64,000 nt of DNA, taken from NCBI GenBank assembly GCA_005792285.1, contig SXSI01000050.1:4297-68296 (forward strand). The letters run 5' to 3'. Under the pieces are notes generated by a model. It saw only the letters and a list, made by a program, of their open reading frames with translations. It ran no database searches and had not been told where the DNA came from. The stretch is from Bacteroidota bacterium (GTDB lineage: Bacteria > Bacteroidota > Ignavibacteria > UBA10030 > UBA8401). Below, piece by piece: positions 1 through 64,000 of this stretch (position 1 is the first letter of the stretch; each line of letters opens with the position of its first letter). The translations under genes and the position numbers were made by a program.

Positions 1-3
1 AAA

Positions 4-2640
4 ATGGAAGAGCTTGTTACAAAACAAAAATTGGGCGGATTTATTTTTTCAATCGGAGATGTTTATGAATATGCAATTCAAATTAATAAACTTCAGAAAA
101 TTTCAAAAGTTCCACTTTTAATTGCCGGAGATTATGAATGGGGAATTGCAATGCGAGTTCGAAATTCAACAATGTTTCCGAGAGCAATGTCAGTTGGTGC
201 AACTGGCGATAGTTCACTTGCATACGAAATGGGATTTGCAATTGCAAAAGAAGCTCGCGCAATTGGCATTCATCAAAATTATGCACCGGTCGTCGATGTA
301 AATAATAATTCCATGAATCCTGTAATTAATACCCGCTCGTTTGGAGATAATCCTTTCATCGTAAGTAAACTTTCATCTGCATTTATTCGTGGCACACAAG
401 ATGGTGGAGTGATTGCAACTGCAAAACATTTTCCGGGACATGGTGATACTCAAATTGATTCGCATTTAGATTTGCCAACTTTAAATTTTCCAAAATCACG
501 GTTTGATACTTTAGAATTAATTCCATTTAAAGCAAGTATTGAAGCCGGAGTTCGATCAATGATGGTAAGTCATATTTCGATTCCTGCATACGATGGTGTT
601 TCAGGAATTCCTGCAACATTATCTCCGCAAGTAACAACAAATCTTTTGCAAAATGAACTTGGTTTTAAAGGATTGATTGTAACAGATGCACTCGATATGA
701 AAGGTGTTACAAAAAAATATGGAGTTGGCGAAGCAGCAATTTTGGCGATTAAAGCTGGGAATGATATTTTATTAATGCCACCAAGTGAACTACTTGCAAT
801 TCGTTCGGTCGTAAATGCAGTTAAGCGTGGAGAAATTCCTGAAGAAAGAATTAATCATTCTGTCAGAAAATTATTGAATGAAAAAAAGAAATTAGGATTA
901 AATGCAAACAGGTTAACTGATGTTGATAAACTTTTTGATGTTGTCGGATCTCTCGAACATAAACTTTTAGCACTTAAAATTGGGCGGAAGTCAATTACAG
1001 TTCTTGGAAATAAAAATAAATTACTCCCTTTATCAAAAAAGTTTGAAGGCAAAATATTAGATCTTGTAATTTCAGATTCTGAAGAACCGGCTGTTGGAAA
1101 AGATTTTCATTCCGAATTGCAAAATCGGTTGAACTCAAAAATTTCTTTCGAACGACTCGACATAAGAAGCAATCAAATGGATTACGAAGAAATATTAAAC
1201 AAGTCGAATAAAAATGATTTGGTAATTATTCAATGCCATTATTTTATTCGATCTGCGGCGATGACCGGATTTCTTAAAAAAGAACATCAGAATATTATAA
1301 ACTCAATTCTCGCACAAAATAAAAATGTAATAATTATTTCTTTCGGCAATCCTTATCTTATTTCGGAATTTCCAACAGCGCAAAATTATATTTGTAGTTA
1401 CAGTCCATCGGAAAGTGCAATTCGTGCAACTGCTGAAGTTATTTTTGCAGAAGTTCCTGCGGCAGGAAAATTGCCAATTACAATTCCAGCGAATTATAAA
1501 TTTGGTGAAGGTGTTGAATATCCTGCAACTATTTTGCGAGATGGAATTGTTGAAGAAGTCGGATTTGATTCCCAAAAATTCCACAAAGTTGATGAAATTA
1601 TAAATAGCGCAATTGTTGATAGTTCATTTCCAGGTGGTGTGCTTTTAGTTGCAAAAGATGGTGCAATAGTTCACAATAAAGGGTATGGTTTGTACGATTA
1701 TAGTTTGAATTCGCAACTTGTGAATGCAAATTCAATTTACGATTTAGCTTCAGTTACAAAAGTTATTGCATTAACATCTGCAGTTATGAAATTAGTTGGT
1801 GATAAAAAAATATCGTTGGATGAACTTGTTGTAAAATATATTCCCGAATTTGGTAAAAATGGAAAATCTAATATTACAATTTATAATTTGATGGTACATA
1901 ATAGTGGTTTGCCAGCATGGAGAAAATTCTACGACTTTACAAAAGATGAAAAAATAATGCTCGACAGCTTATATGCTTCTCAATTAATTTACAAAACAGG
2001 TGACTCAACTATTTATAGCGATCTCGGAATAATAACAGTTGGAAAAATAATTGAGAAGGTTTCTAAAACTACATTGGATAAATTTGTTGAAAAAGAATTT
2101 TTCGATCCGCTAGGAATGCATTCTACTTTTTATAATCCCAAAGCTCAGTATTTGGAAAGGATTGCGCCAACAGAAATTGATACGCATTGGCTAAAAGATA
2201 ATAAAGCAGTTCATGGAAGAGTTCACGACGAGAATGCAGCAGTACTTGGTGGCGTTTCGGGACATGCTGGATTATTTTCTACAACAAAAAATCTCGCAAT
2301 TATTTTACAAATGTTGCTGAATAATGGAAGTTATGGCGGAAGAGAATATCTTCAATCAAAAATTGTTAAAGAATTTACTACACGACAATCAACTTCAAGT
2401 ACACGCGCAATTGGTTGGGATACAAGAAGTTCAACAGGATCATTTTCAGGAAAATATTTTTCATCAAACTCATTTATACATACAGGATTTACAGGAACTT
2501 CAGTTGCAGTAGATCCAACAAAAAATTTAATTGTAGTTTTATTAACAAATCGAGTTTATCCAACAAGAGAAAATAAAAAAATCGGAATAATTAGACCAAA
2601 AATTCACGATGTAATTATGGAATCATTAATTAATAAATAA
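4..2640 (+). CDS. GH3 beta-N-acetylglucosaminidase (NagZ) fused to a C-terminal serine hydrolase/beta-lactamase-fold (AmiE-like) domain; probably 5'-truncated by the window edge
   Basis: GH3 motifs RSFGD and KHFPGHGDTQIDSH (Asp-His dyad); C-terminal half has ASVTK (SxxK), YSDLG and HTGFTG; frame is open upstream of position 4 and there is no signal peptide. Confidence 0.88.
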   Translation: MEELVTKQKLGGFIFSIGDVYEYAIQINKLQKISKVPLLIAGDYEWGIAMRVRNSTMFPRAMSVGATGDSSLAYEMGFAIAKEARAIGIHQNYAPVVDVNNNSMNPVINTRSFGDNPFIVSKLSSAFIRGTQDGGVIATAKHFPGHGDTQIDSHLDLPTLNFPKSRFDTLELIPFKASIEAGVRSMMVSHISIPAYDGVSGIPATLSPQVTTNLLQNELGFKGLIVTDALDMKGVTKKYGVGEAAILAIKAGNDILLMPPSELLAIRSVVNAVKRGEIPEERINHSVRKLLNEKKKLGLNANRLTDVDKLFDVVGSLEHKLLALKIGRKSITVLGNKNKLLPLSKKFEGKILDLVISDSEEPAVGKDFHSELQNRLNSKISFERLDIRSNQMDYEEILNKSNKNDLVIIQCHYFIRSAAMTGFLKKEHQNIINSILAQNKNVIIISFGNPYLISEFPTAQNYICSYSPSESAIRATAEVIFAEVPAAGKLPITIPANYKFGEGVEYPATILRDGIVEEVGFDSQKFHKVDEIINSAIVDSSFPGGVLLVAKDGAIVHNKGYGLYDYSLNSQLVNANSIYDLASVTKVIALTSAVMKLVGDKKISLDELVVKYIPEFGKNGKSNITIYNLMVHNSGLPAWRKFYDFTKDEKIMLDSLYASQLIYKTGDSTIYSDLGIITVGKIIEKVSKTTLDKFVEKEFFDPLGMHSTFYNPKAQYLERIAPTEIDTHWLKDNKAVHGRVHDENAAVLGGVSGHAGLFSTTKNLAIILQMLLNNGSYGGREYLQSKIVKEFTTRQSTSSTRAIGWDTRSSTGSFSGKYFSSNSFIHTGFTGTSVAVDPTKNLIVVLLTNRVYPTRENKKIGIIRPKIHDVIMESLINK

Positions 2641-2641
2641 A

Positions 2642-4198
2642 ATGAAATTATCTAAATTTAAAAACGAACCATTTACAAATTTCTCCACTTCGAAAAATAA
2701 AGAAGCGATGGAGAAAGCATTATTAAAAATTAAAAAAGAACTTGGCCATGAGTATCCACTTGTAATTGGTGGAAATGAAATTCGATTGGATGAAAAAATA
2801 ATTTCAATCAATCCTTCCTTGCCAAAAGAAGTAATTGGTATTTTCCAAAAAGGAAAAGTTGAACATGGAACAGCAGCAATTGAAACTGCAGCTAAAACAT
2901 TTGAAAGTTGGAAAAATGTTTCTGTTGAAAAAAGAGTTTCATTTTTAATAAAAGCTGCATCATTAATCAGAAAAAGAAAATTCGAATTTAACGCAGCGTT
3001 AGTTTATGAAGTTGGCAAAACATGGGCAGAAGCAGATGGTGATACAGCAGAAGCAATTGACTTTATGGAATTTTATGCGAGAGAAATGTTGCGACTTAGT
3101 AAACCACAACCGCTTACAAAAATTGCGACAGAAAAAAATGAATTAAAATATTTTCCACTTGGTGTTGGCATCATAGTTCCACCATGGAATTTTGCACTTG
3201 CAATTTTAGTTGGAATGTCAACCGCAGCAATTGTTTCCGGGAATACTGTTGTAATAAAGCCATCGAGTGATTCAATGTATACGGGTTGGAAATTTTTTGC
3301 ATTATTGAAGGAAATTGGTTTGCCGGATGGCGTAATTAATTTTATAACCGGTCCCGGCGGAAGTGTTGGCGAGGAAATGGTAAAACATCCACAAACAAGA
3401 TTTATTTCTTTCACAGGTTCGCGAGATGTTGGTGTTAGAATTAATGAACTTGCTGCAGTTGTACATCCTAGCCAAAAATGGTTGAAGCGTGTTGTCGCTG
3501 AAATGGGAGGAAAAGATTCAATTGTGATTGACGATAAAACTGATCTTGATGCAGCAGCACAAGCAACAGTAACTTCAGCATTTGGATATCAAGGCCAAAA
3601 ATGTTCTGCTGCTTCGCGAGCAATTGTACATGAAAAAGTTTATAATAAATTTGTAAATCTAGTTGTGGAAAAAACAAAAAAGATTTCAGTTGGAAATCCT
3701 TCTGAAAAAAATTCAAACATGGGACCTGTTATAAATAAAAGTTCGATGAATAAAATTCTTTCATACATCCAAAAAGGAATTGAAGAAGGTGGAGAATTAT
3801 TAACGGGCGGATCTCAAATTGGTGAAGAAGGTTTTTTTATCCAACCAACAGTTATTGGAAATGTTTCTCCAAAAGCAACGATTGCACAAGAAGAAATTTT
3901 TGGACCGGTACTTGCAATAATTAAAGCAAAAAATTTTGATGATGCATTAACAATCGCCAACAATACAGAATATGGATTGACTGGTGGTGTTTGGACAAAT
4001 GATCGTAAAAAAATTGAAAAAGCTAAAAATGAATTTCATGTTGGTAATTTTTATATTAATAGAAAAATTACTGGCGCTTTTGTAGGTGTTCATCCGTTTG
4101 GTGGATTTAATATGTCCGGAACTGATTCAAAAGCTGGTGGAAAAGATTATCTGTTACTTTTCACACAAGCAAAAACAATTTCAGAAAAAATAAAATAA
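2642..4198 (+). CDS. pruA: L-glutamate gamma-semialdehyde / 1-pyrroline-5-carboxylate dehydrogenase
   Basis: ALDH motifs PPWNF, FTGS, AEMGGKD, GQKCSA, EEIFGP; N-terminal FKNEPFTNF typical of RocA/PruA. Confidence 0.92.
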   Translation: MKLSKFKNEPFTNFSTSKNKEAMEKALLKIKKELGHEYPLVIGGNEIRLDEKIISINPSLPKEVIGIFQKGKVEHGTAAIETAAKTFESWKNVSVEKRVSFLIKAASLIRKRKFEFNAALVYEVGKTWAEADGDTAEAIDFMEFYAREMLRLSKPQPLTKIATEKNELKYFPLGVGIIVPPWNFALAILVGMSTAAIVSGNTVVIKPSSDSMYTGWKFFALLKEIGLPDGVINFITGPGGSVGEEMVKHPQTRFISFTGSRDVGVRINELAAVVHPSQKWLKRVVAEMGGKDSIVIDDKTDLDAAAQATVTSAFGYQGQKCSAASRAIVHEKVYNKFVNLVVEKTKKISVGNPSEKNSNMGPVINKSSMNKILSYIQKGIEEGGELLTGGSQIGEEGFFIQPTVIGNVSPKATIAQEEIFGPVLAIIKAKNFDDALTIANNTEYGLTGGVWTNDRKKIEKAKNEFHVGNFYINRKITGAFVGVHPFGGFNMSGTDSKAGGKDYLLLFTQAKTISEKIK

Positions 4199-4215
4199 TT
4201 TTTAGGAAAATATCA

Positions 4216-5811
4216 ATGCCAAACGAGATAAACAAAAATAATATATTAAGTGAATTAGGTTTAAGCAACATTGGAAATGTTTACTGGGATCTTTCAGTTG
4301 AAGCATTATATGATGAAATAATTAAAAGAAAAGAGGGAAGTAAATCTAAAGATGGTGCAATTGTTGTAACTACTGGCCAGCATACAGGAAGATCGCCAAA
4401 CGATAAATTTATTGTAAAAGAAGCTTCTTGTGAAGATAAAATTAATTGGGGAAAAGTAAATTGTCCAATCTCTGAAGAAAAATTTAATATTTTATTTAAT
4501 AGAATTACAAAATATTTATATGGAAAAGATTTATTTATCCAGAATTTATATGGCGGAGCAGATGAAAATTATAGATTGCCAGTTAGAGTTATAACTGAAT
4601 TTGCATGGCACAGTTTATTTGCGCAGGATTTATTGATTCTGCCAGATTCGCCGACACTTCACACTTCGAATGAGACATTTACTATAATAGATGTTCCAGG
4701 TTGTATTGCAACACCTGAAACTGATGGGACAAATTCCGAAGTATTTATATTAATTAATTTTGCAAAAAAAATTGTAATTATTGGTGGAACAAATTACGCA
4801 GGTGAAATTAAAAAATCGGTATTCACAATTTTAAATTATCTACTCCCGGAAAAAAATGTTTTTCCAATGCACTGTTCTGCAAACTCGGGAAAAAATAATG
4901 ACTCTGCTATTTTCTTCGGATTATCCGGAACTGGTAAAACAACTTTATCTGCCGATCCAAACAGAAAATTAATTGGCGATGATGAGCATGGTTGGAGTGA
5001 AAATGGAATTTTTAATTTTGAAGGGGGATGTTACGCAAAAGTAATTCGACTTTCAGAAAAAGCAGAACCGGAAATATTTCAGACAACAAAAATGTTTGGT
5101 ACTGTACTTGAAAATGTTGTGATGAATCCAATAACTAATGAAATTGATTTGAACGATTCTTCACTAACAGAAAATACACGAGCTGGATATCCACTTACAT
5201 TTATTCCAAACCATGAGCCAAGTGGAATTGGGACTCATCCAAAAAATATTGTGATGCTAACTTGCGATGCATTTGGAGTGATGCCGCCGATTTCGAAATT
5301 AACTAAAGATCAAGCTATGTATCATTTCCTTTCGGGATATACAGCGAAAGTTGCAGGGACTGAAAAAGGAGTTGGCAACGAGCCGCAAGTAACTTTTAGT
5401 ACATGTTTTGGAGCGCCGTTTATGCCATTACATCCAACTGTTTATGCAACAATGTTGGGTGAAAAAATGGATAAGCATAATGTAAATGTTTGGTTAGTAA
5501 ACACCGGTTGGAGTGGTGGCCCTTTTGGAATTGGTTCGAGAATTAAAATTGCATACACTCGTGCAATGGTAAATTCTGCACTTGAAGGGAAATTACAAAA
5601 TATTAATACCGAGGAAGATAAATTTTTTGGTTTGAATTATCTGGTTAGTTGTCCCGATGTTCCTTCTGAAATATTAAATCCAAGAAATACTTGGAAAAAT
5701 CCAAATGAGTACGACCAAAAAGCGATTGAGCTTGTAAATAGATTTAAGAAAAATTTTGAACAATACCATCAATTTGTATCTGATAAAATATTAAATTCTA
5801 GGATTAAATAA
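4216..5811 (+). CDS. pckA: phosphoenolpyruvate carboxykinase (ATP)
   Basis: TGRSPNDKF, GLSGTGKTTLSADP, IGDDEHGW, NFEGGCYAK, FSTCFGAPF. Confidence 0.97.
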   Translation: MPNEINKNNILSELGLSNIGNVYWDLSVEALYDEIIKRKEGSKSKDGAIVVTTGQHTGRSPNDKFIVKEASCEDKINWGKVNCPISEEKFNILFNRITKYLYGKDLFIQNLYGGADENYRLPVRVITEFAWHSLFAQDLLILPDSPTLHTSNETFTIIDVPGCIATPETDGTNSEVFILINFAKKIVIIGGTNYAGEIKKSVFTILNYLLPEKNVFPMHCSANSGKNNDSAIFFGLSGTGKTTLSADPNRKLIGDDEHGWSENGIFNFEGGCYAKVIRLSEKAEPEIFQTTKMFGTVLENVVMNPITNEIDLNDSSLTENTRAGYPLTFIPNHEPSGIGTHPKNIVMLTCDAFGVMPPISKLTKDQAMYHFLSGYTAKVAGTEKGVGNEPQVTFSTCFGAPFMPLHPTVYATMLGEKMDKHNVNVWLVNTGWSGGPFGIGSRIKIAYTRAMVNSALEGKLQNINTEEDKFFGLNYLVSCPDVPSEILNPRNTWKNPNEYDQKAIELVNRFKKNFEQYHQFVSDKILNSRIK

Positions 5812-5869
5812 CAATTCAATTTTATTAATGCAAAAGAATTAAAATAAATTTATAAAAACAAAAAAATAA

Positions 5870-7033
5870 ATGAAAATTCACGAATATCAAGCAAAAGAAA
5901 TTCTCGCAAAATATAAAGTCGCAATTCCAAAAGGGAAAGTTTCATTCACAGTTGATGAAGCAGTTGATGCTGCAAAATTAATTCAAGGAAATGTTTGGGT
6001 TGTTAAAGCTCAAATACATGCCGGTGGAAGAGGAAAAGGGGGAGGAGTAAAAATTGCAAAATCGATTGATGAAGTTAAAACTCATTCTCAAAATATTTTA
6101 GGTATGCAATTAATAACTCATCAAACTGGTCCGGAAGGAAGAAAAGTAAAAAGAATTTTAATCGAACAAGGTTTGAATATTGAGAAAGAATTTTATGTTG
6201 GAATTACACTTGATCGTTCTTGTTCGGAAAATGTTGTAATGGTATCAACTGAAGGTGGGATGGAAATTGAAAAAGTTGCTGCCGAAAATCCCGACAAAAT
6301 TATTAAAGAACATATTAGCTCGTCTGTTGGTATGAAACCATTTCAAGCGCGTAAACTTGCATTCGCACTTGGACTTGAAGGAGACGCATTTAAAAATTGT
6401 GTGAAATTTTTATTATCACTTTATGAAGCTTATCAAGATACCGATGCTACACTTTTTGAAATTAATCCATTAGTTCTGACGAAAGAAAAAAATATTATTG
6501 CACTCGATGCAAAAATGAATTTTGATGATAATGCTCTAAACAGACATCCTGAAATTTTAGCTCTTCGAGATTTAGATGAAGAAGAGCCACTGGAAATTGA
6601 AGCATCAAAATCTAATTTGAATTATATAAAGCTCGATGGAAATGTTGGTTGTATGGTAAATGGTGCGGGATTAGCAATGGCTACAATGGATATTATTAAA
6701 CTTGCTGGTGGCGAACCTGCAAACTTTTTGGATGTTGGAGGAGGTGCGAATGCCCAAACTGTTTCCAGTGGATTTAAAATAATTCTTGCAGATAAAAGCG
6801 TGAAGGCAATTCTTATAAATATTTTTGGTGGAATTGTTCGTTGTGACAGAGTTGCAACCGGGATTGTTGAAGCTGCAAAGATTGTAAAAATAAATATACC
6901 AATCGTTGTTCGACTTGCCGGAACAAATGCCGATATCGCATCAAAAATTTTACAAAACTCAGGATTGAAATTTGAAATAGCACATAATTTAACTGATGCT
7001 GCAGAAAAAGTTACAAAAGTATTAGCCGCATGA
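5870..7033 (+). CDS. sucC: succinyl-CoA synthetase beta subunit
   Basis: [53 protein letters not shown]. Confidence 0.97.
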
Positions 7034-8484
7034 GTTTAGAGAATTACGAACCGGTTATTGGTCTTGAAGTTCATGCTCAGCTTTTAACAAAAACAAAAGC
7101 ATTCTGTTCTTGTCCAACTACTTTCGGTTCAACTCCAAACAGCAATGTCTGTACCATTTGTTTGGGAATGCCGGGGGTCCTTCCAGTTTTAAATAAACAA
7201 GTTGTGGATTTTGCAATTTTAATGGGTCTCGCAACTAATTGTAAAATTTCTAATCGTTTTGTTTTCGCAAGGAAAAATTATTTCTATCCCGACTTACCAA
7301 AAGGATATCAGATTTCTCAATATGAAAATCCAATCTGTGAAAATGGATATCTTGATATTGAATTAGAAAATGGAATATCAAAACGAATTGGAATTACAAG
7401 AATTCACATGGAAGAAGATGCTGGCAAATCAATTCACGATCTTGATGTTGATACTTTAGTTGATGTAAACCGATGCGGAGTTCCTTTAATTGAAATAGTA
7501 AGTGATCCGGATTTTTGTTCGTCGAAGGAAGCATTCAAATATTTAACACTCATAAAACAAATTGTAACTTATCTTGGAATTTGCAATGGGAATATGGAAG
7601 AAGGAAGTTTGAGGTGCGATGCAAATGTTTCTGTAAGAAAAAAAGGTGAATCAAAATTCGGTACGAAAACTGAAGTTAAGAATATGAACTCCTTTAGAAA
7701 TGTTGAACGAGCATTGGAATTCGAAATCAACAGACAAATTGAACTTGTAGAAAAAGGGGAAAAAGTAATTCACCAAACATTATTATGGGATGCAAATAAA
7801 AATATTGCACTTCCAATGCGAAGTAAAGAAGATGCTCACGATTACCGATATTTTCCCGATCCCGATTTAGTCCCTGTATTAGTTGATGAAATTTGGAAGA
7901 ATAACATTGAGAAGACAATGCCAGAACTTCCAGTTGCAAAGTTGAGTCGATTTATAAAAGACTTTTCATTGCCAAATTATGATGCCGAAATATTAACTTC
8001 CGAAAGAGAAACTGCTGATTATTTTGAGAATTCTGTTAATTTGCTTCAGGATAAAAATGTTGAAAATTATAAACTTACAAGCAATTGGATTATGACCGAT
8101 TTGTTGCGAGTTATGAAAGATGAACATGTTAAAATTGGCGAAATAAAAGTTACTCAGAAACATCTTGCAGAGTTGATAAATAATATTTCAACAGGATTGA
8201 TAAGCGGTAAAATTGCAAAAGATATTTTTACAGAAATGCTGCAGTCAGGAGAAATGCCAAAAGAAATAATTTCAAAAAAAGGATTAACTCAGCTTTCCGA
8301 TGAAACAGAAATTGAAAATATTGTAGTAAAAATTATCGAACAAAATCCAGATGAGACAAATAGATATCGAGAAGGAAAAGTTCAGTTGATTGGATTTTTT
8401 GTTGGAGAAGTTATGAAAGCAACGAGAGGAAAAGCTAATCCAAAAATTGTAAATAAAATATTAGAAAGTAAATTAAATAAGTGA
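7030..8484 (+). CDS. gatB: Asp/Glu-tRNA(Asn/Gln) amidotransferase subunit B
   Basis: [58 protein letters not shown]. Confidence 0.97.
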
Positions 8485-9242
8485 GAACTAAACTTGTAGT
8501 TGGAAATTGGAAAATGAATTCCGGAATTGAAGAAACAAAAAACTTTTTTGAAAATTTAATTGAAAATTCCAGTTTACAAAATATAAATCACTTGATGCAA
8601 GTTTGTATTTGCCCCCCTTTTACTTCATTAAATACGGCTTCTCAACTTTTACAAAATTCAACAATCGCATTGGGAGCGCAAGATGTATCTGTAAACGAAA
8701 ATGGTGCATTCACTGGCGAAGTTTCAATTTCAATGTTGAAAGAATTGAAATGCCAATTTATAATAGTCGGACATTCAGAAAGAAGAATGTATTTTAAAGA
8801 AACAGATTCACTTATAAATAAAAAAGCAATAAAAATTTTAGAACATAAACTTACTCCAATAATTTGCGTTGGCGAAACACTCGAGCAAAGAGAAGCTGAT
8901 GAGACAAATGAAGTAATTAAAGAGCAAATAAATGGTGTTATTGAAAATATGTCGAATGAAGATTTGCTAAAAATTGTAATTGCATACGAACCAGTTTGGG
9001 CAATCGGAACGGGGAAAAATGCAACATCGAAACAGGCGGAAGAAGTTCATTTATTTATTCGCAAACTATTAACTATTAAATCTAATATTAATGTTTCAGA
9101 ATCAATTTCAATTTTATATGGTGGAAGTGTAAAGCCTGAAAATGCAAAAGAATTATCTGAACAAGAAAATATTGACGGCTTTTTGGTTGGTGGAGCATCT
9201 TTGAAAGTTAATTCTTTTATTTCGATAATTCAGAGTTTTTAA
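8481..9242 (+). CDS. tpiA: triosephosphate isomerase
   Basis: GNWKMN, GHSERR, AYEPVWAIGTG, LYGGSV, LVGGASL; GTG start overlaps the gatB stop. Confidence 0.97.
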   Translation: MRTKLVVGNWKMNSGIEETKNFFENLIENSSLQNINHLMQVCICPPFTSLNTASQLLQNSTIALGAQDVSVNENGAFTGEVSISMLKELKCQFIIVGHSERRMYFKETDSLINKKAIKILEHKLTPIICVGETLEQREADETNEVIKEQINGVIENMSNEDLLKIVIAYEPVWAIGTGKNATSKQAEEVHLFIRKLLTIKSNINVSESISILYGGSVKPENAKELSEQENIDGFLVGGASLKVNSFISIIQSF

Positions 9243-9289
9243 GTTTTATCCGTTTTAATTCAGAAAAACCCTAGTTATATTAATTAATA

Positions 9290-11779
9290 ATGAAAAATCT
9301 GTACAGACTAAATAATTTATTAATACTGGTTTTTTTGCTATTTGTGAATGTTTTTACAGAAGAAAAATCAAGCGTTATAAAAAAGTCACGAAATGAAATT
9401 AGTCTTTCAGGAATTTGGAAAGTAACTTCTATAAATGGGGATTCAAAAGAAATAAAACTTCCTTCATCGAATCATGTTAAAGGGAAATTTATTTATGAGA
9501 GAGAAATAAATTATTTCTTCAATAATTCAAATAGTTATTCATTGGACTTACAAGGAGTTAATTATCAATGCGATGTTTTTATAAATGAAAAATTTATAGG
9601 AGTTGCAGAAGGATATTATTCGAACTCTATAATTGAGATTCCAACTAATTTATTATTAAATAATAAGCCGAATAAAATTAAATTTATAATTTCTAATGAG
9701 TTTAATGAGCAATCAATTCCTGAGCATGATTTGTACAACAGCATTAAAAATTTTAATGGTGTAACAAGAAAAATTGCAATTATAGAGACTCCCGGAATTT
9801 GGTTAGACGATCCAGTAATAAAAATTCAATCATTGAGAAAAGATAAAGCCGAATTGTTAGTTAGCATACATATAAATAAATTAAAAAATATTACAAAAAA
9901 TAAAACCCAACTCTCATTGTTAGTTGAGGATTCTTTAAATAGCGAACCTATTTTTGATGAAGAAGTCAATTTTATTTTAGCAGATTCTATAATTTCGTTC
10001 AAAGTAATTGTCAACAATCCAAAATTATGGGAATTAAATTATCCATTTCGATATTCATTTTCGCTTAAGCTGAATTACGAAACCGACTCTTTAACTGTTA
10101 ATGATGAATTAAATATTTTATTTGGTATAAAAGAATTTAAAATAGCTGGTAAAAATTTTATTCTAAATAACCAACCGATAATTGTAAAGGGAATAACTTA
10201 TCATCAATTATCACAAAATTCAGATTTAGATATTACAAATGAACAACTAAGTGAGGATGTCAAGTGGATTAAGGAAGTTGGGTTCAATACTATTCAAACT
10301 GAATATGTTACTCCTTCTAATGAACTGATTGCACTTTGTAATAGATATGGTTTATTGTTGTTTCACGCATTGCCATTAACAGATATACCTTCAAAATATT
10401 TTTCTCAAAAACAATTTGAAGATGAATTATTTAGAACTGTTCAACACAATAATAAAATAAACTATCTGCAAAATTATATTTCAATGTTTATGATTGGGTC
10501 CGGGATAACATTTGAAAATAATATCATTGCAAAACAAATGGATAGAATATCAGTTGAAACAGGAGATAAAGTAGGATTGATATTAAATAGAAACGAAGCC
10601 AATAGTTTAAATTCGAGAACGCCAATATTTGTTAATTATTCTAAGAAAGATACGGCTGGTTTAATTAATGAAATAGATAGATTTAAATCAGTAAATAGTT
10701 CTCCTTTTTTACTTTATGGAATTGGCTTTTCCGCGGTATGGAATGATCATAATGGATATTTATCAAAACATTCTGAGGAATATCAGGCAAAAAATTTACA
10801 GGATGTTATATATAAATTAAATAAAATGTCGACTAGTTTTATTCTTAAAAGTTTTTCGGATTATGAAATGGAATATCCAACAACATTATCATCTGAAAAA
10901 TTTCTTAAATATAATTTGTCGGGATTGTTGACCTCAGATAGAAAAGAGAAAATTGGTGGACAAATAATTAGAAATATTTTATCGAAACAGCCAAAAACAA
11001 ATTTATCTAAAGGTTCTTCTCCAACATTCGCAACTTTATTTTATACAATCTTAAGTGTAATTGGTTTAATTGCTGTTGCTTGGTTATTAAGTGTTAATCA
11101 GAGAATGTACACTCAATTAAGTCGCTCGCTCTTTCATCTTAAAAATTATTTAGATGATATCTTGAATGGAGAATTCACTTCACTCTCACATTCATTAATA
11201 ATTCTTTTTATAATTACATTTCCAATGGCGATACTTGTTTCATCTTTAATTAGTCATCTTCTCGGAACAGAAATCTTTGATAAATTTTATCACATTGGAG
11301 TTGCAACTATAGACAGCCGACTCTCTGGGATTTCTACATTTAATAATCCAATTGAGTTATTTTTGACAATTTGGATTAAAATAATATTACTCATGCTTTT
11401 GTCCGCCATTTTCACTTTTATTATTTACAAACTATTACGAACACGAATATCCTTCATAAAAAATTTTACAATTAATTCTTGGATTAGAACACCAACAATT
11501 TATTTATTAATTTTAGCAACATTTATGCCACGACTTTATGATTCAACTATTTATGTTGTAATTACGATCTCAATAATAATATTTTTGATAATATGGAATG
11601 AAGTAAGAATAGTTCGATCAATTAGTATTTTAAGTGAAAAGCCAATTATTAAAATTCTTCAATGGTATTCTGTTATTGCAATTGTTTATCTCTCGGGATT
11701 TTATTTTTATAATCCACAAATAGTAAATACTTCAATTAGAATTGCTCACTTCTTAGTTAATATTTACCCTTATTATTAA
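9290..11779 (+). CDS. GH2-fold protein (sugar-binding, Ig and TIM-barrel domains) with a C-terminal multi-pass membrane domain; catalytic residues look degenerate
   Basis: LQGVNYQCDVFINEKFIG, FGIKEFKIAGKNFILNNQPIIVKGITYH, GFNTIQT and LCNRYGLL match the GH2 layout; about 5-6 hydrophobic helices after aa ~580. Confidence 0.7.
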   Translation: MKNLYRLNNLLILVFLLFVNVFTEEKSSVIKKSRNEISLSGIWKVTSINGDSKEIKLPSSNHVKGKFIYEREINYFFNNSNSYSLDLQGVNYQCDVFINEKFIGVAEGYYSNSIIEIPTNLLLNNKPNKIKFIISNEFNEQSIPEHDLYNSIKNFNGVTRKIAIIETPGIWLDDPVIKIQSLRKDKAELLVSIHINKLKNITKNKTQLSLLVEDSLNSEPIFDEEVNFILADSIISFKVIVNNPKLWELNYPFRYSFSLKLNYETDSLTVNDELNILFGIKEFKIAGKNFILNNQPIIVKGITYHQLSQNSDLDITNEQLSEDVKWIKEVGFNTIQTEYVTPSNELIALCNRYGLLLFHALPLTDIPSKYFSQKQFEDELFRTVQHNNKINYLQNYISMFMIGSGITFENNIIAKQMDRISVETGDKVGLILNRNEANSLNSRTPIFVNYSKKDTAGLINEIDRFKSVNSSPFLLYGIGFSAVWNDHNGYLSKHSEEYQAKNLQDVIYKLNKMSTSFILKSFSDYEMEYPTTLSSEKFLKYNLSGLLTSDRKEKIGGQIIRNILSKQPKTNLSKGSSPTFATLFYTILSVIGLIAVAWLLSVNQRMYTQLSRSLFHLKNYLDDILNGEFTSLSHSLIILFIITFPMAILVSSLISHLLGTEIFDKFYHIGVATIDSRLSGISTFNNPIELFLTIWIKIILLMLLSAIFTFIIYKLLRTRISFIKNFTINSWIRTPTIYLLILATFMPRLYDSTIYVVITISIIIFLIIWNEVRIVRSISILSEKPIIKILQWYSVIAIVYLSGFYFYNPQIVNTSIRIAHFLVNIYPYY

Positions 11780-11781
11780 AA

Positions 11782-14700
11782 ATGTATCTCTCCAAAATTG
11801 ATATCGTCGGCTTTAAGTCGTTTGCAAATAAAATTCATTTAAAATTTGATACAGGAATAACTGCGATCGTTGGACCAAACGGATGTGGTAAAACAAACGT
11901 AGTTGATGCAATTCGTTGGGTTTTGGGGGAACAAAAACCTACGACTTTAAGAAGTGATAAAATGGAAGATGTTATTTTTAATGGAACTAAAAACAGAAAA
12001 CCAATCTCATTTGCAGATGTTTCGTTAACTATTGAAAATACAAAAGGGATTTTGCCAATTGAATATTCTGAAGTTAAAATTACAAGAAGAGTTTATCGTT
12101 CGGGCGATAGTGAGTATTTGTTAAATGATACAGTTTGTCGGTTAAAAGATATCAGAGATTTATTTATGGATACGGGAATGGGATCTGATGCATATTCTGT
12201 TATTGAATTAAAAATGGTTGAAACAATTCTAAGTGATCGAACAGATGATCGTAGAAGATTATTTGAAGAAGCAGCTGGTGTAACTAAATATAAACAGCGC
12301 AGAAAAGAAGCAATCAGAAAACTTGAAACAACCCAAATCGATTTAGTTAGAGTTAATGATATTGTAAAAGAAATTCAGAAAGCTGTTAATTCATTAGAAA
12401 GACAAGCGAAAAAAGCTGAACAATACAATGAAATTTCAAAATCTTTACGCGAAATTGAAATAGAAGTAATTCAACGAGAATTTACATCCTTCCAAAATAA
12501 AATTATACCTCTCCAAAATGAACTTTCAGGAACTCTAACTCAAAAAAATAAAATCGATTCAACTTTATCTCAACAAGAAGCATTGCTCGATGTTATGAGG
12601 GGAGAGTTGACACAATTGGAAAGTAAAACTTTACTTTCTTCCGAAGAAATTCAAAGATTGCAAGAACACCTCAATAATCTTCAGAAACAACAGCTTTCTG
12701 CTACTGAGAGAAAAACTTTTCTTAATTCATCTATTAAAAGATATGAAAAAGATAAAGTTGAATTAACAGAGCAACTTTCAAAAATAGAAATAACTCTTGA
12801 AGCAATTCAAAACTCAATTTCAACTCTGGAAAATGAAAAATTAGAATCTGAAAATAGTTATAAAATTAAAAAAAGCGAATATGACGTTTTTGCAAAACAA
12901 CTTGAAGTTAAAAGAAGTGAATTAAATGCAGCGCAGAATAATGTAATTAAATTGATTGAAAAAATATCTTTAAAACGTCAGGAACTTGAACGTTTAAAAA
13001 CCAGAATTGAAAATTTGCAAGGTAGAATTCAACTTGCAGAAGAAGAAAATCAATCTTATGAAAATACAATTACTGCAAACCGTAATTTGATTGCAGAATT
13101 AACATCTCAAGATAAAGAGTTTCGACAGCAATTTGCAGAGCAACAAGTAACATTTAATCAAAGTGAAAATAAATTTGAGAAATATCAGATTGAAATCTCT
13201 GAGAGTAGACAACAACATGTAAATTTAGTTGGTAAGTTAGAGAGAGTTCGATCGAGAGCTGAATTTCTTCAAAAATTAATTGAGGATAATGAAGGACTTT
13301 CTGAAGGATCAAGACATTTACTTCACAATTCGGATTGGCATAATAAAATCCCAACAACCGTTATAAATGCAATTTCAACTTCACCGAAATACAGACATGC
13401 AATTGAAACCGCAATTGGCTCTATGGCTGGTTATTTAATTGTTGATTCAGTTTCTGATGCAATTTCTGCCGGAGAATATTTGAAAAAAGAAAAAAAAGGG
13501 AAAGCTACTTTTATTTGTTTAGATAGAATCCCAAATAATAAATTTGACAATAAATCCATTTCAGAAAAAGGTGCGATTAATTATGCTATTGAGTTGATAA
13601 CTGTTAATGAAAAATATTTTTCGTTATTAAAATTATTATTGGGAGATACATTAATAGTAGAGACAATCGAACAAGCACAAAAAATATTAGCAAATCAAAA
13701 TATTTCGCAATGTGTAACAATCGATGGTGAAGTAATTACAAAAAATGGACTTTATAAATTAGGAAGTCAACGAAAAGATGAAGGAAGTTTTATTGACAAA
13801 AAGAATCAATTAGATGAAGTTCTTTTGGAAGTTAAAAGTATTGACAAAGAAATTCATAAAATTGAACAATTAATTTCTTCAAGAGAAGCTGAAATAAAAC
13901 AAATCGATCTTAAGCAACTTAGAGAAATTGTAAAAGAAACAGAACTAAAAATGACTTCTGTGGAAATGAAAATAGCCCAAGTAGAATATGAGAGAAAAAG
14001 AATTGAAGAGGCGCAAAAAAGGAATATTACTGAAATAAAAAAACAGAATTCTGAGATTTCAGAACTTCAAAAAGAATATGAAATAATTATTCCAAAAATT
14101 ACAGAATTGGAATCAGAAAGATCCGAAGTTGATCAACAAGCCGGTGCAGTTCGAAGTGAATTGGATTCATTAGAAGTAATTGCTTCAGAGATGAATCGCA
14201 ATGTTGAAAATGCAAAAATAATTTTGCTTCAAGCTGAAAATAAACTGACAACTGTTCAAAGAGAAATAGAATTTAATAAATCTTCTTCGGACACAATAAA
14301 GTTAACTTTAAACCAGAGAGAAATTGATATTACTGAAGGTATAAAAGAAATTCAACTTAAAGATGAACAGCTTATTACAATTGAATCAGCACTTACTTTG
14401 CAACAAGAAGAATTTATGATTGTAGCAGAAGAAAAAAAGCAACTTGATAAGCAATACGTTTCAAAAAGAAATAAAATGCATGAAGTAGAATTAACATTAA
14501 AAGATGAAAGACGACTTCATGAATCATCATTAACTCTTTCGTATGAATTAGAACTAAAAATTGCAGAATTAAAATTAAAATCAGAAAACCTTAGAGAGCG
14601 CGCAAAGGAAGATTTTGAGTTGATATTAGAAATAAAAATATATCCATCGGATGATAATTACAGCATTAAAGATGAAAGCAAAAAAATATCCGAGATGAAA

Positions 14701-15333
14701 GAAAAAATTAAATCTCTCGGAGCAATTAATTTTGCTGCTTTTGATGAATACTCTTCTGAAAAAGAACGACTCGATTTTATATTTACACAGCATCATGATT
14801 TACAGGAATCTGAAAAAACATTATTGCAAACAATTGATGAGATAAATACAACAGCTCAACAGAAATTTTTATCAACTTTCCAAGTAATTAGAGATAATTT
14901 TATTTTAACTTTTAAAGGGTTATTTGATGAAGGTGATGAATGCGATTTACGATTAGAAAAAGATATCGATCCTTTAGAAGCCAAAATTGAAATTGTAGCA
15001 AAACCGAGAGGAAAGAGACCAACTTCAATTGATTTATTGTCAGGTGGTGAAAAAACGCTGACAGCAATTGCACTTTTATTTGCAATTTATTTAGTGAAGC
15101 CAAGTCCATTTTGTATTTTAGACGAAGTCGATGCTCCACTTGATGATGCAAATATTGATAGGTTTTCTAAAATCATAAAAAAATTTAGTGAGAATACACA
15201 ATTTATAATTGTAACTCATAACAAGCGAACTATGGAATGCGCAAATGCGATGTACGGAATTACAATGGAGGAAGATGGAGTTTCGAAACTTGTTTCTGTT
15301 AAGTTTGAAAAGGAAACAACAAAAGTAAATTGA
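11782..15333 (+). CDS. smc: chromosome segregation protein SMC
   Basis: Walker A GPNGCGKTN, long coiled coils, hinge GKATFI, LSGGE, Walker B ILDEVDAPLD. Confidence 0.97.
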   Translation: MYLSKIDIVGFKSFANKIHLKFDTGITAIVGPNGCGKTNVVDAIRWVLGEQKPTTLRSDKMEDVIFNGTKNRKPISFADVSLTIENTKGILPIEYSEVKITRRVYRSGDSEYLLNDTVCRLKDIRDLFMDTGMGSDAYSVIELKMVETILSDRTDDRRRLFEEAAGVTKYKQRRKEAIRKLETTQIDLVRVNDIVKEIQKAVNSLERQAKKAEQYNEISKSLREIEIEVIQREFTSFQNKIIPLQNELSGTLTQKNKIDSTLSQQEALLDVMRGELTQLESKTLLSSEEIQRLQEHLNNLQKQQLSATERKTFLNSSIKRYEKDKVELTEQLSKIEITLEAIQNSISTLENEKLESENSYKIKKSEYDVFAKQLEVKRSELNAAQNNVIKLIEKISLKRQELERLKTRIENLQGRIQLAEEENQSYENTITANRNLIAELTSQDKEFRQQFAEQQVTFNQSENKFEKYQIEISESRQQHVNLVGKLERVRSRAEFLQKLIEDNEGLSEGSRHLLHNSDWHNKIPTTVINAISTSPKYRHAIETAIGSMAGYLIVDSVSDAISAGEYLKKEKKGKATFICLDRIPNNKFDNKSISEKGAINYAIELITVNEKYFSLLKLLLGDTLIVETIEQAQKILANQNISQCVTIDGEVITKNGLYKLGSQRKDEGSFIDKKNQLDEVLLEVKSIDKEIHKIEQLISSREAEIKQIDLKQLREIVKETELKMTSVEMKIAQVEYERKRIEEAQKRNITEIKKQNSEISELQKEYEIIIPKITELESERSEVDQQAGAVRSELDSLEVIASEMNRNVENAKIILLQAENKLTTVQREIEFNKSSSDTIKLTLNQREIDITEGIKEIQLKDEQLITIESALTLQQEEFMIVAEEKKQLDKQYVSKRNKMHEVELTLKDERRLHESSLTLSYELELKIAELKLKSENLRERAKEDFELILEIKIYPSDDNYSIKDESKKISEMKEKIKSLGAINFAAFDEYSSEKERLDFIFTQHHDLQESEKTLLQTIDEINTTAQQKFLSTFQVIRDNFILTFKGLFDEGDECDLRLEKDIDPLEAKIEIVAKPRGKRPTSIDLLSGGEKTLTAIALLFAIYLVKPSPFCILDEVDAPLDDANIDRFSKIIKKFSENTQFIIVTHNKRTMECANAMYGITMEEDGVSKLVSVKFEKETTKVN

Positions 15334-16046
15334 AGCCGAACTCGAAATATATAATTTTCACTGATTTCGATGGAACAATTAGTAATGGCGATGTATGTGA
15401 TAATTTATTTAGTGAATACAGTGATTATACAAAAGTAAATGAGTTGTATAATGAAATGTTAAATCATAAAATTACAGCCACCGATTTTTGGAATAAGAGT
15501 TTTGAACTCCTTGTAAATATTAATCCAAATAATTTAAATGATTTTGTAAGCAAACAATCAATCGACGGTTCATTTGTAAAATTTAATTCATTTTGTAAAG
15601 AGAATAATGTACCATTAATAATTTTAAGTGATGGAATGTCTTTTTATATAAAACAAATTTTGGAAAAATATAAAATTTCACTTCCATATTATTCCAACAG
15701 CTGTGAAATAATTAACAACCGATTAATTCCAAATTTTCCGTTCACTGATTCTGATTGTACTTCATGTGCAAACTGTAAAAGAAATCATATGTTAACAAAA
15801 TCATCGGATGATCAAATTATTATTTTAATTGGAAATGGAAAATCGGATATGTGTCCCGCTCATTATGCCGATATTGTTTTTGCTAAAGATGATTTACTAA
15901 AATATTGTGAATCTAAAAATATTACTTATTATTCATTTCAATCCTTTTTAGATATTGAAAATCAAATGAAGAATATTATCACTCGTAAACCAAAACATCG
16001 ACAAACAGCGTTACATGCAAGACGCGATGTTTTTATTTCTGAATAA
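15330..16046 (+). CDS. MtnX-like HAD-IB phosphatase
   Basis: DFDGT, ILSDG, CTSCANCK, IGNGKSDMCPA..ADIVFAK. Confidence 0.8.
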   Translation: MKPNSKYIIFTDFDGTISNGDVCDNLFSEYSDYTKVNELYNEMLNHKITATDFWNKSFELLVNINPNNLNDFVSKQSIDGSFVKFNSFCKENNVPLIILSDGMSFYIKQILEKYKISLPYYSNSCEIINNRLIPNFPFTDSDCTSCANCKRNHMLTKSSDDQIIILIGNGKSDMCPAHYADIVFAKDDLLKYCESKNITYYSFQSFLDIENQMKNIITRKPKHRQTALHARRDVFISE

Positions 16047-16048
16047 AT

Positions 16049-16621
16049 ATGAATTACCGACAATATTGGTTTTCTATTAGAAGTTATGTGCCGATTCCAT
16101 TTTTTCTTTTAGGAATTTATCTCGCATCTCCAACATTCACTTCTATTTTAATCGGAATTATATTAATAATAATAGGTGAATCCATTAGACTTTGGGGAGT
16201 TTCAGTTGCTGGAAGTGAAACTCGAACAACTGGACCAGTTGGTGGAACTCATCTTTTTACAGATGGGCCTTTTGGACACGTTCGTAATCCACTTTATCTC
16301 GGAAATATTTTAATTTACATTGGAAGTATGTACGCTGCAAATTGGTGGATGCCATGGCTGCCAATTTTTACAGGAATATTTTTTCTAATTCAATACAGAA
16401 TATTTATTTCAATTGAAGAAGAATATTTACAAAAAACTTTTAGTTCAGAATTCGATGAATATTGTAAACACGTTTCGAGATTAATTCCAAGAATAATTAA
16501 ATATAAAGGAACACATTCATTTCATCGCGAGCCAGATTTAAAAAGAGGAATCGAATCAGAAAAAAGAACTTTACAAATTATAATTATATTTTTATTAATT
16601 ATGTTTATAAAACTAAAGTAG
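16049..16621 (+). CDS. isoprenylcysteine carboxylmethyltransferase / PEMT family membrane methyltransferase
   Basis: LFTDGPFGHVRNPLYLG, EEEYL...F...F.EYC..VSR; hydrophobic helices. Confidence 0.8.
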   Translation: MNYRQYWFSIRSYVPIPFFLLGIYLASPTFTSILIGIILIIIGESIRLWGVSVAGSETRTTGPVGGTHLFTDGPFGHVRNPLYLGNILIYIGSMYAANWWMPWLPIFTGIFFLIQYRIFISIEEEYLQKTFSSEFDEYCKHVSRLIPRIIKYKGTHSFHREPDLKRGIESEKRTLQIIIIFLLIMFIKLK

Positions 16622-16628
16622 TAATATC

Positions 16629-17753
16629 ATGAAACGAATCATGATAATTACTGGCGAAGCATCTGGGGATATTCATGGTGCTGAGGTTGTTCGAGAATTA
16701 AAAACGCAAAATCCACATTTGGATATTTTTGGTGTTGGTGGAAATAATATGCAAACCGCTGGGATGGAATTAATTCAACACATTGATACAATTTCGTTAA
16801 TGGGGTTTTCAGAAGTTATAAGACATCTTCACAAATTTATTTTACTTAAAAGAAAAATAATCAATTTATTAATTAATAGAAGACCAGATATTGTTTTATT
16901 AATTGATTATCCTGGTTTCAATATTAAAATTGCGAATGAAGCAAAAAAATTAAATATCAAGGTTGCATATTATATTGCTCCTCAACTATGGGCTTGGAAA
17001 CCGAAAAGAATAAATGTCCTCAAAAGAGTGGTTGCAAAAATGTTTGTCATTTTTCATTTTGAAGAAAAAATATTTCAAGAAAAAGGAATTCTAGTTGAAT
17101 TTGTTGGACATCCGTTGTTAGATGAATTACCAAAAAGATTTGATAAGGAATTATTTTACAGAAATTATGGGCTAACAATTGACCGACCAATTATTACACT
17201 TCTTCCCGGAAGCAGGGAAAATGAAATTGATAATATGTTTCCAGTTATGCTCGAAACAATAAAGGAATTTTTAAAAACACATTCAGCTCATATAATAGTT
17301 GGAGTTGCACCGACAATAAATATTGATAAATTACGTGAAATGAGCAGTGGTTTAGCAGGATTGCATTTCATTCAAGGGGATTCGCATTCTGTAATTCAAG
17401 TTGCAGACGCAGTAATTGTAACTTCAGGGACTGCTACTTTGGAAACTGCATATTTTGGAAAACCAATGATAGTACTTTACAAGGTATCACAAATTACATA
17501 TCGGATCGCAAAAATATTTGTAAAAATTCCATATATCTCTTTAGTAAATATTATACTTGGCAAAGAAGTAGTGAAGGAAATATTGCAAGATAAGTTACAG
17601 CCCAAAATAATTTTAGAAGAATTAATAAGAATTATAGATGATAAAAATTATAATTCTGAAATGAGAGAAAATTTAATAAAAACAAAATTAATTTTAGGTG
17701 AACCGGGAGCTGCTAAAAAAGTAGCAAATGGCTTACTTCAATTGGTTAAGTAA
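16629..17753 (+). CDS. lpxB: lipid-A-disaccharide synthase
   Basis: GEASGDIHG, IDYPGFN, YYIAPQLWAW, FVGHPL, LLPGSRENE, SGTATLE. Confidence 0.96.
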   Translation: MKRIMIITGEASGDIHGAEVVRELKTQNPHLDIFGVGGNNMQTAGMELIQHIDTISLMGFSEVIRHLHKFILLKRKIINLLINRRPDIVLLIDYPGFNIKIANEAKKLNIKVAYYIAPQLWAWKPKRINVLKRVVAKMFVIFHFEEKIFQEKGILVEFVGHPLLDELPKRFDKELFYRNYGLTIDRPIITLLPGSRENEIDNMFPVMLETIKEFLKTHSAHIIVGVAPTINIDKLREMSSGLAGLHFIQGDSHSVIQVADAVIVTSGTATLETAYFGKPMIVLYKVSQITYRIAKIFVKIPYISLVNIILGKEVVKEILQDKLQPKIILEELIRIIDDKNYNSEMRENLIKTKLILGEPGAAKKVANGLLQLVK

Positions 17754-17760
17754 TTTCTAA

Positions 17761-18807
17761 ATGAAAGAACTATTATTTATTTTTCTTTATCCATTATCAA
17801 AATTATATTGGATAATAATTTCTATTCGTAATTTATTATTTGAAATTGGAATTTTTAAAATAACAAAAGTTTCAGTTCCGGTTATTTCGGTTGGCAATAT
17901 TACTATCGGCGGAAATGGTAAAACTCCAACTGTAGAATCAATTATTTCAATTCTATTAAAGAAAAAAATTAAAGTTGCTGTAATTAGCAGAGGTTATAAA
18001 AGAAAAACATCCGGACTTAAAATAGTAAGTGATGGAAATTCCATTTTATGTTCAAGGGAAGAAGCAGGCGATGAAGCAATTCAAATATCAAATAAATTTC
18101 CATCAGTAATTGTCATAGTCGATGAAAAAAGAGTTCGCGCTGCAAATTACGCAATTAATAATTTTGGTATAAAAGTTATAATTCTCGATGATGGATTTCA
18201 GCATCGATGGATTTATAGAGATCTGAATTTAGTTATTTTTAATGAATCCACACTAAAAGAAAAAAAAGATTTAATTCCTGTAGGAAATTATCGAGAGCCG
18301 ATGAAATCTTTGTCTCGTTCTGATGCAGCAGTTATTTATTCCAACCAAAATAATTTTTTGAATTTAGATCAATATTGGGAAGATATACTGCCTACAAAAA
18401 AGATACATTGCAGATTACAAATCGATAAAATAGAAAATACAGCTGATAAACATTCGCTAAAAATAAATAAGCTAAAGAGGCAAAATGTCCTTATATTTTC
18501 AGGAATTGCTAAACCAGAACGATTTAATTCTTTGTTGCGTGAAGAAGGAATTTTGCCAAATCTCCATTATTTCTTTCCCGATCACCATTGGTACACAAAA
18601 AAAGATAATGAGCTGATTATGAGTAAGATTAAAAATTATAATATTAAAACTGTATTGACGACCGAGAAAGATTATTCCAGAATGTCCACAGAATTTTGCA
18701 ACCAATTATCTGAATGTGTTACTTTTGGAATTGTTTCAGTTTCGACTGTTTTTGAAAATGAATTAGAATGGGAAAAATTAATTATTTCAACATTTGATAA
18801 GTATTAA
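17761..18807 (+). CDS. lpxK: tetraacyldisaccharide 4'-kinase
   Basis: VISVGNITIGGNGKTP, SRGYKR, GDEA, LDDGFQH, FPDHH, TTEKD. Confidence 0.95.
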   Translation: MKELLFIFLYPLSKLYWIIISIRNLLFEIGIFKITKVSVPVISVGNITIGGNGKTPTVESIISILLKKKIKVAVISRGYKRKTSGLKIVSDGNSILCSREEAGDEAIQISNKFPSVIVIVDEKRVRAANYAINNFGIKVIILDDGFQHRWIYRDLNLVIFNESTLKEKKDLIPVGNYREPMKSLSRSDAAVIYSNQNNFLNLDQYWEDILPTKKIHCRLQIDKIENTADKHSLKINKLKRQNVLIFSGIAKPERFNSLLREEGILPNLHYFFPDHHWYTKKDNELIMSKIKNYNIKTVLTTEKDYSRMSTEFCNQLSECVTFGIVSVSTVFENELEWEKLIISTFDKY

Positions 18808-19531
18808 AATGATAAAAATTGGAATTACAAATAATTATGGAAGTGAAGCGAAATTCAAAAATTATTTTGATTGGATTTCTAAAATAGATTCTACTGTTAA
18901 ATTAGAAACAATTAATATTGAAACGGATTTACAAGCGGCAAAATATGATGGAATTATTTTATCCGGTGGACATGATGTTGATCCCTTGAAATATGGAGGA
19001 AATAAAAATCATCCTAAACTTGGCGAAATATATTCCGAAAGAGATGAATTTGAATTGAAAATTATTGAATGTGCAATGAATGAAAAAATTCCAATACTCG
19101 GCATTTGTCGTGGACTTCAAATTGGAAACGTATTTTTCAATGGAACATTGCATGAAGATTTAGTTCATGAAGGTTTTAAAGTTGATCATAAAAATAATCA
19201 TGCAATAAAAATTAATTCACAAACATTATTGAGCCAAATTGTAGATTGTGAAAATGCACAAATTAATTCTGCTCATCACCAAGGAATAAAAAAATTAGGA
19301 GAAGGGTTAATGATTTCCGCTACATCTCCCGATGGTGTTATTGAAGCTGTTGAACTTGAAAATAAAAATTTAAATCTATTTTTTCTTTTAGTGCAGTGGC
19401 ATCCCGAAAGAATAAATGATGAAACAAATCGATGCTCAAATTCAATTGGTAAAACATTTATAAAAGCTGCTAAAGAAAATTATTCAAAAAAATATTATTT
19501 AATGAAAGAGGAACAAAATGAAGTTAATTGA
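18794..19531 (+). CDS. peptidase C26 / gamma-glutamyl-gamma-aminobutyrate hydrolase family (class I glutamine amidotransferase fold)
   Basis: SGGHDVDP, GICRGLQ, NSAHHQ, VQWHPE. Confidence 0.85.
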   Translation: MISIKMIKIGITNNYGSEAKFKNYFDWISKIDSTVKLETINIETDLQAAKYDGIILSGGHDVDPLKYGGNKNHPKLGEIYSERDEFELKIIECAMNEKIPILGICRGLQIGNVFFNGTLHEDLVHEGFKVDHKNNHAIKINSQTLLSQIVDCENAQINSAHHQGIKKLGEGLMISATSPDGVIEAVELENKNLNLFFLLVQWHPERINDETNRCSNSIGKTFIKAAKENYSKKYYLMKEEQNEVN

Positions 19532-20558
19532 TTATGATTATCCAATCCCGAGAAATTTAATCGCGAAACATCCCACAAAAAAAAGAGATCATTCGAGGTT
19601 GATGGTATTAAATAGAAAGCTACAAACTATTGAAGACAGAATGTTCAGCGATATTGTTGACTATATTTCGCCAGGTGATGTAATGGTTGTTAACAATACA
19701 AAAGTATTTCCAGCAAGATTAATTGGCAGAAAAGAAAAAACTAATGCAAAGATCGAAGTTTTTATGTTGCGACAATTAAGTCAACCTGAAAATATTTGGG
19801 ATGTAATTGTTGAACCTGCAAGAAAAGTTCGCATAGGAAATAAAATTTATTTTGACAACGGAAGTATTTGGTGCGAAGTTATTGATAATACAACTTCGCG
19901 TGGCAGAACTGTTCGTTTTAACTACGAAAAAGATGATTTTTATAATGTGCTTGAAAAAATTGGATTAACTCCAATTCCGAGATATTTGAAACGCGATCCA
20001 AATGCAAAAGATAAAGAACGATATCAAACTATTTTTGCTGAAGAAATTGGTGCTGTTGCTGCTCCAACTGCAGGGCTTCACTTTACAAATATATTGGTAA
20101 AAAAAATACGAAAAAAAGGTGCTTCAATTGTTCCGGTTCTTCTTCATATTGGAATTGGCACTTTTAGAATTGTTGAAACAGAAGACCTTTCAAAACATAG
20201 AATGGATTCAGAATATTTTTCAATTCCACCAGCAACAATACCAATTGTAAATAAAGCAATTGAATCTAAAAAAAAGGTGTTCGTTGTTGGAACTAGTGCA
20301 TGTAGAGCTGTAGAAAGTAGTTATACGAATGACGGACTTTTAAAATTAAATGGTGGTTGGACTGATAAATTTATTTTTCCGCCATATGATTTTAAAATCC
20401 CCGACGCTTTAATTACAAATTTTCATATGCCTTGCTCAACTTTAATGATGCTCACTTCAGCATTCGCTGGTTATGATTTATTAATGCGAGCTTACAAACA
20501 TGCAATAAAAAAGAAATACAGATTTTATAGCTACGGCGATTCAATGTTGATTATTTGA
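19518..20558 (+). CDS. queA: S-adenosylmethionine:tRNA ribosyltransferase-isomerase
   Basis: NNTKVFPARL, RYQTIFA, AAPTAGLHF, TNFHMP, YRFYSYGDSM. Confidence 0.96.
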   Translation: MKLIDYDYPIPRNLIAKHPTKKRDHSRLMVLNRKLQTIEDRMFSDIVDYISPGDVMVVNNTKVFPARLIGRKEKTNAKIEVFMLRQLSQPENIWDVIVEPARKVRIGNKIYFDNGSIWCEVIDNTTSRGRTVRFNYEKDDFYNVLEKIGLTPIPRYLKRDPNAKDKERYQTIFAEEIGAVAAPTAGLHFTNILVKKIRKKGASIVPVLLHIGIGTFRIVETEDLSKHRMDSEYFSIPPATIPIVNKAIESKKKVFVVGTSACRAVESSYTNDGLLKLNGGWTDKFIFPPYDFKIPDALITNFHMPCSTLMMLTSAFAGYDLLMRAYKHAIKKKYRFYSYGDSMLII

Positions 20559-21262
20559 TGATTCCAACAACTGTAATTATTCCTGCAGCAGGAAGTAGTT
20601 CGAGATTTGGAAATATTCCAAAACAAACCTATTTACTTTCTGGGGAACCAATTATAAATTATTCATTGCGACAATTTCAGGAAAATGAAAATGTTATTTC
20701 TATTATTATCGCAACTCAAGAAAATCTCAGAAATGAAATTCAAAAATTAGTTATTGAAAATAATTTTTCGAAAGTTAAAGAGATTGTTATTGGAGGAAAA
20801 GAGAGACAAGATTCAGTTCTGAATGCTGCCAAGATTGTAAATAATGAATCAGAAATAATTCTTGTTCACGATGCAGCTCGCCCATTTATTAATCAAGAAA
20901 TGTTAAATTCTGTAATTACAAAAGCAAAAACAAATGGTTCAGCAATTGTTGCAGTGAAGATTGTTGATACAATAAAAAGGGTTGATGAGAACCAAAAGAT
21001 TAAGGAAACAATTGATCGTTCAAATATTTACGCTGCTCAAACACCGCAAGCATTTCGGAGTGATGTTTTCCAAAAAATGATAACTTTTGCAACTTCAAGT
21101 AATTTTATAGGAACCGATGAATCTATGTTAGCTGAAAAAATAAATTCCTTTCCGGAAATTGTTTTAGGTTCAACAAGAAATATTAAAATTACAACTCAAG
21201 ATGATTTAGTAATTGCTGAAAAATTATTAGAGTTATCGAATAAAAAATATCAATATGAATAA
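20555..21262 (+). CDS. ispD: 2-C-methyl-D-erythritol 4-phosphate cytidylyltransferase
   Basis: IIPAAGSSSRFG, GGKERQDSV, LVHDAARP, AQTPQAF, NIKITTQDD. Confidence 0.93.
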   Translation: MMIPTTVIIPAAGSSSRFGNIPKQTYLLSGEPIINYSLRQFQENENVISIIIATQENLRNEIQKLVIENNFSKVKEIVIGGKERQDSVLNAAKIVNNESEIILVHDAARPFINQEMLNSVITKAKTNGSAIVAVKIVDTIKRVDENQKIKETIDRSNIYAAQTPQAFRSDVFQKMITFATSSNFIGTDESMLAEKINSFPEIVLGSTRNIKITTQDDLVIAEKLLELSNKKYQYE

Positions 21263-21905
21263 CGACTTAATAATTATTTTGATTAGTTATTTACTTGGTT
21301 CAATTCCAACGAGTATCATTTTATCAAAAGTTTTTGGTGGGATTGATATTCGCGAACATGGAAGTAGAAATGCTGGTGGTACAAATGTAGTTCGAGTGCT
21401 TGGTTGGAAAATTGGAATATTTGTGATGATAATTGACGTGTTGAAAGGAACGGTTGCAACGGCTTGGGTTTCGCAAATGCAATTAATTAATTCAAATACA
21501 GTTTCAATTTTCGATCCATTTATGTTGAGTGTCATTTGTGGAATAGCAGCCATTATTGGGCATGTTTGGACAATATTTGCTAAATTTCGTGGTGGTAAAG
21601 GTGTTGCAACTGGAATGGGAATGATGATTGCACTTTCACCAACTGATATTTTAGTTGGAATTATTATTTTTATTATTATTGTTTCGATAACTAAATATGT
21701 TTCGGTTGGATCAATGTTTGGAGTTGCTTCTATAGTATTAAGTATTTTTATTAGGAAAAATATTTTTAATGCCGAAATTCAAGGTTTTGAAATTTTACTA
21801 TGGAGTACATCTTTGATTTCTCTATTTATTATTTTTACTCATCGAGCAAATATTAAACGCCTTTTGAGTGGAACAGAAAATAAATTTTCATTTAAGAAAA
21901 AATAA
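21255..21905 (+). CDS. plsY: glycerol-3-phosphate acyltransferase
   Basis: YLLGSIP, GSRNAGGTN, GHVWTIF..FRGGKGVAT, HRANIKRL. Confidence 0.95.
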   Translation: MNNDLIIILISYLLGSIPTSIILSKVFGGIDIREHGSRNAGGTNVVRVLGWKIGIFVMIIDVLKGTVATAWVSQMQLINSNTVSIFDPFMLSVICGIAAIIGHVWTIFAKFRGGKGVATGMGMMIALSPTDILVGIIIFIIIVSITKYVSVGSMFGVASIVLSIFIRKNIFNAEIQGFEILLWSTSLISLFIIFTHRANIKRLLSGTENKFSFKKK

Positions 21906-21910
21906 TTTTT

Positions 21911-22918
21911 GTGCAAATTCTGAAAATTGGAATTCTCGGAGCTGGTAGTTGGGGAACTGCATTAAGTATTGTATTTCAGCAAAATGGACATGAAGTTACT
22001 CTTTGGTCTCATAAAAAAAGTCATATCACAAAAATTCAAAAAAGTAAAGGCAAAAATGATTATTTACCTGGTGCCAAATTAAATTCAAAAATTAAGCTCA
22101 CTTCAAACTTAAATGAAGTAACTAAAAATAAAGATATAATTTTTACAGTTGTCCCTTCGCAATTTCTTAGATCTGTTTTGGAGAAAATTCCATTTTCGAA
22201 TATTTCTCAAACAATAATTTGCAATACATCAAAGGGAATTGAAATTTCAACTTTGAAGACCATGACGCAAGTTATTTCTGATGTATTTCCTTTGATAAAT
22301 AAAAAACAACTTGCAGTGTTATCTGGACCAAGTCATGCAGAGGAAGTTAGCAAAAATGTCCCAACAACAATTGTTACTGCATCATATTCAAGAAGAAATG
22401 CAAAATTAATTGCTGGAACTTTATCAACTCCATATTTTAGAATTTATATTGGAGACGATGTTCGAGGAGTTGAATTAGGTGGTTCACTTAAAAATATAAT
22501 TGCACTGGCTGCCGGAATTATTGATGGAATCGGTTATGGCGATAATACTAAAGCTGCGTTAATGACGCGTGGAATGGCTGAAATTAGCCGTTTAGGAATA
22601 AAATTAGGTGCGTTACCAAGAACTTTTAGTGGGCTTTCCGGAATGGGAGATTTGATTGTTACTTGCATGAGCAAGCATAGTAGAAATAGATTTGTTGGCG
22701 AAGAAATTGGTAAAGGGAAAAAATTAAAAGACATTCTTAAAAATATGGTTATGGTTGCCGAAGGAATTGCCACAAGTAAATCGGCTTTTAATCTTGCAAA
22801 AAAATATAAAGTTGATATGCCAATTAGTAATGCTATTTATAAAATTTTATATGAAGGAAAAGATTGTCGCGAAGCAACTTACGAACTAATGACAAGGGCG
22901 TTAAAAAATGAAAATTGA
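21911..22918 (+). CDS. gpsA: NAD(P)H-dependent glycerol-3-phosphate dehydrogenase
   Basis: GAGSWGTAL, SKGIE, LSGPSHAEEV, GSLKN, GDLIVTC.S.HSRN. Confidence 0.96.
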   Translation: MQILKIGILGAGSWGTALSIVFQQNGHEVTLWSHKKSHITKIQKSKGKNDYLPGAKLNSKIKLTSNLNEVTKNKDIIFTVVPSQFLRSVLEKIPFSNISQTIICNTSKGIEISTLKTMTQVISDVFPLINKKQLAVLSGPSHAEEVSKNVPTTIVTASYSRRNAKLIAGTLSTPYFRIYIGDDVRGVELGGSLKNIIALAAGIIDGIGYGDNTKAALMTRGMAEISRLGIKLGALPRTFSGLSGMGDLIVTCMSKHSRNRFVGEEIGKGKKLKDILKNMVMVAEGIATSKSAFNLAKKYKVDMPISNAIYKILYEGKDCREATYELMTRALKNEN

Positions 22919-24572
22919 ATTAAATTTTATAAAATTATTTATTCTACTTTTTTATTCTGTGAATTTTCTCATCTCACAACAAAAAGCTGATTTAGTAATT
23001 CTAAACGGAAAAGTTTGGACAGTTGACGAAACAAAACCTGAAGCCGAAGCAATTGCAATTTTAGGTGAAAAAATTATTGAAGTCGGAAGTGAAAAAGAAA
23101 TTCGACAATATATTTCAACTTCTACAAAAATAATTGACGCACAAAAAAAATTAATCCTTCCCGGATTAATTGATAACCACGCTCATTTTACTTCCGGCGG
23201 ATTTGAAATAACAAATATAGATTTAAGAAATGCAAAAAGTGAAATTGAATTTGCTTCAAGAATAATTAAACGTGCAAAAGAAAAACCGGGAATTTGGATT
23301 AAAGGAGGAGGATGGGATCATGAAAATTGGAAATCCGCTTCACTTCCAACAAAAGAATTAATCGACAGTGTGACACAAACTACGCCAGTTTTTGTGGATA
23401 GGTTAGATGGACACATGGCATTGGCAAATTCATTTGTAATTAAATTAGCAGGAATTACAAAAGATACACCAAATCCACCAGGAGGAACAATTGTAAAAGA
23501 TTCCAAAACAGGTGAACCAACCGGAGTTTTGAAAGATGAAGCAATGTCACTTGTTTATAAAATAATGCCACCGCAATCTTTTGAAGAAGCAATTCAAGCA
23601 ACATCCGCTGCATTAACAAGAGCAAAAGAATTAGGATTGACAAGCATTCAGGATATGACAAGCAGTATGGATCTCAAAGCATATCAGGAATTGAAAAAAA
23701 GAAATCAATTGACTGCAAGGTTATATTGTAGAATGCCAATTTCTCAGTGGAAGGATCTCGAAAATTTAGGAATCGAAACAAATTTTGGAGATAACTTTAT
23801 TAAACTTGGATCTCTTAAAGGTTATGCAGATGGTTCGCTTGGCTCATCAACTGCATTATTTTTTAAAAAATATGAATCTGAAAATACTTTTGGTTTACCA
23901 AGTGATATTTTATTGGATGGAAGATTAGAAAATTGGGGAACTAAAGCAGATAAATCGAAATTACAACTTTCAATTCATGCGATTGGTGATAGTGCAAATA
24001 ACGAAATTTTAAATATTTTTCAGCGAATTCAAAATACCAATCCAATTTGGGATAGACGATTCAGAATTGAACATGCTCAGCATCTCAATCACAAAGATGT
24101 TTTAAGATTTAAAAAATTAAATGTTATTGCATCGATGCAACCATCACACGCAATCGATGATGGACGATGGGCTGTGAAAAGAATTGGTTCCGAACGTGAG
24201 AAAGAAGCATATGTTTTTCGTTCTATTCTGAATGAAAAAATAACTTTAACTTTTGGAAGTGATTGGCCAGTTGCTCCATTAAATCCAATGTTGGGAATTT
24301 ATGCAGCAGTAACTCGAAGAACTCTTGATGGAAAAAATCCAAACGGATGGATTCCTGAACAAAAGATTTCTGTAAAGGAAGCAATAAAATGTTACACAAT
24401 TAATAATGCTTATTCTTCATTTGAAGAAAATGAAAAAGGAAGTATTACAAAAGGAAAATTAGCTGACATTATTATTTTGTCGGAAGATATTCTAACAATT
24501 GATCCTGTGAAAATAGAAAATGTAAAAGTAGAAATGACAATTGTTGGTGGACGAATAGTTTTCCAAAAATAG
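22908..24572 (+). CDS. exported amidohydrolase (YtcJ / amidohydrolase_3 family)
   Basis: signal peptide; PGLIDNHAH, HAIGD, RIEHAQ, FGSDWPV, GKLADIIILS. Confidence 0.85.
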   Translation: MKIELNFIKLFILLFYSVNFLISQQKADLVILNGKVWTVDETKPEAEAIAILGEKIIEVGSEKEIRQYISTSTKIIDAQKKLILPGLIDNHAHFTSGGFEITNIDLRNAKSEIEFASRIIKRAKEKPGIWIKGGGWDHENWKSASLPTKELIDSVTQTTPVFVDRLDGHMALANSFVIKLAGITKDTPNPPGGTIVKDSKTGEPTGVLKDEAMSLVYKIMPPQSFEEAIQATSAALTRAKELGLTSIQDMTSSMDLKAYQELKKRNQLTARLYCRMPISQWKDLENLGIETNFGDNFIKLGSLKGYADGSLGSSTALFFKKYESENTFGLPSDILLDGRLENWGTKADKSKLQLSIHAIGDSANNEILNIFQRIQNTNPIWDRRFRIEHAQHLNHKDVLRFKKLNVIASMQPSHAIDDGRWAVKRIGSEREKEAYVFRSILNEKITLTFGSDWPVAPLNPMLGIYAAVTRRTLDGKNPNGWIPEQKISVKEAIKCYTINNAYSSFEENEKGSITKGKLADIIILSEDILTIDPVKIENVKVEMTIVGGRIVFQK

Positions 24573-24587
24573 TTATTTGATATTTCC

Positions 24588-26771
24588 ATGGATGAAGTTT
24601 CGATTCAATATGGAAAAGGAATTGGTCCAAAAAGGGGAGCCGCACTTCAGGAAATCGGGATTAATACAATTGAAGACCTTTTTAATTATTTCCCATTTGA
24701 TTATTTAGACCGCTCGAGAATAATTCCAATTGCAAATTTACCTCAATTTGTTGGAAAGGGAATTGAAGTTACAATAATAGGCAAAGTTTGCAGGCACGAA
24801 TTAAAACGAACAAGGAATGGTAGAAAACTTTTCTTCTTAACATTGGAAGATGATTCAGGATTCGTTACTTCAATATTTTTTGCAGGATTTCAATGGTACC
24901 AAAAAATGTTTCCTATTGGAAAAGTAGTTGCTGCTTCTGCCTTTCCCGAAATTGATCAACATAATAAACTAGTTTTTATTCATCCCGAATTTGACAGATT
25001 ATCTTCCTTTGAATCAATTGATGACGACGACACGACGAATTGGGAAGAATTAATTCATACTGGAAAACTTGTTCCAAAATATCGAAGTTCAGAAAAATTA
25101 AGAAATGTTGGATTAGATAGTCGTGGATTTAGAAAAATAATTCACTCTGCACTTTCTAATTTTTCTCAAAAATTAATTGAAACTCTCAATCCTGAAATTT
25201 GTACAAAAAGAAATTTAATTGGATTAAAGGAAGCAATTAATGAAATCCATTTTCCGACTACAAAAGATAAACAACAACAAGCCGAGCAACGATTAAAGTA
25301 TGAGGAATTATTTTATTTTCAGTTAATGATATTAAATAGGAAGCGAGCTAGAAAAGAAAAATTAAACGGGCTTGAGTGCAAATTAGAATCAAAAATAAAT
25401 AAAAAATTTATTTATTCACTACCTTTTCAATTAACATCTTCACAAGAAAAATGTATCACAGAAATAATAAATGATTTGAGACAGCAATATTCTATGAATC
25501 GATTATTGCAGGGTGATGTTGGAAGTGGAAAGACAGTTGTTGCAATTGCTGCAATGATTCATGCAGTCGCAAATGGAATGCAATGTGCAATAATGGTTCC
25601 GACAGAAATATTAGCCGAGCAACATTTTCAAACTTTACAAAAATGGTTGAATGCATTTTCGATTAAAATAGATTTACTAGTTGGAAAACAAAAAAAGAAA
25701 AATAGATTGGCTGTTCTTCAAAAACTTCAAGAAGGCGAAATTGATATTGTAGTTGGAACACATGCTTTAATTGAAGAAAAAGTAAAATTTAAAAAATTAG
25801 GATTAATTGTAATCGATGAACAACACCGCTTTGGTGTTGCGCAAAGATCTTTACTAACAACTAAAAGTGAAATTCAACCGCACGTTCTTGTTATGACTGC
25901 AACACCGATTCCAAGAACATTATCAATGACACTTTATGGTGATTTAGATATTTCAATATTGTCCGAATTGCCAACGAACAGAAAAAAAATAATTACCGGA
26001 ATTCGGAATTCAATTGATAGGAATAAAATATACTCGTTTATCAAAAAGGAAATTAGTTTAGGGCGACAAGCATTTATCGTTTATCCATTAATTGATGAAT
26101 CTGAAAAAGTTGATTTGAAGGCTGCGCAAATAGAATATGAATCCCTTTCGACAAATACTTTTAAAGATTTTAAAATTGGTCTTTTACATGGAAGACTTTC
26201 ATCGGAAGAAAAAGAAAGTGTAATGAAAAGTTTTAAGAATGGAGAGATTAATATTTTAGTTACAACAACTGTAGTTGAAGTTGGAATTGATATTAAAAAT
26301 GCTACTGTGATATTAATTGAACATGCAAAACGATTTGGATTATCTCAACTTCACCAGTTACGAGGAAGAGTTGGAAGAGGAAGCGATCAATCTTATTGCA
26401 TACTGATTGCAGATTACGAAAACCAAAATAAAAATAAAAAAGAAGTAAGAAAAACTTCTGAGACTCAAATTGAAGTTGAGAAAGTTAAAAAACGGCTTCA
26501 GGCTTTAGTTGAATCAACTGATGGATTTGAAATTGCACAATCCGATTTAGAAATTCGTGGGCAAGGAGATTATTTTGGATTTCGACAAAGTGGAACTCCA
26601 TCATTTCGAATTGCGAATATTATTACAGATGTAAATTTACTCGAGCAAGCTCGTGAAGACGCAACAAAAATTATTTTAAATAATTTATTAACGAGCGATC
26701 AATCTTTTCATGAAATGAAATTTCATTTAGAAAAAAAAATCCTAGATCAAGTTGCTCACACAAAAATCTAA
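24588..26771 (+). CDS. recG: ATP-dependent DNA helicase RecG
   Basis: QGDVGSGKT, DEQHRFG, MTATPIPRTL, QLHQLRGRVGRG, DLEIRGQG. Confidence 0.96.
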   Translation: MDEVSIQYGKGIGPKRGAALQEIGINTIEDLFNYFPFDYLDRSRIIPIANLPQFVGKGIEVTIIGKVCRHELKRTRNGRKLFFLTLEDDSGFVTSIFFAGFQWYQKMFPIGKVVAASAFPEIDQHNKLVFIHPEFDRLSSFESIDDDDTTNWEELIHTGKLVPKYRSSEKLRNVGLDSRGFRKIIHSALSNFSQKLIETLNPEICTKRNLIGLKEAINEIHFPTTKDKQQQAEQRLKYEELFYFQLMILNRKRARKEKLNGLECKLESKINKKFIYSLPFQLTSSQEKCITEIINDLRQQYSMNRLLQGDVGSGKTVVAIAAMIHAVANGMQCAIMVPTEILAEQHFQTLQKWLNAFSIKIDLLVGKQKKKNRLAVLQKLQEGEIDIVVGTHALIEEKVKFKKLGLIVIDEQHRFGVAQRSLLTTKSEIQPHVLVMTATPIPRTLSMTLYGDLDISILSELPTNRKKIITGIRNSIDRNKIYSFIKKEISLGRQAFIVYPLIDESEKVDLKAAQIEYESLSTNTFKDFKIGLLHGRLSSEEKESVMKSFKNGEINILVTTTVVEVGIDIKNATVILIEHAKRFGLSQLHQLRGRVGRGSDQSYCILIADYENQNKNKKEVRKTSETQIEVEKVKKRLQALVESTDGFEIAQSDLEIRGQGDYFGFRQSGTPSFRIANIITDVNLLEQAREDATKIILNNLLTSDQSFHEMKFHLEKKILDQVAHTKI

Positions 26772-26804
26772 AAAATATGTTTAAAAAATAATTGCAATAA
26801 ACAC

Positions 26805-26834
26805 TTGACTATTTGAATAATAAGTATATATTTG
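26805..26834 (+). promoter_or_regulatory. FCB/Bacteroidota-type sigma70 promoter for the ligase-ligase-GNAT-kamA operon
   Basis: TTG at 26805, 19-bp spacer, TATATTTG (TAnnTTTG) at 26827-26834; also readable as TTGACT-N16-TATATT. Confidence 0.6.
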
Positions 26835-26841
26835 TATGTAA

Positions 26842-26925
26842 ATGATGATGCTTATTAGCAAAGAAAATTGTGTTCGACAGATTCCGATGGGGAAATCTGA
26901 AAAACTTCAAACTGAATGCGCGTAG
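26842..26925 (+). other. possible leaderless upstream ORF, MMMLISKENCVRQIPMGKSEKLQTECA, overlapping the start of the first ligase
   Basis: ATGATGATG about 8 nt after the -7 element; open for 27 codons to TAG 26923-26925; no homology evidence. Confidence 0.2.
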
Positions 26926-28010
26926 CTCTAGTTTACAACATCAATCACGAAGTTGCTGAGGAGAAAAAAAATTCTTCTCCATTTAATTCCTCAAAAAATT
27001 ATACTCCAAATCATACTTCTGCTTTATATAAACAACGTCATCAAGAAGTGAATGATGAGTTTGCGGAATGGGATACAATTGAAACTGTTCATGCAATGCA
27101 AAAAGCAATTGCACTTAAGCACGAAGTTATCTTAATTGAAGCTGATGAAAATGTGGCAGAATCGTTAAAAAAGGCAAAGCCACAAATGGTTTTTAACGTT
27201 GCTGAAGGCAGATATGGACCTTCTCGCGAGGCTCAGGTTCCGGCAATTTGTGAAATGTTACAAATTCCGTATACTGGTTCCGATCCAATTACACTTGGAA
27301 TTTGTTTAGAAAAATCTCGTGCAAAAGAAATTCTTTCATACTATAAAATTCCGACACCAAATTTTCGTGTTATCGAAAATTTAAACGGTTTAAAGTTTAC
27401 TCCACAAATTTTACCGGCAATTATTAAACCACTTTCCGAAGGAAGTAGTAAAGGAATTTTTGACAGTTCACTTGTTTCGAATGAAACTCAACTTAGATCG
27501 GAAGTCGAAAGAATTCTAACTCTTTATCATCAACCGGCAATTGCTGAAGAATATCTTCCTGGAAGAGAATTTACTGTTTCACTTCTTGGCAATGGAGATA
27601 AAGTAGAAGTACTTCCAATTGTTGAGCTTAATTTTGAATCTTTACCTGATGGTGTCAATCCAATTTATTCTTACGAAGCTAAATGGGTTTGGGATCAACT
27701 TGATGATCCATTAGATATTTTTAAATGTCCGGCAACTCTTTCAACACGACTTCAAAAACAAATTGAAACAATTTGTTTAGATGCATTCGAAGTTTTAAAA
27801 ATTAAAGACTGGGCAAGAATTGATGTTCGTTGCGATGGAAAAAACAGACCACATATAATAGAGATCAATCCTATTCCTGGAATTTTACCAAATCCTGATG
27901 ACCATTCTTGTTTTCCAAAAGCAGCACGTGCAGCGGGAATTGGTTATGATGAAATGATAAATAAAATTTTGGATTCTGCAATTGAAAGATATGCGAAATT
28001 AAATGCATAA
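26916..28010 (+). CDS. D-Ala-D-Ala ligase-like ATP-grasp enzyme (non-canonical paralogue 1)
   Basis: LEKSRAK, IIKPLSEGSSKGI, EEYLPGREF, YSYEAKW, ARIDVR, EINPIPG; lacks the canonical Ddl N-terminal GG.S.E motif. Confidence 0.85.
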   Translation: MRVALVYNINHEVAEEKKNSSPFNSSKNYTPNHTSALYKQRHQEVNDEFAEWDTIETVHAMQKAIALKHEVILIEADENVAESLKKAKPQMVFNVAEGRYGPSREAQVPAICEMLQIPYTGSDPITLGICLEKSRAKEILSYYKIPTPNFRVIENLNGLKFTPQILPAIIKPLSEGSSKGIFDSSLVSNETQLRSEVERILTLYHQPAIAEEYLPGREFTVSLLGNGDKVEVLPIVELNFESLPDGVNPIYSYEAKWVWDQLDDPLDIFKCPATLSTRLQKQIETICLDAFEVLKIKDWARIDVRCDGKNRPHIIEINPIPGILPNPDDHSCFPKAARAAGIGYDEMINKILDSAIERYAKLNA

Positions 28011-29130
28011 AAAATTAAGCGTTGCCATAATTTACAACGAACCAACAATCCAAACTCAAACTGGAAGAAAATTTATTTCTGAATTAAAAATAAATTCAAT
28101 TCTTATAAATCATCCAAATACTCCTGCAAAGGGAATTGATCTTTCAGAAGTTGGAATACTCGAAGAGAAGCAGGATATTCAAAACGCATTACAAAAATTA
28201 GGACACGCTTGTTCAATATTTAATGTTGCAGATGATATTCAAAATTTAATAAAATTTATTGAAGGGACTAATCCGGATGTAATCTTCAATATGGTTGAAG
28301 GCATTGGAGATTGCTCTATTCACGAAATGCACATTGCAGGTATTTATGAATTATTAGATGTTACTTACACAGGAGCTGGACCAGTTTGTTTAGGATTATG
28401 TTTGAATAAGAACAAGACGAAAGAAATTTTAATTGCCAATAATATTAGTACTCCAAAATTTGCACTTTGTACTGCATCAGAATTAGGAAAAGAAATCTCA
28501 AAATTAAAATATCCACTAATTGTAAAACCAGCTGGTGAAGATGCAAGTAATGGAATAGATAATAACTCAATAGTTTATAATAGAAGATCTCTAAATAAAC
28601 AGGTTAAATATATTTGTAGAAAATTTAAAGGGAAGGCTATTGTTGAAGAATATATTAATGGAAGAGAAATTAATGTTGCCGTAATCGGGAATAAAAAACC
28701 AAGAACACTTCCAATCTCAGAAATATCTTTTGCAAAACTGCAGAAACATTTACCACCAATTGTAACTTATAATGCAAAATGGATATCTGGTAGTGATGAA
28801 TATAAAGGAACCAATGGAGTTTGCCCTGCGGAACTTCCAAAAAGACTTGAAAAAGAAATAAATGCAATTGCGTTGAAAGCTTTCAAAATTATGGGATGTC
28901 GAGATTATGCTCGAGTTGACATGCGTTTGAATAAAAATGGAAAACCGTTTGTCTTGGAAGTAAATCCAAATCCGGATATTAGTGATGATGCCGGTTTCGC
29001 TCGTTCTTCAAAAGCAGGCGGATATACTTACGAAGAAATTGTTCAGCAAATTTTAGTTTATGCATCAGAAAGAAATAAAAAGATAACTACTCGCAAGAAA
29101 AAAACAAGACTTGTCGGAATTTCGGCGTGA
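28003..29130 (+). CDS. D-Ala-D-Ala ligase-like ATP-grasp enzyme (non-canonical paralogue 2)
   Basis: LNKNKTK, IVKPAGEDASNGI, EEYINGREI, TYNAKW, ARVDMR, EVNPNPD. Confidence 0.85.
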   Translation: MHKKLSVAIIYNEPTIQTQTGRKFISELKINSILINHPNTPAKGIDLSEVGILEEKQDIQNALQKLGHACSIFNVADDIQNLIKFIEGTNPDVIFNMVEGIGDCSIHEMHIAGIYELLDVTYTGAGPVCLGLCLNKNKTKEILIANNISTPKFALCTASELGKEISKLKYPLIVKPAGEDASNGIDNNSIVYNRRSLNKQVKYICRKFKGKAIVEEYINGREINVAVIGNKKPRTLPISEISFAKLQKHLPPIVTYNAKWISGSDEYKGTNGVCPAELPKRLEKEINAIALKAFKIMGCRDYARVDMRLNKNGKPFVLEVNPNPDISDDAGFARSSKAGGYTYEEIVQQILVYASERNKKITTRKKKTRLVGISA

Positions 29131-29598
29131 ATGATACGCACATTACTTTCTCATGATCGTGAACCGATCGTTAATATTCTTATTTCAACCAAATTTTTTT
29201 CAGAAGAAGAAGTTTCTATTGCCAGAGAAATTCTCGATATCTACATCGACGATCAAAATCAAAAAGATTATTTAGTGTACGTCTCCGAAGAAAATGATTT
29301 AGTTACAGGATATGTTTGTATCGGTAAAACTCCTGCAACAGTTGGTACGTTTGATTTGTATTGGATTGCAGTCGATCCATCGATTCAAGGAAAGGGAATT
29401 GGGACACAACTTTTTAATTATATAAAAAATCAAATAAAAGAATTAGCGGGGAATTTAATAATTGCAGAAACATCGTCAACAGAAAAATATATATCGACGC
29501 AAAAATTTTATGAAGCAAAAGGATTTCAATTATTTACAAGAATTAAAAATTATTATAAACCAAACGACGATTTAATGATTTACGGAATTTATATTTAA
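29131..29598 (+). CDS. single-domain GNAT N-acetyltransferase
   Basis: LYWIAVDPSIQGKGIG (acetyl-CoA binding motif A), FYEAKGF. Confidence 0.9.
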   Translation: MIRTLLSHDREPIVNILISTKFFSEEEVSIAREILDIYIDDQNQKDYLVYVSEENDLVTGYVCIGKTPATVGTFDLYWIAVDPSIQGKGIGTQLFNYIKNQIKELAGNLIIAETSSTEKYISTQKFYEAKGFQLFTRIKNYYKPNDDLMIYGIYI

Positions 29599-29609
29599 AG
29601 GAGGAAAAA

Positions 29610-30728
29610 ATGGAACTTTGGCAAAAAATGATTCGTGATAGTGTTAACTCTGGAGAGGATTTAGTTAAAAAATTTGATTTCGATAGAGAGCTTGCCGACA
29701 AATTAAATAATTTATTTCATATCAGAATTAATCCTTATTATTTAAGTTTGATTAGGGAAAAAGGAGATCCAATTTGGTTGCAATGTATTCCAGATGAAAA
29801 AGAATTAGTAGAAGACAATATGCCACTTGATCCATTGGAAGAAGAAAAATTTAGTCCAGTGCCAAGTATTACGCACCGATATCCAGACAGAGTTTTATTT
29901 TTAACTACAAGTCAATGTTCGATGTATTGCAGATTTTGTACAAGGAAAAGAAAAGTAAGTGATCCAACGAAAATTAGTATGAAGTTTATTCAAACTGGAA
30001 TTGATTACATCTCTGCTCATCCCGAAATCCGTGATGTTGTATTGTCCGGAGGTGATCCTTTAATGTTGACAAATGTTATGTTAGAAAAAATACTTGCCGG
30101 TTTGCGCGCAATTCCTCATGTTGAAATTATTAGATTAGGAACAAAAATTCCATGTGTGCTTCCACAAAGAGTAACTGCAAAACTTTGCAAAATGATAAAA
30201 AAATATCATCCAATTTATGTGAACACACATTTCAATCATCCATGGGAATGTACACCTGAAGCAAAGTTATCTTGCGAAATGTTAGCAGACGCAGGTTGCC
30301 CAGTTGGTAATCAGGCAGTATTAATGAAAGGTGTAAATGACAACGCAGAAGTAATGTTGGAGCTCCATCGAAAATTACTTGCAATGAGAGTTCGGCCATA
30401 TTATTTGTATCAAGCTGATCTTACAAAAGGAACAAATCATTTTAGAGTTCCCGTAAGAGTTGGATTAGAAATTATGGATAAACTTCGTGGTCACACTTCT
30501 GGGCTTGCGGTTCCATATTATGTAATTGATGCACCGGGAGGTGGAGGAAAAATTCCAATTTTGCCGCAATATGTTCTTGGCAGAAAAGACAATAAAATTA
30601 TTCTTCGAAATTATAAATATGATGTTTTTGAATATCCAGATGTTGTTGAAGACGAAATAGTTGAACCAGTAACTAATGGGAAAAAAGATCAACCTTCAGA
30701 AAAGATAAACGAAAAAGTCTTAGTTTAA
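29610..30728 (+). CDS. KamA-family radical SAM/PLP 2,3-aminomutase, lysine-type
   Basis: HRYPDR, CSMYCRFC, SGGDPL, HFNHP, YQADL, VIDAPGGGGK (PLP lysine); SD AGGAGG upstream. Confidence 0.92.
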   Translation: MELWQKMIRDSVNSGEDLVKKFDFDRELADKLNNLFHIRINPYYLSLIREKGDPIWLQCIPDEKELVEDNMPLDPLEEEKFSPVPSITHRYPDRVLFLTTSQCSMYCRFCTRKRKVSDPTKISMKFIQTGIDYISAHPEIRDVVLSGGDPLMLTNVMLEKILAGLRAIPHVEIIRLGTKIPCVLPQRVTAKLCKMIKKYHPIYVNTHFNHPWECTPEAKLSCEMLADAGCPVGNQAVLMKGVNDNAEVMLELHRKLLAMRVRPYYLYQADLTKGTNHFRVPVRVGLEIMDKLRGHTSGLAVPYYVIDAPGGGGKIPILPQYVLGRKDNKIILRNYKYDVFEYPDVVEDEIVEPVTNGKKDQPSEKINEKVLV

Positions 30729-30757
30729 TTGAAGTTATAGTTCGTCGCCTTCTTCTC

Positions 30758-30765
30758 TAATTTTG
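30758..30765 (+). promoter_or_regulatory. possible -7 promoter element for dnaG
   Basis: TAATTTTG matches TAnnTTTG about 50 nt upstream of dnaG; no well-placed -33 TTG. Confidence 0.3.
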
Positions 30766-30813
30766 TAGATTTATTAATTTTTTCTTACAAATTTTTTTAC
30801 CTAAATTTTTAAC

Positions 30814-32703
30814 ATGCCAATCTCGCAATCTACAATCGAAGAAATCCGTAGCTCAACTGATATAGTTGAAGTTATTGGCAAAGTAGTACGGTTAATGAAA
30901 AAAGGAAAATCGTACAAAGGGCTTTGTCCATTCCATTCCGAAAAAACTCCTTCCTTCACAGTTAATTCCGAAAAAGGATTGTACTATTGTTTTGGTTGCC
31001 ATAAAGGGGGAGATGCAATAAAATTTGTAATGGAATTTTTCAAATATTCTTACGTTGAAGCTTTAGAAATGTTAGCTGAGAAATCTGGAATAAGAATTAT
31101 TCAAACTACTGAAAATATAGATTTAAATGAAGAAAATGAAAAGTTAACTTACGCACTTAATTTTGTCTCAAATTTATTTCAGACTCAACTTTTTGAATCT
31201 GAAGAAGGTAAAAATGCAAGTGAGTATCTTTATTCCAGAAAATTAAATGATGAAACAATTGATAATTTCAAAATCGGCTACTCATTAAAAAGTTGGGATG
31301 GATTAATACATGCAGCAGAAGTTGAAGGAATTTCTACAGAACTTTTGTTAAAAATTGGTTTAATTAAACGGAAGGAAGATAACACGCATTACGATACCTT
31401 TCGTGGTAGAATAATGTTCCCAATTCATTCTACAATGGGAAGAATTATTGGATTTGGTGCGCGTAAAATGTATGATGACGATCCGCTTGGAAAATATATT
31501 AATTCAAGCGACTCTGTAATTTATCAAAAAAGTAAAATACTTTACGGATTAAATTATTCAAAAGATGGAATCCGCCAAAAAAATTACGCTCTTCTTGTTG
31601 AAGGTTATCTGGATTATTTAAGTTTGTATCAAGCAGGATTTAAAAATGTAGTTGCTTCAAGTGGGACAGCATTAACAAATCAACAAATTCAGATTCTCGC
31701 GCGATACACTTCAGTAATTTATTTTGTTTTCGACGGAGATTCAGCAGGTTCTTCTGCAATGGTTCGTGGAATTGATTTGATTCTTGAATCCGGACTCGAC
31801 GTTCGCATTATTGATTTACCAAGTGGAAATGACCCCGATCAATTTATTCGTGAAAAAGGAAGTGAAGAATTTACAAAACTTATATCCAATGCAATATCGT
31901 TTATCCAATTTAAGGCCAACACTTTACAGAAAGCTGGAAAATTTAATTCTGCTGAAGGAAAAGCTGAAGCTGTGCGTGAAATTGTTAATTCAATTGCTAA
32001 AATTAAAGATCCAATAAAACAAGCGTTCTTTATTAGAGAAGTTGCTCAAAAATATGATTTATATGAATCAACTTTGAATACAGTGTTGGAGGAAATAACT
32101 ATTCAACAAAGATCTGAAAGAATTAGAACGGAGGCTCACCAATTCGATACTATTCCTGAAGATGTAAACGAAACTTTATTAACTCGGGAAGAAAATAAAA
32201 TAATTCCTGAAAATATTCCAATTGAAGAGAAGGAATTGCTTTCATCAATGATTGAAAATCCGAAAAAAATATGCTCGTTTGTTTTTTCACATATTAATTT
32301 AGAAGAATTTACACACCCAATTTCAATTACTCTTGCAGAAATACTTTCGCATTCATCTACCGAAGGGGAAGTTATTTCTGTTAATTCAATTTATAGCAAA
32401 GTAGAAAATGAGCAATTAAAATTATTTCTTTCTGAGTTATCCGCAATGCAATATCAATTAAGTAGTGATTGGGATTCTATCGGTTCAAGATTAAGTGAGG
32501 ACAGATTATTGAATGTTGCTTTTGGTGCAATTAAAAAAATGAAAGTTAAGAAATTAGAAATCGAAAGAGATAAAAATCAGGAACAACTTAAAACCTCATC
32601 ATTAAATAAATTAGATCCTTCAGGTTATTTAAATAAACATAAAGAGTTGCTTCAACGAATTAAAAATATTCAGGAAATGAAATTAGAAACCCGATTGAAT
32701 TAA
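30814..32703 (+). CDS. dnaG: DNA primase
   Basis: Zn finger CPFH..KTPSF..CFGC, FRGRIMFPI, KYINS, VEGYLD TOPRIM, FDGDSAG, DPD. Confidence 0.97.
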   Translation: MPISQSTIEEIRSSTDIVEVIGKVVRLMKKGKSYKGLCPFHSEKTPSFTVNSEKGLYYCFGCHKGGDAIKFVMEFFKYSYVEALEMLAEKSGIRIIQTTENIDLNEENEKLTYALNFVSNLFQTQLFESEEGKNASEYLYSRKLNDETIDNFKIGYSLKSWDGLIHAAEVEGISTELLLKIGLIKRKEDNTHYDTFRGRIMFPIHSTMGRIIGFGARKMYDDDPLGKYINSSDSVIYQKSKILYGLNYSKDGIRQKNYALLVEGYLDYLSLYQAGFKNVVASSGTALTNQQIQILARYTSVIYFVFDGDSAGSSAMVRGIDLILESGLDVRIIDLPSGNDPDQFIREKGSEEFTKLISNAISFIQFKANTLQKAGKFNSAEGKAEAVREIVNSIAKIKDPIKQAFFIREVAQKYDLYESTLNTVLEEITIQQRSERIRTEAHQFDTIPEDVNETLLTREENKIIPENIPIEEKELLSSMIENPKKICSFVFSHINLEEFTHPISITLAEILSHSSTEGEVISVNSIYSKVENEQLKLFLSELSAMQYQLSSDWDSIGSRLSEDRLLNVAFGAIKKMKVKKLEIERDKNQEQLKTSSLNKLDPSGYLNKHKELLQRIKNIQEMKLETRLN

Positions 32704-34032
32704 TTACATATGGTCAATAATATTTTGACCGAACTCTGAACATTTAATTTCAGTTCCACCTTCCATCAATCTCGCAAAATCGTAAGTAACCTTTTTAGAT
32801 TTTATTGCGCCATTGAGTCCTTTTAAAATTAAATCTGCAACTTCAATCCAACCTAAATATCTAAACATCATTTCTCCAGATAAAATTACTGAACCGGGAT
32901 TTACTTTATCGAGGTTTGCATATTTTGGAGCAGTGCCATGTGTTGCTTCAAAAATTGCGTGGCCAGTTATGTAATTTATATTTCCACCTGGCGCAATTCC
33001 AATTCCTCCAACTTGTGCAGCAAGCGCATCGGATAAATAATCGCCATTTAAATTTAAAGTTGCAATCACATCAAAATCTTCCGGTCGAGTTAAAACCTGT
33101 TGCAAAGTTATATCGGCAATCGCATCTTTAATTAAAACTTTGCCATTTAAAAGTGCCTGTTTTTGCTCGGCATTTGCAGCGTTTTCGCCATTTTCTTTTT
33201 TGGTTTTTTCCCATTGATTCCAAGAATAAATTTTATCACCAAATTTTTCTTCAGCAATTTTATAACCCCAATCGCGAAATGCACCTTCAGTAAATTTCAT
33301 AATATTAACTTTGTGAACAAAAGTAACCGATTTTTTATTATTGATGATTGCATAATTTATTGCTGATGAAATTAATCGTTCACTTCCTTGTTTTGAAACT
33401 GGTTTAATTCCAATTCCAATTTGAATGGAATCATCGCCAGTTTCAGAAATATCTTTATTCCATTTTGATATATTTTCTTTTGTGCCGAATCTTATTTTAT
33501 CAAATTGTTTTGGAAATTCTTTTGAAAGAAAATTTAAAACTTTTTCTGATTCAATTGAGCCAGCAGAGTATTCGATTCCCGCATAAATATCTTCTGTGTT
33601 TTCTCTAAAAATTACCATATTAACTTTTTCTGGATGTTTTACCGGCGAAGGAACTCCATTAAAATATTGAACTGGTCGCAAGCAAACATATAAATCCAGC
33701 ATTTGACGAAGTGCAACATTTAGCGATCTTATTCCACCGCCAATTGGAGTTGTGAGTGGACCTTTTATTCCGACAAGATATTTTTTAAAAGCATCAACAG
33801 TTTCATCGGGCAACCAATTATTAAATTTATTAAATGCAGTTTCGCCAGCATAAACTTCGAGCCAAGAGATTATTCTTTTTCCATTGTAAGATTTTTCAAC
33901 TGCTGCATCAAAGACTTTTTGTGATGCTCGCCAAATATCTGGCCCAGTTCCATCTCCTTCAATAAAAGGAATTATTGGATTATTGGGAACATTTAATTTA
34001 CCCTTTTCAATTGAAATTATTTGATTTGGCAT
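32704..34032 (-). CDS. icd: NADP-dependent isocitrate dehydrogenase
   Basis: [50 protein letters not shown] (NADP-type). Confidence 0.96.
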
Positions 34033-34046
34033 TTTATATTTTTTTC

Positions 34047-34466
34047 TTATTTGAGAGATTGAATTGCATTTCTAATTTGATCAGCATATTTGTTGAATTG
34101 ATTTTCATGATATTTTTTTATATTTCTTACAAAATTTATATTATCGTTTTTATGTCTTGGAATTATATGAAAATGAAAATGGAAAATCGATTGTCCAGCG
34201 ATTTCACCTTTGTTTGCAACTAAATTAAATCCTTCAAGAGAAAAAGCATCTACCAATGCTTTAGAAACTAGTTGAACTGCTGATAGAATTTCTTTTAAAT
34301 CATTCTCCGGAATTTCTAAAATATCCGAATAGTGCCCTTTGCTAATTAATAAAACGTGTCCATAATTCATCGGGTTAATGTCGAGAATAGCAAATGCTTT
34401 TTCATTCTCAAATAGAATAGAAGAAGGGATTTCTTTGTCGCGAATATTACAAAAGATACAATCCAT
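34047..34466 (-). CDS. HIT family protein
   Basis: CIFC N-terminus, GHVLLI, HFHFHII histidine triad. Confidence 0.92.
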
Positions 34467-34593
34467 AATCCATAATAATATGAATTATTGGATTGAACTT
34501 CAATACTCCTTTATGTAGTAAACTAAATTGAGGATTTTCACATAATCTTGTATATTGTAATTAACTATTAACAATTTTTAGAATAAAATTTAT

Positions 34594-35964
34594 ATGAGAA
34601 CAAATTTAAAAACACAATTAATTTTTGCTACTATAATTTTCATTTTTACAACTGCATTTCAATGTTCAAGTCCGGAAATGACAAGTGCAAAATTATATCT
34701 TCAAAGAAAAGATACAAAAAAAGCCGCAGAGCAATTACAACTTGAAATTTCGAAAAACCCTAAAAATGCAGAGGCGTATTATCTTTTAGGAAAAATCAAA
34801 TATGAAAATCAGGATTACAAGGGAATGAAAGATGCATTCACAGGCTCACTTGCAGCAGGAAATGTTCACGAAAAAGAGATTAAAAATTTTACTATGAGTG
34901 CGTGGGCAAAAAACTTTAATGAAGGAGTTGATGTTCTTAATAATGCAATTGATGATACAACTATTGATAGATCAATTTTATCATTTGAGATGGCTTATTA
35001 TTTATTACCTGAAAGCACAATGAATATCCGTAATTTAGGACTTGCTCATTATAAAAGAGGAAATATTCCTGAAGCTTTGAGTTATTTGCAGAAAACTTTT
35101 GAAAAAGAAAAAGATGATTTGTCAATTAGAATCATTGGAAGAGTTCACACTGACTCTGCATCAAAACTTAAAAATAAATATTTTGAAGAAAATTTTGAAA
35201 TTATAGAAAAAGTAAAAAATTTAAATTCAGTTCAAGTAAAAATGAAATCAGAGGATCTTAAATATCTGATTGGCCAACCAACATCTATAGTAGTAAAAGA
35301 TAAAAAAAGTAAAAGGGAAGAATGGGCTTATGATGCTTATTCCACTAAATTTATAATCGAAAATGGTTTAGTTGCCGCAATTAATAAATCTATAGAATTA
35401 ACTCCAGATGCAACCTTATTGCAACAATCAAAGCAGGAATTTAGTAAAGCTGTAGAAATATTAAAAGTTGGAATTTCACTTTATCCTGAAGATTCAGAAA
35501 TCTCAGAAATGTTGATGAATGCATATATTGGATCCGAAAAAAATATTGAAGCAAGATTATTGCTTGAAGAGAGAGTTGTAAAGTTTCCAGATAGCAAATA
35601 CGATCATTACAATCTCGGAGTTTATTATTTAAAGGATAATGATTATCCTTCATCAATAAAACATTTTGAAGCTGCAATTAAAATAGATTATTCTTTTAGC
35701 GCTGCAGTTTATAATTTAGCTGCGAGTTATGTTAACTGGGGAGTTGCTGAACAAGAACGATTGAAAAAAATAAAAAAAGATGACGATAAATCTTACAATG
35801 AAAAATTTAAAATAGCATTGCCATATCTTGAAAGAATAATTCAGGAAAAACCAGATGATGTACAAATGTTAGAATTATTAGGACAAGTTTATGCTAATCT
35901 TGGAAATTCAAAAAAAGCTGAGGAATTTTATAAAAAAGCAGATTCAATTCGAAGTGGAAAATAA
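34594..35964 (+). CDS. TPR-repeat (lipo)protein with an internal SmpA/OmlA(BamE)-like segment
   Basis: signal ending AFQC; TPR units AEAYYLLG, YNLGVYY, YNLAASY, LELLGQVYANLG; insert LKYLIGQP...EEWAY...FIIENGLV. Confidence 0.7.
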   Translation: MRTNLKTQLIFATIIFIFTTAFQCSSPEMTSAKLYLQRKDTKKAAEQLQLEISKNPKNAEAYYLLGKIKYENQDYKGMKDAFTGSLAAGNVHEKEIKNFTMSAWAKNFNEGVDVLNNAIDDTTIDRSILSFEMAYYLLPESTMNIRNLGLAHYKRGNIPEALSYLQKTFEKEKDDLSIRIIGRVHTDSASKLKNKYFEENFEIIEKVKNLNSVQVKMKSEDLKYLIGQPTSIVVKDKKSKREEWAYDAYSTKFIIENGLVAAINKSIELTPDATLLQQSKQEFSKAVEILKVGISLYPEDSEISEMLMNAYIGSEKNIEARLLLEERVVKFPDSKYDHYNLGVYYLKDNDYPSSIKHFEAAIKIDYSFSAAVYNLAASYVNWGVAEQERLKKIKKDDDKSYNEKFKIALPYLERIIQEKPDDVQMLELLGQVYANLGNSKKAEEFYKKADSIRSGK

Positions 35965-35975
35965 TAGGAGTACAA

Positions 35976-36299
35976 ATGACTGAACAAAAACAACAACAAA
36001 TAAATATTGAACTTGGTGAAAAAGAAGCGGAAGGAATTTATTCCAATCTCGCAATTATTACACACTCAACTGCGGAATTTGTAATTGACTTTACACGCTT
36101 GTTACCGGGAGTTCCAAAAGCAAAAGTTTATTCTAGAATAATAATGACACCACAACATGCGAAATTATTATTAGGCGCATTAAAAGATAATATCAGTAAA
36201 TATGAAGGATCGTTTGGGGAAATAAAAACTATTCCTAATGATCCAAGCGCTCAACAATTTGGATACCCTTTGAGCGGTAAAGAAGGAAAAATTAATTAA
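35976..36299 (+). CDS. DUF3467 family protein
   Basis: INIELGEKEAEGIYSNLAIITHS..EFVIDF...P..P.AKV.SRIIMTPQHAK. Confidence 0.85.
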   Translation: MTEQKQQQINIELGEKEAEGIYSNLAIITHSTAEFVIDFTRLLPGVPKAKVYSRIIMTPQHAKLLLGALKDNISKYEGSFGEIKTIPNDPSAQQFGYPLSGKEGKIN

Positions 36300-36305
36300 G
36301 TGTGA

Positions 36306-38444
36306 ATGAAGAAATTATTCATTCCTTCATTTTTAATAGCAATATTTTTTACCGCTTGCGTAGATTTAACAGGACTTGATCCTGTACTTCCAACTTGGTC
36401 AACTTCAATAACAGTTCCATTAATTGATAGAAAGTTTACTTTTGCAGATGTAATTGAAAAAGATCCAAAAATGGTAAGTGATACAGCTGTAAACTCCGAA
36501 GTAATCTATTCTCCAGCATTATCAAAACCCGATCCAACTTTAATTGAATTACCAAGTTTAACTCCAAAGGGTTCAACGATTACACAAAAACTTGGTATTA
36601 TACCGCTTGATTTGCCAAGTCTACCAACAATTGCCTTTACAGCTTTGTTATTGGGAATTCCAACTGGATTTGTACTTCCCGGGCCTGATCAACAAATTAG
36701 CAGAACGCTTCCAATAGTTGATCCAATAACTGCAACTATTTTTGATTATACGATTATTGAAAATGGAAGATTGGTTGTAAAAATTACAAACACATTTCCA
36801 TTCGATGTAAGTTTTCCATCTGGAATTCGACTTTATAATACTAGCGACAATAGTGAGTTCGCGTTACTAACACCACCAAATATTCCAAAAAATACTTCAA
36901 TTGCAGTTGAAGTAACGAAGAGTGTTAATGGTAAAAAAATGACGAACAATTTGAAAATGGATATGATAATTCAAACCATTGGAATAACCGGAACAACTTT
37001 AAGTAGTTCAAATAAATTAGAAGTTAAATCTTCATTTGATGCTGGGACTCCGGGAACAACCGCAACACTTTCTGAAGCAAAACTTTTATTAGCCGGAGAT
37101 TTTGATATTTACGATTCAACATATACAATTGCACTTCAACAACTCGATGATTCAACTTCTTTGAAAAGTGCAAAATTCGAAAGTGGAGAATTTGACATCA
37201 CAATAGATAACGGAATCGATTGCGATGTTGTTGTCGGTTTTCTATTAAATGAATTAAAAGAAATTTCGACTGGCAATCCTTTCCAATTAAAATCCGGAAG
37301 CACTGCAAGTGAGTTTGTTAAAATTACAAGGAAGACAACTTTTAAGCAAACAGTTAAATTAAAGGAATTTGAATTTCGTTCGAATCTAGGAGAAGCTAAA
37401 AATAATTTGAGTTTTGGAATGAGAATTAAAACTCTAATTGGTTTTCCTGATAAAAGAGTTATTTCAAAATACGATTCTGTTCGTGTAAAAATTACTCCGA
37501 AAACAAAACCAAATGGCGACACAGAGCCATATGTTTTAGGCCAAATTGTTGGAAGAATTAAACCAGTTTACATTTCATTAAACGATACAATTGATGTTTC
37601 AATGGGAGATGTTACAGGAACCTTTAAATTCACAGAAATAAAATTTGATTCATTGATTTTCAATCTTAATGTATTTATGTCCGGAGGTTTTGTAACAGAT
37701 TTAAATATGAAAGTGAAATCATTAACTAGTAATAACTCGCCAAGAGATTCAATGTCAACAGGAAAAGTTAGATTAAATATTGGAAAAGAGAATGTTATTA
37801 AATTTGCAAATATTGATCGATTCATTTCTAGTTTTTTTAAAGGGGGATTAAGTCTTCCTTCAAAGTTAGTTATGACTGGTTTGGTTGAAGTTAATCCTGT
37901 AGATATTTATATGGACACGACTAAATTTGGCACAATTACAAATAAGGATAGTATTGTAACGGATATTGAATTCAAATTTCCAATTCGATTAGGAATTAAA
38001 GATGGCTATATGAGTGATACTTTAGATTTTGCAGGAACTGGTTTGAAGAGTAGTGATATCGACATAATCAATGTTGGCAAAATTGGATTAATTATGGACA
38101 ATACTTTTCCAATGCAAATAAAAGTTAAAGCGGCATTTTTAATGAAAAGAACTGATACTTCTGCGGTTGCTGATTCTATTATTATGTATGTGCCAATGAC
38201 TGCAGATACAATTTTAGTTGATAGTTCAAGATATAATAGTGGTGGTGGCGCTGGAAAATATTTTACACTTATTTCACTTAAACCTGAAGACTTTGATAAA
38301 TTAAATAAAGCAACCAAATTATTATTTTACTCAGAATTAAGAACATCTTCAAATGGTGCAACTGTAGTTCGATTCAAAAAATCAGATACATTTCATATAA
38401 GAGCTTATTCAACAATTAATTTAAAAGTGAATCAGAAAAAATAA
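36306..38444 (+). CDS. large beta-rich lipoprotein of unknown function with internal repeats
   Basis: lipobox FTAC; PTW...VPLI start; repeated G.l.i.i.N..P/I motif. Confidence 0.7.
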   Translation: MKKLFIPSFLIAIFFTACVDLTGLDPVLPTWSTSITVPLIDRKFTFADVIEKDPKMVSDTAVNSEVIYSPALSKPDPTLIELPSLTPKGSTITQKLGIIPLDLPSLPTIAFTALLLGIPTGFVLPGPDQQISRTLPIVDPITATIFDYTIIENGRLVVKITNTFPFDVSFPSGIRLYNTSDNSEFALLTPPNIPKNTSIAVEVTKSVNGKKMTNNLKMDMIIQTIGITGTTLSSSNKLEVKSSFDAGTPGTTATLSEAKLLLAGDFDIYDSTYTIALQQLDDSTSLKSAKFESGEFDITIDNGIDCDVVVGFLLNELKEISTGNPFQLKSGSTASEFVKITRKTTFKQTVKLKEFEFRSNLGEAKNNLSFGMRIKTLIGFPDKRVISKYDSVRVKITPKTKPNGDTEPYVLGQIVGRIKPVYISLNDTIDVSMGDVTGTFKFTEIKFDSLIFNLNVFMSGGFVTDLNMKVKSLTSNNSPRDSMSTGKVRLNIGKENVIKFANIDRFISSFFKGGLSLPSKLVMTGLVEVNPVDIYMDTTKFGTITNKDSIVTDIEFKFPIRLGIKDGYMSDTLDFAGTGLKSSDIDIINVGKIGLIMDNTFPMQIKVKAAFLMKRTDTSAVADSIIMYVPMTADTILVDSSRYNSGGGAGKYFTLISLKPEDFDKLNKATKLLFYSELRTSSNGATVVRFKKSDTFHIRAYSTINLKVNQKK

Positions 38445-39877
38445 TGTCACAGAATATAAAACTTTTATTTATTTTTTTATTAATTGGAATATCAAATTTA
38501 TATTCTTTTAACGAACGAATCTCAGCACGAAATGTTGGAATGGGAAGAACTTTCGTTGCATCTTCAAGAGGACTTGATGCACTTGGATTAAATCCCGCAA
38601 ATCTTGCTTTGCATGATAGAAAAAATAATATAACATTTCATTTTACACCAGTTGGTTTTCATGCAGGAAGTGATTTTTTAGATTTTACTTTATACAGAAG
38701 ACATTTTACGGGAACTGATACTGGAAGTGGAGTAAATAAAAAAACCATCGCAAAAACTTTAACACCCGAAGACAAATCTGATATTCTTAGCGCGTTTCCC
38801 GGAGGAATTTCGACTACACAAATTGGTTTAGATTTAGCATGGTTTGGAATAGCAAGCCAAATAAACGAGTGGGGTTATGGATTAACTATTACTGAACATA
38901 TTAATACAGCTTTTGATTTAACTTCTGGATATATGCGTTTAGCACTTAATGGATTGGAAGAAGATGGTTCAAATTATGATTTCAATGGAACAGCAGTTAA
39001 TGCTTCATGGTTAAGAATGACTAATTTTTCGATCGCTTATAAAATTCCGGAATTAATTAAAAACCAACCAGATATTTCTGTTGGAATGGGTATTAAATAT
39101 GTTCAAGGGATCAGTTATTATGGAACAAAAAAATTTAGCGGTTACATTAAAGATAAGGTTTATAAAGATCCAACTGATTCAAAAAAAATTGATTCACTTA
39201 AAATTAGTGCTGAAATAGATTTTCTCCAATATCAAAGTTTGATTACAGATTTTAATGACATAAATGAAATTTTATTAAAACCACCTGGTTCTGGTTTTGG
39301 ATTTGATTTCGGTATTTCTATTGCTCCCAATTCTAAAATTAGATTAGGAATGAGTGTAATAAATTTAGGAAGTGTAAAATGGAGTAAAAATACTCAAGTT
39401 GTTTCCGGAAAAGGGAAATTTAATATTTCTGATATTCTAACACAGGCAACTGAATTGAGAGAAGCATTTAAAGGAGAAACAAAAGATACTTCAAGTTTTA
39501 CAACACAACTTCCAACACAATTACATTTTGGTGCAGAATTTAATGCTGATGCATTTACATTTTTAAAAAATAAATTTTGGGGAGAAGATTTAACACTTGC
39601 TGTTGATGTGCATCTTGGATTTAATGATGAACCGGGAAATACTAAACAACCAAGAATTTCATTTGGAATGGATTATCGTCCAAAATATTATCTCCCAATT
39701 CCAATTCGCCTCGGAATGTCTTTTGGTGGTAGAGAAGGATTTGGTTATGCATTTGGAACTGGAATAAGTATGGCTGACTGGGATTTAGATTTTGCAACAG
39801 AAACATTAGTTGCACTTTTTAGCCCAAAAGCAACAAGAGAACTCTCATTTACTTTGGGTTATAGAGTAAGATTATAA
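38444..39877 (+). CDS. outer-membrane beta-barrel (DUF5723 / FadL-like N-terminal plug)
   Basis: signal peptide; SARNVGMG...NPANLA plug motif; amphipathic strands; C-terminal GYRVRL. Confidence 0.7.
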   Translation: MSQNIKLLFIFLLIGISNLYSFNERISARNVGMGRTFVASSRGLDALGLNPANLALHDRKNNITFHFTPVGFHAGSDFLDFTLYRRHFTGTDTGSGVNKKTIAKTLTPEDKSDILSAFPGGISTTQIGLDLAWFGIASQINEWGYGLTITEHINTAFDLTSGYMRLALNGLEEDGSNYDFNGTAVNASWLRMTNFSIAYKIPELIKNQPDISVGMGIKYVQGISYYGTKKFSGYIKDKVYKDPTDSKKIDSLKISAEIDFLQYQSLITDFNDINEILLKPPGSGFGFDFGISIAPNSKIRLGMSVINLGSVKWSKNTQVVSGKGKFNISDILTQATELREAFKGETKDTSSFTTQLPTQLHFGAEFNADAFTFLKNKFWGEDLTLAVDVHLGFNDEPGNTKQPRISFGMDYRPKYYLPIPIRLGMSFGGREGFGYAFGTGISMADWDLDFATETLVALFSPKATRELSFTLGYRVRL

Positions 39878-41218
39878 TTTTCTACGAAGGCGAGCAATTG
39901 GGATTTGAAGATTCTCCCGATATTTTGTAATTGTGCGACGTGAAATTTTAAATCCAGAATCTTCAACTAATTTTTGTAATTGTAAATCGCTGTGTGGTTT
40001 CTGCGTATTTTCTTTTTTTACAAAGTCAGTTAATTTAAACAAAATTTCTTTTGTTGAAATATCTTCTCCAGATTCGGTATGAATTCCTTCACCAAAATAA
40101 TATCGTAACGGAAATACTCCATAATCAGTTTGTGCATATTTACCATGAACTACTCGGCTAATTGTTGATTCATCCACTTTCAAATTTTCTGCAATAATTT
40201 TATTAGTTAATGGTTTTAATGTGCCTTGCGAAAGGAAGTATTCTTGTTGGTGTTTTACAATTTCATTAGTCACTTTGCCAAGTGTGCTTCTACGTAAATC
40301 CAAAGCATGTAAAATAAATTTAGCAGTGGAATATTTTTTATCTAAAAATTCATTAATGTTAATGTCTGAAGAATTAAATGCATCGTAATATTCTTTTTTA
40401 AGTTTCATCTTCGGGATTTTTGCTTCATTTACTTTTACAATTATTTTTTCGTTTACTTGCCTAATAATAACATCCGGAATAATAATCATTGAAGGGTTAT
40501 TAAGTGATTCACCAGGTTTTGGATTAAGAGAATTAATCAACTCATTAATTTTTTTCATAATTGAAATTGAAATTTTCAATTTCTTTGCAATTTCTTCAAA
40601 GTGTTTTTTAGAAAATAAATCGAAGTAATTTTTTATGACATTTTCAGCTAATAGAGCAAGATGTGAGTTCTTAGAATTAATGTGCAATTGAATTAAGAGA
40701 CATTCTTGCAGAGAACGGGATCCGATAGCAATTGGTTCAAGATGTTGGATAATTTTTAAAAGCCATTCAACGTCGGCAATTGAAATAGAAGTTGTGGCTT
40801 TTAATTGATTTAGATTCTCAGTTATTTTATCAACTGAAGTTGTAAGATATCCATTATCATCTATACTGCCCAAAATTTCATCAGCAATAACGAGCTGCTG
40901 ATATGTTAAATTTAAAAAATTTAATTGAGTTCGAATTCTAGCTATTGTAGATTCTTGCAGATTTTCTTGTAAATCCAAGTCATTACCAGTAGAATTATAT
41001 TCTGCAGAATAATCTTCATTAACTTCTGATGAAGAATCTTCATCATCTAATGAAAGTGTTTCAACTACTTCTTCTAAAAATGGATTTTCTTCTAATTCTA
41101 ATTTGATTTTTTGTTCAAGATCTAAAACATTTAATTGAACAAGTTGGAGGAGTTGTATTTGCTGCGGAGTTAACCGATGGTGAAGTTTCTGTTGTAGCAA
41201 AAGATTTATTTTTGACAC
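39872..41218 (-). CDS. rpoN: RNA polymerase sigma-54 factor
   Basis: Gln/Leu-rich region I (LTPQQIQLLQL), ELEENPFLE, IDDNGYL, ESTISRV, RpoN box SRRTITKYRE. Confidence 0.93.
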   Translation of the reverse strand: MSKINLLLQQKLHHRLTPQQIQLLQLVQLNVLDLEQKIKLELEENPFLEEVVETLSLDDEDSSSEVNEDYSAEYNSTGNDLDLQENLQESTIARIRTQLNFLNLTYQQLVIADEILGSIDDNGYLTTSVDKITENLNQLKATTSISIADVEWLLKIIQHLEPIAIGSRSLQECLLIQLHINSKNSHLALLAENVIKNYFDLFSKKHFEEIAKKLKISISIMKKINELINSLNPKPGESLNNPSMIIIPDVIIRQVNEKIIVKVNEAKIPKMKLKKEYYDAFNSSDININEFLDKKYSTAKFILHALDLRRSTLGKVTNEIVKHQQEYFLSQGTLKPLTNKIIAENLKVDESTISRVVHGKYAQTDYGVFPLRYYFGEGIHTESGEDISTKEILFKLTDFVKKENTQKPHSDLQLQKLVEDSGFKISRRTITKYRENLQIPIARLRRKL

Positions 41219-41225
41219 ATTTACC

Positions 41226-41756
41226 TCATTTTCTTTCCTTTACATTTGTAAGATACCAATCTTTTCCAAATGCTGCATTAAGATCTTCCTTCAAAAATTC
41301 TGATAAAGATGTGTCATAAAGTTCACCTTTTAAAACAGCATCGGCACATTCATCAATAGGTTCGAACATTAACTTATTATTTCTCAATCGAAGCGGAAAA
41401 AGTCTGCAGGATATTGGTTTTTTCCAATTAATTTTATTTTCATTATATAATTTTTCAAATGAACATTTCGCAATATTATTTTCATAAAAGACAAAAACGC
41501 AATCTTTATTGTCAATACAGTGAAGCACAAAATTGTCATTGTGCTTTTCAATTGTTTTATTTTGTCTAATTAAATCCTGACTTCTTTCATTTAATAATGG
41601 TAAAGTTAATTCTTGGAATTCCTTTACAAATTTAATTTCGCTTTCTTGTAATGGAGCGCCAACTCCACCTTGAATTGTACAGCATGCACCTTTACATTCT
41701 AATAAATCACATACAAAATTTTGATTAATTATTGAATTGGAAATAATTGGGCCCAT
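41226..41756 (-). CDS. DUF3109 family Cys-rich protein
   Basis: FVCDL..CKGACC..G..GAPL, DCVF, KPISCRLFP. Confidence 0.85.
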   Translation of the reverse strand: MGPIISNSIINQNFVCDLLECKGACCTIQGGVGAPLQESEIKFVKEFQELTLPLLNERSQDLIRQNKTIEKHNDNFVLHCIDNKDCVFVFYENNIAKCSFEKLYNENKINWKKPISCRLFPLRLRNNKLMFEPIDECADAVLKGELYDTSLSEFLKEDLNAAFGKDWYLTNVKERK

Positions 41757-41758
41757 TT

Positions 41759-42856
41759 TTATAATTCTAAAATAAAAGATTTTCCGGCAAGTTGTCTAAC
41801 AACGCCTTTAAATTCCAACGAAAGCAATGTAACTAGCAAATCACTTTGCGAAAGTGAAGTTTCTTCCGCAAGAAGATCAATATGTTTTGGATCAATTGAT
41901 AATTTATCAACTATTAATTGTTCAAACATTGTTAACTCAGGTTTTGTTTTTATTATTTCCTTTGAAGATGAAAGATTTAATTCCTGAAGAACGTCATCAA
42001 TACAAGTAACAAGTTTTGCACCACCATCTTGAATGAGTTTATTTGTTCCGCTACTCTTTTTTTCATTAATATTTCCCGGTACACAAAATACTTCTCTATT
42101 TTGATCCAAAGCTGATCGCGCAGTAATTAACGCTCCACCATCAATTGCAGATTCAATAATAATTGTTCCGGCTGAGATGCCACTAATAATTCTATTTCGA
42201 CGAGGGAAGTATGCAGCTTCGGGAGATTCTCCCATATAAAATTCTGAAATCACTGCACCATTATTTGAAATATCAATAAATAATTTTTTATTCTCAGGAG
42301 GATATATAATATCTAATCCCGAACCGATAATTGCAATTGTTTTTCCACCAGTAGAAATTGCAGTGGAATGAGCAATTGAATCAATTCCGCGCGCGAGTCC
42401 ACTAACTGTAATTATATTTCTTTCGGCTAATTCCTTTGAAAAATGTTCAGTAATTAATTTACCATATTGACTTGGAATTCGAGTACCAACAATTGCAATT
42501 TGAATGTCCGATTTTTGTGGAAGTTCACCTGTGTAAAAAATAAATGGAGGAGGATCGTAAATTTTTTTTAATAAATATGGATAGTCATCATCCCAAAGAG
42601 TTGCAATTTTACCATTTACTTTTTTTAATAAATCAAATTGCTTATCGCAAAAATTAAATTCCCTTGGATGATGTAAAATATTACGGATTGTTTTATTATC
42701 AACTCCTTTAACCTCCACTAATTCGTTCGCAGTTGCTTTTAAAACAAGCGAAGGTGAATTAAAATGGTTAATTAATAATCTTAATCGTTGCGCCCCAACA
42801 CCTGGAATTGTTGATAAATAAAGAAGTTCTCTAATACTGTTCTCATCAAAACTCAT
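41759..42856 (-). CDS. dprA: DNA-processing protein DprA
   Basis: YPYLLKKIYDPP, AIVGTR, VSGLARGID, FPRRNRIISG, GALITA, GTNKLIQDGA, C-terminal winged helix. Confidence 0.96.
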   Translation of the reverse strand: MSFDENSIRELLYLSTIPGVGAQRLRLLINHFNSPSLVLKATANELVEVKGVDNKTIRNILHHPREFNFCDKQFDLLKKVNGKIATLWDDDYPYLLKKIYDPPPFIFYTGELPQKSDIQIAIVGTRIPSQYGKLITEHFSKELAERNIITVSGLARGIDSIAHSTAISTGGKTIAIIGSGLDIIYPPENKKLFIDISNNGAVISEFYMGESPEAAYFPRRNRIISGISAGTIIIESAIDGGALITARSALDQNREVFCVPGNINEKKSSGTNKLIQDGGAKLVTCIDDVLQELNLSSSKEIIKTKPELTMFEQLIVDKLSIDPKHIDLLAEETSLSQSDLLVTLLSLEFKGVVRQLAGKSFILEL

Positions 42857-44205
42857 TGTAAAAATTGTTTAATTTCATCCAGCAATGTTTTTGAATCATT
42901 AAATGTTTGGGCCTCTGTAATTATTCTAATTATTGGCTCGGTGTTTGATTTACGTAAATGGCACCAACTATTTTCGAAATCAAATTTTATACCGTCATCA
43001 GTATTTATTTTTCCTCGAGAATTAAAATTTTTTTTAAAATTATCTAATAATTGTTCGGTGCTATAATTTGAAACATCTACGCTATCTTTTAGAATAAAAT
43101 AATTTGGCAACAATTTTTTCAATTCGGATACTTTTCCACCGAATTCTGCTAACGATTGTAAAATTAAGCCGACACCAACCATCGCATCTCTTCCTAGATG
43201 TAGTTGTTTCAGAATAACTCCACCACTACCTTCTCCGCCAATAATTGCATTAACTTCTTTCATTTTAGTCGCTACATTTATTTCTCCAACAGGTGTTCTA
43301 TAAAGTGTCGCTCCATATTTTCTTGAGATATCATCCATTGCCCGAGTTGTTGAAAGATTAGTAACAACTCTATGTTTATTACCGATTTCAAATTCCTTTT
43401 TTAAAACAAAATCAGAAACAGCGACAACAGTATATTCTTCACTAAATGGAATTCCATCTTCTGTAAAAAGAATTAATCTGTCGGCATCGGGATCGGTCGC
43501 AATTCCAAGATCGGCTTGGTTTAAAATTACAGCTTCGGATAATTGCGTTAAATTTTTTGGAATGGGTTCAGGCATATGAGGAAAAATTCCTGTTCCATCA
43601 CATGCGATTGGAATAACTTCACAATTAAAATGTTTGAGTAGTTTTGGAATTATGAATGAGCCGGATGCATTAACTGTATCAACAACTACTTTTATTTTTT
43701 TTGTAAAATTAGCATTCTTGAAATAGGGAATTGAAATTACTTTTTGGATGTGATAATCAATTAATGATTTATCAAATGATATATTTTTACTTGAAGAAAT
43801 AAATGATCGTCCAGAAATATTTTGATAAATATTTAAAAATTGTTTCTGCTCAAAATTATTTAAAAACATTCCTTCTGAGTTTAAAAATTTCAAACCATTC
43901 CATTCGGCAGGATTATGACTCGCAGTAATTGCAATTCCACCAGTAGCGTGAAATTTTTCAACTGCAAGTTGAATTGTTGGAGTTGGTGCAATTCCGATAT
44001 CAATTATTTTACATCCGGCTCCACTTAAAATTTCTGAAGCAAGTTTAGTAATTTCATTTCCGGAAGGACGACCATCTCTTCCAATAATTATCAAACCATA
44101 GTTGCAGTATTCCGCAAAAGATAATGCAAAACGTTTTACAATCTCCGGAGTTAAATTTTCTCCGACGATTCCTCGAACTCCACTAATACTAACCATTAAC
44201 GACAT
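42853..44205 (-). CDS. glmM: phosphoglucosamine mutase / phosphohexomutase
   Basis: SISGVRG, TASHNP phosphoserine, DPDADR metal loop, GEGSGG, RKSNTEP. Confidence 0.8.
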   Translation of the reverse strand: MSLMVSISGVRGIVGENLTPEIVKRFALSFAEYCNYGLIIIGRDGRPSGNEITKLASEILSGAGCKIIDIGIAPTPTIQLAVEKFHATGGIAITASHNPAEWNGLKFLNSEGMFLNNFEQKQFLNIYQNISGRSFISSSKNISFDKSLIDYHIQKVISIPYFKNANFTKKIKVVVDTVNASGSFIIPKLLKHFNCEVIPIACDGTGIFPHMPEPIPKNLTQLSEAVILNQADLGIATDPDADRLILFTEDGIPFSEEYTVVAVSDFVLKKEFEIGNKHRVVTNLSTTRAMDDISRKYGATLYRTPVGEINVATKMKEVNAIIGGEGSGGVILKQLHLGRDAMVGVGLILQSLAEFGGKVSELKKLLPNYFILKDSVDVSNYSTEQLLDNFKKNFNSRGKINTDDGIKFDFENSWCHLRKSNTEPIIRIITEAQTFNDSKTLLDEIKQFLQ

Positions 44206-44373
44206 AATTTATTTTTCCTGTAAAAAGTATTGTATCACAAAATAGAAAAGTATTTAATCAATAATGAGGTGCATTAAATAGGAGAAATAAATATTTTTCA
44301 ACATTCGTTCATTTAATTGATTTTCAAGCATTCATTCCTTATAATTCGTTACTTCACAACGACTTACGAATAT

Positions 44374-45279
44374 ATGACAAAAACTGGTAAATGGATAATT
44401 GGTTGCACGACAATATTTTTTATTGTTGTGCTTGGAATATCTATTCTCTTTTCAATCTTTTTATCATCAGATGAAGGATATGAAGATGAAATGTTAGGTG
44501 GGTCAAATCGAAATTCTAAAATTGCATTAGTTGAAATTAAAGAAGAAATAATTGAATCTGAAAATATTGTTCGTCAATTAAAAAAATATAGATTAAATGA
44601 TGATGTTAAAGCTGTAGTTCTTAGAATAAATTCTCCCGGTGGAGATGTTGCATCTAGTCAGGAAATTTATGATGAGGTTACAAAAGTCAGAAAAGTAAAA
44701 CCAATTGTTGCTTCATTTGGAAGTGTTGCTGCAAGTGGTGGATATTATATTGCAGTTGGAGCAACAAAAATTGTTTCAAATCCCGGAAGTGTAACTGGAA
44801 GCATCGGCGTGATTTCACAAATTCTTAATGCTGAAGATTTATTATCAAAAATAGGAATCGGCTCAACAACAATTAAAACAGGGAAATATAAAGATAGCGG
44901 TTCTCCTTATAGAAAAGCAACTGAAGAGGATATAAAATATTTCAAAGGAACAATTGATGAAATTTATTCACAATTTGTAGCTACCGTTTCATATGAGAGA
45001 AAACTTTCTATGGACTCAGTCTTTCAATTAGCCAATGGCCAAATTTATACTGGTTTGTACGCATACAATTTAGGATTGGTTGATACACTTGGAACATATG
45101 AAGATGCAATTACGTATGCCGGAATTCTTGCAAATATTAACGGTGATGCAACAATTATAAAGGAAAGAAAAAATCAAAAATTTATGGACGTAATTTTTGG
45201 AGAAATTGAAACTAAAGTTTTAGATAAAGTAATTAATAAAATTAGACCGACAATATTTCAATATAAATTTCAATATTAA
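44374..45279 (+). CDS. sppA: signal peptide peptidase SppA (36K type); ATG 44374 preferred over the upstream TTG
   Basis: N-terminal TM helix; RINSPGG, SVAASGGYY, TGSIGV, GKYKD, GLVD.LG. Confidence 0.9.
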   Translation: MTKTGKWIIGCTTIFFIVVLGISILFSIFLSSDEGYEDEMLGGSNRNSKIALVEIKEEIIESENIVRQLKKYRLNDDVKAVVLRINSPGGDVASSQEIYDEVTKVRKVKPIVASFGSVAASGGYYIAVGATKIVSNPGSVTGSIGVISQILNAEDLLSKIGIGSTTIKTGKYKDSGSPYRKATEEDIKYFKGTIDEIYSQFVATVSYERKLSMDSVFQLANGQIYTGLYAYNLGLVDTLGTYEDAITYAGILANINGDATIIKERKNQKFMDVIFGEIETKVLDKVINKIRPTIFQYKFQY

Positions 45280-45314
45280 TTTAAAATTTATTATTAAAGA
45301 ATAATGAGGCCAAA

Positions 45315-45617
45315 ATGAATGTAACAAAAGCAGATATAGTTGACTTAATTGCAACTGGAACAGGTTTAACAAAAGTTGAAACTGAAGCTGTAGTTGACGG
45401 CTTTATTCAAACTGTTATTGCCTCGATGAAAGATGGTAAGAATATTGAAATAAGAGGATTCGGAAGTTTCAAAGTTAAAAAGCGAAAGGGAAGAATTGCT
45501 CGAAATCCAAGAACTGGCGCGCAAGTAAAAGTTGATGACCATTATGTCCCTCTTTTCAAAGTTTCAAAAGAGTTGAAACATTCAGTAAATGAAAATCTAC
45601 TTAAAATAATTGGATAA
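45315..45617 (+). CDS. HU/IHF family DNA-binding protein
   Basis: TKADIV, IEIRGFGSF, RIARNPRTG, VPLFK.SKELK. Confidence 0.93.
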   Translation: MNVTKADIVDLIATGTGLTKVETEAVVDGFIQTVIASMKDGKNIEIRGFGSFKVKKRKGRIARNPRTGAQVKVDDHYVPLFKVSKELKHSVNENLLKIIG

Positions 45618-45623
45618 ATATTT

Positions 45624-45836
45624 ATGGCTTTAATTTGTGATTGGTGTGGAATAGATAATCCAGAAAAAGCAACTATATGCGAAGGATGTGGGACAGAAGT
45701 AAAAGTAAAAAAATCAGTAGAAATAAAAAATGTTGTAGCGGTATCTCAAAATATAGATTTAAGGAAAAAACAAATTACAATTTTACTAACCTCAATAAGT
45801 TTAATTGGATTGATAATTCTATTTTTTAATTCATAA
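45624..45836 (+). CDS. small zinc-ribbon protein with a C-terminal membrane anchor
   Basis: CDWC...N....CEGCG plus hydrophobic tail. Confidence 0.7.
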   Translation: MALICDWCGIDNPEKATICEGCGTEVKVKKSVEIKNVVAVSQNIDLRKKQITILLTSISLIGLIILFFNS

Positions 45837-45865
45837 TCAAATAAATTGAAAGGAGGTATAATTAT

Positions 45866-45961
45866 ATGCCAAGTGGAAAAAAAAGAAAACGTCATAAAAT
45901 GGCTACACACAAAAGAAAAAAGCGTCTTCGTAAAATGCGACATAAAAAGAAAAACCGTTAA
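45866..45961 (+). CDS. bS22-like small ribosomal protein (AURKAIP1/COX24 domain), 31 aa, missing from the ORF track
   Basis: translation MPSGKKRKRHKMATHKRKKRLRKMRHKKKNR; SD AGGAGGT at 45851-45857. Confidence 0.9.
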   Translation: MPSGKKRKRHKMATHKRKKRLRKMRHKKKNR

Positions 45962-45968
45962 AAAATAA

Positions 45969-46832
45969 GTGAAGAAATTATTTATATTTTTTATTTTAAA
46001 TTTACTTTCTCAGAATGCATTTTCTTGGGGATTTTGGGCTCATAAAAAAATTACTTCAGAAGCGATTAAACTTCTCCCTAAGGAAATGCGTTCATTTTAC
46101 GAAGCTCATAAAGATTCGATTGTAAATGGATCGATTGCACCGGATTTAAGACGAAACTCCGACAAATCTGAAGCGCCTCGGCATTATATTGATTTCGAGT
46201 ATTACGATGAATTTCCTTTTTCGAAAATTCCATTATCTTTTGATGAAGCAAAAATTAAATATGGTGACTCGTTAATAAATGCATCGGGAAATGTTGCGTG
46301 GTATATTGCTGAAGTAACAAAAAAGTTGGAAGAAGCATTTCGAAAAAAAGATACAAAATTAATTTTACTCTATTCGTCAGATCTTTCTCATTATATCGAG
46401 GATGCGCATGTTCCGCTTCATACCACAAAAAATTATGATGGCCAATTATCAAACCAACATGGATTGCATGCAAGATGGGAATCCGAAATACCTGAAAGAT
46501 TCAATGAGAAGTTTAAATTGGTTTATGATAATATAAAATTTATCGGTAATCTTGAAAAAGAAAGTTTTTCAATCTGCATGGAAAGTTATAAAAATATTGA
46601 TAAAATGTTAAAGGATGATAAGGATTCGTGGTATTCTGAAAATGGCGAACCGCATTTTACAGAAAGTGAAAAAAACGGGAAGAAGAGATTGAATTTTAAC
46701 AAAAATTATTACGATATTTATTTTACAAAATTAAATGGTATGGTAGAAAAAAGAATGGAAGATGCGACAAGTTCAGTTGCTTCTTTTTGGTATACAGCTT
46801 GGATGAACGCAAATAAACCAATTTTAGAATAA
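45969..46832 (+). CDS. secreted S1/P1 nuclease / Zn-dependent phospholipase C fold protein
   Basis: signal peptide then WGFWAH; PD, HYID, HYIEDAHVPLH, H.RWE Zn ligands. Confidence 0.85.
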   Translation: MKKLFIFFILNLLSQNAFSWGFWAHKKITSEAIKLLPKEMRSFYEAHKDSIVNGSIAPDLRRNSDKSEAPRHYIDFEYYDEFPFSKIPLSFDEAKIKYGDSLINASGNVAWYIAEVTKKLEEAFRKKDTKLILLYSSDLSHYIEDAHVPLHTTKNYDGQLSNQHGLHARWESEIPERFNEKFKLVYDNIKFIGNLEKESFSICMESYKNIDKMLKDDKDSWYSENGEPHFTESEKNGKKRLNFNKNYYDIYFTKLNGMVEKRMEDATSSVASFWYTAWMNANKPILE

Positions 46833-46851
46833 CTTATTATTAGGAGAAATT

Positions 46852-47220
46852 ATGTCAGACGAAAATTCAGAAGATAAAGGAACCAAAAAAGGATTCCTAA
46901 TTGGAATGTTAGTTGGAGGAGTTGTTGGAGCAATCACAGCATTACTTTATGCACCAAAACCTGGAAAAGAACTTAGAAGAGATATTAAAAATAGAACCGG
47001 TGAATTAATGGAAAACGCCGAAGATTTTATCGATTCTACAAAAACAAAAGCTACAGATATGATTAATGAAGGGAAGAGGCGCTCAGATAATATAATTGCT
47101 GAAGCAAAAAGAAAATCAGCTTCGATTCTTGGTGATGCAGAAAAAATAATTTCCGGAGTAAAAAATAAATTTGATCAAAGCGATTCAAAAAGCCGACAAT
47201 CTCAAACAAAGAAATCTTAA
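46852..47220 (+). CDS. YtxH-domain protein
   Basis: FLIGMLVGGVVGAITALLYAPKPGKELR. Confidence 0.9.
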   Translation: MSDENSEDKGTKKGFLIGMLVGGVVGAITALLYAPKPGKELRRDIKNRTGELMENAEDFIDSTKTKATDMINEGKRRSDNIIAEAKRKSASILGDAEKIISGVKNKFDQSDSKSRQSQTKKS

Positions 47221-47222
47221 AA

Positions 47223-47642
47223 ATGGAGTCTAATTTGGAATCTTATATTAGTATTGCAGTAATAGTTTTATTGGTTTCACTATCGGCACTTACATTATAT
47301 GCAATTGCAGTTTTGGCACGATTTAAAAAAATATTAGAAAATATCGAAAGAGATCTAAAAGAGATTACTTCAAGAACTTTACCGGTACTTTCAAATTTCG
47401 AAATAATTTCATCCCGTTTACGAACAATATTAGAAAGTGTTGATGATCAAGTTTCGATTGTAAAAAGTTCCGTTGAAAAAATAAAAGGAGTTGCAGATGC
47501 TGTTGCTGAATTTCAACAACGAGTTCAGGAACAAATTGAATCGCCAATAATAGAAATTGCATCAACAATTGGTTCAATTGTAAGTGGAGTAACTGCATTT
47601 ATACATCGATTCCGCGGAAAAAAAGAAGAAACCTCGTATTAA
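47223..47642 (+). CDS. DUF948-like membrane-anchored helical protein
   Basis: N-terminal TM helix followed by heptad helix; adjacent to YtxH as commonly seen. Confidence 0.65.
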   Translation: MESNLESYISIAVIVLLVSLSALTLYAIAVLARFKKILENIERDLKEITSRTLPVLSNFEIISSRLRTILESVDDQVSIVKSSVEKIKGVADAVAEFQQRVQEQIESPIIEIASTIGSIVSGVTAFIHRFRGKKEETSY

Positions 47643-47648
47643 ATTATT

Positions 47649-47720
<72 letters not shown>

Positions 47721-47726
47721 CGTTAG

Positions 47727-48470
47727 TTAATTTAAATTAATTTTTTTGTTTAACTTTTCAAAAATTCTAACAAGTTTGATTCTCATTTTTTTTGCGTATG
47801 GATTATAATTTTGAATATGTGAAAATAATTGCCACGAATCGCTACAAGTTAGGTTTTTAACTTCCATAAGTTTTTTAGTCCCAAGCGAATCAATTTTTGT
47901 TTGCTGAATATCATATTCATCAAGCAATCGGCCGACAAAATGTGTAAGTCCCTGTGAGTTTGCCGCAAGTTTATCGTGCTCTTTGGCAGACATTTCCATC
48001 ACATTAAGTTTCTTTTTTGTAAAATATTTCTTCCAAAAATAATAATTAGATTTATCAGCTTTGAATTTATCAATTATAATTGGAAGATTTTTAAATCCCT
48101 GTTTACTGCTATCCGGTCCAAACATTGGATGAGTTAACATTGCCTGAACTTTAGTATTCTTTAAATATTTAGAAAATATTTTTGAGGGATATAGTTTTAC
48201 AGAAAGGAGATCAATTAGAAGATGTTTATTATTAAAAAACCTTTTATGGGAAGAAATAACTTGCTCAAATGTATCAATAGGTACAGAATAAAATATTACT
48301 TCGCTTCTGTAAATATCTTCAATATAATTTACAACTTTGGTATTTAAATTAAATTTGAAACTCTTTTCGATTAAGCTTTTATTGTAGATAATAATTTTAA
48401 AATCATGTTTGAGAAGCTTGTATAAAACTCTTCCGAACCTTCCAAACCCAACAATGCTAATCGTCTTCAT
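47727..48470 (-). CDS. tyrA: short prephenate/arogenate dehydrogenase (TyrA family)
   Basis: IVGFGRFG Rossmann motif, DLLSVK, THPMFGP, EHDKLAANSQGLTHF. Confidence 0.85.
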   Translation of the reverse strand: MKTISIVGFGRFGRVLYKLLKHDFKIIIYNKSLIEKSFKFNLNTKVVNYIEDIYRSEVIFYSVPIDTFEQVISSHKRFFNNKHLLIDLLSVKLYPSKIFSKYLKNTKVQAMLTHPMFGPDSSKQGFKNLPIIIDKFKADKSNYYFWKKYFTKKKLNVMEMSAKEHDKLAANSQGLTHFVGRLLDEYDIQQTKIDSLGTKKLMEVKNLTCSDSWQLFSHIQNYNPYAKKMRIKLVRIFEKLNKKINLN

Positions 48471-48488
48471 TTTAAAATAAAGTAAAAA

Positions 48489-48761
48489 CTATTTTACCTT
48501 CTTCTGAATTTCAATTGAGTGATTTTGAATCAGACTAAATAACTTAGTTATAAAATGTTTTGAAAGTTTTAATGAATCAGCTTTTGATAAATTAGAATCT
48601 AATATTTCTTTCCACCTTATTTTATCTTGAATAGCTAAATTATTTACATTTTTAAGTTTACCTATCTTATTTACAATTTTGAATCTTTCTGATAATATTT
48701 TAATCAGCTTATCATCAATTGTATCTATTTTATTTCTATATGGCAATAAATTATTTTTCAT
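48489..48761 (-). CDS. monofunctional chorismate mutase (AroQ class)
   Basis: YRNKIDTIDDKLIKILSERF..V..IG.LK, IQDKIRW.EIL. Confidence 0.85.
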   Translation of the reverse strand: MKNNLLPYRNKIDTIDDKLIKILSERFKIVNKIGKLKNVNNLAIQDKIRWKEILDSNLSKADSLKLSKHFITKLFSLIQNHSIEIQKKVK

Positions 48762-49840
48762 TATAAATTTTGTGCTTTATGTCTGAGATAATGATCCATA
48801 ATAACAATTGCAGCCATTGCACTAACAATTGGAACTGCACGTGGCAAAACACAAGGATCGTGCCTTCCTGCGGCGCTTAGTGTTACACTTTCTTTTTTTG
48901 TATTTATTGTTTTTTGCTCTTTTCTGATTGTTGAAACTGGTTTGAATGCAACCCGGAAATGAATTGTTTCGCCATTTGAAATTCCACCAACAATACCACC
49001 GGAATTATTTGTCCGGGTTTGTATTTTATTTTTAAAATAAATTTTATCGTTATGTTCACTGCCGGTTAATTTAGAACCATCAAAACCCGATCCAATTTCA
49101 AATCCTTTTACCGCATTAATACTCAACATTGCTCTCCCCAAATCGGAATTAAGTTTATCAAAAACCGGTTCACCTAATCCAGGAATTACATTTTTAATAA
49201 CCCCTTTAATTATACCACCAATCGAATCACCATCATTTTTAAGTTTATTGATTAAGCTAATCATTTTTTTTGCAGCTGATGCATCGGGACAGCGAACAAT
49301 ATTTGATTCAATTTCTTTTATTTTAACTTTATTGTAATCTACATTTGCAAAAATATTTCCGACTTGTTCAACATAACTTATAAATTCAATTCCCAATTTA
49401 GTTTTAAGATATTTTTTTGCGATTGATCCAGCTGCAACTCTCGCAAGTGTTTCTCTTGCAGATGCTCTTCCGCTTCCTCTCCAATCTCGGAATCCATATT
49501 TGGCTTCATAAGTATAATCTGCATGAGATGGGCGATAAATATTTTTTAATTCTGAATAATCATCCGATTCAAATTCTTTATTAAATGCAATTAATAGAAT
49601 TGGAGTACCTGTAGTTTTACCTTCGAAAATCCCAGATAGAATTTTTATTTTATCATTTTCTTTTCGTGGAGTTGTAATTATACTTTGCCCAGGTTTTCTT
49701 TTATCAAGATCCAATTGAATTTCATTTTCAGAAATATTTAAACCAGGTGGGCAGCCATCAACAACTGCTCCAACACAACCTCCGTGGGATTCACCAAATG
49801 TTGTAACTCTGAATATTTGTCCAAAAGTATTGCCAGCCAT
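48761..49840 (-). CDS. aroC: chorismate synthase
   Basis: [42 protein letters not shown]. Confidence 0.97.
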
Positions 49841-49844
49841 AAAA

Positions 49845-50525
49845 TTATTTATTGTTATAATTATAAATTGAATTTAAAGTTTCAAAATCAAGTTGTCCAG
49901 TTGCTGTTTTACTTGAAAGGGGAGATGAGTAAGTTAAATATGAACCAAAAAATGGTGCAAGAATTCTAGTTGCGATTCCTTTATTTCCCATCCCAATAAT
50001 AATTCTTTTTTCTTTAAAAGATTTATTCAAGTTCAAATTTAATAAAGTTTGGGCATCTCTTTTGCTATTAACCATTGTTGTTATTTTAATAATGAATGGC
50101 GAATATTTAGCCATCCCGTTAATTATATTTAGCAATTGTTTTTTATTTGGAGTTCTTTTAAAATTATGATACGAAATAATGTATTTAGTTTTTTTATTTA
50201 ATTTGTGCAAAAAGTTGTTATTACGAAGTGTAGATAATTCAACATCTATTAAATGAAAACCAACTTTTGAGGCATTAATCAAAATATCAATTCTATTCTC
50301 TTCAGTTTTATTAAATAAACCACCTTCAAATTTGGAACGGCAAGTAAAAATTGATTTAATTTTCGTTTTGTTCTTTAATAGTTTTAAATTCACTTTCTTT
50401 AAGTCTAGAATATAATCAGTTCGCAACTCAACGAAATTCGAAAACTTTTGTGTCTCTTTTAGATTTCGAAGAAATACTTCTAAATTATTACCAATAACTG
50501 GTGTGCAAATATTTATCCTGCTCAT
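49845..50525 (-). CDS. aroD: type I 3-dehydroquinate dehydratase
   Basis: [38 protein letters not shown]. Confidence 0.85.
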
Positions 50526-51353
50526 TTATCTTGATTTATTTTTTAAATAATCAATTACTGTATCCCTCATTATTTCTTCCGGTGGATTGAGTTTTGTAAA
50601 TAATTTGAACTGTTCAAATCCTTGTTGAAGAAACATTTCAACGCCTCGAATTACTTTTGCGCCTTTATCAATTCCATCTTTAATCAGTTTAGTTTCATAA
50701 GGGTTATAAATAATATCAAAAATAATTTGATTCGAAGAGATAAATTGTTTTGGAACAAGTGACTCATCGTTATTCATTCCAAGCGGAGTGGTGTTAATAA
50801 TAATATCAAATGATTCTACTTTAGAAATATTTGATAATTCTTGAGCATTACAACTAAATTCATTTGCTAAATTAAAAGCTCGATTTAAAGTTTTATTAAA
50901 AATTGTTACTTTAGCTTTTTTCTCTACAAGTCCAAAAACAACTCCTCTTGCTGCACCACCGGCACCTAAAACTGCAACCTTTTTATTTTCAATTGATATT
51001 AAAAATTCCAAAGGTTGAATCGCGCCTTGAACATCTGTGTTATATCCAATCAGTTTTCCATTTTCGTTTACAATAGAATTAACTGAACCAATAGTCCGAG
51101 CTTGCGAATCTAAATCGTCTAAATATTTTATTATAGAAATTTTATGTGGAATTGTACAAGCAATGCCATTTATATTTGTCTCTTTGCAAGCTTTAATCGC
51201 ATCTCCTAATTCATCGGATTTAACTTTTTGAGATAGGAAAATATAATCATCATTAAGTGATAAAAATTTAAATGCAGCATTATACATTAAAGGGGATAGT
51301 GATTGTTCAATCGGATCGCCAATTACTAGAAAAACTTTTTTATCAGATGACAT
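50526..51353 (-). CDS. aroE: shikimate dehydrogenase
   Basis: GDPIEQSLSP, TIPHK, GSVNSI, GYNTD, GAGGAAR, NTTPLG, DIIYNP, QG..QF. Confidence 0.95.
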   Translation of the reverse strand: MSSDKKVFLVIGDPIEQSLSPLMYNAAFKFLSLNDDYIFLSQKVKSDELGDAIKACKETNINGIACTIPHKISIIKYLDDLDSQARTIGSVNSIVNENGKLIGYNTDVQGAIQPLEFLISIENKKVAVLGAGGAARGVVFGLVEKKAKVTIFNKTLNRAFNLANEFSCNAQELSNISKVESFDIIINTTPLGMNNDESLVPKQFISSNQIIFDIIYNPYETKLIKDGIDKGAKVIRGVEMFLQQGFEQFKLFTKLNPPEEIMRDTVIDYLKNKSR

Positions 51354-51354
51354 A

Positions 51355-51852
51355 TTATACTTTTAAAATATTATCAATTTCAAGAACAACTTCTTCTACA
51401 GATAAATTATTTGTATCAATAATTATATCTGTATTCTTCAAATATAATTCTTGGCGGGAATTAAATAATATTAATGCTTCATTAATATTTTGAAATAATG
51501 GCCTGTTATCGGCATCTTCTAATCTTTCTTTAATTTTCAGAAAATCAGCATTTAAAAAAATTACTTTTCCATTTCCTTTATATTCACTTAAAGTATTGCC
51601 GTTTGTAACAATTCCACCTCCAGTTGATATTATACAATTATCTGAATTATGTAGTTCGATAAAAATATTCTGTTCTAACTCCCGAAAATAAATTTCACCT
51701 TTTAATTTAAAAATATCATTTATAGAATTTTGTTGAGCACGTTTTAATATCAGCTCATCTAATTCAATATGTTCAAGTTTAGTTTTATCAGAAAGTATTT
51801 TTGCAACCGACGTTTTTCCGGCACCCATAAATCCAATTAAAATAATTTTCAT
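51355..51852 (-). CDS. aroK: shikimate kinase
   Basis: GFMGAGKT, GEIYFR..E, ISTGGG, RPL. Confidence 0.95.
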   Translation of the reverse strand: MKIILIGFMGAGKTSVAKILSDKTKLEHIELDELILKRAQQNSINDIFKLKGEIYFRELEQNIFIELHNSDNCIISTGGGIVTNGNTLSEYKGNGKVIFLNADFLKIKERLEDADNRPLFQNINEALILFNSRQELYLKNTDIIIDTNNLSVEEVVLEIDNILKV

Positions 51853-53138
51853 CGAAGTTTGTATTTGATACCGAGTTTAGAAAGCGATTCCCAGAAATTT
51901 GGGAATGATTTCGAAACTACTTCAGGATTCTCAATAACTATTCCGGGAATTTTTGTACCAGCTATCGCAAATGACATTGCCATTCGGTGATCGCTATAAG
52001 TATTTATTTGTGCTCCATTTGGTTTGCCACCTTCAATTTGTATAAAATCTTTTCCAATTTTGGAAGTAATTCCCATTTTATAAAGTTCATTTTTTAATGC
52101 GAGCAATCTGTTAGTTTCTTTTATTTTTAAAGTAAAAAGTCCACTTAAAGTTGATCGACCATTTGCGAAAGCTGAAATTACAGAAAGTGTTTGAGCACTA
52201 TCTGGAAGAAGTGACAAATTTGCTTTTACAGGTTTTAATATTTTCGGTCCTTTAACTTCTACATTTTTTAATTTTGAATTAATTGTAATTATACAACCCA
52301 TCTTTCGTAAAATATTTAAAAATAAAATATCGCCTTGAACAGATTTTGGATAAATATTATTCACAGTAATTCTACTTCCTGTAATAGCAGCAATTCCCCA
52401 AAAATATGTTGCACTTGAAATATCGCTTTCAATAATAAAATTATGAGATTTGTAATGTTGTTTATTGCGAATCAAATACGAACCTTTAACTTGTTTGACT
52501 TTAACTCCAAAAAATTTCTGAGTTTGAAGAGTCATTTTCGTATATGATTTTGAAACTTCGTTCCCGATAATATTTATTTTCATTCCATTTTTAAGAAGGG
52601 GAGCAATTAACAAAAGGGAAGTTATAAATTGGCTACTAACATCACCTTTTATTTTTATTAAACCTCCCATAATATTATTTCCGGAAATTTCAAGTGGAGG
52701 AAAACCATTTTTATTTAGGTATTTAATTGAAGCTCCAATTTGCCGCAATGAATTTACCAATTCTCCGATAGGCCTCTTTCGCATTTGCTTATCGCCATCT
52801 AAAATTATTTTTCCCGGAACTAATGTGCAAAGTGAAGTTAAAAAACGCATTGCAGTTCCGGCTTTACCGATATTGAGCTTTATATTATTTTTTAAAGAAT
52901 TCCCACCATTACCATTTACAATTAAAATATTATTCTTCGAAATTATTTTTATTCCTAATTTTTTTAATGCGCTAATTAATATTTTACTGTCATCACTTTT
53001 AGAAAAATTAACTAACCTAGATTTACCTTTTGCTAACACAGAAATAATTAACGCTCGATTTGTAAAACTTTTTGAACCAGGAACATTTACGCTTCCCTTT
53101 ATTGGTTTTAAAAGAGACGAAATCTCAATTGAGCTCAT
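51849..53138 (-). CDS. aroA: EPSP synthase
   Basis: PGSKSFTNR, AGTAMRF, RPIGELV..L, SSQFITSLL, KETNRL, DHRMAM, KSFP.F. Confidence 0.97.
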   Translation of the reverse strand: MSSIEISSLLKPIKGSVNVPGSKSFTNRALIISVLAKGKSRLVNFSKSDDSKILISALKKLGIKIISKNNILIVNGNGGNSLKNNIKLNIGKAGTAMRFLTSLCTLVPGKIILDGDKQMRKRPIGELVNSLRQIGASIKYLNKNGFPPLEISGNNIMGGLIKIKGDVSSQFITSLLLIAPLLKNGMKINIIGNEVSKSYTKMTLQTQKFFGVKVKQVKGSYLIRNKQHYKSHNFIIESDISSATYFWGIAAITGSRITVNNIYPKSVQGDILFLNILRKMGCIITINSKLKNVEVKGPKILKPVKANLSLLPDSAQTLSVISAFANGRSTLSGLFTLKIKETNRLLALKNELYKMGITSKIGKDFIQIEGGKPNGAQINTYSDHRMAMSFAIAGTKIPGIVIENPEVVSKSFPNFWESLSKLGIKYKLR

Positions 53139-54211
53139 TTGCGAATATAGTCAATCGATTCTTTGATAATATTTAATGGAACTGTAACATCGTATTTAGC
53201 TTTACCAATTTCGGTAATTAAGCTAAATAATAAATTTCCATTTATATTTTTTTTGTCGAAATGCATAATTTCAAGAATCTTATCGGTTGATATATTATTT
53301 ACTTTTGAAGGAAGTCCTGAATTTACAATTGAGTTCTTTATTTTAATAAAATCCATTTCAGAAATATTTCCAAGAAGTTGAGAAATTTTACTTTCTGCAA
53401 CCATACCAATGGCAATTGCTTCTCCGTGCAATAAATGATTATCAGTTTGTAAACTGTTTGATTCAATCGCGTGACCAATTGTATGTCCAAAATTTAAAAT
53501 TTTTCGTAATCCTAATTCAAGTGGATCTTCTTCAACAACTTTAAGTTTAATATTAACTGATCCTTTAATAAGATCTGTTAATTCAGAATTAGAAAAATCT
53601 TTCGGATATTTCGAAGTTGCATTACTAAAATATATTTTATCCTGAATTAATCCGTGTTTAATAATCTCGGAAAATGAAGCAATAAATTCTCTTTCGGGCA
53701 AAGTTGATAAAGTATTAGTATCAATTAAAATTCCAATTGGTTGTTTAAAAATACCAATTCCATTTTTAATTGAATTAAAATTAATTCCTGTTTTTCCACC
53801 AAAACCGGCATCAACTTGTGCAAGAAGGGAAGTTGGAATTTGTAGAAAATCAATTCCGCGCATAAATGTACTTGCCGCAAATCCACCAATATCACAAATA
53901 ACTCCGCCGCCGATATTTATAAGTAACGAATGTCTGTCTAATCCTTTTTTAAACATCGCATTCCAAATAAATTCTGTTTGCGAAATCGTTTTATAAATTT
54001 CACCTGAAGGAATTATTATTGGCTGAATTTTATTATGTAATATATTTTCTAAAGTTGGCAACCAATATTTTACAACATTTGAATCTGTTAAAACTGCTAC
54101 TTTAGAATAATTTGAAAGTGGAAATAAATTTTCTAATTCGTTAATTATTCCATCTCCAATTATTATTGAAGAATTACCAGAAACTAATTTTGTTACATTA
54201 TTTGAGTTCAT
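53135..54211 (-). CDS. aroB: 3-dehydroquinate synthase
   Basis: GGGVICDIGGF, RGIDF.QIPTSLLAQVD..FGGKTG, EIIKHG, LNFGHTIGH, HGEAIAIG. Confidence 0.97.
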   Translation of the reverse strand: MNSNNVTKLVSGNSSIIIGDGIINELENLFPLSNYSKVAVLTDSNVVKYWLPTLENILHNKIQPIIIPSGEIYKTISQTEFIWNAMFKKGLDRHSLLINIGGGVICDIGGFAASTFMRGIDFLQIPTSLLAQVDAGFGGKTGINFNSIKNGIGIFKQPIGILIDTNTLSTLPEREFIASFSEIIKHGLIQDKIYFSNATSKYPKDFSNSELTDLIKGSVNIKLKVVEEDPLELGLRKILNFGHTIGHAIESNSLQTDNHLLHGEAIAIGMVAESKISQLLGNISEMDFIKIKNSIVNSGLPSKVNNISTDKILEIMHFDKKNINGNLLFSLITEIGKAKYDVTVPLNIIKESIDYIRK

Positions 54212-54283
54212 TTATTTTTAATGAAGTTAAGGATTAATTTTCGCAATTCAGATTATCAAATCCATCATATACAGTATTTAAGC

Positions 54284-54313
54284 AAAAAAAAACCTCCTAT
54301 AAGAGGAGGTCTT
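54284..54313 (-). terminator. intrinsic terminator (attenuator) upstream of aroB
   Basis: minus strand AAGACCTCCT-CTTAT-AGGAGGTTTTTTTTT: GC-rich stem followed by a U run. Confidence 0.85.
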
Positions 54314-54356
54314 AATAAAATTATATTGATTAAAAATTAACCAATAGCAGACCTCC
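54305..54356 (-). promoter_or_regulatory. antiterminator pairing of the aro attenuator
   Basis: leader segment GGAGGTCT (54349-54356) is the exact 8-nt complement of AGACCTCC (54305-54312), the 5' arm of the terminator. Confidence 0.8.
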
Positions 54357-54405
54357 ACAATTGAAGGGAGTAATAATAGTAAAAATAATTTTTATAAGTT
54401 TTCAT
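54337..54405 (-). CDS. Tyr-rich attenuator leader peptide MKTYKNYFYYYYSLQLWRSAIG (missing from the ORF track)
   Basis: 22 codons with 6 Tyr (4 consecutive), 1 Phe and 1 Trp, directly upstream of the terminator and the aro-tyrA operon. Confidence 0.85.
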   Translation of the reverse strand: MKTYKNYFYYYYSLQLWRSAIG

Positions 54406-54429
54406 TTAATTTGAAAATTTCGTTGTGTG

Positions 54430-54504
54430 TAGACGCTGTAAGGATCGAACTTACGACCTCCGCCTTGTAAGGGCGGCGCTCTGAACCAGCTGAGCTAAGC
54501 GTCC
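54430..54504 (-). tRNA. tRNA-Val(TAC)
   Basis: GGACGCT/AGCGTCT acceptor stem, anticodon arm CCGCC-CTTACAA-GGCGG, T-loop TTCGATC; CCA not encoded. Confidence 0.97.
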
Positions 54505-54519
54505 ATTTTTTTAAGAGTA

Positions 54520-54550
54520 CAAAATTAGTGAAATTCATTTAGTACTACAA
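54520..54550 (-). promoter_or_regulatory. FCB-type promoter for tRNA-Val (and probably the leader-aro operon)
   Basis: minus strand TTG (54548-54550), 20-bp spacer, TAATTTTG (54520-54527), about 15 nt upstream of the tRNA 5' end. Confidence 0.6.
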
Positions 54551-54557
54551 TGTAATT

Positions 54558-55979
54558 TTATTGGACAGGAACATTTTTCTTCCCGGCAATTCTTTTTAAA
54601 AGATCGAATTGAAATTTAACAAATGTGTGCAATGATTCTTCCAAAATTCTTTCTTGATCGCTATGCGCACTAAATCCTTTTGGGCCATCTTCTTCATCTA
54701 AAGCCGGACCAATTCCATAACATTGAACACCTTTTTGTCGAAGATATGCCATATCTGTTGCACCGGTACTCATTGTCGGAATTGTTAAAACATTATAAAA
54801 TTTTTCTATTGATTGTTCAATTGCACTGAATGCTTCAGAATTTAATCTCGATGGAGTTGCACCTGGTCTTGTGTCGCGATCGGAAAGTTTAACTTCAATT
54901 TGAGGATCATTAATAATTCCGCGTAAAGTTTCTAAAAATTGTGTCATATTTTCATCCGGCAAAGCTCGAACATCTAAAGTTGCAACAACTTCAGATGGAA
55001 TTACATTTATACGATATCCACCTTTAATAATATTTGGTGAAATAGAAGTTCTTAACACTGAATAATATCCTGGAATATTTTCAGCAAAATAATCTTGTGT
55101 TGATTCTAAATTTTTTCCGTCAGAAATATTTTTAAAAAGCGGCGCAATTTTTTTATCACTTACTAATGCCATTTTTTCAAAAAACATTTTTGTAGTTTCA
55201 TTTAATCTCATCGGAGTTCTCCACGAAGAAGCTTTATCAACAGCACGTGCAAGATGAAGTATTGCATTTGTTTTGAGTGGACGCGAACCGTGTCCGGCAG
55301 GACCACGGGAAATTAAATTAATTCCGTAAGGAATTTTTTCTGTAGTTTGAATTCCGGCATATCTATTTTTCCCGCCTTCTCTTGTAACTCCGCCCCCTTC
55401 AGCCAAACAAAATTCTGCATTAATTTCATCCCAATGATTCTCAACCATATATTTAATTCCATATTTAACATTTCCTTCTTCACCAGATTCGGCTAAAAAA
55501 ATTACATCGCGATCTAATTCAACTTTCATTCTTTTTAGCAAAATCATATTCATTAAACAGGAAACAACATTATCTTTATCATCGACTGTTCCTCGTCCGT
55601 AAACGTATCCATTTGATCGAGTTGCTGAAAATGGCGGGAATGTCCATTTTGCTGTATCAACATTTACAACGTCTGTATGTCCCATCATTAAGAGTGGTTG
55701 TTTTTTCCCACTTCCTTTTATTCGTGCAACTAAATTTGGTCTATTTGGATCTAATGCAAATATTTTTGATTCTATTCCTTCTTTATCAAGAACAGATTTT
55801 AAATATTCGACTACAGGTAATTCATTTCCTGGAGGATCACTTGTATCGAACCGAAGAATTGCTTGAAAGTGTGTCATCGTTTCTTCTTCAATTTTTTTCC
55901 AATCTATATTATTTTGTGAAAATAAATCTAATGGAACAATTACAAGTATAAATGTTAAAATGTATTTAATATTTTTCAT
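54558..55979 (-). CDS. exported M20/M25/M40 family metallopeptidase
   Basis: signal peptide; GHTDVV, GRGTVDDK, ESGEE, AEGG, GATD, HSDQE. Confidence 0.88.
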   Translation of the reverse strand: MKNIKYILTFILVIVPLDLFSQNNIDWKKIEEETMTHFQAILRFDTSDPPGNELPVVEYLKSVLDKEGIESKIFALDPNRPNLVARIKGSGKKQPLLMMGHTDVVNVDTAKWTFPPFSATRSNGYVYGRGTVDDKDNVVSCLMNMILLKRMKVELDRDVIFLAESGEEGNVKYGIKYMVENHWDEINAEFCLAEGGGVTREGGKNRYAGIQTTEKIPYGINLISRGPAGHGSRPLKTNAILHLARAVDKASSWRTPMRLNETTKMFFEKMALVSDKKIAPLFKNISDGKNLESTQDYFAENIPGYYSVLRTSISPNIIKGGYRINVIPSEVVATLDVRALPDENMTQFLETLRGIINDPQIEVKLSDRDTRPGATPSRLNSEAFSAIEQSIEKFYNVLTIPTMSTGATDMAYLRQKGVQCYGIGPALDEEDGPKGFSAHSDQERILEESLHTFVKFQFDLLKRIAGKKNVPVQ

Positions 55980-56052
55980 AATAATCCTTTAAATTAGTTA
56001 CACAGTTTATAATAGTTTGAAGCTAACTTATTTTTTTCAATATTCATACAAT

Positions 56053-57117
56053 ATGAAAGCATTAATCGCATCTGGAGGAAGAGGAACTCGGCTTCGTCCA
56101 ATAACTCATACGCAGAATAAGCATTTAATTGCAATAGCAAATAAACCAATTCTTCATTATGCAATTGAAGCAGCTTGTAATGCAGGAATTAAAGAAATTG
56201 GAATTGTTCACAATTCTGATAGTCAGGAAGTTCCAAATACAATTGGCGATGGAAGTCGATGGGGAGTTTCAATAACTTATATTCCACAAATAAATCCTGG
56301 TGGATTAGCGCAAGTTGTTTTACTTGCGGAAAAATTTATTGGTAATGATAATTTTATTTTTTATTTGGGAGATAATTTAGTTGTCGGCGGAGTTAAAAAA
56401 TATGTTGATGAATTTACAAAATCTAATTTCAATTGTTGGCTCACACTTTCTAAAGTAAAAGATCCACAACGATTTGGAGTTCCGGAAATTAAAGATGGTA
56501 AAATAATTTCAATTGAAGAAAAACCTATAAATCCAAAAAGTGGTTATGCAGTTGCCGGAATTTATATTTACGATAAAAATATTTTTACTGCGTGCAAAGC
56601 TTTAAAACCATCCGCTCGTGGAGAGTTGGAAATTTCTGATGCTCATCAATGGTTGATAGAAAATAATTTTGCAGTTGGATTTAGCGAAATAACAGGATGG
56701 TGGAAAGATACTGGTAAGCCGACAGATTTATTAGAAGCAAACCGACTTGTGCTTGATAATTTAATTCCTTCTAATAATGGCACAATTGAAAAAACTGCAA
56801 ATGTAGCCGGTAAAGTTATTATTGAAGAAGGTGCAATAATAAAAGATAGTGTCGTTCGTGGTCCTGTAATTATCGGAAAAAACTGTTTAATCGAAGGAAG
56901 TTACATTGGTCCATTTACAGCAATTGGAAATAATACAACTATTAAAAATAGTGAAGTTGAATACAGTATTATTTTGCGCGATTGTAAAATAATTAATGTT
57001 GGAATTCGAATTGAAGGAAGTATTTTAGGAAATGATGTTGAAGTTGTTGAAGCAAATGGAAAACCTCGCGTTCATAGATTTATGATTGGCGATCAAAGTC
57101 GTGTTGAAATTTCATAA
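56053..57117 (+). CDS. rfbA: glucose-1-phosphate thymidylyltransferase, long form (RmlA/RfbA); ATG 56053 preferred
   Basis: SGGRGTRLRPIT, YLGDN, EEKP, SARGELEISDA, WKDTGKP, C-terminal hexapeptide repeats. Confidence 0.9.
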   Translation: MKALIASGGRGTRLRPITHTQNKHLIAIANKPILHYAIEAACNAGIKEIGIVHNSDSQEVPNTIGDGSRWGVSITYIPQINPGGLAQVVLLAEKFIGNDNFIFYLGDNLVVGGVKKYVDEFTKSNFNCWLTLSKVKDPQRFGVPEIKDGKIISIEEKPINPKSGYAVAGIYIYDKNIFTACKALKPSARGELEISDAHQWLIENNFAVGFSEITGWWKDTGKPTDLLEANRLVLDNLIPSNNGTIEKTANVAGKVIIEEGAIIKDSVVRGPVIIGKNCLIEGSYIGPFTAIGNNTTIKNSEVEYSIILRDCKIINVGIRIEGSILGNDVEVVEANGKPRVHRFMIGDQSRVEIS

Positions 57118-57119
57118 TA

Positions 57120-57533
57120 ATGACACTCAAGCAATCCAAAATTATTTTTTACTTTACTTCTACTTTTTTTCTGGTTGTCTTAATTAATTGGTGGATTACA
57201 AATTATACTATTTCACTTCCGGAAGGTTACGAATCAAATCTTACGAATGCGAATGTGATTGAGATTGTAGAAAAAAAAATTACTGAACTTGGTACAGTAA
57301 TAAAGAAAAAAAGATACCGTACAATTAATTCAAAAGATAAAATAGAAGTACGAAAAGAAATAATTTTAGATGTCCCTTCGAATTTTTCAGTTCCTGATTT
57401 CTTAAAAAATTTAAATGATGCTTTTAAGGAAACAGGTGTTAAAATATCTGCAGTTGAAAATATCAAAACTAAAATGAATTCAATTCATTTTGTAAATAAC
57501 AAACGAGTAATCGCAACTTTAATTTTAGAATAA
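57120..57533 (+). CDS. hypothetical membrane-anchored protein
   Basis: 137-aa ORF with an N-terminal TM helix, tightly packed between rfbA and glyQS. Confidence 0.6.
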   Translation: MTLKQSKIIFYFTSTFFLVVLINWWITNYTISLPEGYESNLTNANVIEIVEKKITELGTVIKKKRYRTINSKDKIEVRKEIILDVPSNFSVPDFLKNLNDAFKETGVKISAVENIKTKMNSIHFVNNKRVIATLILE

Positions 57534-58883
57534 ATGGCATCTCCACAAAATAACACTCTCGAAAAAATTGTTTCTCTGGCAAAACGGCGTGGATTTGTTT
57601 TCCAATCGAGTGAAATTTATGGCGGATTAAATGGTTGTTGGGATTATGGTCCATTGGGTGTTGAAATGTTAAATAATTTGAAACAGAGTTGGTGGAAGTC
57701 AATGACCTTCAGAGAAAATATTGAAGGAGTTGATGCTTCAATTCTAATGCATCCAAAAGTTTGGGAAGCTTCTGGACACCTTGAAAAATTTGCCGATCCA
57801 ATGGTTGATTGTAAAGAATGTAAAGCTCGTTTTCGTGTTGATACAATTGAAGATGAAATGTGTGGGAATAAAGCTTATCAGGGAAGAAAAGCAATCAAAT
57901 GTCAGCAAGAAAATAATTTTACCGAGCCACGAACTTTTAATTTAATGTTCAAAACTTTTGTCGGTCCTATTGAAGATACTCCTGCAACAGTTTATCTTCG
58001 TCCCGAAACCGCACAAGGAATTTTTACGAATTTTTTAAATATTCAAAGTTCTTCAAGACAAAAAGTTCCATTTGGAATTGCACAAATTGGAAAGGCATTT
58101 CGAAATGAAATTAATACAAAAAATTTTCTGTTTCGCACAAGAGAATTTGAACAGATGGAAATGCAATTTTTTGTAAAACCTAGTGATGATGATAAATGGT
58201 TTGATTATTGGAAAGAAGAAAGATTGAATTGGTTTGTTAAACTTGGAATGGATCCAAAAAAATTACAATGGCACAAACACGAAAAGTTGGCGCATTATGC
58301 AAAAGTTGCATACGATATCGAATTTGAATTTCCATTTGGTTGGGGAGAAATTGAAGGAATTCACAACAGAACAGATTTCGATTTATCAAAACATGAAGAA
58401 TTTTCTGGAAAAAGTTTAAAATATTTTGATGATTCAACAAAAGAAAAATATACTCCATTTGTTATTGAAACATCAGCCGGTGCAAGTAGAATTTTTATGG
58501 CATTTCTTTGTGCATCGTACAATGAAGAGCTTGCTCCAACCGCAGATGGGAAAGAAGACAAAAGAGTAGTATTAAATTTACATCCAACTTTAGCTCCAAT
58601 AAAAGTTGCTGTTCTTCCACTTGTTAACAGAGATGGGATGGATGAAAAAGCAAAAAATATTTCTGCTGGACTTCAAAAAAATTATAAAACATTTTATGAT
58701 GATAGTGGCGCAGTTGGAAGAAGATATCGCAGACAGGATGAAATTGGTACTCCATTTTGTGTAACTGTTGATTCAGATACTATGAAAGATGGAACGGTGA
58801 CAATTCGAGATAGAGATACGATGAAACAAATTCGTATTTCTGCGGAAAAAATCGGTTCCTATTTATTCGATGCCGGTTTGTGA
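57534..58883 (+). CDS. glyQS: glycine--tRNA ligase (alpha2, eukaryote/archaea-like type)
   Basis: KRRGFVF.SSEIYGG, LRPETAQGIF, GKAFRNEI, FRTREFEQMEMQ, HYAK, IGRRYRRQDEIGTP-like tail. Confidence 0.97.
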   Translation: MASPQNNTLEKIVSLAKRRGFVFQSSEIYGGLNGCWDYGPLGVEMLNNLKQSWWKSMTFRENIEGVDASILMHPKVWEASGHLEKFADPMVDCKECKARFRVDTIEDEMCGNKAYQGRKAIKCQQENNFTEPRTFNLMFKTFVGPIEDTPATVYLRPETAQGIFTNFLNIQSSSRQKVPFGIAQIGKAFRNEINTKNFLFRTREFEQMEMQFFVKPSDDDKWFDYWKEERLNWFVKLGMDPKKLQWHKHEKLAHYAKVAYDIEFEFPFGWGEIEGIHNRTDFDLSKHEEFSGKSLKYFDDSTKEKYTPFVIETSAGASRIFMAFLCASYNEELAPTADGKEDKRVVLNLHPTLAPIKVAVLPLVNRDGMDEKAKNISAGLQKNYKTFYDDSGAVGRRYRRQDEIGTPFCVTVDSDTMKDGTVTIRDRDTMKQIRISAEKIGSYLFDAGL

Positions 58884-58892
58884 GGCATTACT

Positions 58893-59738
58893 CTGAATTT
58901 CCCAAAGCTTAAAATTGTAGCTTTTAGTAAAACCCTTTTATACTTAATAATTATAGTTGTTTTTTATCGCATCTCTCAATTAATAATAATTGAGAATGAA
59001 TATTTTAATAAATATGTAATATTCTTTTTGAATTATTTTTTACCATCGGTTATAGTTTTAGTTGCATCAATATTAATTTTATTGATAACTAAAAAACCAT
59101 TCAATGAACTTGGATTAAATATTTCAAAAGTTGTATTAAAGTATTCCTTAATTGGTTTCACTATTAGTTTATTTGTTGTCACATTAATATTTTTATCAGA
59201 ATATTATTTCCAACTTACTTCGAGCAAATTAAGAATATTATCGCTATCGGAGATGGTAACATTCACTTTTTTTATGGTATTTATATTTTTAAACAGTGCA
59301 TTTATTGAAGAAATGATTTTTAGAGGAATTGTTTTTCAACAACTTATTTTATCCTCAAATAAAACTATAGCAACGATAATATTTTCATTTCTATTTTCTA
59401 TTGGGCATATATTTAATCCATCAATTAGCATTTTAGCATTTGTAAATATTTTTCTAGCTGGGATATGGTTATCAATTGCAAAAATTATGTCGCGAACTTT
59501 ATGGCTTCCAATTATGCTACATTTTGGTTGGAACTTTTCATTGGCATATATATTTTCTTACGAAGTAAGTGGAAATACTTTCACAGAATTTCAATTTGGT
59601 GAATTAATAGTTACTGGTCCACGTTGGCTAACCGGTGGACATTTCGGTCCCGAAGGTGGAATTATTGGAACTATTGGAGTTTTAATCGCTACAGCTGCAA
59701 CTATTTTTATTTGTAAAAAAATTGATAAACAAACTTAA
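58893..59738 (+). CDS. CPBP (Abi/CAAX protease) family intramembrane protease; start probably CTG 58893 rather than TTG 59028
   Basis: EEMIFRG, FSIGH, H.GWN motifs; frame open from 58884 and encodes an extra TM helix; GAGG 7 nt before the CTG. Confidence 0.75.
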   Translation: MNFPKLKIVAFSKTLLYLIIIVVFYRISQLIIIENEYFNKYVIFFLNYFLPSVIVLVASILILLITKKPFNELGLNISKVVLKYSLIGFTISLFVVTLIFLSEYYFQLTSSKLRILSLSEMVTFTFFMVFIFLNSAFIEEMIFRGIVFQQLILSSNKTIATIIFSFLFSIGHIFNPSISILAFVNIFLAGIWLSIAKIMSRTLWLPIMLHFGWNFSLAYIFSYEVSGNTFTEFQFGELIVTGPRWLTGGHFGPEGGIIGTIGVLIATAATIFICKKIDKQT

Positions 59739-60887
59739 ATGAAAAAATTAGTTTTACTATTTATTATTTCAGTCAAGTTGCTTTCTGCACAATGGATTAC
59801 CGATAAGGAGTTAGATCAAATAACTTCAAAAGGGATTAAGCATGTTTATAATCTGGAATTCTCTAAAGCAGAAATTATCTTCCAAGAAATAATTAACAAA
59901 TATCCAAACCATCCTTCCGGATATTTTTTTGATGCAATGATCGATTGGTGGAAAATGATTTTAAGTATTGATGATAAAACTTACGATAAAGAATTTGTTG
60001 CGAAATTAAATAAAGTAATCGAAATGTGCGACATCCAGTTGAAAAAAAATCCTGATGAATTAACAGCAATGTTTTTTAAAGGAGGAGCTCTTGGTTATCG
60101 AGGACGACTTCGTGTAAATCGCAAAGAATGGTTTTCCGCAGCAAACGATGGAAGAATTGCATTACCAATTGTTCAACATGCATTTAAAGTATCACCAAAA
60201 AATGAAGACATTTTACTCGGTATTGGAATTTACAATTATTATGCCGCAGTAATTCCTGATCAATATCCAATTGTAAAACCAATTATGTTACTTTTTCCAA
60301 AAGGAAATAGAGAAAAGGGGATTGAGATGTTGGAAGTAGCTTCGCGAAAAGCTAAATATGCAAAGTACGAATCGAAATATTTTTTGATGCAACTTCATTA
60401 TCAATTCGAAAAAGATTATCGAACTTCATTGAAAATTGCACAAGAATTATCAAATGAATTTCCAAACAATGCACAATTTAAAAGATACATTGGTCGAAAT
60501 CAGGTTTCGTTGGGTCAATGGGATAATTTTTTTCAAACATATACTGAATTAATAATTAACTCCGAGACAATAAAAGAACTTCCTGAACAATCTAGAATTG
60601 TAATTCAACGTGAAGCAAATTATTATTTGGGAATTTATTGGATGGAACTTCATGATTGGAATAATAGTTTAAAACATTTTTATAAATGCGATGAGCTATC
60701 TCGCTCACTTGATAAAGATGGCTCATCAGGATTTATGGCTTTGTCGAATTTAAAAATAGGAATTATCTATGATAGACAATTGAAGAGAAACTTAGCAATT
60801 AATCAATATAAAAAAGTTTTAAAATTACCAGATTTTGAAAATTCACAAAACAAAGCAGAGCAATATATTCGTATTCCGAATTTATAA
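59739..60887 (+). CDS. exported TPR-repeat protein
   Basis: signal peptide; helical repeats GIKHVYNLEF..AE..F, LGIGIYNY, YYLGIY, LKIGIIYD. Confidence 0.7.
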   Translation: MKKLVLLFIISVKLLSAQWITDKELDQITSKGIKHVYNLEFSKAEIIFQEIINKYPNHPSGYFFDAMIDWWKMILSIDDKTYDKEFVAKLNKVIEMCDIQLKKNPDELTAMFFKGGALGYRGRLRVNRKEWFSAANDGRIALPIVQHAFKVSPKNEDILLGIGIYNYYAAVIPDQYPIVKPIMLLFPKGNREKGIEMLEVASRKAKYAKYESKYFLMQLHYQFEKDYRTSLKIAQELSNEFPNNAQFKRYIGRNQVSLGQWDNFFQTYTELIINSETIKELPEQSRIVIQREANYYLGIYWMELHDWNNSLKHFYKCDELSRSLDKDGSSGFMALSNLKIGIIYDRQLKRNLAINQYKKVLKLPDFENSQNKAEQYIRIPNL

Positions 60888-60904
60888 TTCTTATTTTTAA
60901 ACAA

Positions 60905-61666
60905 ATGGCAAATATATTCTTGATTATTTTATTAGGTGTTGTAGCTACCGGCTCAGAAATTCTTGGTGGTTGGTTAGTTGTAAAAAATAAAAAGTGGTTT
61001 CAACTTTCGCACGAATATTTATTGGCACTTGGAGCTGGATTTTTACTCGCGTTAGTTATTACAGAATTAATTCCAATTAGTTTTCAGGAAATAAAATCTG
61101 TTGATACTGCACTTTGGATATTAATCGGTTTTAGCACAATGCATTTTGTTGAACATACTTTAGTTGGACATTTTCATTTTGGGGAGGAAACTCATCACGA
61201 TAAATTAGCTATTTCAAAAATTGTCGGACTATCAACTTCGACAGGTTTATTTATGCATGCTTTTTTTGATGGATTTATTATTTCTTCCGCATTGCAATTT
61301 AATTTATCAATTGGGTTAACTGTCTTTCTTGGTATTATTCTTCATAAATTTCCAGAAGGATTAACCGTTGCAACAATTATGAGGAAGGTATCAGACTCAG
61401 ATAATCTTATAATGAAAACAGTTGTTTTCGTTTCATCAGGTACAATGTTGGGAATTTTAGTTGCCTTTTTGATTTCATCGCTCGATTTAACTTATATCGG
61501 TTATATTTTTGCATTTTCTGCAGGGACGGCACTTTACATTGGTGGAAGTGATTTAATTCCGGAAATTAATAAATCTGAAAATAGAATTATGCCAGTGATA
61601 GTATTTGTCGGAATGTTGGTTTTTTATATTAGTAAAATGTTGATTGAAATTGGGTTACAAAATTAA
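60905..61666 (+). CDS. ZIP family metal transporter
   Basis: LALGAGFLL, His-rich loop HFHFGEETHHD, HAFFDG, HKFPEG, SDLIPE. Confidence 0.92.
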   Translation: MANIFLIILLGVVATGSEILGGWLVVKNKKWFQLSHEYLLALGAGFLLALVITELIPISFQEIKSVDTALWILIGFSTMHFVEHTLVGHFHFGEETHHDKLAISKIVGLSTSTGLFMHAFFDGFIISSALQFNLSIGLTVFLGIILHKFPEGLTVATIMRKVSDSDNLIMKTVVFVSSGTMLGILVAFLISSLDLTYIGYIFAFSAGTALYIGGSDLIPEINKSENRIMPVIVFVGMLVFYISKMLIEIGLQN

Positions 61667-62589
61667 AAACTATAACCAACATTAATTCTACTTACTTCAC
61701 CAATTTTCCCAAGAGAAGAATAAGAATAATCAATAGTGTAATTTTCTTTTACGATTCCACCGCCAAAAGAAAATCCTGCCATATCAGACGACGTTCCTAA
61801 TTTCATATCTTTTCTTTTTTCATTATTGTAACCAAATCTTAATCTCATAGATTCAGAAATTGTAAATTCGCCACCAATTGTAAAGTAACGAAGTCGATCT
61901 GAAATAATATTTTGTTGAACATTAATTTTATGGAAGTTCAAATTTATATCTAATGGTAAATGTTCAGGTTTAAGAGTAATTCCAATTTTAACATCCAACG
62001 GAAGATCTTCTTCTGTAGTATTGTACGAATTAATTTGTTTTCCTAAATGTTGAATGCTTGCTCCAATTGAAAGTGGATTATTCCCGGGAATGAAATAATA
62101 AATTCCCGCATCTAACGCAAGTGCATTTGATGAGTAGTTTGAAATTGCACTGTAAATTAATTTAGACGAAACGCCGATAGAAATATTTTCATCATAATTA
62201 AAAGCGTAACTGGTAATTAAAACAAGATCGCTGACAGAAAAAGTTCCAAGCTCATTATTATATTCATCCTTCTCAATAAAATCTCCATAAGAATTGTAAA
62301 TAAGTCCGACACCTAATTTACTTGTTGAATCGAATACCGTGCTATATGAAAAATAAGTTGTTTTATATTGCGATAAGAAAGTCATATATCCCAAAGAAAA
62401 TTTTTCTTGATTAATTGTTGAAAGAAGTGCTGGATTATAAAAAATTCCGTTCGGATCATTTTTCATTGAAACAAAACTTCCACCCATTGCTGCTGCTCTC
62501 GCACTAACATCGTTACGTAAAAATAAATAAGTTGGCGAATCTGCAAAAGATTGAAAAGTAAAAATTATTAGAGTTATAAGAAATTTCAT
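61663..62589 (-). CDS. PorV/PorQ-family outer-membrane beta-barrel (T9SS-associated family)
   Basis: FLRNDVSARAAAMGG...IFYNPALL, ALDAG, LRFGYN, C-terminal INVGYSF. Confidence 0.8.
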   Translation of the reverse strand: MKFLITLIIFTFQSFADSPTYLFLRNDVSARAAAMGGSFVSMKNDPNGIFYNPALLSTINQEKFSLGYMTFLSQYKTTYFSYSTVFDSTSKLGVGLIYNSYGDFIEKDEYNNELGTFSVSDLVLITSYAFNYDENISIGVSSKLIYSAISNYSSNALALDAGIYYFIPGNNPLSIGASIQHLGKQINSYNTTEEDLPLDVKIGITLKPEHLPLDINLNFHKINVQQNIISDRLRYFTIGGEFTISESMRLRFGYNNEKRKDMKLGTSSDMAGFSFGGGIVKENYTIDYSYSSLGKIGEVSRINVGYSF

Positions 62590-62667
62590 CTAAAAATCTA
62601 TTAAAAGAGAAGTCGAAAAGCAAAGTTTTACTTCAATATCTAATGCTTTATCGTTAGTTTATGTGAA

Positions 62668-64000
62668 ATGAAGTATAATTTTTACTTAATTCTTCTTTTA
62701 TTTATTGGTTGCGCTGGTCAAATGCCTCCCGATGGTGGTGAATTTGATCTTGAGCCACCCAAAATTATTACCACTTCACTTCCAAATAATAGCACAAATT
62801 TTAAAAACGGTGAAATAATTTTCGGCTTTTCAGAATATGTTGATAAGAGATCGGTTGAAGAATCAATTTTTATTTCTCCACCGATTGGTGAAATTGAATT
62901 TGATTGGAGCGATTATGAAGTGACACTTAAATTTTCTGAAATTCTTCGATCAAATACAACATATTCAATTTCATTTGGGACAGATATTGTTGATCTCAAT
63001 AATCGGAATAGAATGAGCGAGTCTTTTAATTATTCTTTTTCCACTGGAAACAATATTGATCGAGGAATAGTTTCCGGAAGAGTGTTTGATATAAAACCAG
63101 ATGGTGTACTTATTGGTGCGTATCTTTTAAAAAATTCAAACGATACAATTAATCCAGCAAATAAAATTCCAGATTATATTACTCAAACAGGGAAAAATGG
63201 TAATTACCAATTTCTAAATTTAGTTCCTGGATTGTACAGAATATTTGCATTTCGTGATGAATTTAGAAATTTGAAATATGATGTCGAGGTTGATGCTATT
63301 GGAATTCCTTCAAAAGATATTATTATTTCTAAAGTTGATTCAACTGAAACCCAATTTAATTTTAAACTGGAAGTTGAAGATATATCTTCGCCAAGATTAA
63401 TCTCAGCAAAAATTCTTGATGAAAACAGAATTACATTTCTTTTTTCAGAACCAATAAAAAGTTCATCACTGAAATTAGAAAATATTATTTTAACCGATAC
63501 AATTACGCTTCAACAAAAAAAACTACAAGGAATAATATTAACCTCCGATGAAATTAAAGATGGAATTATTATTACAGAAAAACTATCAACGTCAAATATA
63601 ATATTGGAAGTTTTAAATGTTGAAGATTTAAGCAATAACAAAATAAAAAGATCAAATGGAAAAGTTCGAGTAACAGGAGAAATACCTAAAAATAAAATAA
63701 AACCAAATCTTATTTATTCCTCATTAAGCGATACACTTTATTTGCAGCAGTTAAATCCACAAATTAAATTTACATTTAATGAACTAATTGGTACTGATTC
63801 AGTTAAAATAAAAGGGAAAATGCTGAGTTTTGATAGCATTAATGTACCGATTATGTTAAATATTATAGGGGGTAGTATTAATCTAAAACCAAGCGTAACT
63901 CTAAATCCAAATTCAGTTTATTTTTTGAATCTTACGAATGATTCTACTTACAAATACAAATTTTATACAATTGATCCCGAAAATGTTGGAAGTATAATTG
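62668..64000 (+). CDS. Ig-like (Big_5-type) domain lipoprotein, 3'-truncated by the window edge (missing from the ORF track)
   Basis: MKYNFYLILLLFIGC lipobox, CAGQMPPDGG..D..PP, FSEYV, Y.FSTG..ID.G...G.V; frame open to the window end. Confidence 0.85.
   Translation, partial: MKYNFYLILLLFIGCAGQMPPDGGEFDLEPPKIITTSLPNNSTNFKNGEIIFGFSEYVDKRSVEESIFISPPIGEIEFDWSDYEVTLKFSEILRSNTTYSISFGTDIVDLNNRNRMSESFNYSFSTGNNIDRGIVSGRVFDIKPDGVLIGAYLLKNSNDTINPANKIPDYITQTGKNGNYQFLNLVPGLYRIFAFRDEFRNLKYDVEVDAIGIPSKDIIISKVDSTETQFNFKLEVEDISSPRLISAKILDENRITFLFSEPIKSSSLKLENIILTDTITLQQKKLQGIILTSDEIKDGIIITEKLSTSNIILEVLNVEDLSNNKIKRSNGKVRVTGEIPKNKIKPNLIYSSLSDTLYLQQLNPQIKFTFNELIGTDSVKIKGKMLSFDSINVPIMLNIIGGSINLKPSVTLNPNSVYFLNLTNDSTYKYKFYTIDPENVGSII

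Follow-up and report, generated by a model that had tools for sequence, protein, structure and literature searches.

A four-gene unit encoding two ATP-grasp ligases, a GNAT acetyltransferase and a KamA-family lysine 2,3-aminomutase was confirmed as a genuine, self-contained unit that recurs as such across phyla, and its genes are co-transcribed as one operon. On balance, and with some reservation, we favour the view that this operon makes a small beta-lysine-derived amide that would be formed and used inside the cell and would be neither D-Ala-D-Ala nor the osmolyte of the AblA/AblB route. No such pathway was described in the full-text literature searched, in line with the earlier, sequence-only reading of this DNA, which had proposed an undescribed pathway. 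Beyond that first observation, the analysis adds RNA coverage in fresh water, fusions of ligase 2 to the GNAT, a linked deacetylase and the absence of efp.

Organization and conservation of the cassette

The cassette is located between recG and dnaG, surrounded by housekeeping genes, in the 64-kb stretch of DNA that was analysed (the window), and at 33.1% GC it differs little from the window as a whole (30.6%). The features of the region are the following:

26805-26834, + strand: likely promoter (consensus scan; block invariance in relatives; RNA contig 5' ends)
26916-28010, + strand: ligase 1, 364 aa, Ddl-derived ATP-grasp ligase; PF07478 (Dala_Dala_lig_C) 4e-32
28003-29130, + strand: ligase 2, 375 aa, paralogous ATP-grasp ligase; PF07478 (Dala_Dala_lig_C) 4e-36
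29131-29598, + strand: GNAT, 155 aa; Acetyltransf_7 1.6e-13, Acetyltransf_1 1.3e-10
29599-29604, + strand: Shine-Dalgarno sequence AGGAGG, read directly; ends 5 nt upstream of the KamA start codon
29610-30728, + strand: KamA, 372 aa, short KamA-family lysine 2,3-aminomutase (radical SAM, PLP)

The open reading frames and the coupled junctions previously proposed were all confirmed by reading the sequence: ligase 1 and ligase 2 overlap by 8 nt (ATGCATAA), ligase 2 and the GNAT abut with a 0-nt gap (TGA/ATG), and the GNAT and KamA are separated by 11 nt containing a full Shine-Dalgarno sequence (TAA-AGGAGGAAAAA-ATG). As had also been claimed, lysine-fermentation and EF-P ligase genes are not adjacent: no lysine-fermentation, efp or epmA-like gene was found within 10 kb of the cassette, and efp is absent from the whole 64-kb window.

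Failure of the four genes to co-occur in other genomes had been named beforehand as a refuting result, but the cassette recurs in many phyla. Among the 80 best loci retrieved with ligase 1, 70 had both ligases and KamA and 68 the GNAT as well, and four independent samplings gave 70/80, 21/33, 68/79 and 57/80 loci with the two ligases and KamA. Gene order in the conserved loci was ligase 1-ligase 2-GNAT-KamA or KamA-ligase 1-ligase 2-GNAT. The carriers belong to Ignavibacteriota/Bacteroidota, Acidobacteriota, Planctomycetota and Desulfuromonadales, many of them from groundwater, fens and lakes, and comprise hundreds of species instead of a scatter of strains. Conservation of sequence is high (KamA about 80% within the phylum), and the recG-dnaG synteny was kept in 35 of 41 Ignavibacteria-type loci of the first sample. 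No additional gene family was common to the cassette loci across phyla: searches for a conserved exporter, resistance gene, regulator or candidate substrate protein, and for mur, fts, UDP-sugar, carrier or precursor genes in any lineage, revealed none linked to the cassette. The efp gene was present in 0 of the first 192 loci checked, and no Na+ or other riboswitch was observed 5' of the cassette in the window and 21 loci. Since about 19 Gemmataceae-type loci have no adjacent GNAT, acetylation may be accessory, and an acetylated product may not be general.

Promoter and transcription

The proposal that the cassette has its own promoter was based on a consensus match, TTGACT-16-TATATT at 26805-26832 (TTGACT at 26805-26810; TATATT, within TATATTTG, at 26827-26834). 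Sites of this kind are no more frequent here than in shuffled sequence (23 observed vs 24.5 expected); TATATTTG is also compatible with a Bacteroidota-type TAnnTTTG element. The block AATAAACACTTGACTA...TATATTTGTA, in turn, is unchanged in two relatives with a ligase 1 of only 73-74% identity, the remaining spacer having diverged, and RNA contigs from three metatranscriptomes have their 5' ends at 26863, 26882 and 26899, just 3' of the block. Two further RNA contigs extend upstream into recG. An own promoter is likely because the block is invariant in relatives and RNA contigs start just downstream of it.

Expression in freshwater lakes is clear: seven metatranscriptomes of lake or freshwater origin contain RNA contigs that cover the cassette. 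All junctions are crossed by single RNA contigs (X12, 26429-30530; X26, 27165-28555 and 28667-31148). Cassette contigs were several-fold deeper than recG/dnaG contigs in six of the seven metatranscriptomes (66 vs 4-19 in X12, 38-44 vs 0-9 in X26, 15-35 vs 0-11 in X28, and likewise in X27, X29 and X30). Contig depth reflects expression poorly, and DNA can be present in RNA libraries. In X25 a single contig covers recG and the cassette together, so it gives no help on relative depth. Depth over the region was flat in DNA runs (16-25 in X1; 6-14 in X5).

KamA retains the active site of lysine 2,3-aminomutase

KamA passed the KamA-family model TIGR00238 (294.7 bits, cut-off 199.2), and its highest scores were those to AblA (455 bits, below the cut-off of 525) and lysine 2,3-aminomutase (LAM); the arginine 2,3-aminomutase model gave 338 bits and the EpmB model 234 bits (cut-off 369). 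Alignment with Clostridium subterminale LAM (PDB 2A5H; 1.4e-112) matched YQADL of KamA with YQCDL of LAM (Asp293), and IDAPGGGGK with VDAPGGGGK (Asp330 and Lys337). The CxxxCxxC motif, Arg134, Asp293, Asp330 and Lys337 were kept in all 89 cassette copies of KamA, which bears out the claim that both lysine-binding aspartates of the clostridial enzyme are retained; a replacement of the glutamate 2,3-aminomutase type is excluded. All 89 copies lack the Zn site (Cys268 and the C-terminal cysteines).

The two ligases diverge from Ddl in their substrate pocket

Relationship to Ddl is evident in both ligases: they show 26-30% identity to Escherichia coli DdlB, their solved-structure matches at E<=1e-10 are exclusively ligases of the D-Ala-D-Ala, D-Ala-D-Lac or Van type, and many members are publicly annotated as D-alanine--D-alanine ligase. 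The ATP/Mg residues of DdlB (K97, K144, E180, E187, K215, R255, D257, E270 and N272) are kept in both, with E or D at the E180 position in ligase 2. On the best Ddl model, however, ligase 1 and ligase 2 scored 181 and 170 bits, respectively, against a cut-off of 243, and the D-Ala-D-Ala-binding residues given in PMC6899670 are changed. Ligase 1 differs by H63E, Y216W, L282C and a 4-residue insertion ahead of the Ser281 equivalent, and retains Tyr210, Gly276 and Ser281, a Ddl-like nucleophile site; ligase 2 differs by H63E, S150A, Y210V, Y216W, G276D, S281A and L282G, Gly276 being strictly conserved in Ddl. This reading of the pocket comes from alignment to DdlB alone, in which the Glu15 region aligns ambiguously. 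By score and by pocket residues, the ligases are not Ddl, as the sequence-only reading had anticipated.

The ligase 1 gene always came first in the pair and that of ligase 2 second. The copies in first and second position formed separate clades (support 0.94 and 0.998, respectively), which indicates that the two ligases are not redundant.

GNAT fusions and a linked deacetylase

The GNAT remained under every NCBIfam cut-off, its best curated match being RimI (47.6 bits, cut-off 86.4), and its best solved relative, 2R7H (4.6e-30), is a structural-genomics entry with no assigned function. As previously noted, it is unlike the AblB acetyltransferase: it has 155 aa, and no AblB-type model was among its NCBIfam matches. 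Of the best 150 GNAT representatives, 23 were fusions to ligase 2, and such fusions were found in about 29 genome loci; all 23 fusions of about 500 aa were to ligase 2 and none to ligase 1.

The only recurrent extra neighbour of the cassette was a GNAT-Hist_deacetyl protein, which lies next to it in 35 of 272 loci and is arranged in three or more ways. The best solved relatives of this deacetylase are acetylpolyamine amidohydrolases (6PHR, 4.4e-71); it carries a second, different GNAT domain and matches no curated family. It does not occur in the 64-kb window and is missing from most loci, and enzymes of the HDAC family are also able to use proteins as substrates.

Proposed pathway and alternative explanations

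In the pathway that we favour, KamA would convert L-lysine into beta-lysine, as its complete LAM active site suggests. The two ligases, presumably descended from one duplicated Ddl-like ancestor, would each form one amide bond via an acyl-phosphate. Ligase 1 probably takes an alpha-amino-acid-like amine, since it keeps the Ddl-like nucleophile site, and ligase 2 one that is bulkier and cationic, for example beta-lysine itself, since its site is rebuilt with a gained Asp (V210, D276, A281, G282). The GNAT would work directly with ligase 2 and acetylate a free amine, most likely a terminal aliphatic (epsilon-type) one given the acetylpolyamine-amidohydrolase character of the deacetylase recruited elsewhere. 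The product, probably cationic, could be an N-acetylated beta-lysyl di- or tripeptide or a short oligo-beta-lysine, rather than N-epsilon-acetyl-beta-lysine alone; it would be made constitutively and not under salt stress alone, and it probably remains in the cell, because no exporter is linked.

The residues from which the substrate of KamA is assigned might also be present in an enzyme that forms beta-arginine or beta-ornithine, and it is quite unlikely, though conceivable, that KamA acts on arginine, ornithine or already-joined lysine, the building block then not being free beta-lysine. Such a reading would fit an AblA score under the equivalog cut-off, the score to the arginine 2,3-aminomutase model and a short C-terminus unlike that of characterised LAM, but the residues for the carboxylate (Arg134) and the epsilon-amine (Asp293, Asp330) are invariant, and KamA scores best against AblA and LAM. 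A compatible solute, that is, a peptide osmolyte or thermolyte accumulating under salt or other stress as a beta-lysine analogue of NAGGN or an elaborated N-epsilon-acetyl-beta-lysine, is unlikely but deserves consideration. A GNAT with an ATP-grasp enzyme is the logic of NAGGN synthesis, KamA is nearest to the AblA equivalog model, and the product is probably intracellular. The AblA/AblB product is itself a known osmolyte (PMC3543383). The osmolyte analogy of the earlier reading is nevertheless weakened because the carrier here, a freshwater or lake organism, expresses the cassette above its neighbours; the origin of many carriers in groundwater, fens and lakes and the lack of riboswitches point the same way, and an acetylpolyamine-type deacetylase is more in keeping with a switchable cation than with an inert solute.

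The earlier reading listed a wide range of roles, one of which may yet prove correct. Incorporation into protein or cell wall is disfavoured, since the deacetylase is the sole recurrent neighbour and no efp, mur, carrier or precursor gene is linked. Attachment of beta-lysine to EF-P (EpmA-independent) or to a ribosomal protein (RimK/RimI-like), followed by acetylation, seems improbable: some ATP-grasp enzymes, RimK and TTL among them, have proteins as their targets, KamA resembles E. coli EpmB (N at position 268) in being short and devoid of the Zn site, and RimI is the best curated match of the GNAT, but known Ddl-family members join small molecules, the deacetylase is nearest to small-molecule enzymes, and no conserved substrate protein is linked. 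Moreover, epmB typically clusters with efp (PMC2821294), which the 192 loci checked lack, and KamA falls below the EpmB cut-off. We regard synthesis of D-Ala-D-Ala or of some other stem-peptide dipeptide by one or both ligases, or entry of beta-lysine into peptidoglycan, as extremely unlikely; the solved-structure matches and public annotation agree with a cell-wall role, but the ligases score below the Ddl cut-off, carry changed D-Ala-D-Ala-binding residues (Y216W in both), have no linked mur, fts or UDP-sugar gene and are always accompanied by KamA. A secreted antibiotic, signal or antimetabolite with a beta-amino acid is highly improbable as well. Beta-lysine and beta-arginine occur in peptide antibiotics, and several dipeptide antimetabolites are built by ATP-grasp ligases; against this stand the syntenic housekeeping context, the lack of conserved exporter, resistance or regulator genes, high sequence conservation, steady in situ expression and the presence in hundreds of species.

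Comparison with known systems

The intracellular beta-lysine amide pathway proposed here shares with the AblA/AblB (KamA/YodP) route to N-epsilon-acetyl-beta-lysine a lysine 2,3-aminomutase beside an acetyl-CoA-dependent GNAT and, probably, acetylation of a terminal amine. It differs from it in a KamA under the AblA cut-off, in a short GNAT with no AblB-type match that is dispensable in some lineages, in the constant presence of two ATP-grasp ligases and in expression in fresh water. In NAGGN synthesis, Ngg is a GNAT fused to an ATP-grasp ligase, acting together with AsnO, and the product is a small N-acetylated peptide; acetylation and ATP-grasp ligation thus reside in one protein, as in the ligase 2-GNAT fusions of relatives. 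The likeness is in logic only: the cassette has ATP-grasp enzymes from the Ddl family, the ligase domain precedes the GNAT, a second ligase and an aminomutase are present, and an amidotransferase is not.

With the Ddl family, the cassette ligases have in common the fold and all ATP/Mg catalytic residues, whereas they lie below the family cut-offs, have a rebuilt substrate pocket and an extra N-terminal insert, and occur outside a mur/fts context as two diverged paralogues in tandem. Clostridial LAM has a Zn site that is missing from the cassette KamA, whose short C-terminus also sets it apart from characterised LAM. EpmB of the EpmB/EpmA system is likewise a short KamA-family enzyme with Asp293 but without the clostridial Zn site; however, position 330 is Asp in the cassette KamA, as in LAM, and Glu in EpmB, KamA is far below the EpmB cut-off, and neither efp nor a LysRS-like EpmA is near the cassette loci. 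Finally, polyamine acetylation and deacetylation combine a SpeG-type GNAT with an acetylpolyamine amidohydrolase, and the joining of a related deacetylase to the cassette in 35 of 272 loci suggests, by analogy, that an aliphatic amine is N-acetylated reversibly as a switch. Unlike those systems, the linked deacetylase is fused to a second GNAT domain, belongs to no curated family and is absent from the window, and the amine would be a beta-lysine derivative instead of a classical polyamine.

Organization of the four-gene operon

The six-frame ORF list of the window contains four co-directional genes, referred to here as the cassette, which encode two Ddl-like ATP-grasp ligases, a GNAT protein and a member of the lysine 2,3-aminomutase family (KamA):

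26916-28010, + strand, ligase 1 (364 aa; Pfam Dala_Dala_lig_C, 4e-32)
28003-29130, + strand, ligase 2 (375 aa; Pfam Dala_Dala_lig_C, 4e-36)
29131-29598, + strand, GNAT (155 aa; Pfam GNAT families)
29610-30728, + strand, KamA-family enzyme (372 aa; Pfam Radical_SAM and LAM_C)

Direct reading of the sequence revealed an 8-nt overlap between ligase 1 and ligase 2 (ATGCATAA), a 0-nt gap between ligase 2 and GNAT (TGA|ATG), and an 11-nt gap with a full Shine-Dalgarno sequence between GNAT and KamA (TAA-AGGAGGAAAAA-ATG). The four-gene unit with coupled junctions proposed in the sequence-only reading was thus borne out by both the ORF list and the junctions themselves. At 33.1%, the GC content of the cassette differs little from the 30.6% of the window, and the flanking genes are housekeeping genes, with lpxB, lpxK, queA, ispD, plsY, gpsA, an amidohydrolase gene and recG upstream and dnaG, icd and a HIT protein gene downstream. 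The setting of the ligases is therefore recG/dnaG, and not mur/fts. The amidohydrolase (22908-24572; Amidohydro_3, 554 aa), whose N-terminus is hydrophobic, lies directly upstream of recG, a position kept in a 73%-identity relative (locus L278). A family of about its size recurs in 14 loci of the Ignavibacteria-like group, and no linkage of this protein to the cassette was seen in other phyla.

Conservation of the cassette across phyla

Ligase 1 has at least 7993 relatives at E ≤ 0.001 among 8000 candidates scored. Species-representative genomes were sampled four times with different queries, and loci carrying both ligases and KamA were recovered in every case.

Loci with two ligases and KamA in four samplings of species-representative genomes
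Query; loci with two ligases and KamA; arrangement
Ligase 1; 70/80; 68 also with GNAT, 59 in the exact order ligase 1-ligase 2-GNAT-KamA
GNAT orthologue 2R7H; 21/33; mostly KamA-ligase 1-ligase 2-GNAT
Geobacteraceae ligase 1; 68/79
Ligase 2-GNAT fusion; 57/80

Co-occurrence of the four genes in other genomes had been set as a test of the proposed pathway, and the genes clearly travel together, so that the unit is no curiosity of one genome. Cassette loci were found in Ignavibacteriota/Bacteroidota, Acidobacteriota (Aminicenantes, Thermoanaerobaculia), Planctomycetota, Gemmatimonadota, Lentisphaerae, Kiritimatiellae and Myxococcota, as well as in Desulfuromonadales, Desulfobacterales, Desulfovibrionaceae, and Alpha- and Gammaproteobacteria; cultured carriers include Desulfuromusa kysingii DSM 7343, Pelovirga terrestris and Ignavibacterium album. 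Only loci of the Ignavibacteria-like group share the recG and dnaG flanks. All-against-all clustering of the ORFs of 113 loci yielded no cross-phylum neighbour family except a GNAT-deacetylase, described below, and matches to ABC transporters near the cassette were inconsistently placed among loci.

One Ignavibacteriota metagenome-assembled genome (L016, 9212-11376) carries three ligases, with an extra ligase 2-type copy before GNAT and KamA, and the same pattern (ligase 1-ligase 2-ligase 2-GNAT-KamA) also occurs at single loci elsewhere. Three-ligase loci of this kind would be consistent with each amide bond having its own ligase, and with a product whose length varies.

KamA is predicted to form beta-lysine

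Alignment of KamA with Clostridium subterminale lysine 2,3-aminomutase (2A5H; 1.4e-112) revealed conservation of the CxxxCxxC cluster, Arg134, Asp293 (YQADL vs YQCDL), Asp330 and the PLP lysine 337 (IDAPGGGGK vs VDAPGGGGK). Arg134, Asp293, Asp330 and Lys337 were invariant in all 89 cassette KamAs compared, so that the two lysine-binding aspartates on which the sequence-only reading had relied are kept in every one of these copies. KamA passed the family model TIGR00238 (294.7 vs a cut-off of 199.2); its nearest equivalog was AblA, though below the cut-off (455.2 vs 525.4), and the shortfall was larger for the glutamate, arginine and EpmB equivalogs. Since the lysine-binding residues are kept and AblA is the nearest equivalog, beta-lysine is the expected product.

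The Zn site of the clostridial enzyme, formed by Cys268 and C-terminal cysteines, was absent from all 89 KamAs: D, N, E or S occupies position 268, and no tail carries three or more cysteines. The C-terminal domain is incomplete, the LAM_C match covering only profile positions 1-57 of 127. E. coli EpmB likewise lacks the clostridial Zn site.

The two ligases diverge from Ddl

The Dala_Dala_lig_C domain and the ATP-grasp fold are present in both ligases, which public annotation labels 'D-alanine--D-alanine ligase', a misannotation repeated in many homologue names. Neither protein reached the cut-off of the Ddl models NF002378 (181.4 bits for ligase 1 and 169.8 for ligase 2 vs 243) or TIGR01205 (145.8 and 139.7 bits vs 245.65). 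To compare residues, 57 ligase 1 and 49 ligase 2 orthologues were aligned with E. coli DdlB. The ATP/Mg residues K97, K144, E180, E187, K215, R255, D257, E270 and N272 were kept in both ligases, either invariant or as E/D, and both ligases are for this reason probably active.

In Ddl, D-Ala-D-Ala is held by Tyr210, Tyr216, Arg255, Gly276, Ser281 and Leu282 (E. coli numbering), Gly276 being strictly conserved and Leu282 conserved in 90% of sequences (PMC6899670). The set Tyr210, Tyr216, Gly276, Ser281 and Leu282 is complete in neither ligase. In both, Glu invariantly replaces His63 and Trp invariantly replaces Tyr216. Tyr210, Gly276 and Ser281 are retained in ligase 1, which has Cys in place of Leu282 and carries a conserved 4-residue insertion (LPNPEDN) before position 282; ligase 2 has Val210, Asp276, Ala281 and Gly282 (Y210V, G276D, S281A, L282G), together with Ala150. 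Judged from the model scores and these residues, neither ligase is expected to act as a Ddl, and the substrate pocket has been rebuilt.

In a tree of 78 tandem pairs rooted on DdlB, the first-position ligases formed one clade (support 0.94) and the second-position ligases another (0.998), with zero exceptions. The two ligases thus go back to an old duplication and have a fixed order, indicating that they have distinct jobs. From their pockets we infer that ligase 1 may accept an alpha-amino-acid-like nucleophile, and that ligase 2 may accept a bulkier, cationic nucleophile such as beta-lysine.

GNAT, its fusions and a deacetylase partner

The cassette GNAT passed three Pfam GNAT models, and an acetyl-CoA-binding motif (IQGKGIG) is readable in its sequence. 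A solved orthologue, 2R7H (4.6e-30), was deposited without functional data; its best identity among the loci returned was 53%. The title of this entry, 'putative D-alanine N-acetyltransferase', was, we would guess, carried over from the 'D-Ala-D-Ala ligase' annotation of a neighbouring gene. A search for literature citing 2R7H returned a single mention, in work on a tRNA-acetylating toxin of Salmonella, an unrelated protein.

Searched against 1.84 billion representative proteins, the GNAT gave 1168 relatives at E ≤ 1e-10. Among the best 150, 23 were proteins of ~500 aa in which the GNAT forms the C-terminal part, and in all 23 the N-terminal part was nearer ligase 2 than ligase 1. These fusions emerged from the GNAT search, the ligase 2 homologue search having returned close relatives only and zero fusions, and they occur in ~29 genome loci of several phyla. 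The fusion of the two proteins argues that ligase 2 and GNAT act together. In about 19 Gemmataceae-type/Planctomycetota loci (L237, L254, L262 and ~16 others) the arrangement is KamA-ligase 1-ligase 2 with no adjacent GNAT, and the core chemistry would therefore be beta-lysine formation and two ligations, with acetylation as an added step. The stop-to-stop frames of KamA in these GNAT-free loci are 470-540 aa long.

The one recurrent extra neighbour is a ~580-aa protein, covered by no curated NCBIfam model, that combines a weak GNAT domain at its N-terminus with a Hist_deacetyl domain (1.7e-74). It was present in 35 of 272 loci, located between ligase 2 and GNAT, upstream on either strand, or downstream, and is absent from the window. 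In Desulfuromusa kysingii DSM 7343 its gene lies 3' of KamA on the same strand. Other linked examples are found in loci L091 (5153-6907), L101 (5162-7486) and L182 (8657-10400); in L101 the deacetylase and the cassette GNAT are joined as well, in a single 774-aa protein of the type GNAT-deacetylase-GNAT. The closest solved relatives of the GNAT-deacetylase are acetylpolyamine amidohydrolases (6PHR, 4.4e-71; 9GKZ; 3MEN; 3Q9B), enzymes whose substrates are small aliphatic polyamines acetylated at a terminal amine. Because of this resemblance, the partner suggests, by analogy, that the acetyl group sits on an epsilon-type amine of a small-molecule product and not on a protein N-terminus.

Likely promoter and transcription in fresh water

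The sequence-only reading gave the cassette its own promoter. The site in question, TTGACT-16-TATATT at 26805-26832, is a consensus match only, and sites of this type are equally common in shuffled sequence (23 found vs 24.5 expected), so that the match by itself stands at chance level. However, the block AATAAACACTTGACTA and the element TATATTTGTA are invariant in two relatives with 73-74% identity in ligase 1, in which the remaining spacer has diverged, and the stretch recurs in many metatranscriptomes from lakes and fresh water at about 98-99% identity. Both observations raise the standing of the site, which is likely a promoter, with the start of transcription expected near 26840. A 27-codon ORF (MMMLISKENCVRQIPMGKSEKLQTECA, 26842-26925) starts right after it and overlaps the start codon of ligase 1; this ORF was discarded, being unconserved in the two closest relatives and probably due to chance.

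Contigs assembled from seven lake or freshwater metatranscriptomes were compared with the window, and contigs spanning the gene junctions were obtained in four of them.

Cassette contigs in RNA runs and their depth, contig depth being a rough measure of expression and the contigs being strandless
Run; contig coordinates; cassette depth; recG/dnaG depth
X12; 26429-30530, spanning junctions; 66; 4-19
X25; 24057-30946, spanning junctions; recG and cassette on one contig, contrast uninformative
X26; 27165-28555 and 28667-31148, spanning junctions; 38-44; 0-9
X27; start at 26863; 7-17; 0-6
X28; 27066-28238 and 28637-29519, spanning junctions; 15-35; 0-11
X29; start at 26882; 7-13; 0-6
X30; start at 26899; 13-19; 1-15

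The starts in X27, X29 and X30 lie downstream of the predicted -10 element and ahead of the start codon. The depth of the cassette contigs exceeded that of the recG/dnaG contigs in six of the seven RNA runs, whereas two DNA runs were flat across the matching 14 kb (X1, 16-25; X5, 6-14). From this consistent contrast, together with the DNA controls, it follows that in fresh water the operon is transcribed as one unit and, by the rough measure of contig depth, more strongly than the adjoining replication genes of the lake bacterium.

No terminator is evident 3' of KamA, and the X26 contig continues into dnaG. The contigs of X12, X27, X29 and X30 all break off at about 30526-30532, within the 3' part of KamA, which encodes the variable C-terminal tail of the enzyme, and the next X12 contig begins at 30583. 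The probable cause is a polymorphic stretch that interrupted the assembly, and not an RNA end.

Possible products of the cassette

Altogether, the operon is real, conserved and expressed. We judge, by a narrow balance, that it makes a small intracellular beta-lysine amide. A more far-reaching proposal, which we regard as rather unlikely, is that the product belongs to an undescribed class of organic polycations and, in many bacterial phyla that are mostly anaerobic, acts constitutively as a housekeeping metabolite resembling polyamines. In such a scheme, short oligo-beta-lysines or beta-lysyl amides would be assembled by the two dedicated Ddl-derived ligases, and the charge of their terminal amine would be switched by acetylation through the cassette GNAT and deacetylation through the acetylpolyamine-amidohydrolase-type partner.

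Beta-lysine could alternatively serve to modify EF-P or another protein. The gene epmB normally clusters with efp (PMC2821294), but neither the window nor any of the first 192 loci examined contains efp, and the cassette KamA missed the EpmB model by a wide margin (233.7 bits vs a cut-off of 369.3). A role of the ligases in the cell wall, the alternative that their annotation would suggest, is opposed by their scores below the Ddl cut-offs, by the rebuilt D-Ala-D-Ala pocket and by the lack of any linked mur or fts gene. The product may serve as an osmolyte, although the freshwater habitat and the expression in situ oppose a strictly salt-induced solute, as does the result of Rfam searches upstream of the cassette, in which no riboswitch or leader match above chance (including Na+ and lysine riboswitches) was obtained in the window and none in 21 loci of other phyla. 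A secreted antibiotic is opposed by the broad distribution, by the housekeeping neighbourhood and by the absence of genes for export or resistance. A reading as anti-phage defence was rejected, with zero PADLOC matches for all four proteins.

Identifying the compound would correct a widespread misannotation of ligases and add a beta-lysine branch to the central metabolism of nitrogen and lysine in anaerobes that have been little studied (Ignavibacteria, Aminicenantes, Planctomycetes and Desulfuromonadales). It would also yield two new ATP-grasp ligase specificities, useful for the enzymatic making of beta-peptides. The cassette is small and self-contained and has cultured carriers, so the question is directly testable.

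Comparison with known systems

The enzymes belong to known families, and their combination has no described product in the literature searched: a search of the full texts open without subscription found the unit described nowhere. The GNAT-ligase fusion of cassette relatives resembles the synthesis of NAGGN, by analogy and in logic only. Of the described systems, AblA/AblB comes closest; it is cited in PMC3543383 for Pelobacter and methanogens, and in it the aminomutase is paired with a beta-lysine N-epsilon-acetyltransferase. The separation from this route that had been claimed for the GNAT and the ligases was upheld, since no AblB-type model appeared among the 10 NCBIfam matches of the GNAT, all of them below cut-offs, and two ligases are always present. 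The cassette is thus like AblA/AblB in the type of aminomutase, and probably likewise in the site of acetylation, and differs from it in its other GNAT, in its two obligatory ligases, and in a carrier that lives and expresses the cassette in fresh water.

Follow-up and report, generated by a model that had tools for sequence, protein, structure and literature searches.

A tyrosine-rich leader ORF and an intrinsic terminator on the minus strand of the window (the whole 64,000-nucleotide stretch analysed here) very probably form a classical ribosome-mediated leader-peptide transcription attenuator of the aroB-to-tyrA operon that follows them. We base this reading on the complementarity and folding energies of the leader segments, the rarity of terminators in the window, the constraint on the element within its species cluster, and the presence of the same co-varying architecture before aro operons in other lineages. 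We infer that the leader is translated, that transcription and translation are coupled, and that the leader is co-transcribed with the tRNA gene beside it. Tyrosine would be the main signal, as judged purely from codon content and geometry. The mechanism is of the textbook kind, and aromatic leader attenuators of shikimate genes are already known; what is new, as far as sequence comparison can tell, is a tyrosine-skewed, tRNA-adjacent member of a widespread cross-phylum aromatic-leader family that has no Rfam match at threshold in the loci searched.

Parts of the probable attenuator and their predicted switching

All parts of the element lie on the minus strand. The leader ORF (54405-54337) has 22 sense codons, MKTYKNYFYYYYSLQLWRSAIG*, and runs from an ATG at 54405-54403, which has an in-frame UAA directly 5' of it, to a UAA stop codon at 54339-54337. 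Tyrosine occupies codons 4, 7 and 9-12, phenylalanine occupies codon 8, and there is one tryptophan (W17). The regulatory codons form the run Y7-F8-Y9-Y10-Y11-Y12 (54387-54370), with Y4 (54396-54394) as an extra tyrosine codon. Right 3' of the last tyrosine codon, segment 1 (CCUUCA, 54367-54362) pairs with UGGAGG (54357-54352) in minimum-free-energy folds, giving a 1:2 hairpin of -6.0 kcal/mol. Segment 2 (GGAGGUCU, 54356-54349), which provides the 5' strand of the antiterminator, is contained within codons W17-R18-S19; it begins 12 nt 3' of the aromatic run, and the distance from its end to the end of the leader stop codon is 11 nt (6-16 nt in long-leader relatives).

The terminator lies 24 nt past the leader stop and 77 nt before aroB. 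It spans 54313-54284 and consists of a 10-bp stem and a U9 tract (54292-54284), with a folding energy of -12.5 kcal/mol; its 5' arm (AAGACCUCCU, 54313-54304) is followed by the loop CUUAU and then by the 3' arm (AGGAGGUUUU, 54298-54289). Within the 5' arm lies segment 3 (AGACCUCC, 54312-54305), the exact 8-nt complement of segment 2. An inner hairpin of 10 bp (UAUUGGUUAA / UUU / UUAAUCAAUA, 54346-54324), whose 5' strand contains the leader stop codon, stacks within the antiterminator 2:3 helix (z = -2.2 against shuffles). The leader ORF, the terminator and the exact complementarity of segments 2 and 3 all stand where the preliminary description had placed them. The RNA folding that it had proposed as a check adds the 1:2 hairpin and the inner hairpin at the stop codon, both of which it had missed. 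As modelled by folding, the element is a complete four-segment design with 1:2, 2:3 and 3:4 pairings.

The duplex of segments 2 and 3 is calculated at -15.1 kcal/mol, against a mean of -5.6 for shuffled upstream sequence, and this energy was reached by none of 500 shuffles; for the duplex between segment 2 and the terminator arm, p = 0.001 in 1000 shuffles. Together with the inner hairpin, the antiterminator reaches -18.3 kcal/mol. We modelled the ribosome as a 28-nt mask and folded the transcript as it would be before the synthesis of segment 4. With the mask at Tyr7 through Ser13, 2:3 is the predicted minimum-free-energy fold, while a mask at Trp17 or at the stop codon is predicted to hide segment 2 and make 2:3 impossible. 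In the model, then, segment 2 is free while a ribosome waits on the regulatory codons and is hidden once one has arrived at the stop codon, in agreement with the mechanism put forward in the preliminary description for both situations. The expectation that a stall at the Trp codon should not induce, since that codon lies inside the antiterminator arm, likewise matches the masked folds. Ribosomes stalled at the early tyrosine codons Y4 and Y7 would be too far upstream to cover segment 1. The ribosome-free full-length RNA favours 1:2 together with 3:4 (-25.9 kcal/mol), and before segment 4 exists 2:3 is likewise the minimum-free-energy fold of the ribosome-free RNA. Because the 1:2 hairpin is weak, termination on an untranslated leader may be leaky in this model.

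The proposed sequence of events is as follows. Transcription would most likely start from the promoter-like motif upstream of tRNA-Val and pass through the tRNA into the leader, where a ribosome would initiate at the AUG at 54405, which has no Shine-Dalgarno (SD) sequence. When charged tRNA-Tyr is plentiful, the ribosome would arrive at the UAA at 54339-54337, cover segment 2 (GGAGGUCU) and melt the inner hairpin; segment 3 would then pair with segment 4, the terminator would form, and RNA polymerase would halt at U9. When charged tRNA-Tyr is scarce, the ribosome would be slow on Y9-Y12, sitting over segment 1 or still upstream of it. The free segment 2 would then pair with newly made segment 3, with the inner hairpin helping, no terminator would form, and polymerase would continue through aroB to tyrA.

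Genomic setting, constraint and transcripts

Upstream of the element, the gene order begins with an M20 peptidase gene (55979-54558, minus strand). It is followed by a promoter-like motif of the Bacteroidota type, read from the sequence of the minus strand, with TTG at 54550-54548, a 20-nt spacer and TAATTTTG at 54527-54520. The motif stands 15 nt upstream of a tRNA-Val gene (anticodon UAC, 54504-54429, minus strand; identified by ARAGORN, with an Rfam tRNA score of 68.5 bits). The last G of the motif is an A in most close relatives, and TTG-N20-TAATTTTG also precedes tRNA-Val in a sister species (L091/L219). This motif is the probable promoter of a transcript comprising tRNA-Val, the leader and the aro genes. 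The tRNA is invariant in 10 assemblies, and its 3' end lies 23 nt from the leader ATG.

Downstream, ORF and Pfam analysis delineates an eight-gene aro operon (54211-47727, minus strand) in the order aroB-aroA-aroK-aroE-aroD (type I)-aroC-CM (CM_2)-tyrA, with intergenic gaps of 0-18 nt. The CM_2 chorismate mutase has 90 aa and the prephenate-dehydrogenase-like tyrA product 247 aa. By Pfam, DAHP synthase and PheA are missing from this operon, which closes with CM and TyrA. A terminator scan detected no strong terminator inside the operon, and no convincing promoter motif was found between the attenuator's terminator and aroB.

The preliminary description had raised the lack of an SD sequence before the leader as a caveat. 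The SD is indeed absent, and as an objection the point is moot: SD-like motifs precede only 5 of the 48 long ORFs in the window, so that a leader without one is normal for this genome. Terminators are similarly rare. A strict scan of both strands (stem of at least 6 bp with at least 3 G-C pairs, loop of 3-8, then T5 or more) returned exactly one terminator in the 64-kb window, the attenuator's own, which was also recovered by a separate terminator scan. Most transcripts seem to end, and most translation seems to start, by other means in this genome.

Runs of at least 5 Tyr in 6 codons occur at two places in the window when all six frames are read, as against an average of 0.1 in dinucleotide shuffles, and the leader is the window's only intergenic ORF with such a run. 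The second place (21662-21679, plus strand) falls within ORF 21255-21905 in a different reading frame and has the appearance of a TAT-rich stretch arisen by chance.

Ten assemblies of the species cluster differ at 4 of 125 sites in the attenuator compared with 11 of 69 in the downstream 5' UTR (Fisher p = 0.003). Within the leader ORF region, 1 of 69 positions is variable and the tyrosine run is invariant. Of the four attenuator variants, one turns an inner-helix G.U pair into A-U (54341 G>A in L003), another affects a linker base, and the remaining two fall in the terminator loop or closing pair; terminator variation among close relatives is restricted to the loop and the closing pair. Among the close relatives L002-L010, which are 98% identical, we found no compensatory change within the lineage.

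Eight freshwater metatranscriptome assemblies give a view of the transcripts. In at least six of them, contigs with the M20 peptidase gene and/or tRNA-Val stop at 54417-54424, which is 5-12 nt past tRNA-Val on the minus strand, and one of these contigs runs directly into Illumina adapter. These ends suggest a real RNA end produced by tRNA 3'-trailer processing, and the contigs suggest that the peptidase gene and tRNA-Val are co-transcribed. Contigs covering aroB are present at lower depth, and none in the eight assemblies covers 54184-54417, so that neither terminated nor read-through leader RNA is seen there. The overall pattern fits tRNA 3'-trailer processing combined with leader RNA that is scarce or short.

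Related aromatic leaders and known systems

The nearest further relatives of the window's AroB are 50-57% identical to it, and nine loci were fetched by AroB similarity and contig size, blind to leaders. Aromatic-codon leaders with terminators are found upstream of DAHP synthase or aroB in seven of these nine relatives, and four of the seven have two attenuators in tandem. Examples include MSSSEQKNWFYFYFTSQSGRLSRGL (L093; identical to that of the Levyibacteriota contig L141), MNISRQANYFWFYFTPTMGGQLTL (L092), MNTIHQKNYFWFYFTPLTGGVLMT (L215) and MKNSVNKNFYFYFYSACGGGECDC (L213). The distance from the aromatic run to the start of segment 2 is 8-12 nt in 11 attenuators at 8 loci, and segment 2 and the terminator arm change together (GGAGGUCU/AGACCUCC, GGGAGGU/ACCUCCC, GGCGGGG/CCCCGC, CGGCGG/CCGCC and GGCGGGAUCU/AGACCCCGC), with a Fisher combined p of 8e-11 for segment 2 against the terminator arm. 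Covariation in homologous leaders had been named in advance as a check on the mechanism, and these homologous or analogous leaders provide it. The S-L-Q-L-W-R codons of the window (UCC CUU CAA UUG UGG AGG) align with the T-S-Q-S-G-R codons of the Levyibacteriota type (ACU UCC CAA UCC GGG AGG); the Trp of the window's leader is a by-product of segment 2.

The tandem pairs stand before DAHP synthase (L092, 1357-1620; L213, 1461-1700; L214, 1400-1660; L218, 1468-1720) and combine two leader types. In the first attenuator of a pair, the leader is long and its ORF includes segment 2; in the second, a short leader ends in FYFYFYPI*, segment 2 comes past the stop, and the GACCCCGCCAAAAGCGGGGUUUUUUU terminator is conserved.

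When 185,579 species genomes were scanned with a pattern made of an F-Y-[FY] codon string, GGAGG and GGAGGTTTTT, at least 119 loci were returned, a search that is partly circular in that its features were taken from the window. The full architecture of leader ORF and CCUCC arm is present at 51 of the matches listed, and behind at least 28 of these 51 comes a gene for DAHP synthase, AroB, CM, TyrA, PheA or PheS, or for a PfkB-type kinase standing first in an aro operon. Among the taxa represented are Levyibacteriota, Gottesman-, Davies- and Shapirobacteria, Saccharimonadales, Methylomirabilota, uncultured Gammaproteobacteria MAGs, and Kangiella, where the leader stands before pheA. At L094, L126, L143, L149 and L201, a gene for a PfkB-family kinase comes first after the leader, ahead of genes for DAHP synthase, AroB, CM or TyrA; what such a kinase does in aromatic biosynthesis operons is not obvious.

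Structural features of the window's leader recur in these relatives. All 23 long-type leaders examined, including the window's, are predicted to form a 2:3 helix around an inner helix whose sequence varies, the inner helices having a mean z of -1.4 over the 23 sequences. The consensus structure of 22 related leaders contains a CUUCCC...GGGAGG hairpin, the equivalent of 1:2. A covariance model (R1) built from 22 related leaders, with the window excluded, finds one significant site in the window, at 54286-54413 (51.8 bits, E = 6.4e-7, model positions 1-137), although part of this score follows from the construction of the model, which shares the partial circularity of the scan. The match spans the full length of the leader ORF, and the next R1 match in the window has E = 0.67. 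When the positions next to the GGAGG/CCUCC cores of the pattern-derived leaders were tested for extra base pairs, these flanks hardly varied. No Rfam family matches the leader at threshold, either in the window or at 12 related loci.

Of 34 aro-associated leaders compared, that of the window has the strongest tyrosine skew (6 Tyr, 1 Phe, 1 Trp), the others having at most 3 Tyr, and no other relative examined has a tRNA beside its leader. In 80 loci from a profile scan, mostly Bacteroidota with AroB 35-52% identical, no aromatic leader was found upstream of AroB. FFFF peptides in L028, L035, L065 and L076 were rejected as leaders, since they arise from reading a divergently oriented coding gene in antisense. 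With a single AroB protein as query, genome contigs gave one distant match.

Textbook cases of leader-peptide attenuation concern Trp, His, Phe, Leu, Thr and Ilv, and we know of no tyrosine-specific leader among them. In the literature on tyrosine leaders and on attenuation in Bacteroidetes, we found no description of the present element. The earlier statement that a leader of this kind is little described was nevertheless too strong, given the cross-phylum family above and two published cases. One is aroR-aroF of Corynebacterium glutamicum, where a Phe-Tyr-Phe leader stands ahead of shikimate genes and, in the account given in PMC11802643, only Phe limitation acted (Neshat et al. 2014, in PMC11802643). 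As described there, it resembles the window's element in having a short aromatic-codon leader ORF on which ribosome stalling raises operon transcription (PMC11802643). Compared by description, it differs in preceding a DAHP synthase gene (aroF), which is missing from the window's operon, in its reported Phe-only effect as opposed to the 6:1 Tyr dominance of the window, and in its phylum. The other is uORFC-13-1, a motif predicted upstream of aroF in Acholeplasma, in which an intrinsic terminator comes straight after a uORF with Phe codons (Brewer et al. 2021, PMC8632094). It shares with the window an aromatic-codon uORF and an intrinsic terminator, both ahead of the first gene of the shikimate pathway, and differs in that it is described with an RBS and a Phe-coding U-run and is limited to Acholeplasma and environmental sequences (PMC8632094).

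The E. coli leaders of pheL-pheA, pheM-pheST and trpL are built on the same four-segment scheme (1:2, 2:3, 3:4), and their regulatory codons, too, come just before segment 1. The window's leader differs from the E. coli phe and trp leaders in its regulatory residue, which is Tyr and not Phe or Trp, in having no SD, and in its position directly behind a tRNA gene; its target is the common pathway plus tyrA, while theirs is pheA or trpE. The Rfam Phe_leader model (RF01859) aligns end to end with 54283-54406 at 27.0 bits (E = 0.046), below its gathering threshold of 55 bits, and the window's element is thus not a Phe_leader member. With the aromatic-leader family of Patescibacteria and other groups, the window shares an aromatic run followed by codons of the form T/S-x-x-x-G/W-R in which segments 1 and 2 reside, an inner hairpin that includes the stop codon, and a CCUCC / GGAGG terminator. 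The other members have mixed F/Y/W runs; for many of them the next gene encodes DAHP synthase or a PfkB-type kinase, and many are tandem, whereas the window's leader is single-copy, Tyr-skewed and placed before aroB.

These comparisons place a working-looking attenuator in an SD-poor, Ignavibacteria/Bacteroidota-like freshwater lineage, in a 64-kb stretch from which canonical terminators are nearly absent. They also link it to a large multi-phylum aromatic-leader family that includes Patescibacteria, which is mainly a gain in annotation and coverage. The Tyr-skewed run illustrates, in a natural setting, how codon changes alone could give a modular attenuator a new specificity. If confirmed, the element would be a compact tyrosine-responsive part for SD-independent hosts, and the family would be worth a model of its own for genome annotation.

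Alternative readings and the origin of the aro block

The identity of the signal is one point on which another reading deserves weight. It is unlikely, but worth keeping in mind, that the leader-peptide attenuator is not tyrosine-specific and senses the supply of Tyr and Phe together, or translation speed, its tyrosine skew being drift within a mixed Phe/Tyr/Trp family. The relatives do mix F, Y and W freely, with a composition that does not track operon content; a Phe-rich leader, that of L176, stands before CM-TyrA, and the window's own run includes one Phe codon. Moreover, C. glutamicum aroR contains a Tyr codon and yet, as reported in PMC11802643, was affected by Phe limitation only and not by Tyr supply, so that codon content alone is no proof of specificity. 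The 6:1 ratio of Tyr to Phe, the most extreme of the 34 leaders, and the invariance of the tyrosine run in 10 assemblies speak for tyrosine nonetheless, as does an operon that makes Tyr and has no PheA. The geometry points the same way: in the masking model a stall at F8 would leave segment 1 open and a stall at W17 would mask segment 2, and only the last Tyr codons are well placed.

That there is no attenuator at all appears very improbable. Under such a reading, the hairpin would do no more than terminate tRNA-Val, the Tyr-rich ORF would have arisen by chance in AT-rich DNA, and the aro genes would be expressed from a downstream promoter of their own. The hairpin is indeed the first terminator past tRNA-Val, RNA contigs carrying the tRNA stop just past it, the window holds another chance run of at least 5 Tyr in 6 codons (21662-21679), and the sister species has no leader. 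However, the hairpin lies 115 nt beyond the tRNA, and it is the sole strict terminator in 64 kb, where tRNA-Gly has none. An exact 8-nt complement of the terminator arm inside the ORF has a probability of 0.001 or less by chance, the ORF region is more constrained than the downstream 5' UTR, and the gap between terminator and aroB contains no convincing promoter motif. The recurrence of the architecture before aro operons in other phyla, without a nearby tRNA, also argues for attenuation over a tRNA terminator. Aromatic genes of Firmicutes are frequently under T-box or protein-mediated (TRAP) control, and by analogy a protein, an uncharged tRNA (T-box-like) or a small molecule might bind the leader RNA here. 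T-boxes for tyrosine are mentioned in PMC1262725. We give such a non-ribosomal switch hardly any credence: the relatives conserve the start codon, the in-frame aromatic run and a stop at a fixed distance from segment 2, which makes sense only if the leader is translated, and no T-box or riboswitch in Rfam matches 53800-54900 up to E = 10 or any part of the window at gathering thresholds. A small-RNA reading was likewise rejected, the sub-threshold Rfam matches to MCS4 and other families being driven by the terminator alone.

For the attenuator itself, we tentatively propose a history that is possible rather than probable. It may descend from a pan-aromatic leader family whose members accompany aro operons from one phylum to another, here between Patescibacteria-like and Ignavibacteria/Bacteroidota-like genomes, and may have become specialised for tyrosine and fused to a tRNA gene in this lineage. 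The tRNA-Val, the leader and the aro operon would then form one transcript, the 5' end of the leader would be generated by tRNA 3' processing a few nucleotides before the SD-less AUG, and a single terminator would act both as tRNA terminator and as amino-acid switch.

The sister species, a 'Bacteroidetes bacterium' MAG from the Caspian Sea (L091/L219), keeps the peptidase gene, the TTG-N20-TAATTTTG motif and tRNA-Val. Neither a leader nor a terminator was found in L091 (1561-1740) or L219 (4907-5090), where DAHP synthase lies 20 nt past tRNA-Val, and the aro genes of this species would be read through from the tRNA, free of attenuator control. As the leader is missing from this syntenic sister, the attenuator was gained or lost within the lineage. 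Between the window and L091, the peptidase is 77% identical and AroB 55%; the window's AroB is as close to those of the leader-bearing L092 and L215 (56-57%) as to that of the sister. Bacteroidota AroB sequences in genome contigs are 35-47% identical to the window's, whose best named database matches include Patescibacteria MAGs. The aro block may have moved between phyla, or it may have been replaced at the tRNA-Val site. No intermediate relative came out of a peptidase-based synteny scan, which returned only the L091 species (as L219). The M20 peptidase gene of the sister MAG has an in-frame TAA at L091 1409-1411, beyond which the homology goes on for another 50 codons; this could reflect a pseudogene, a sequencing error or recoding.
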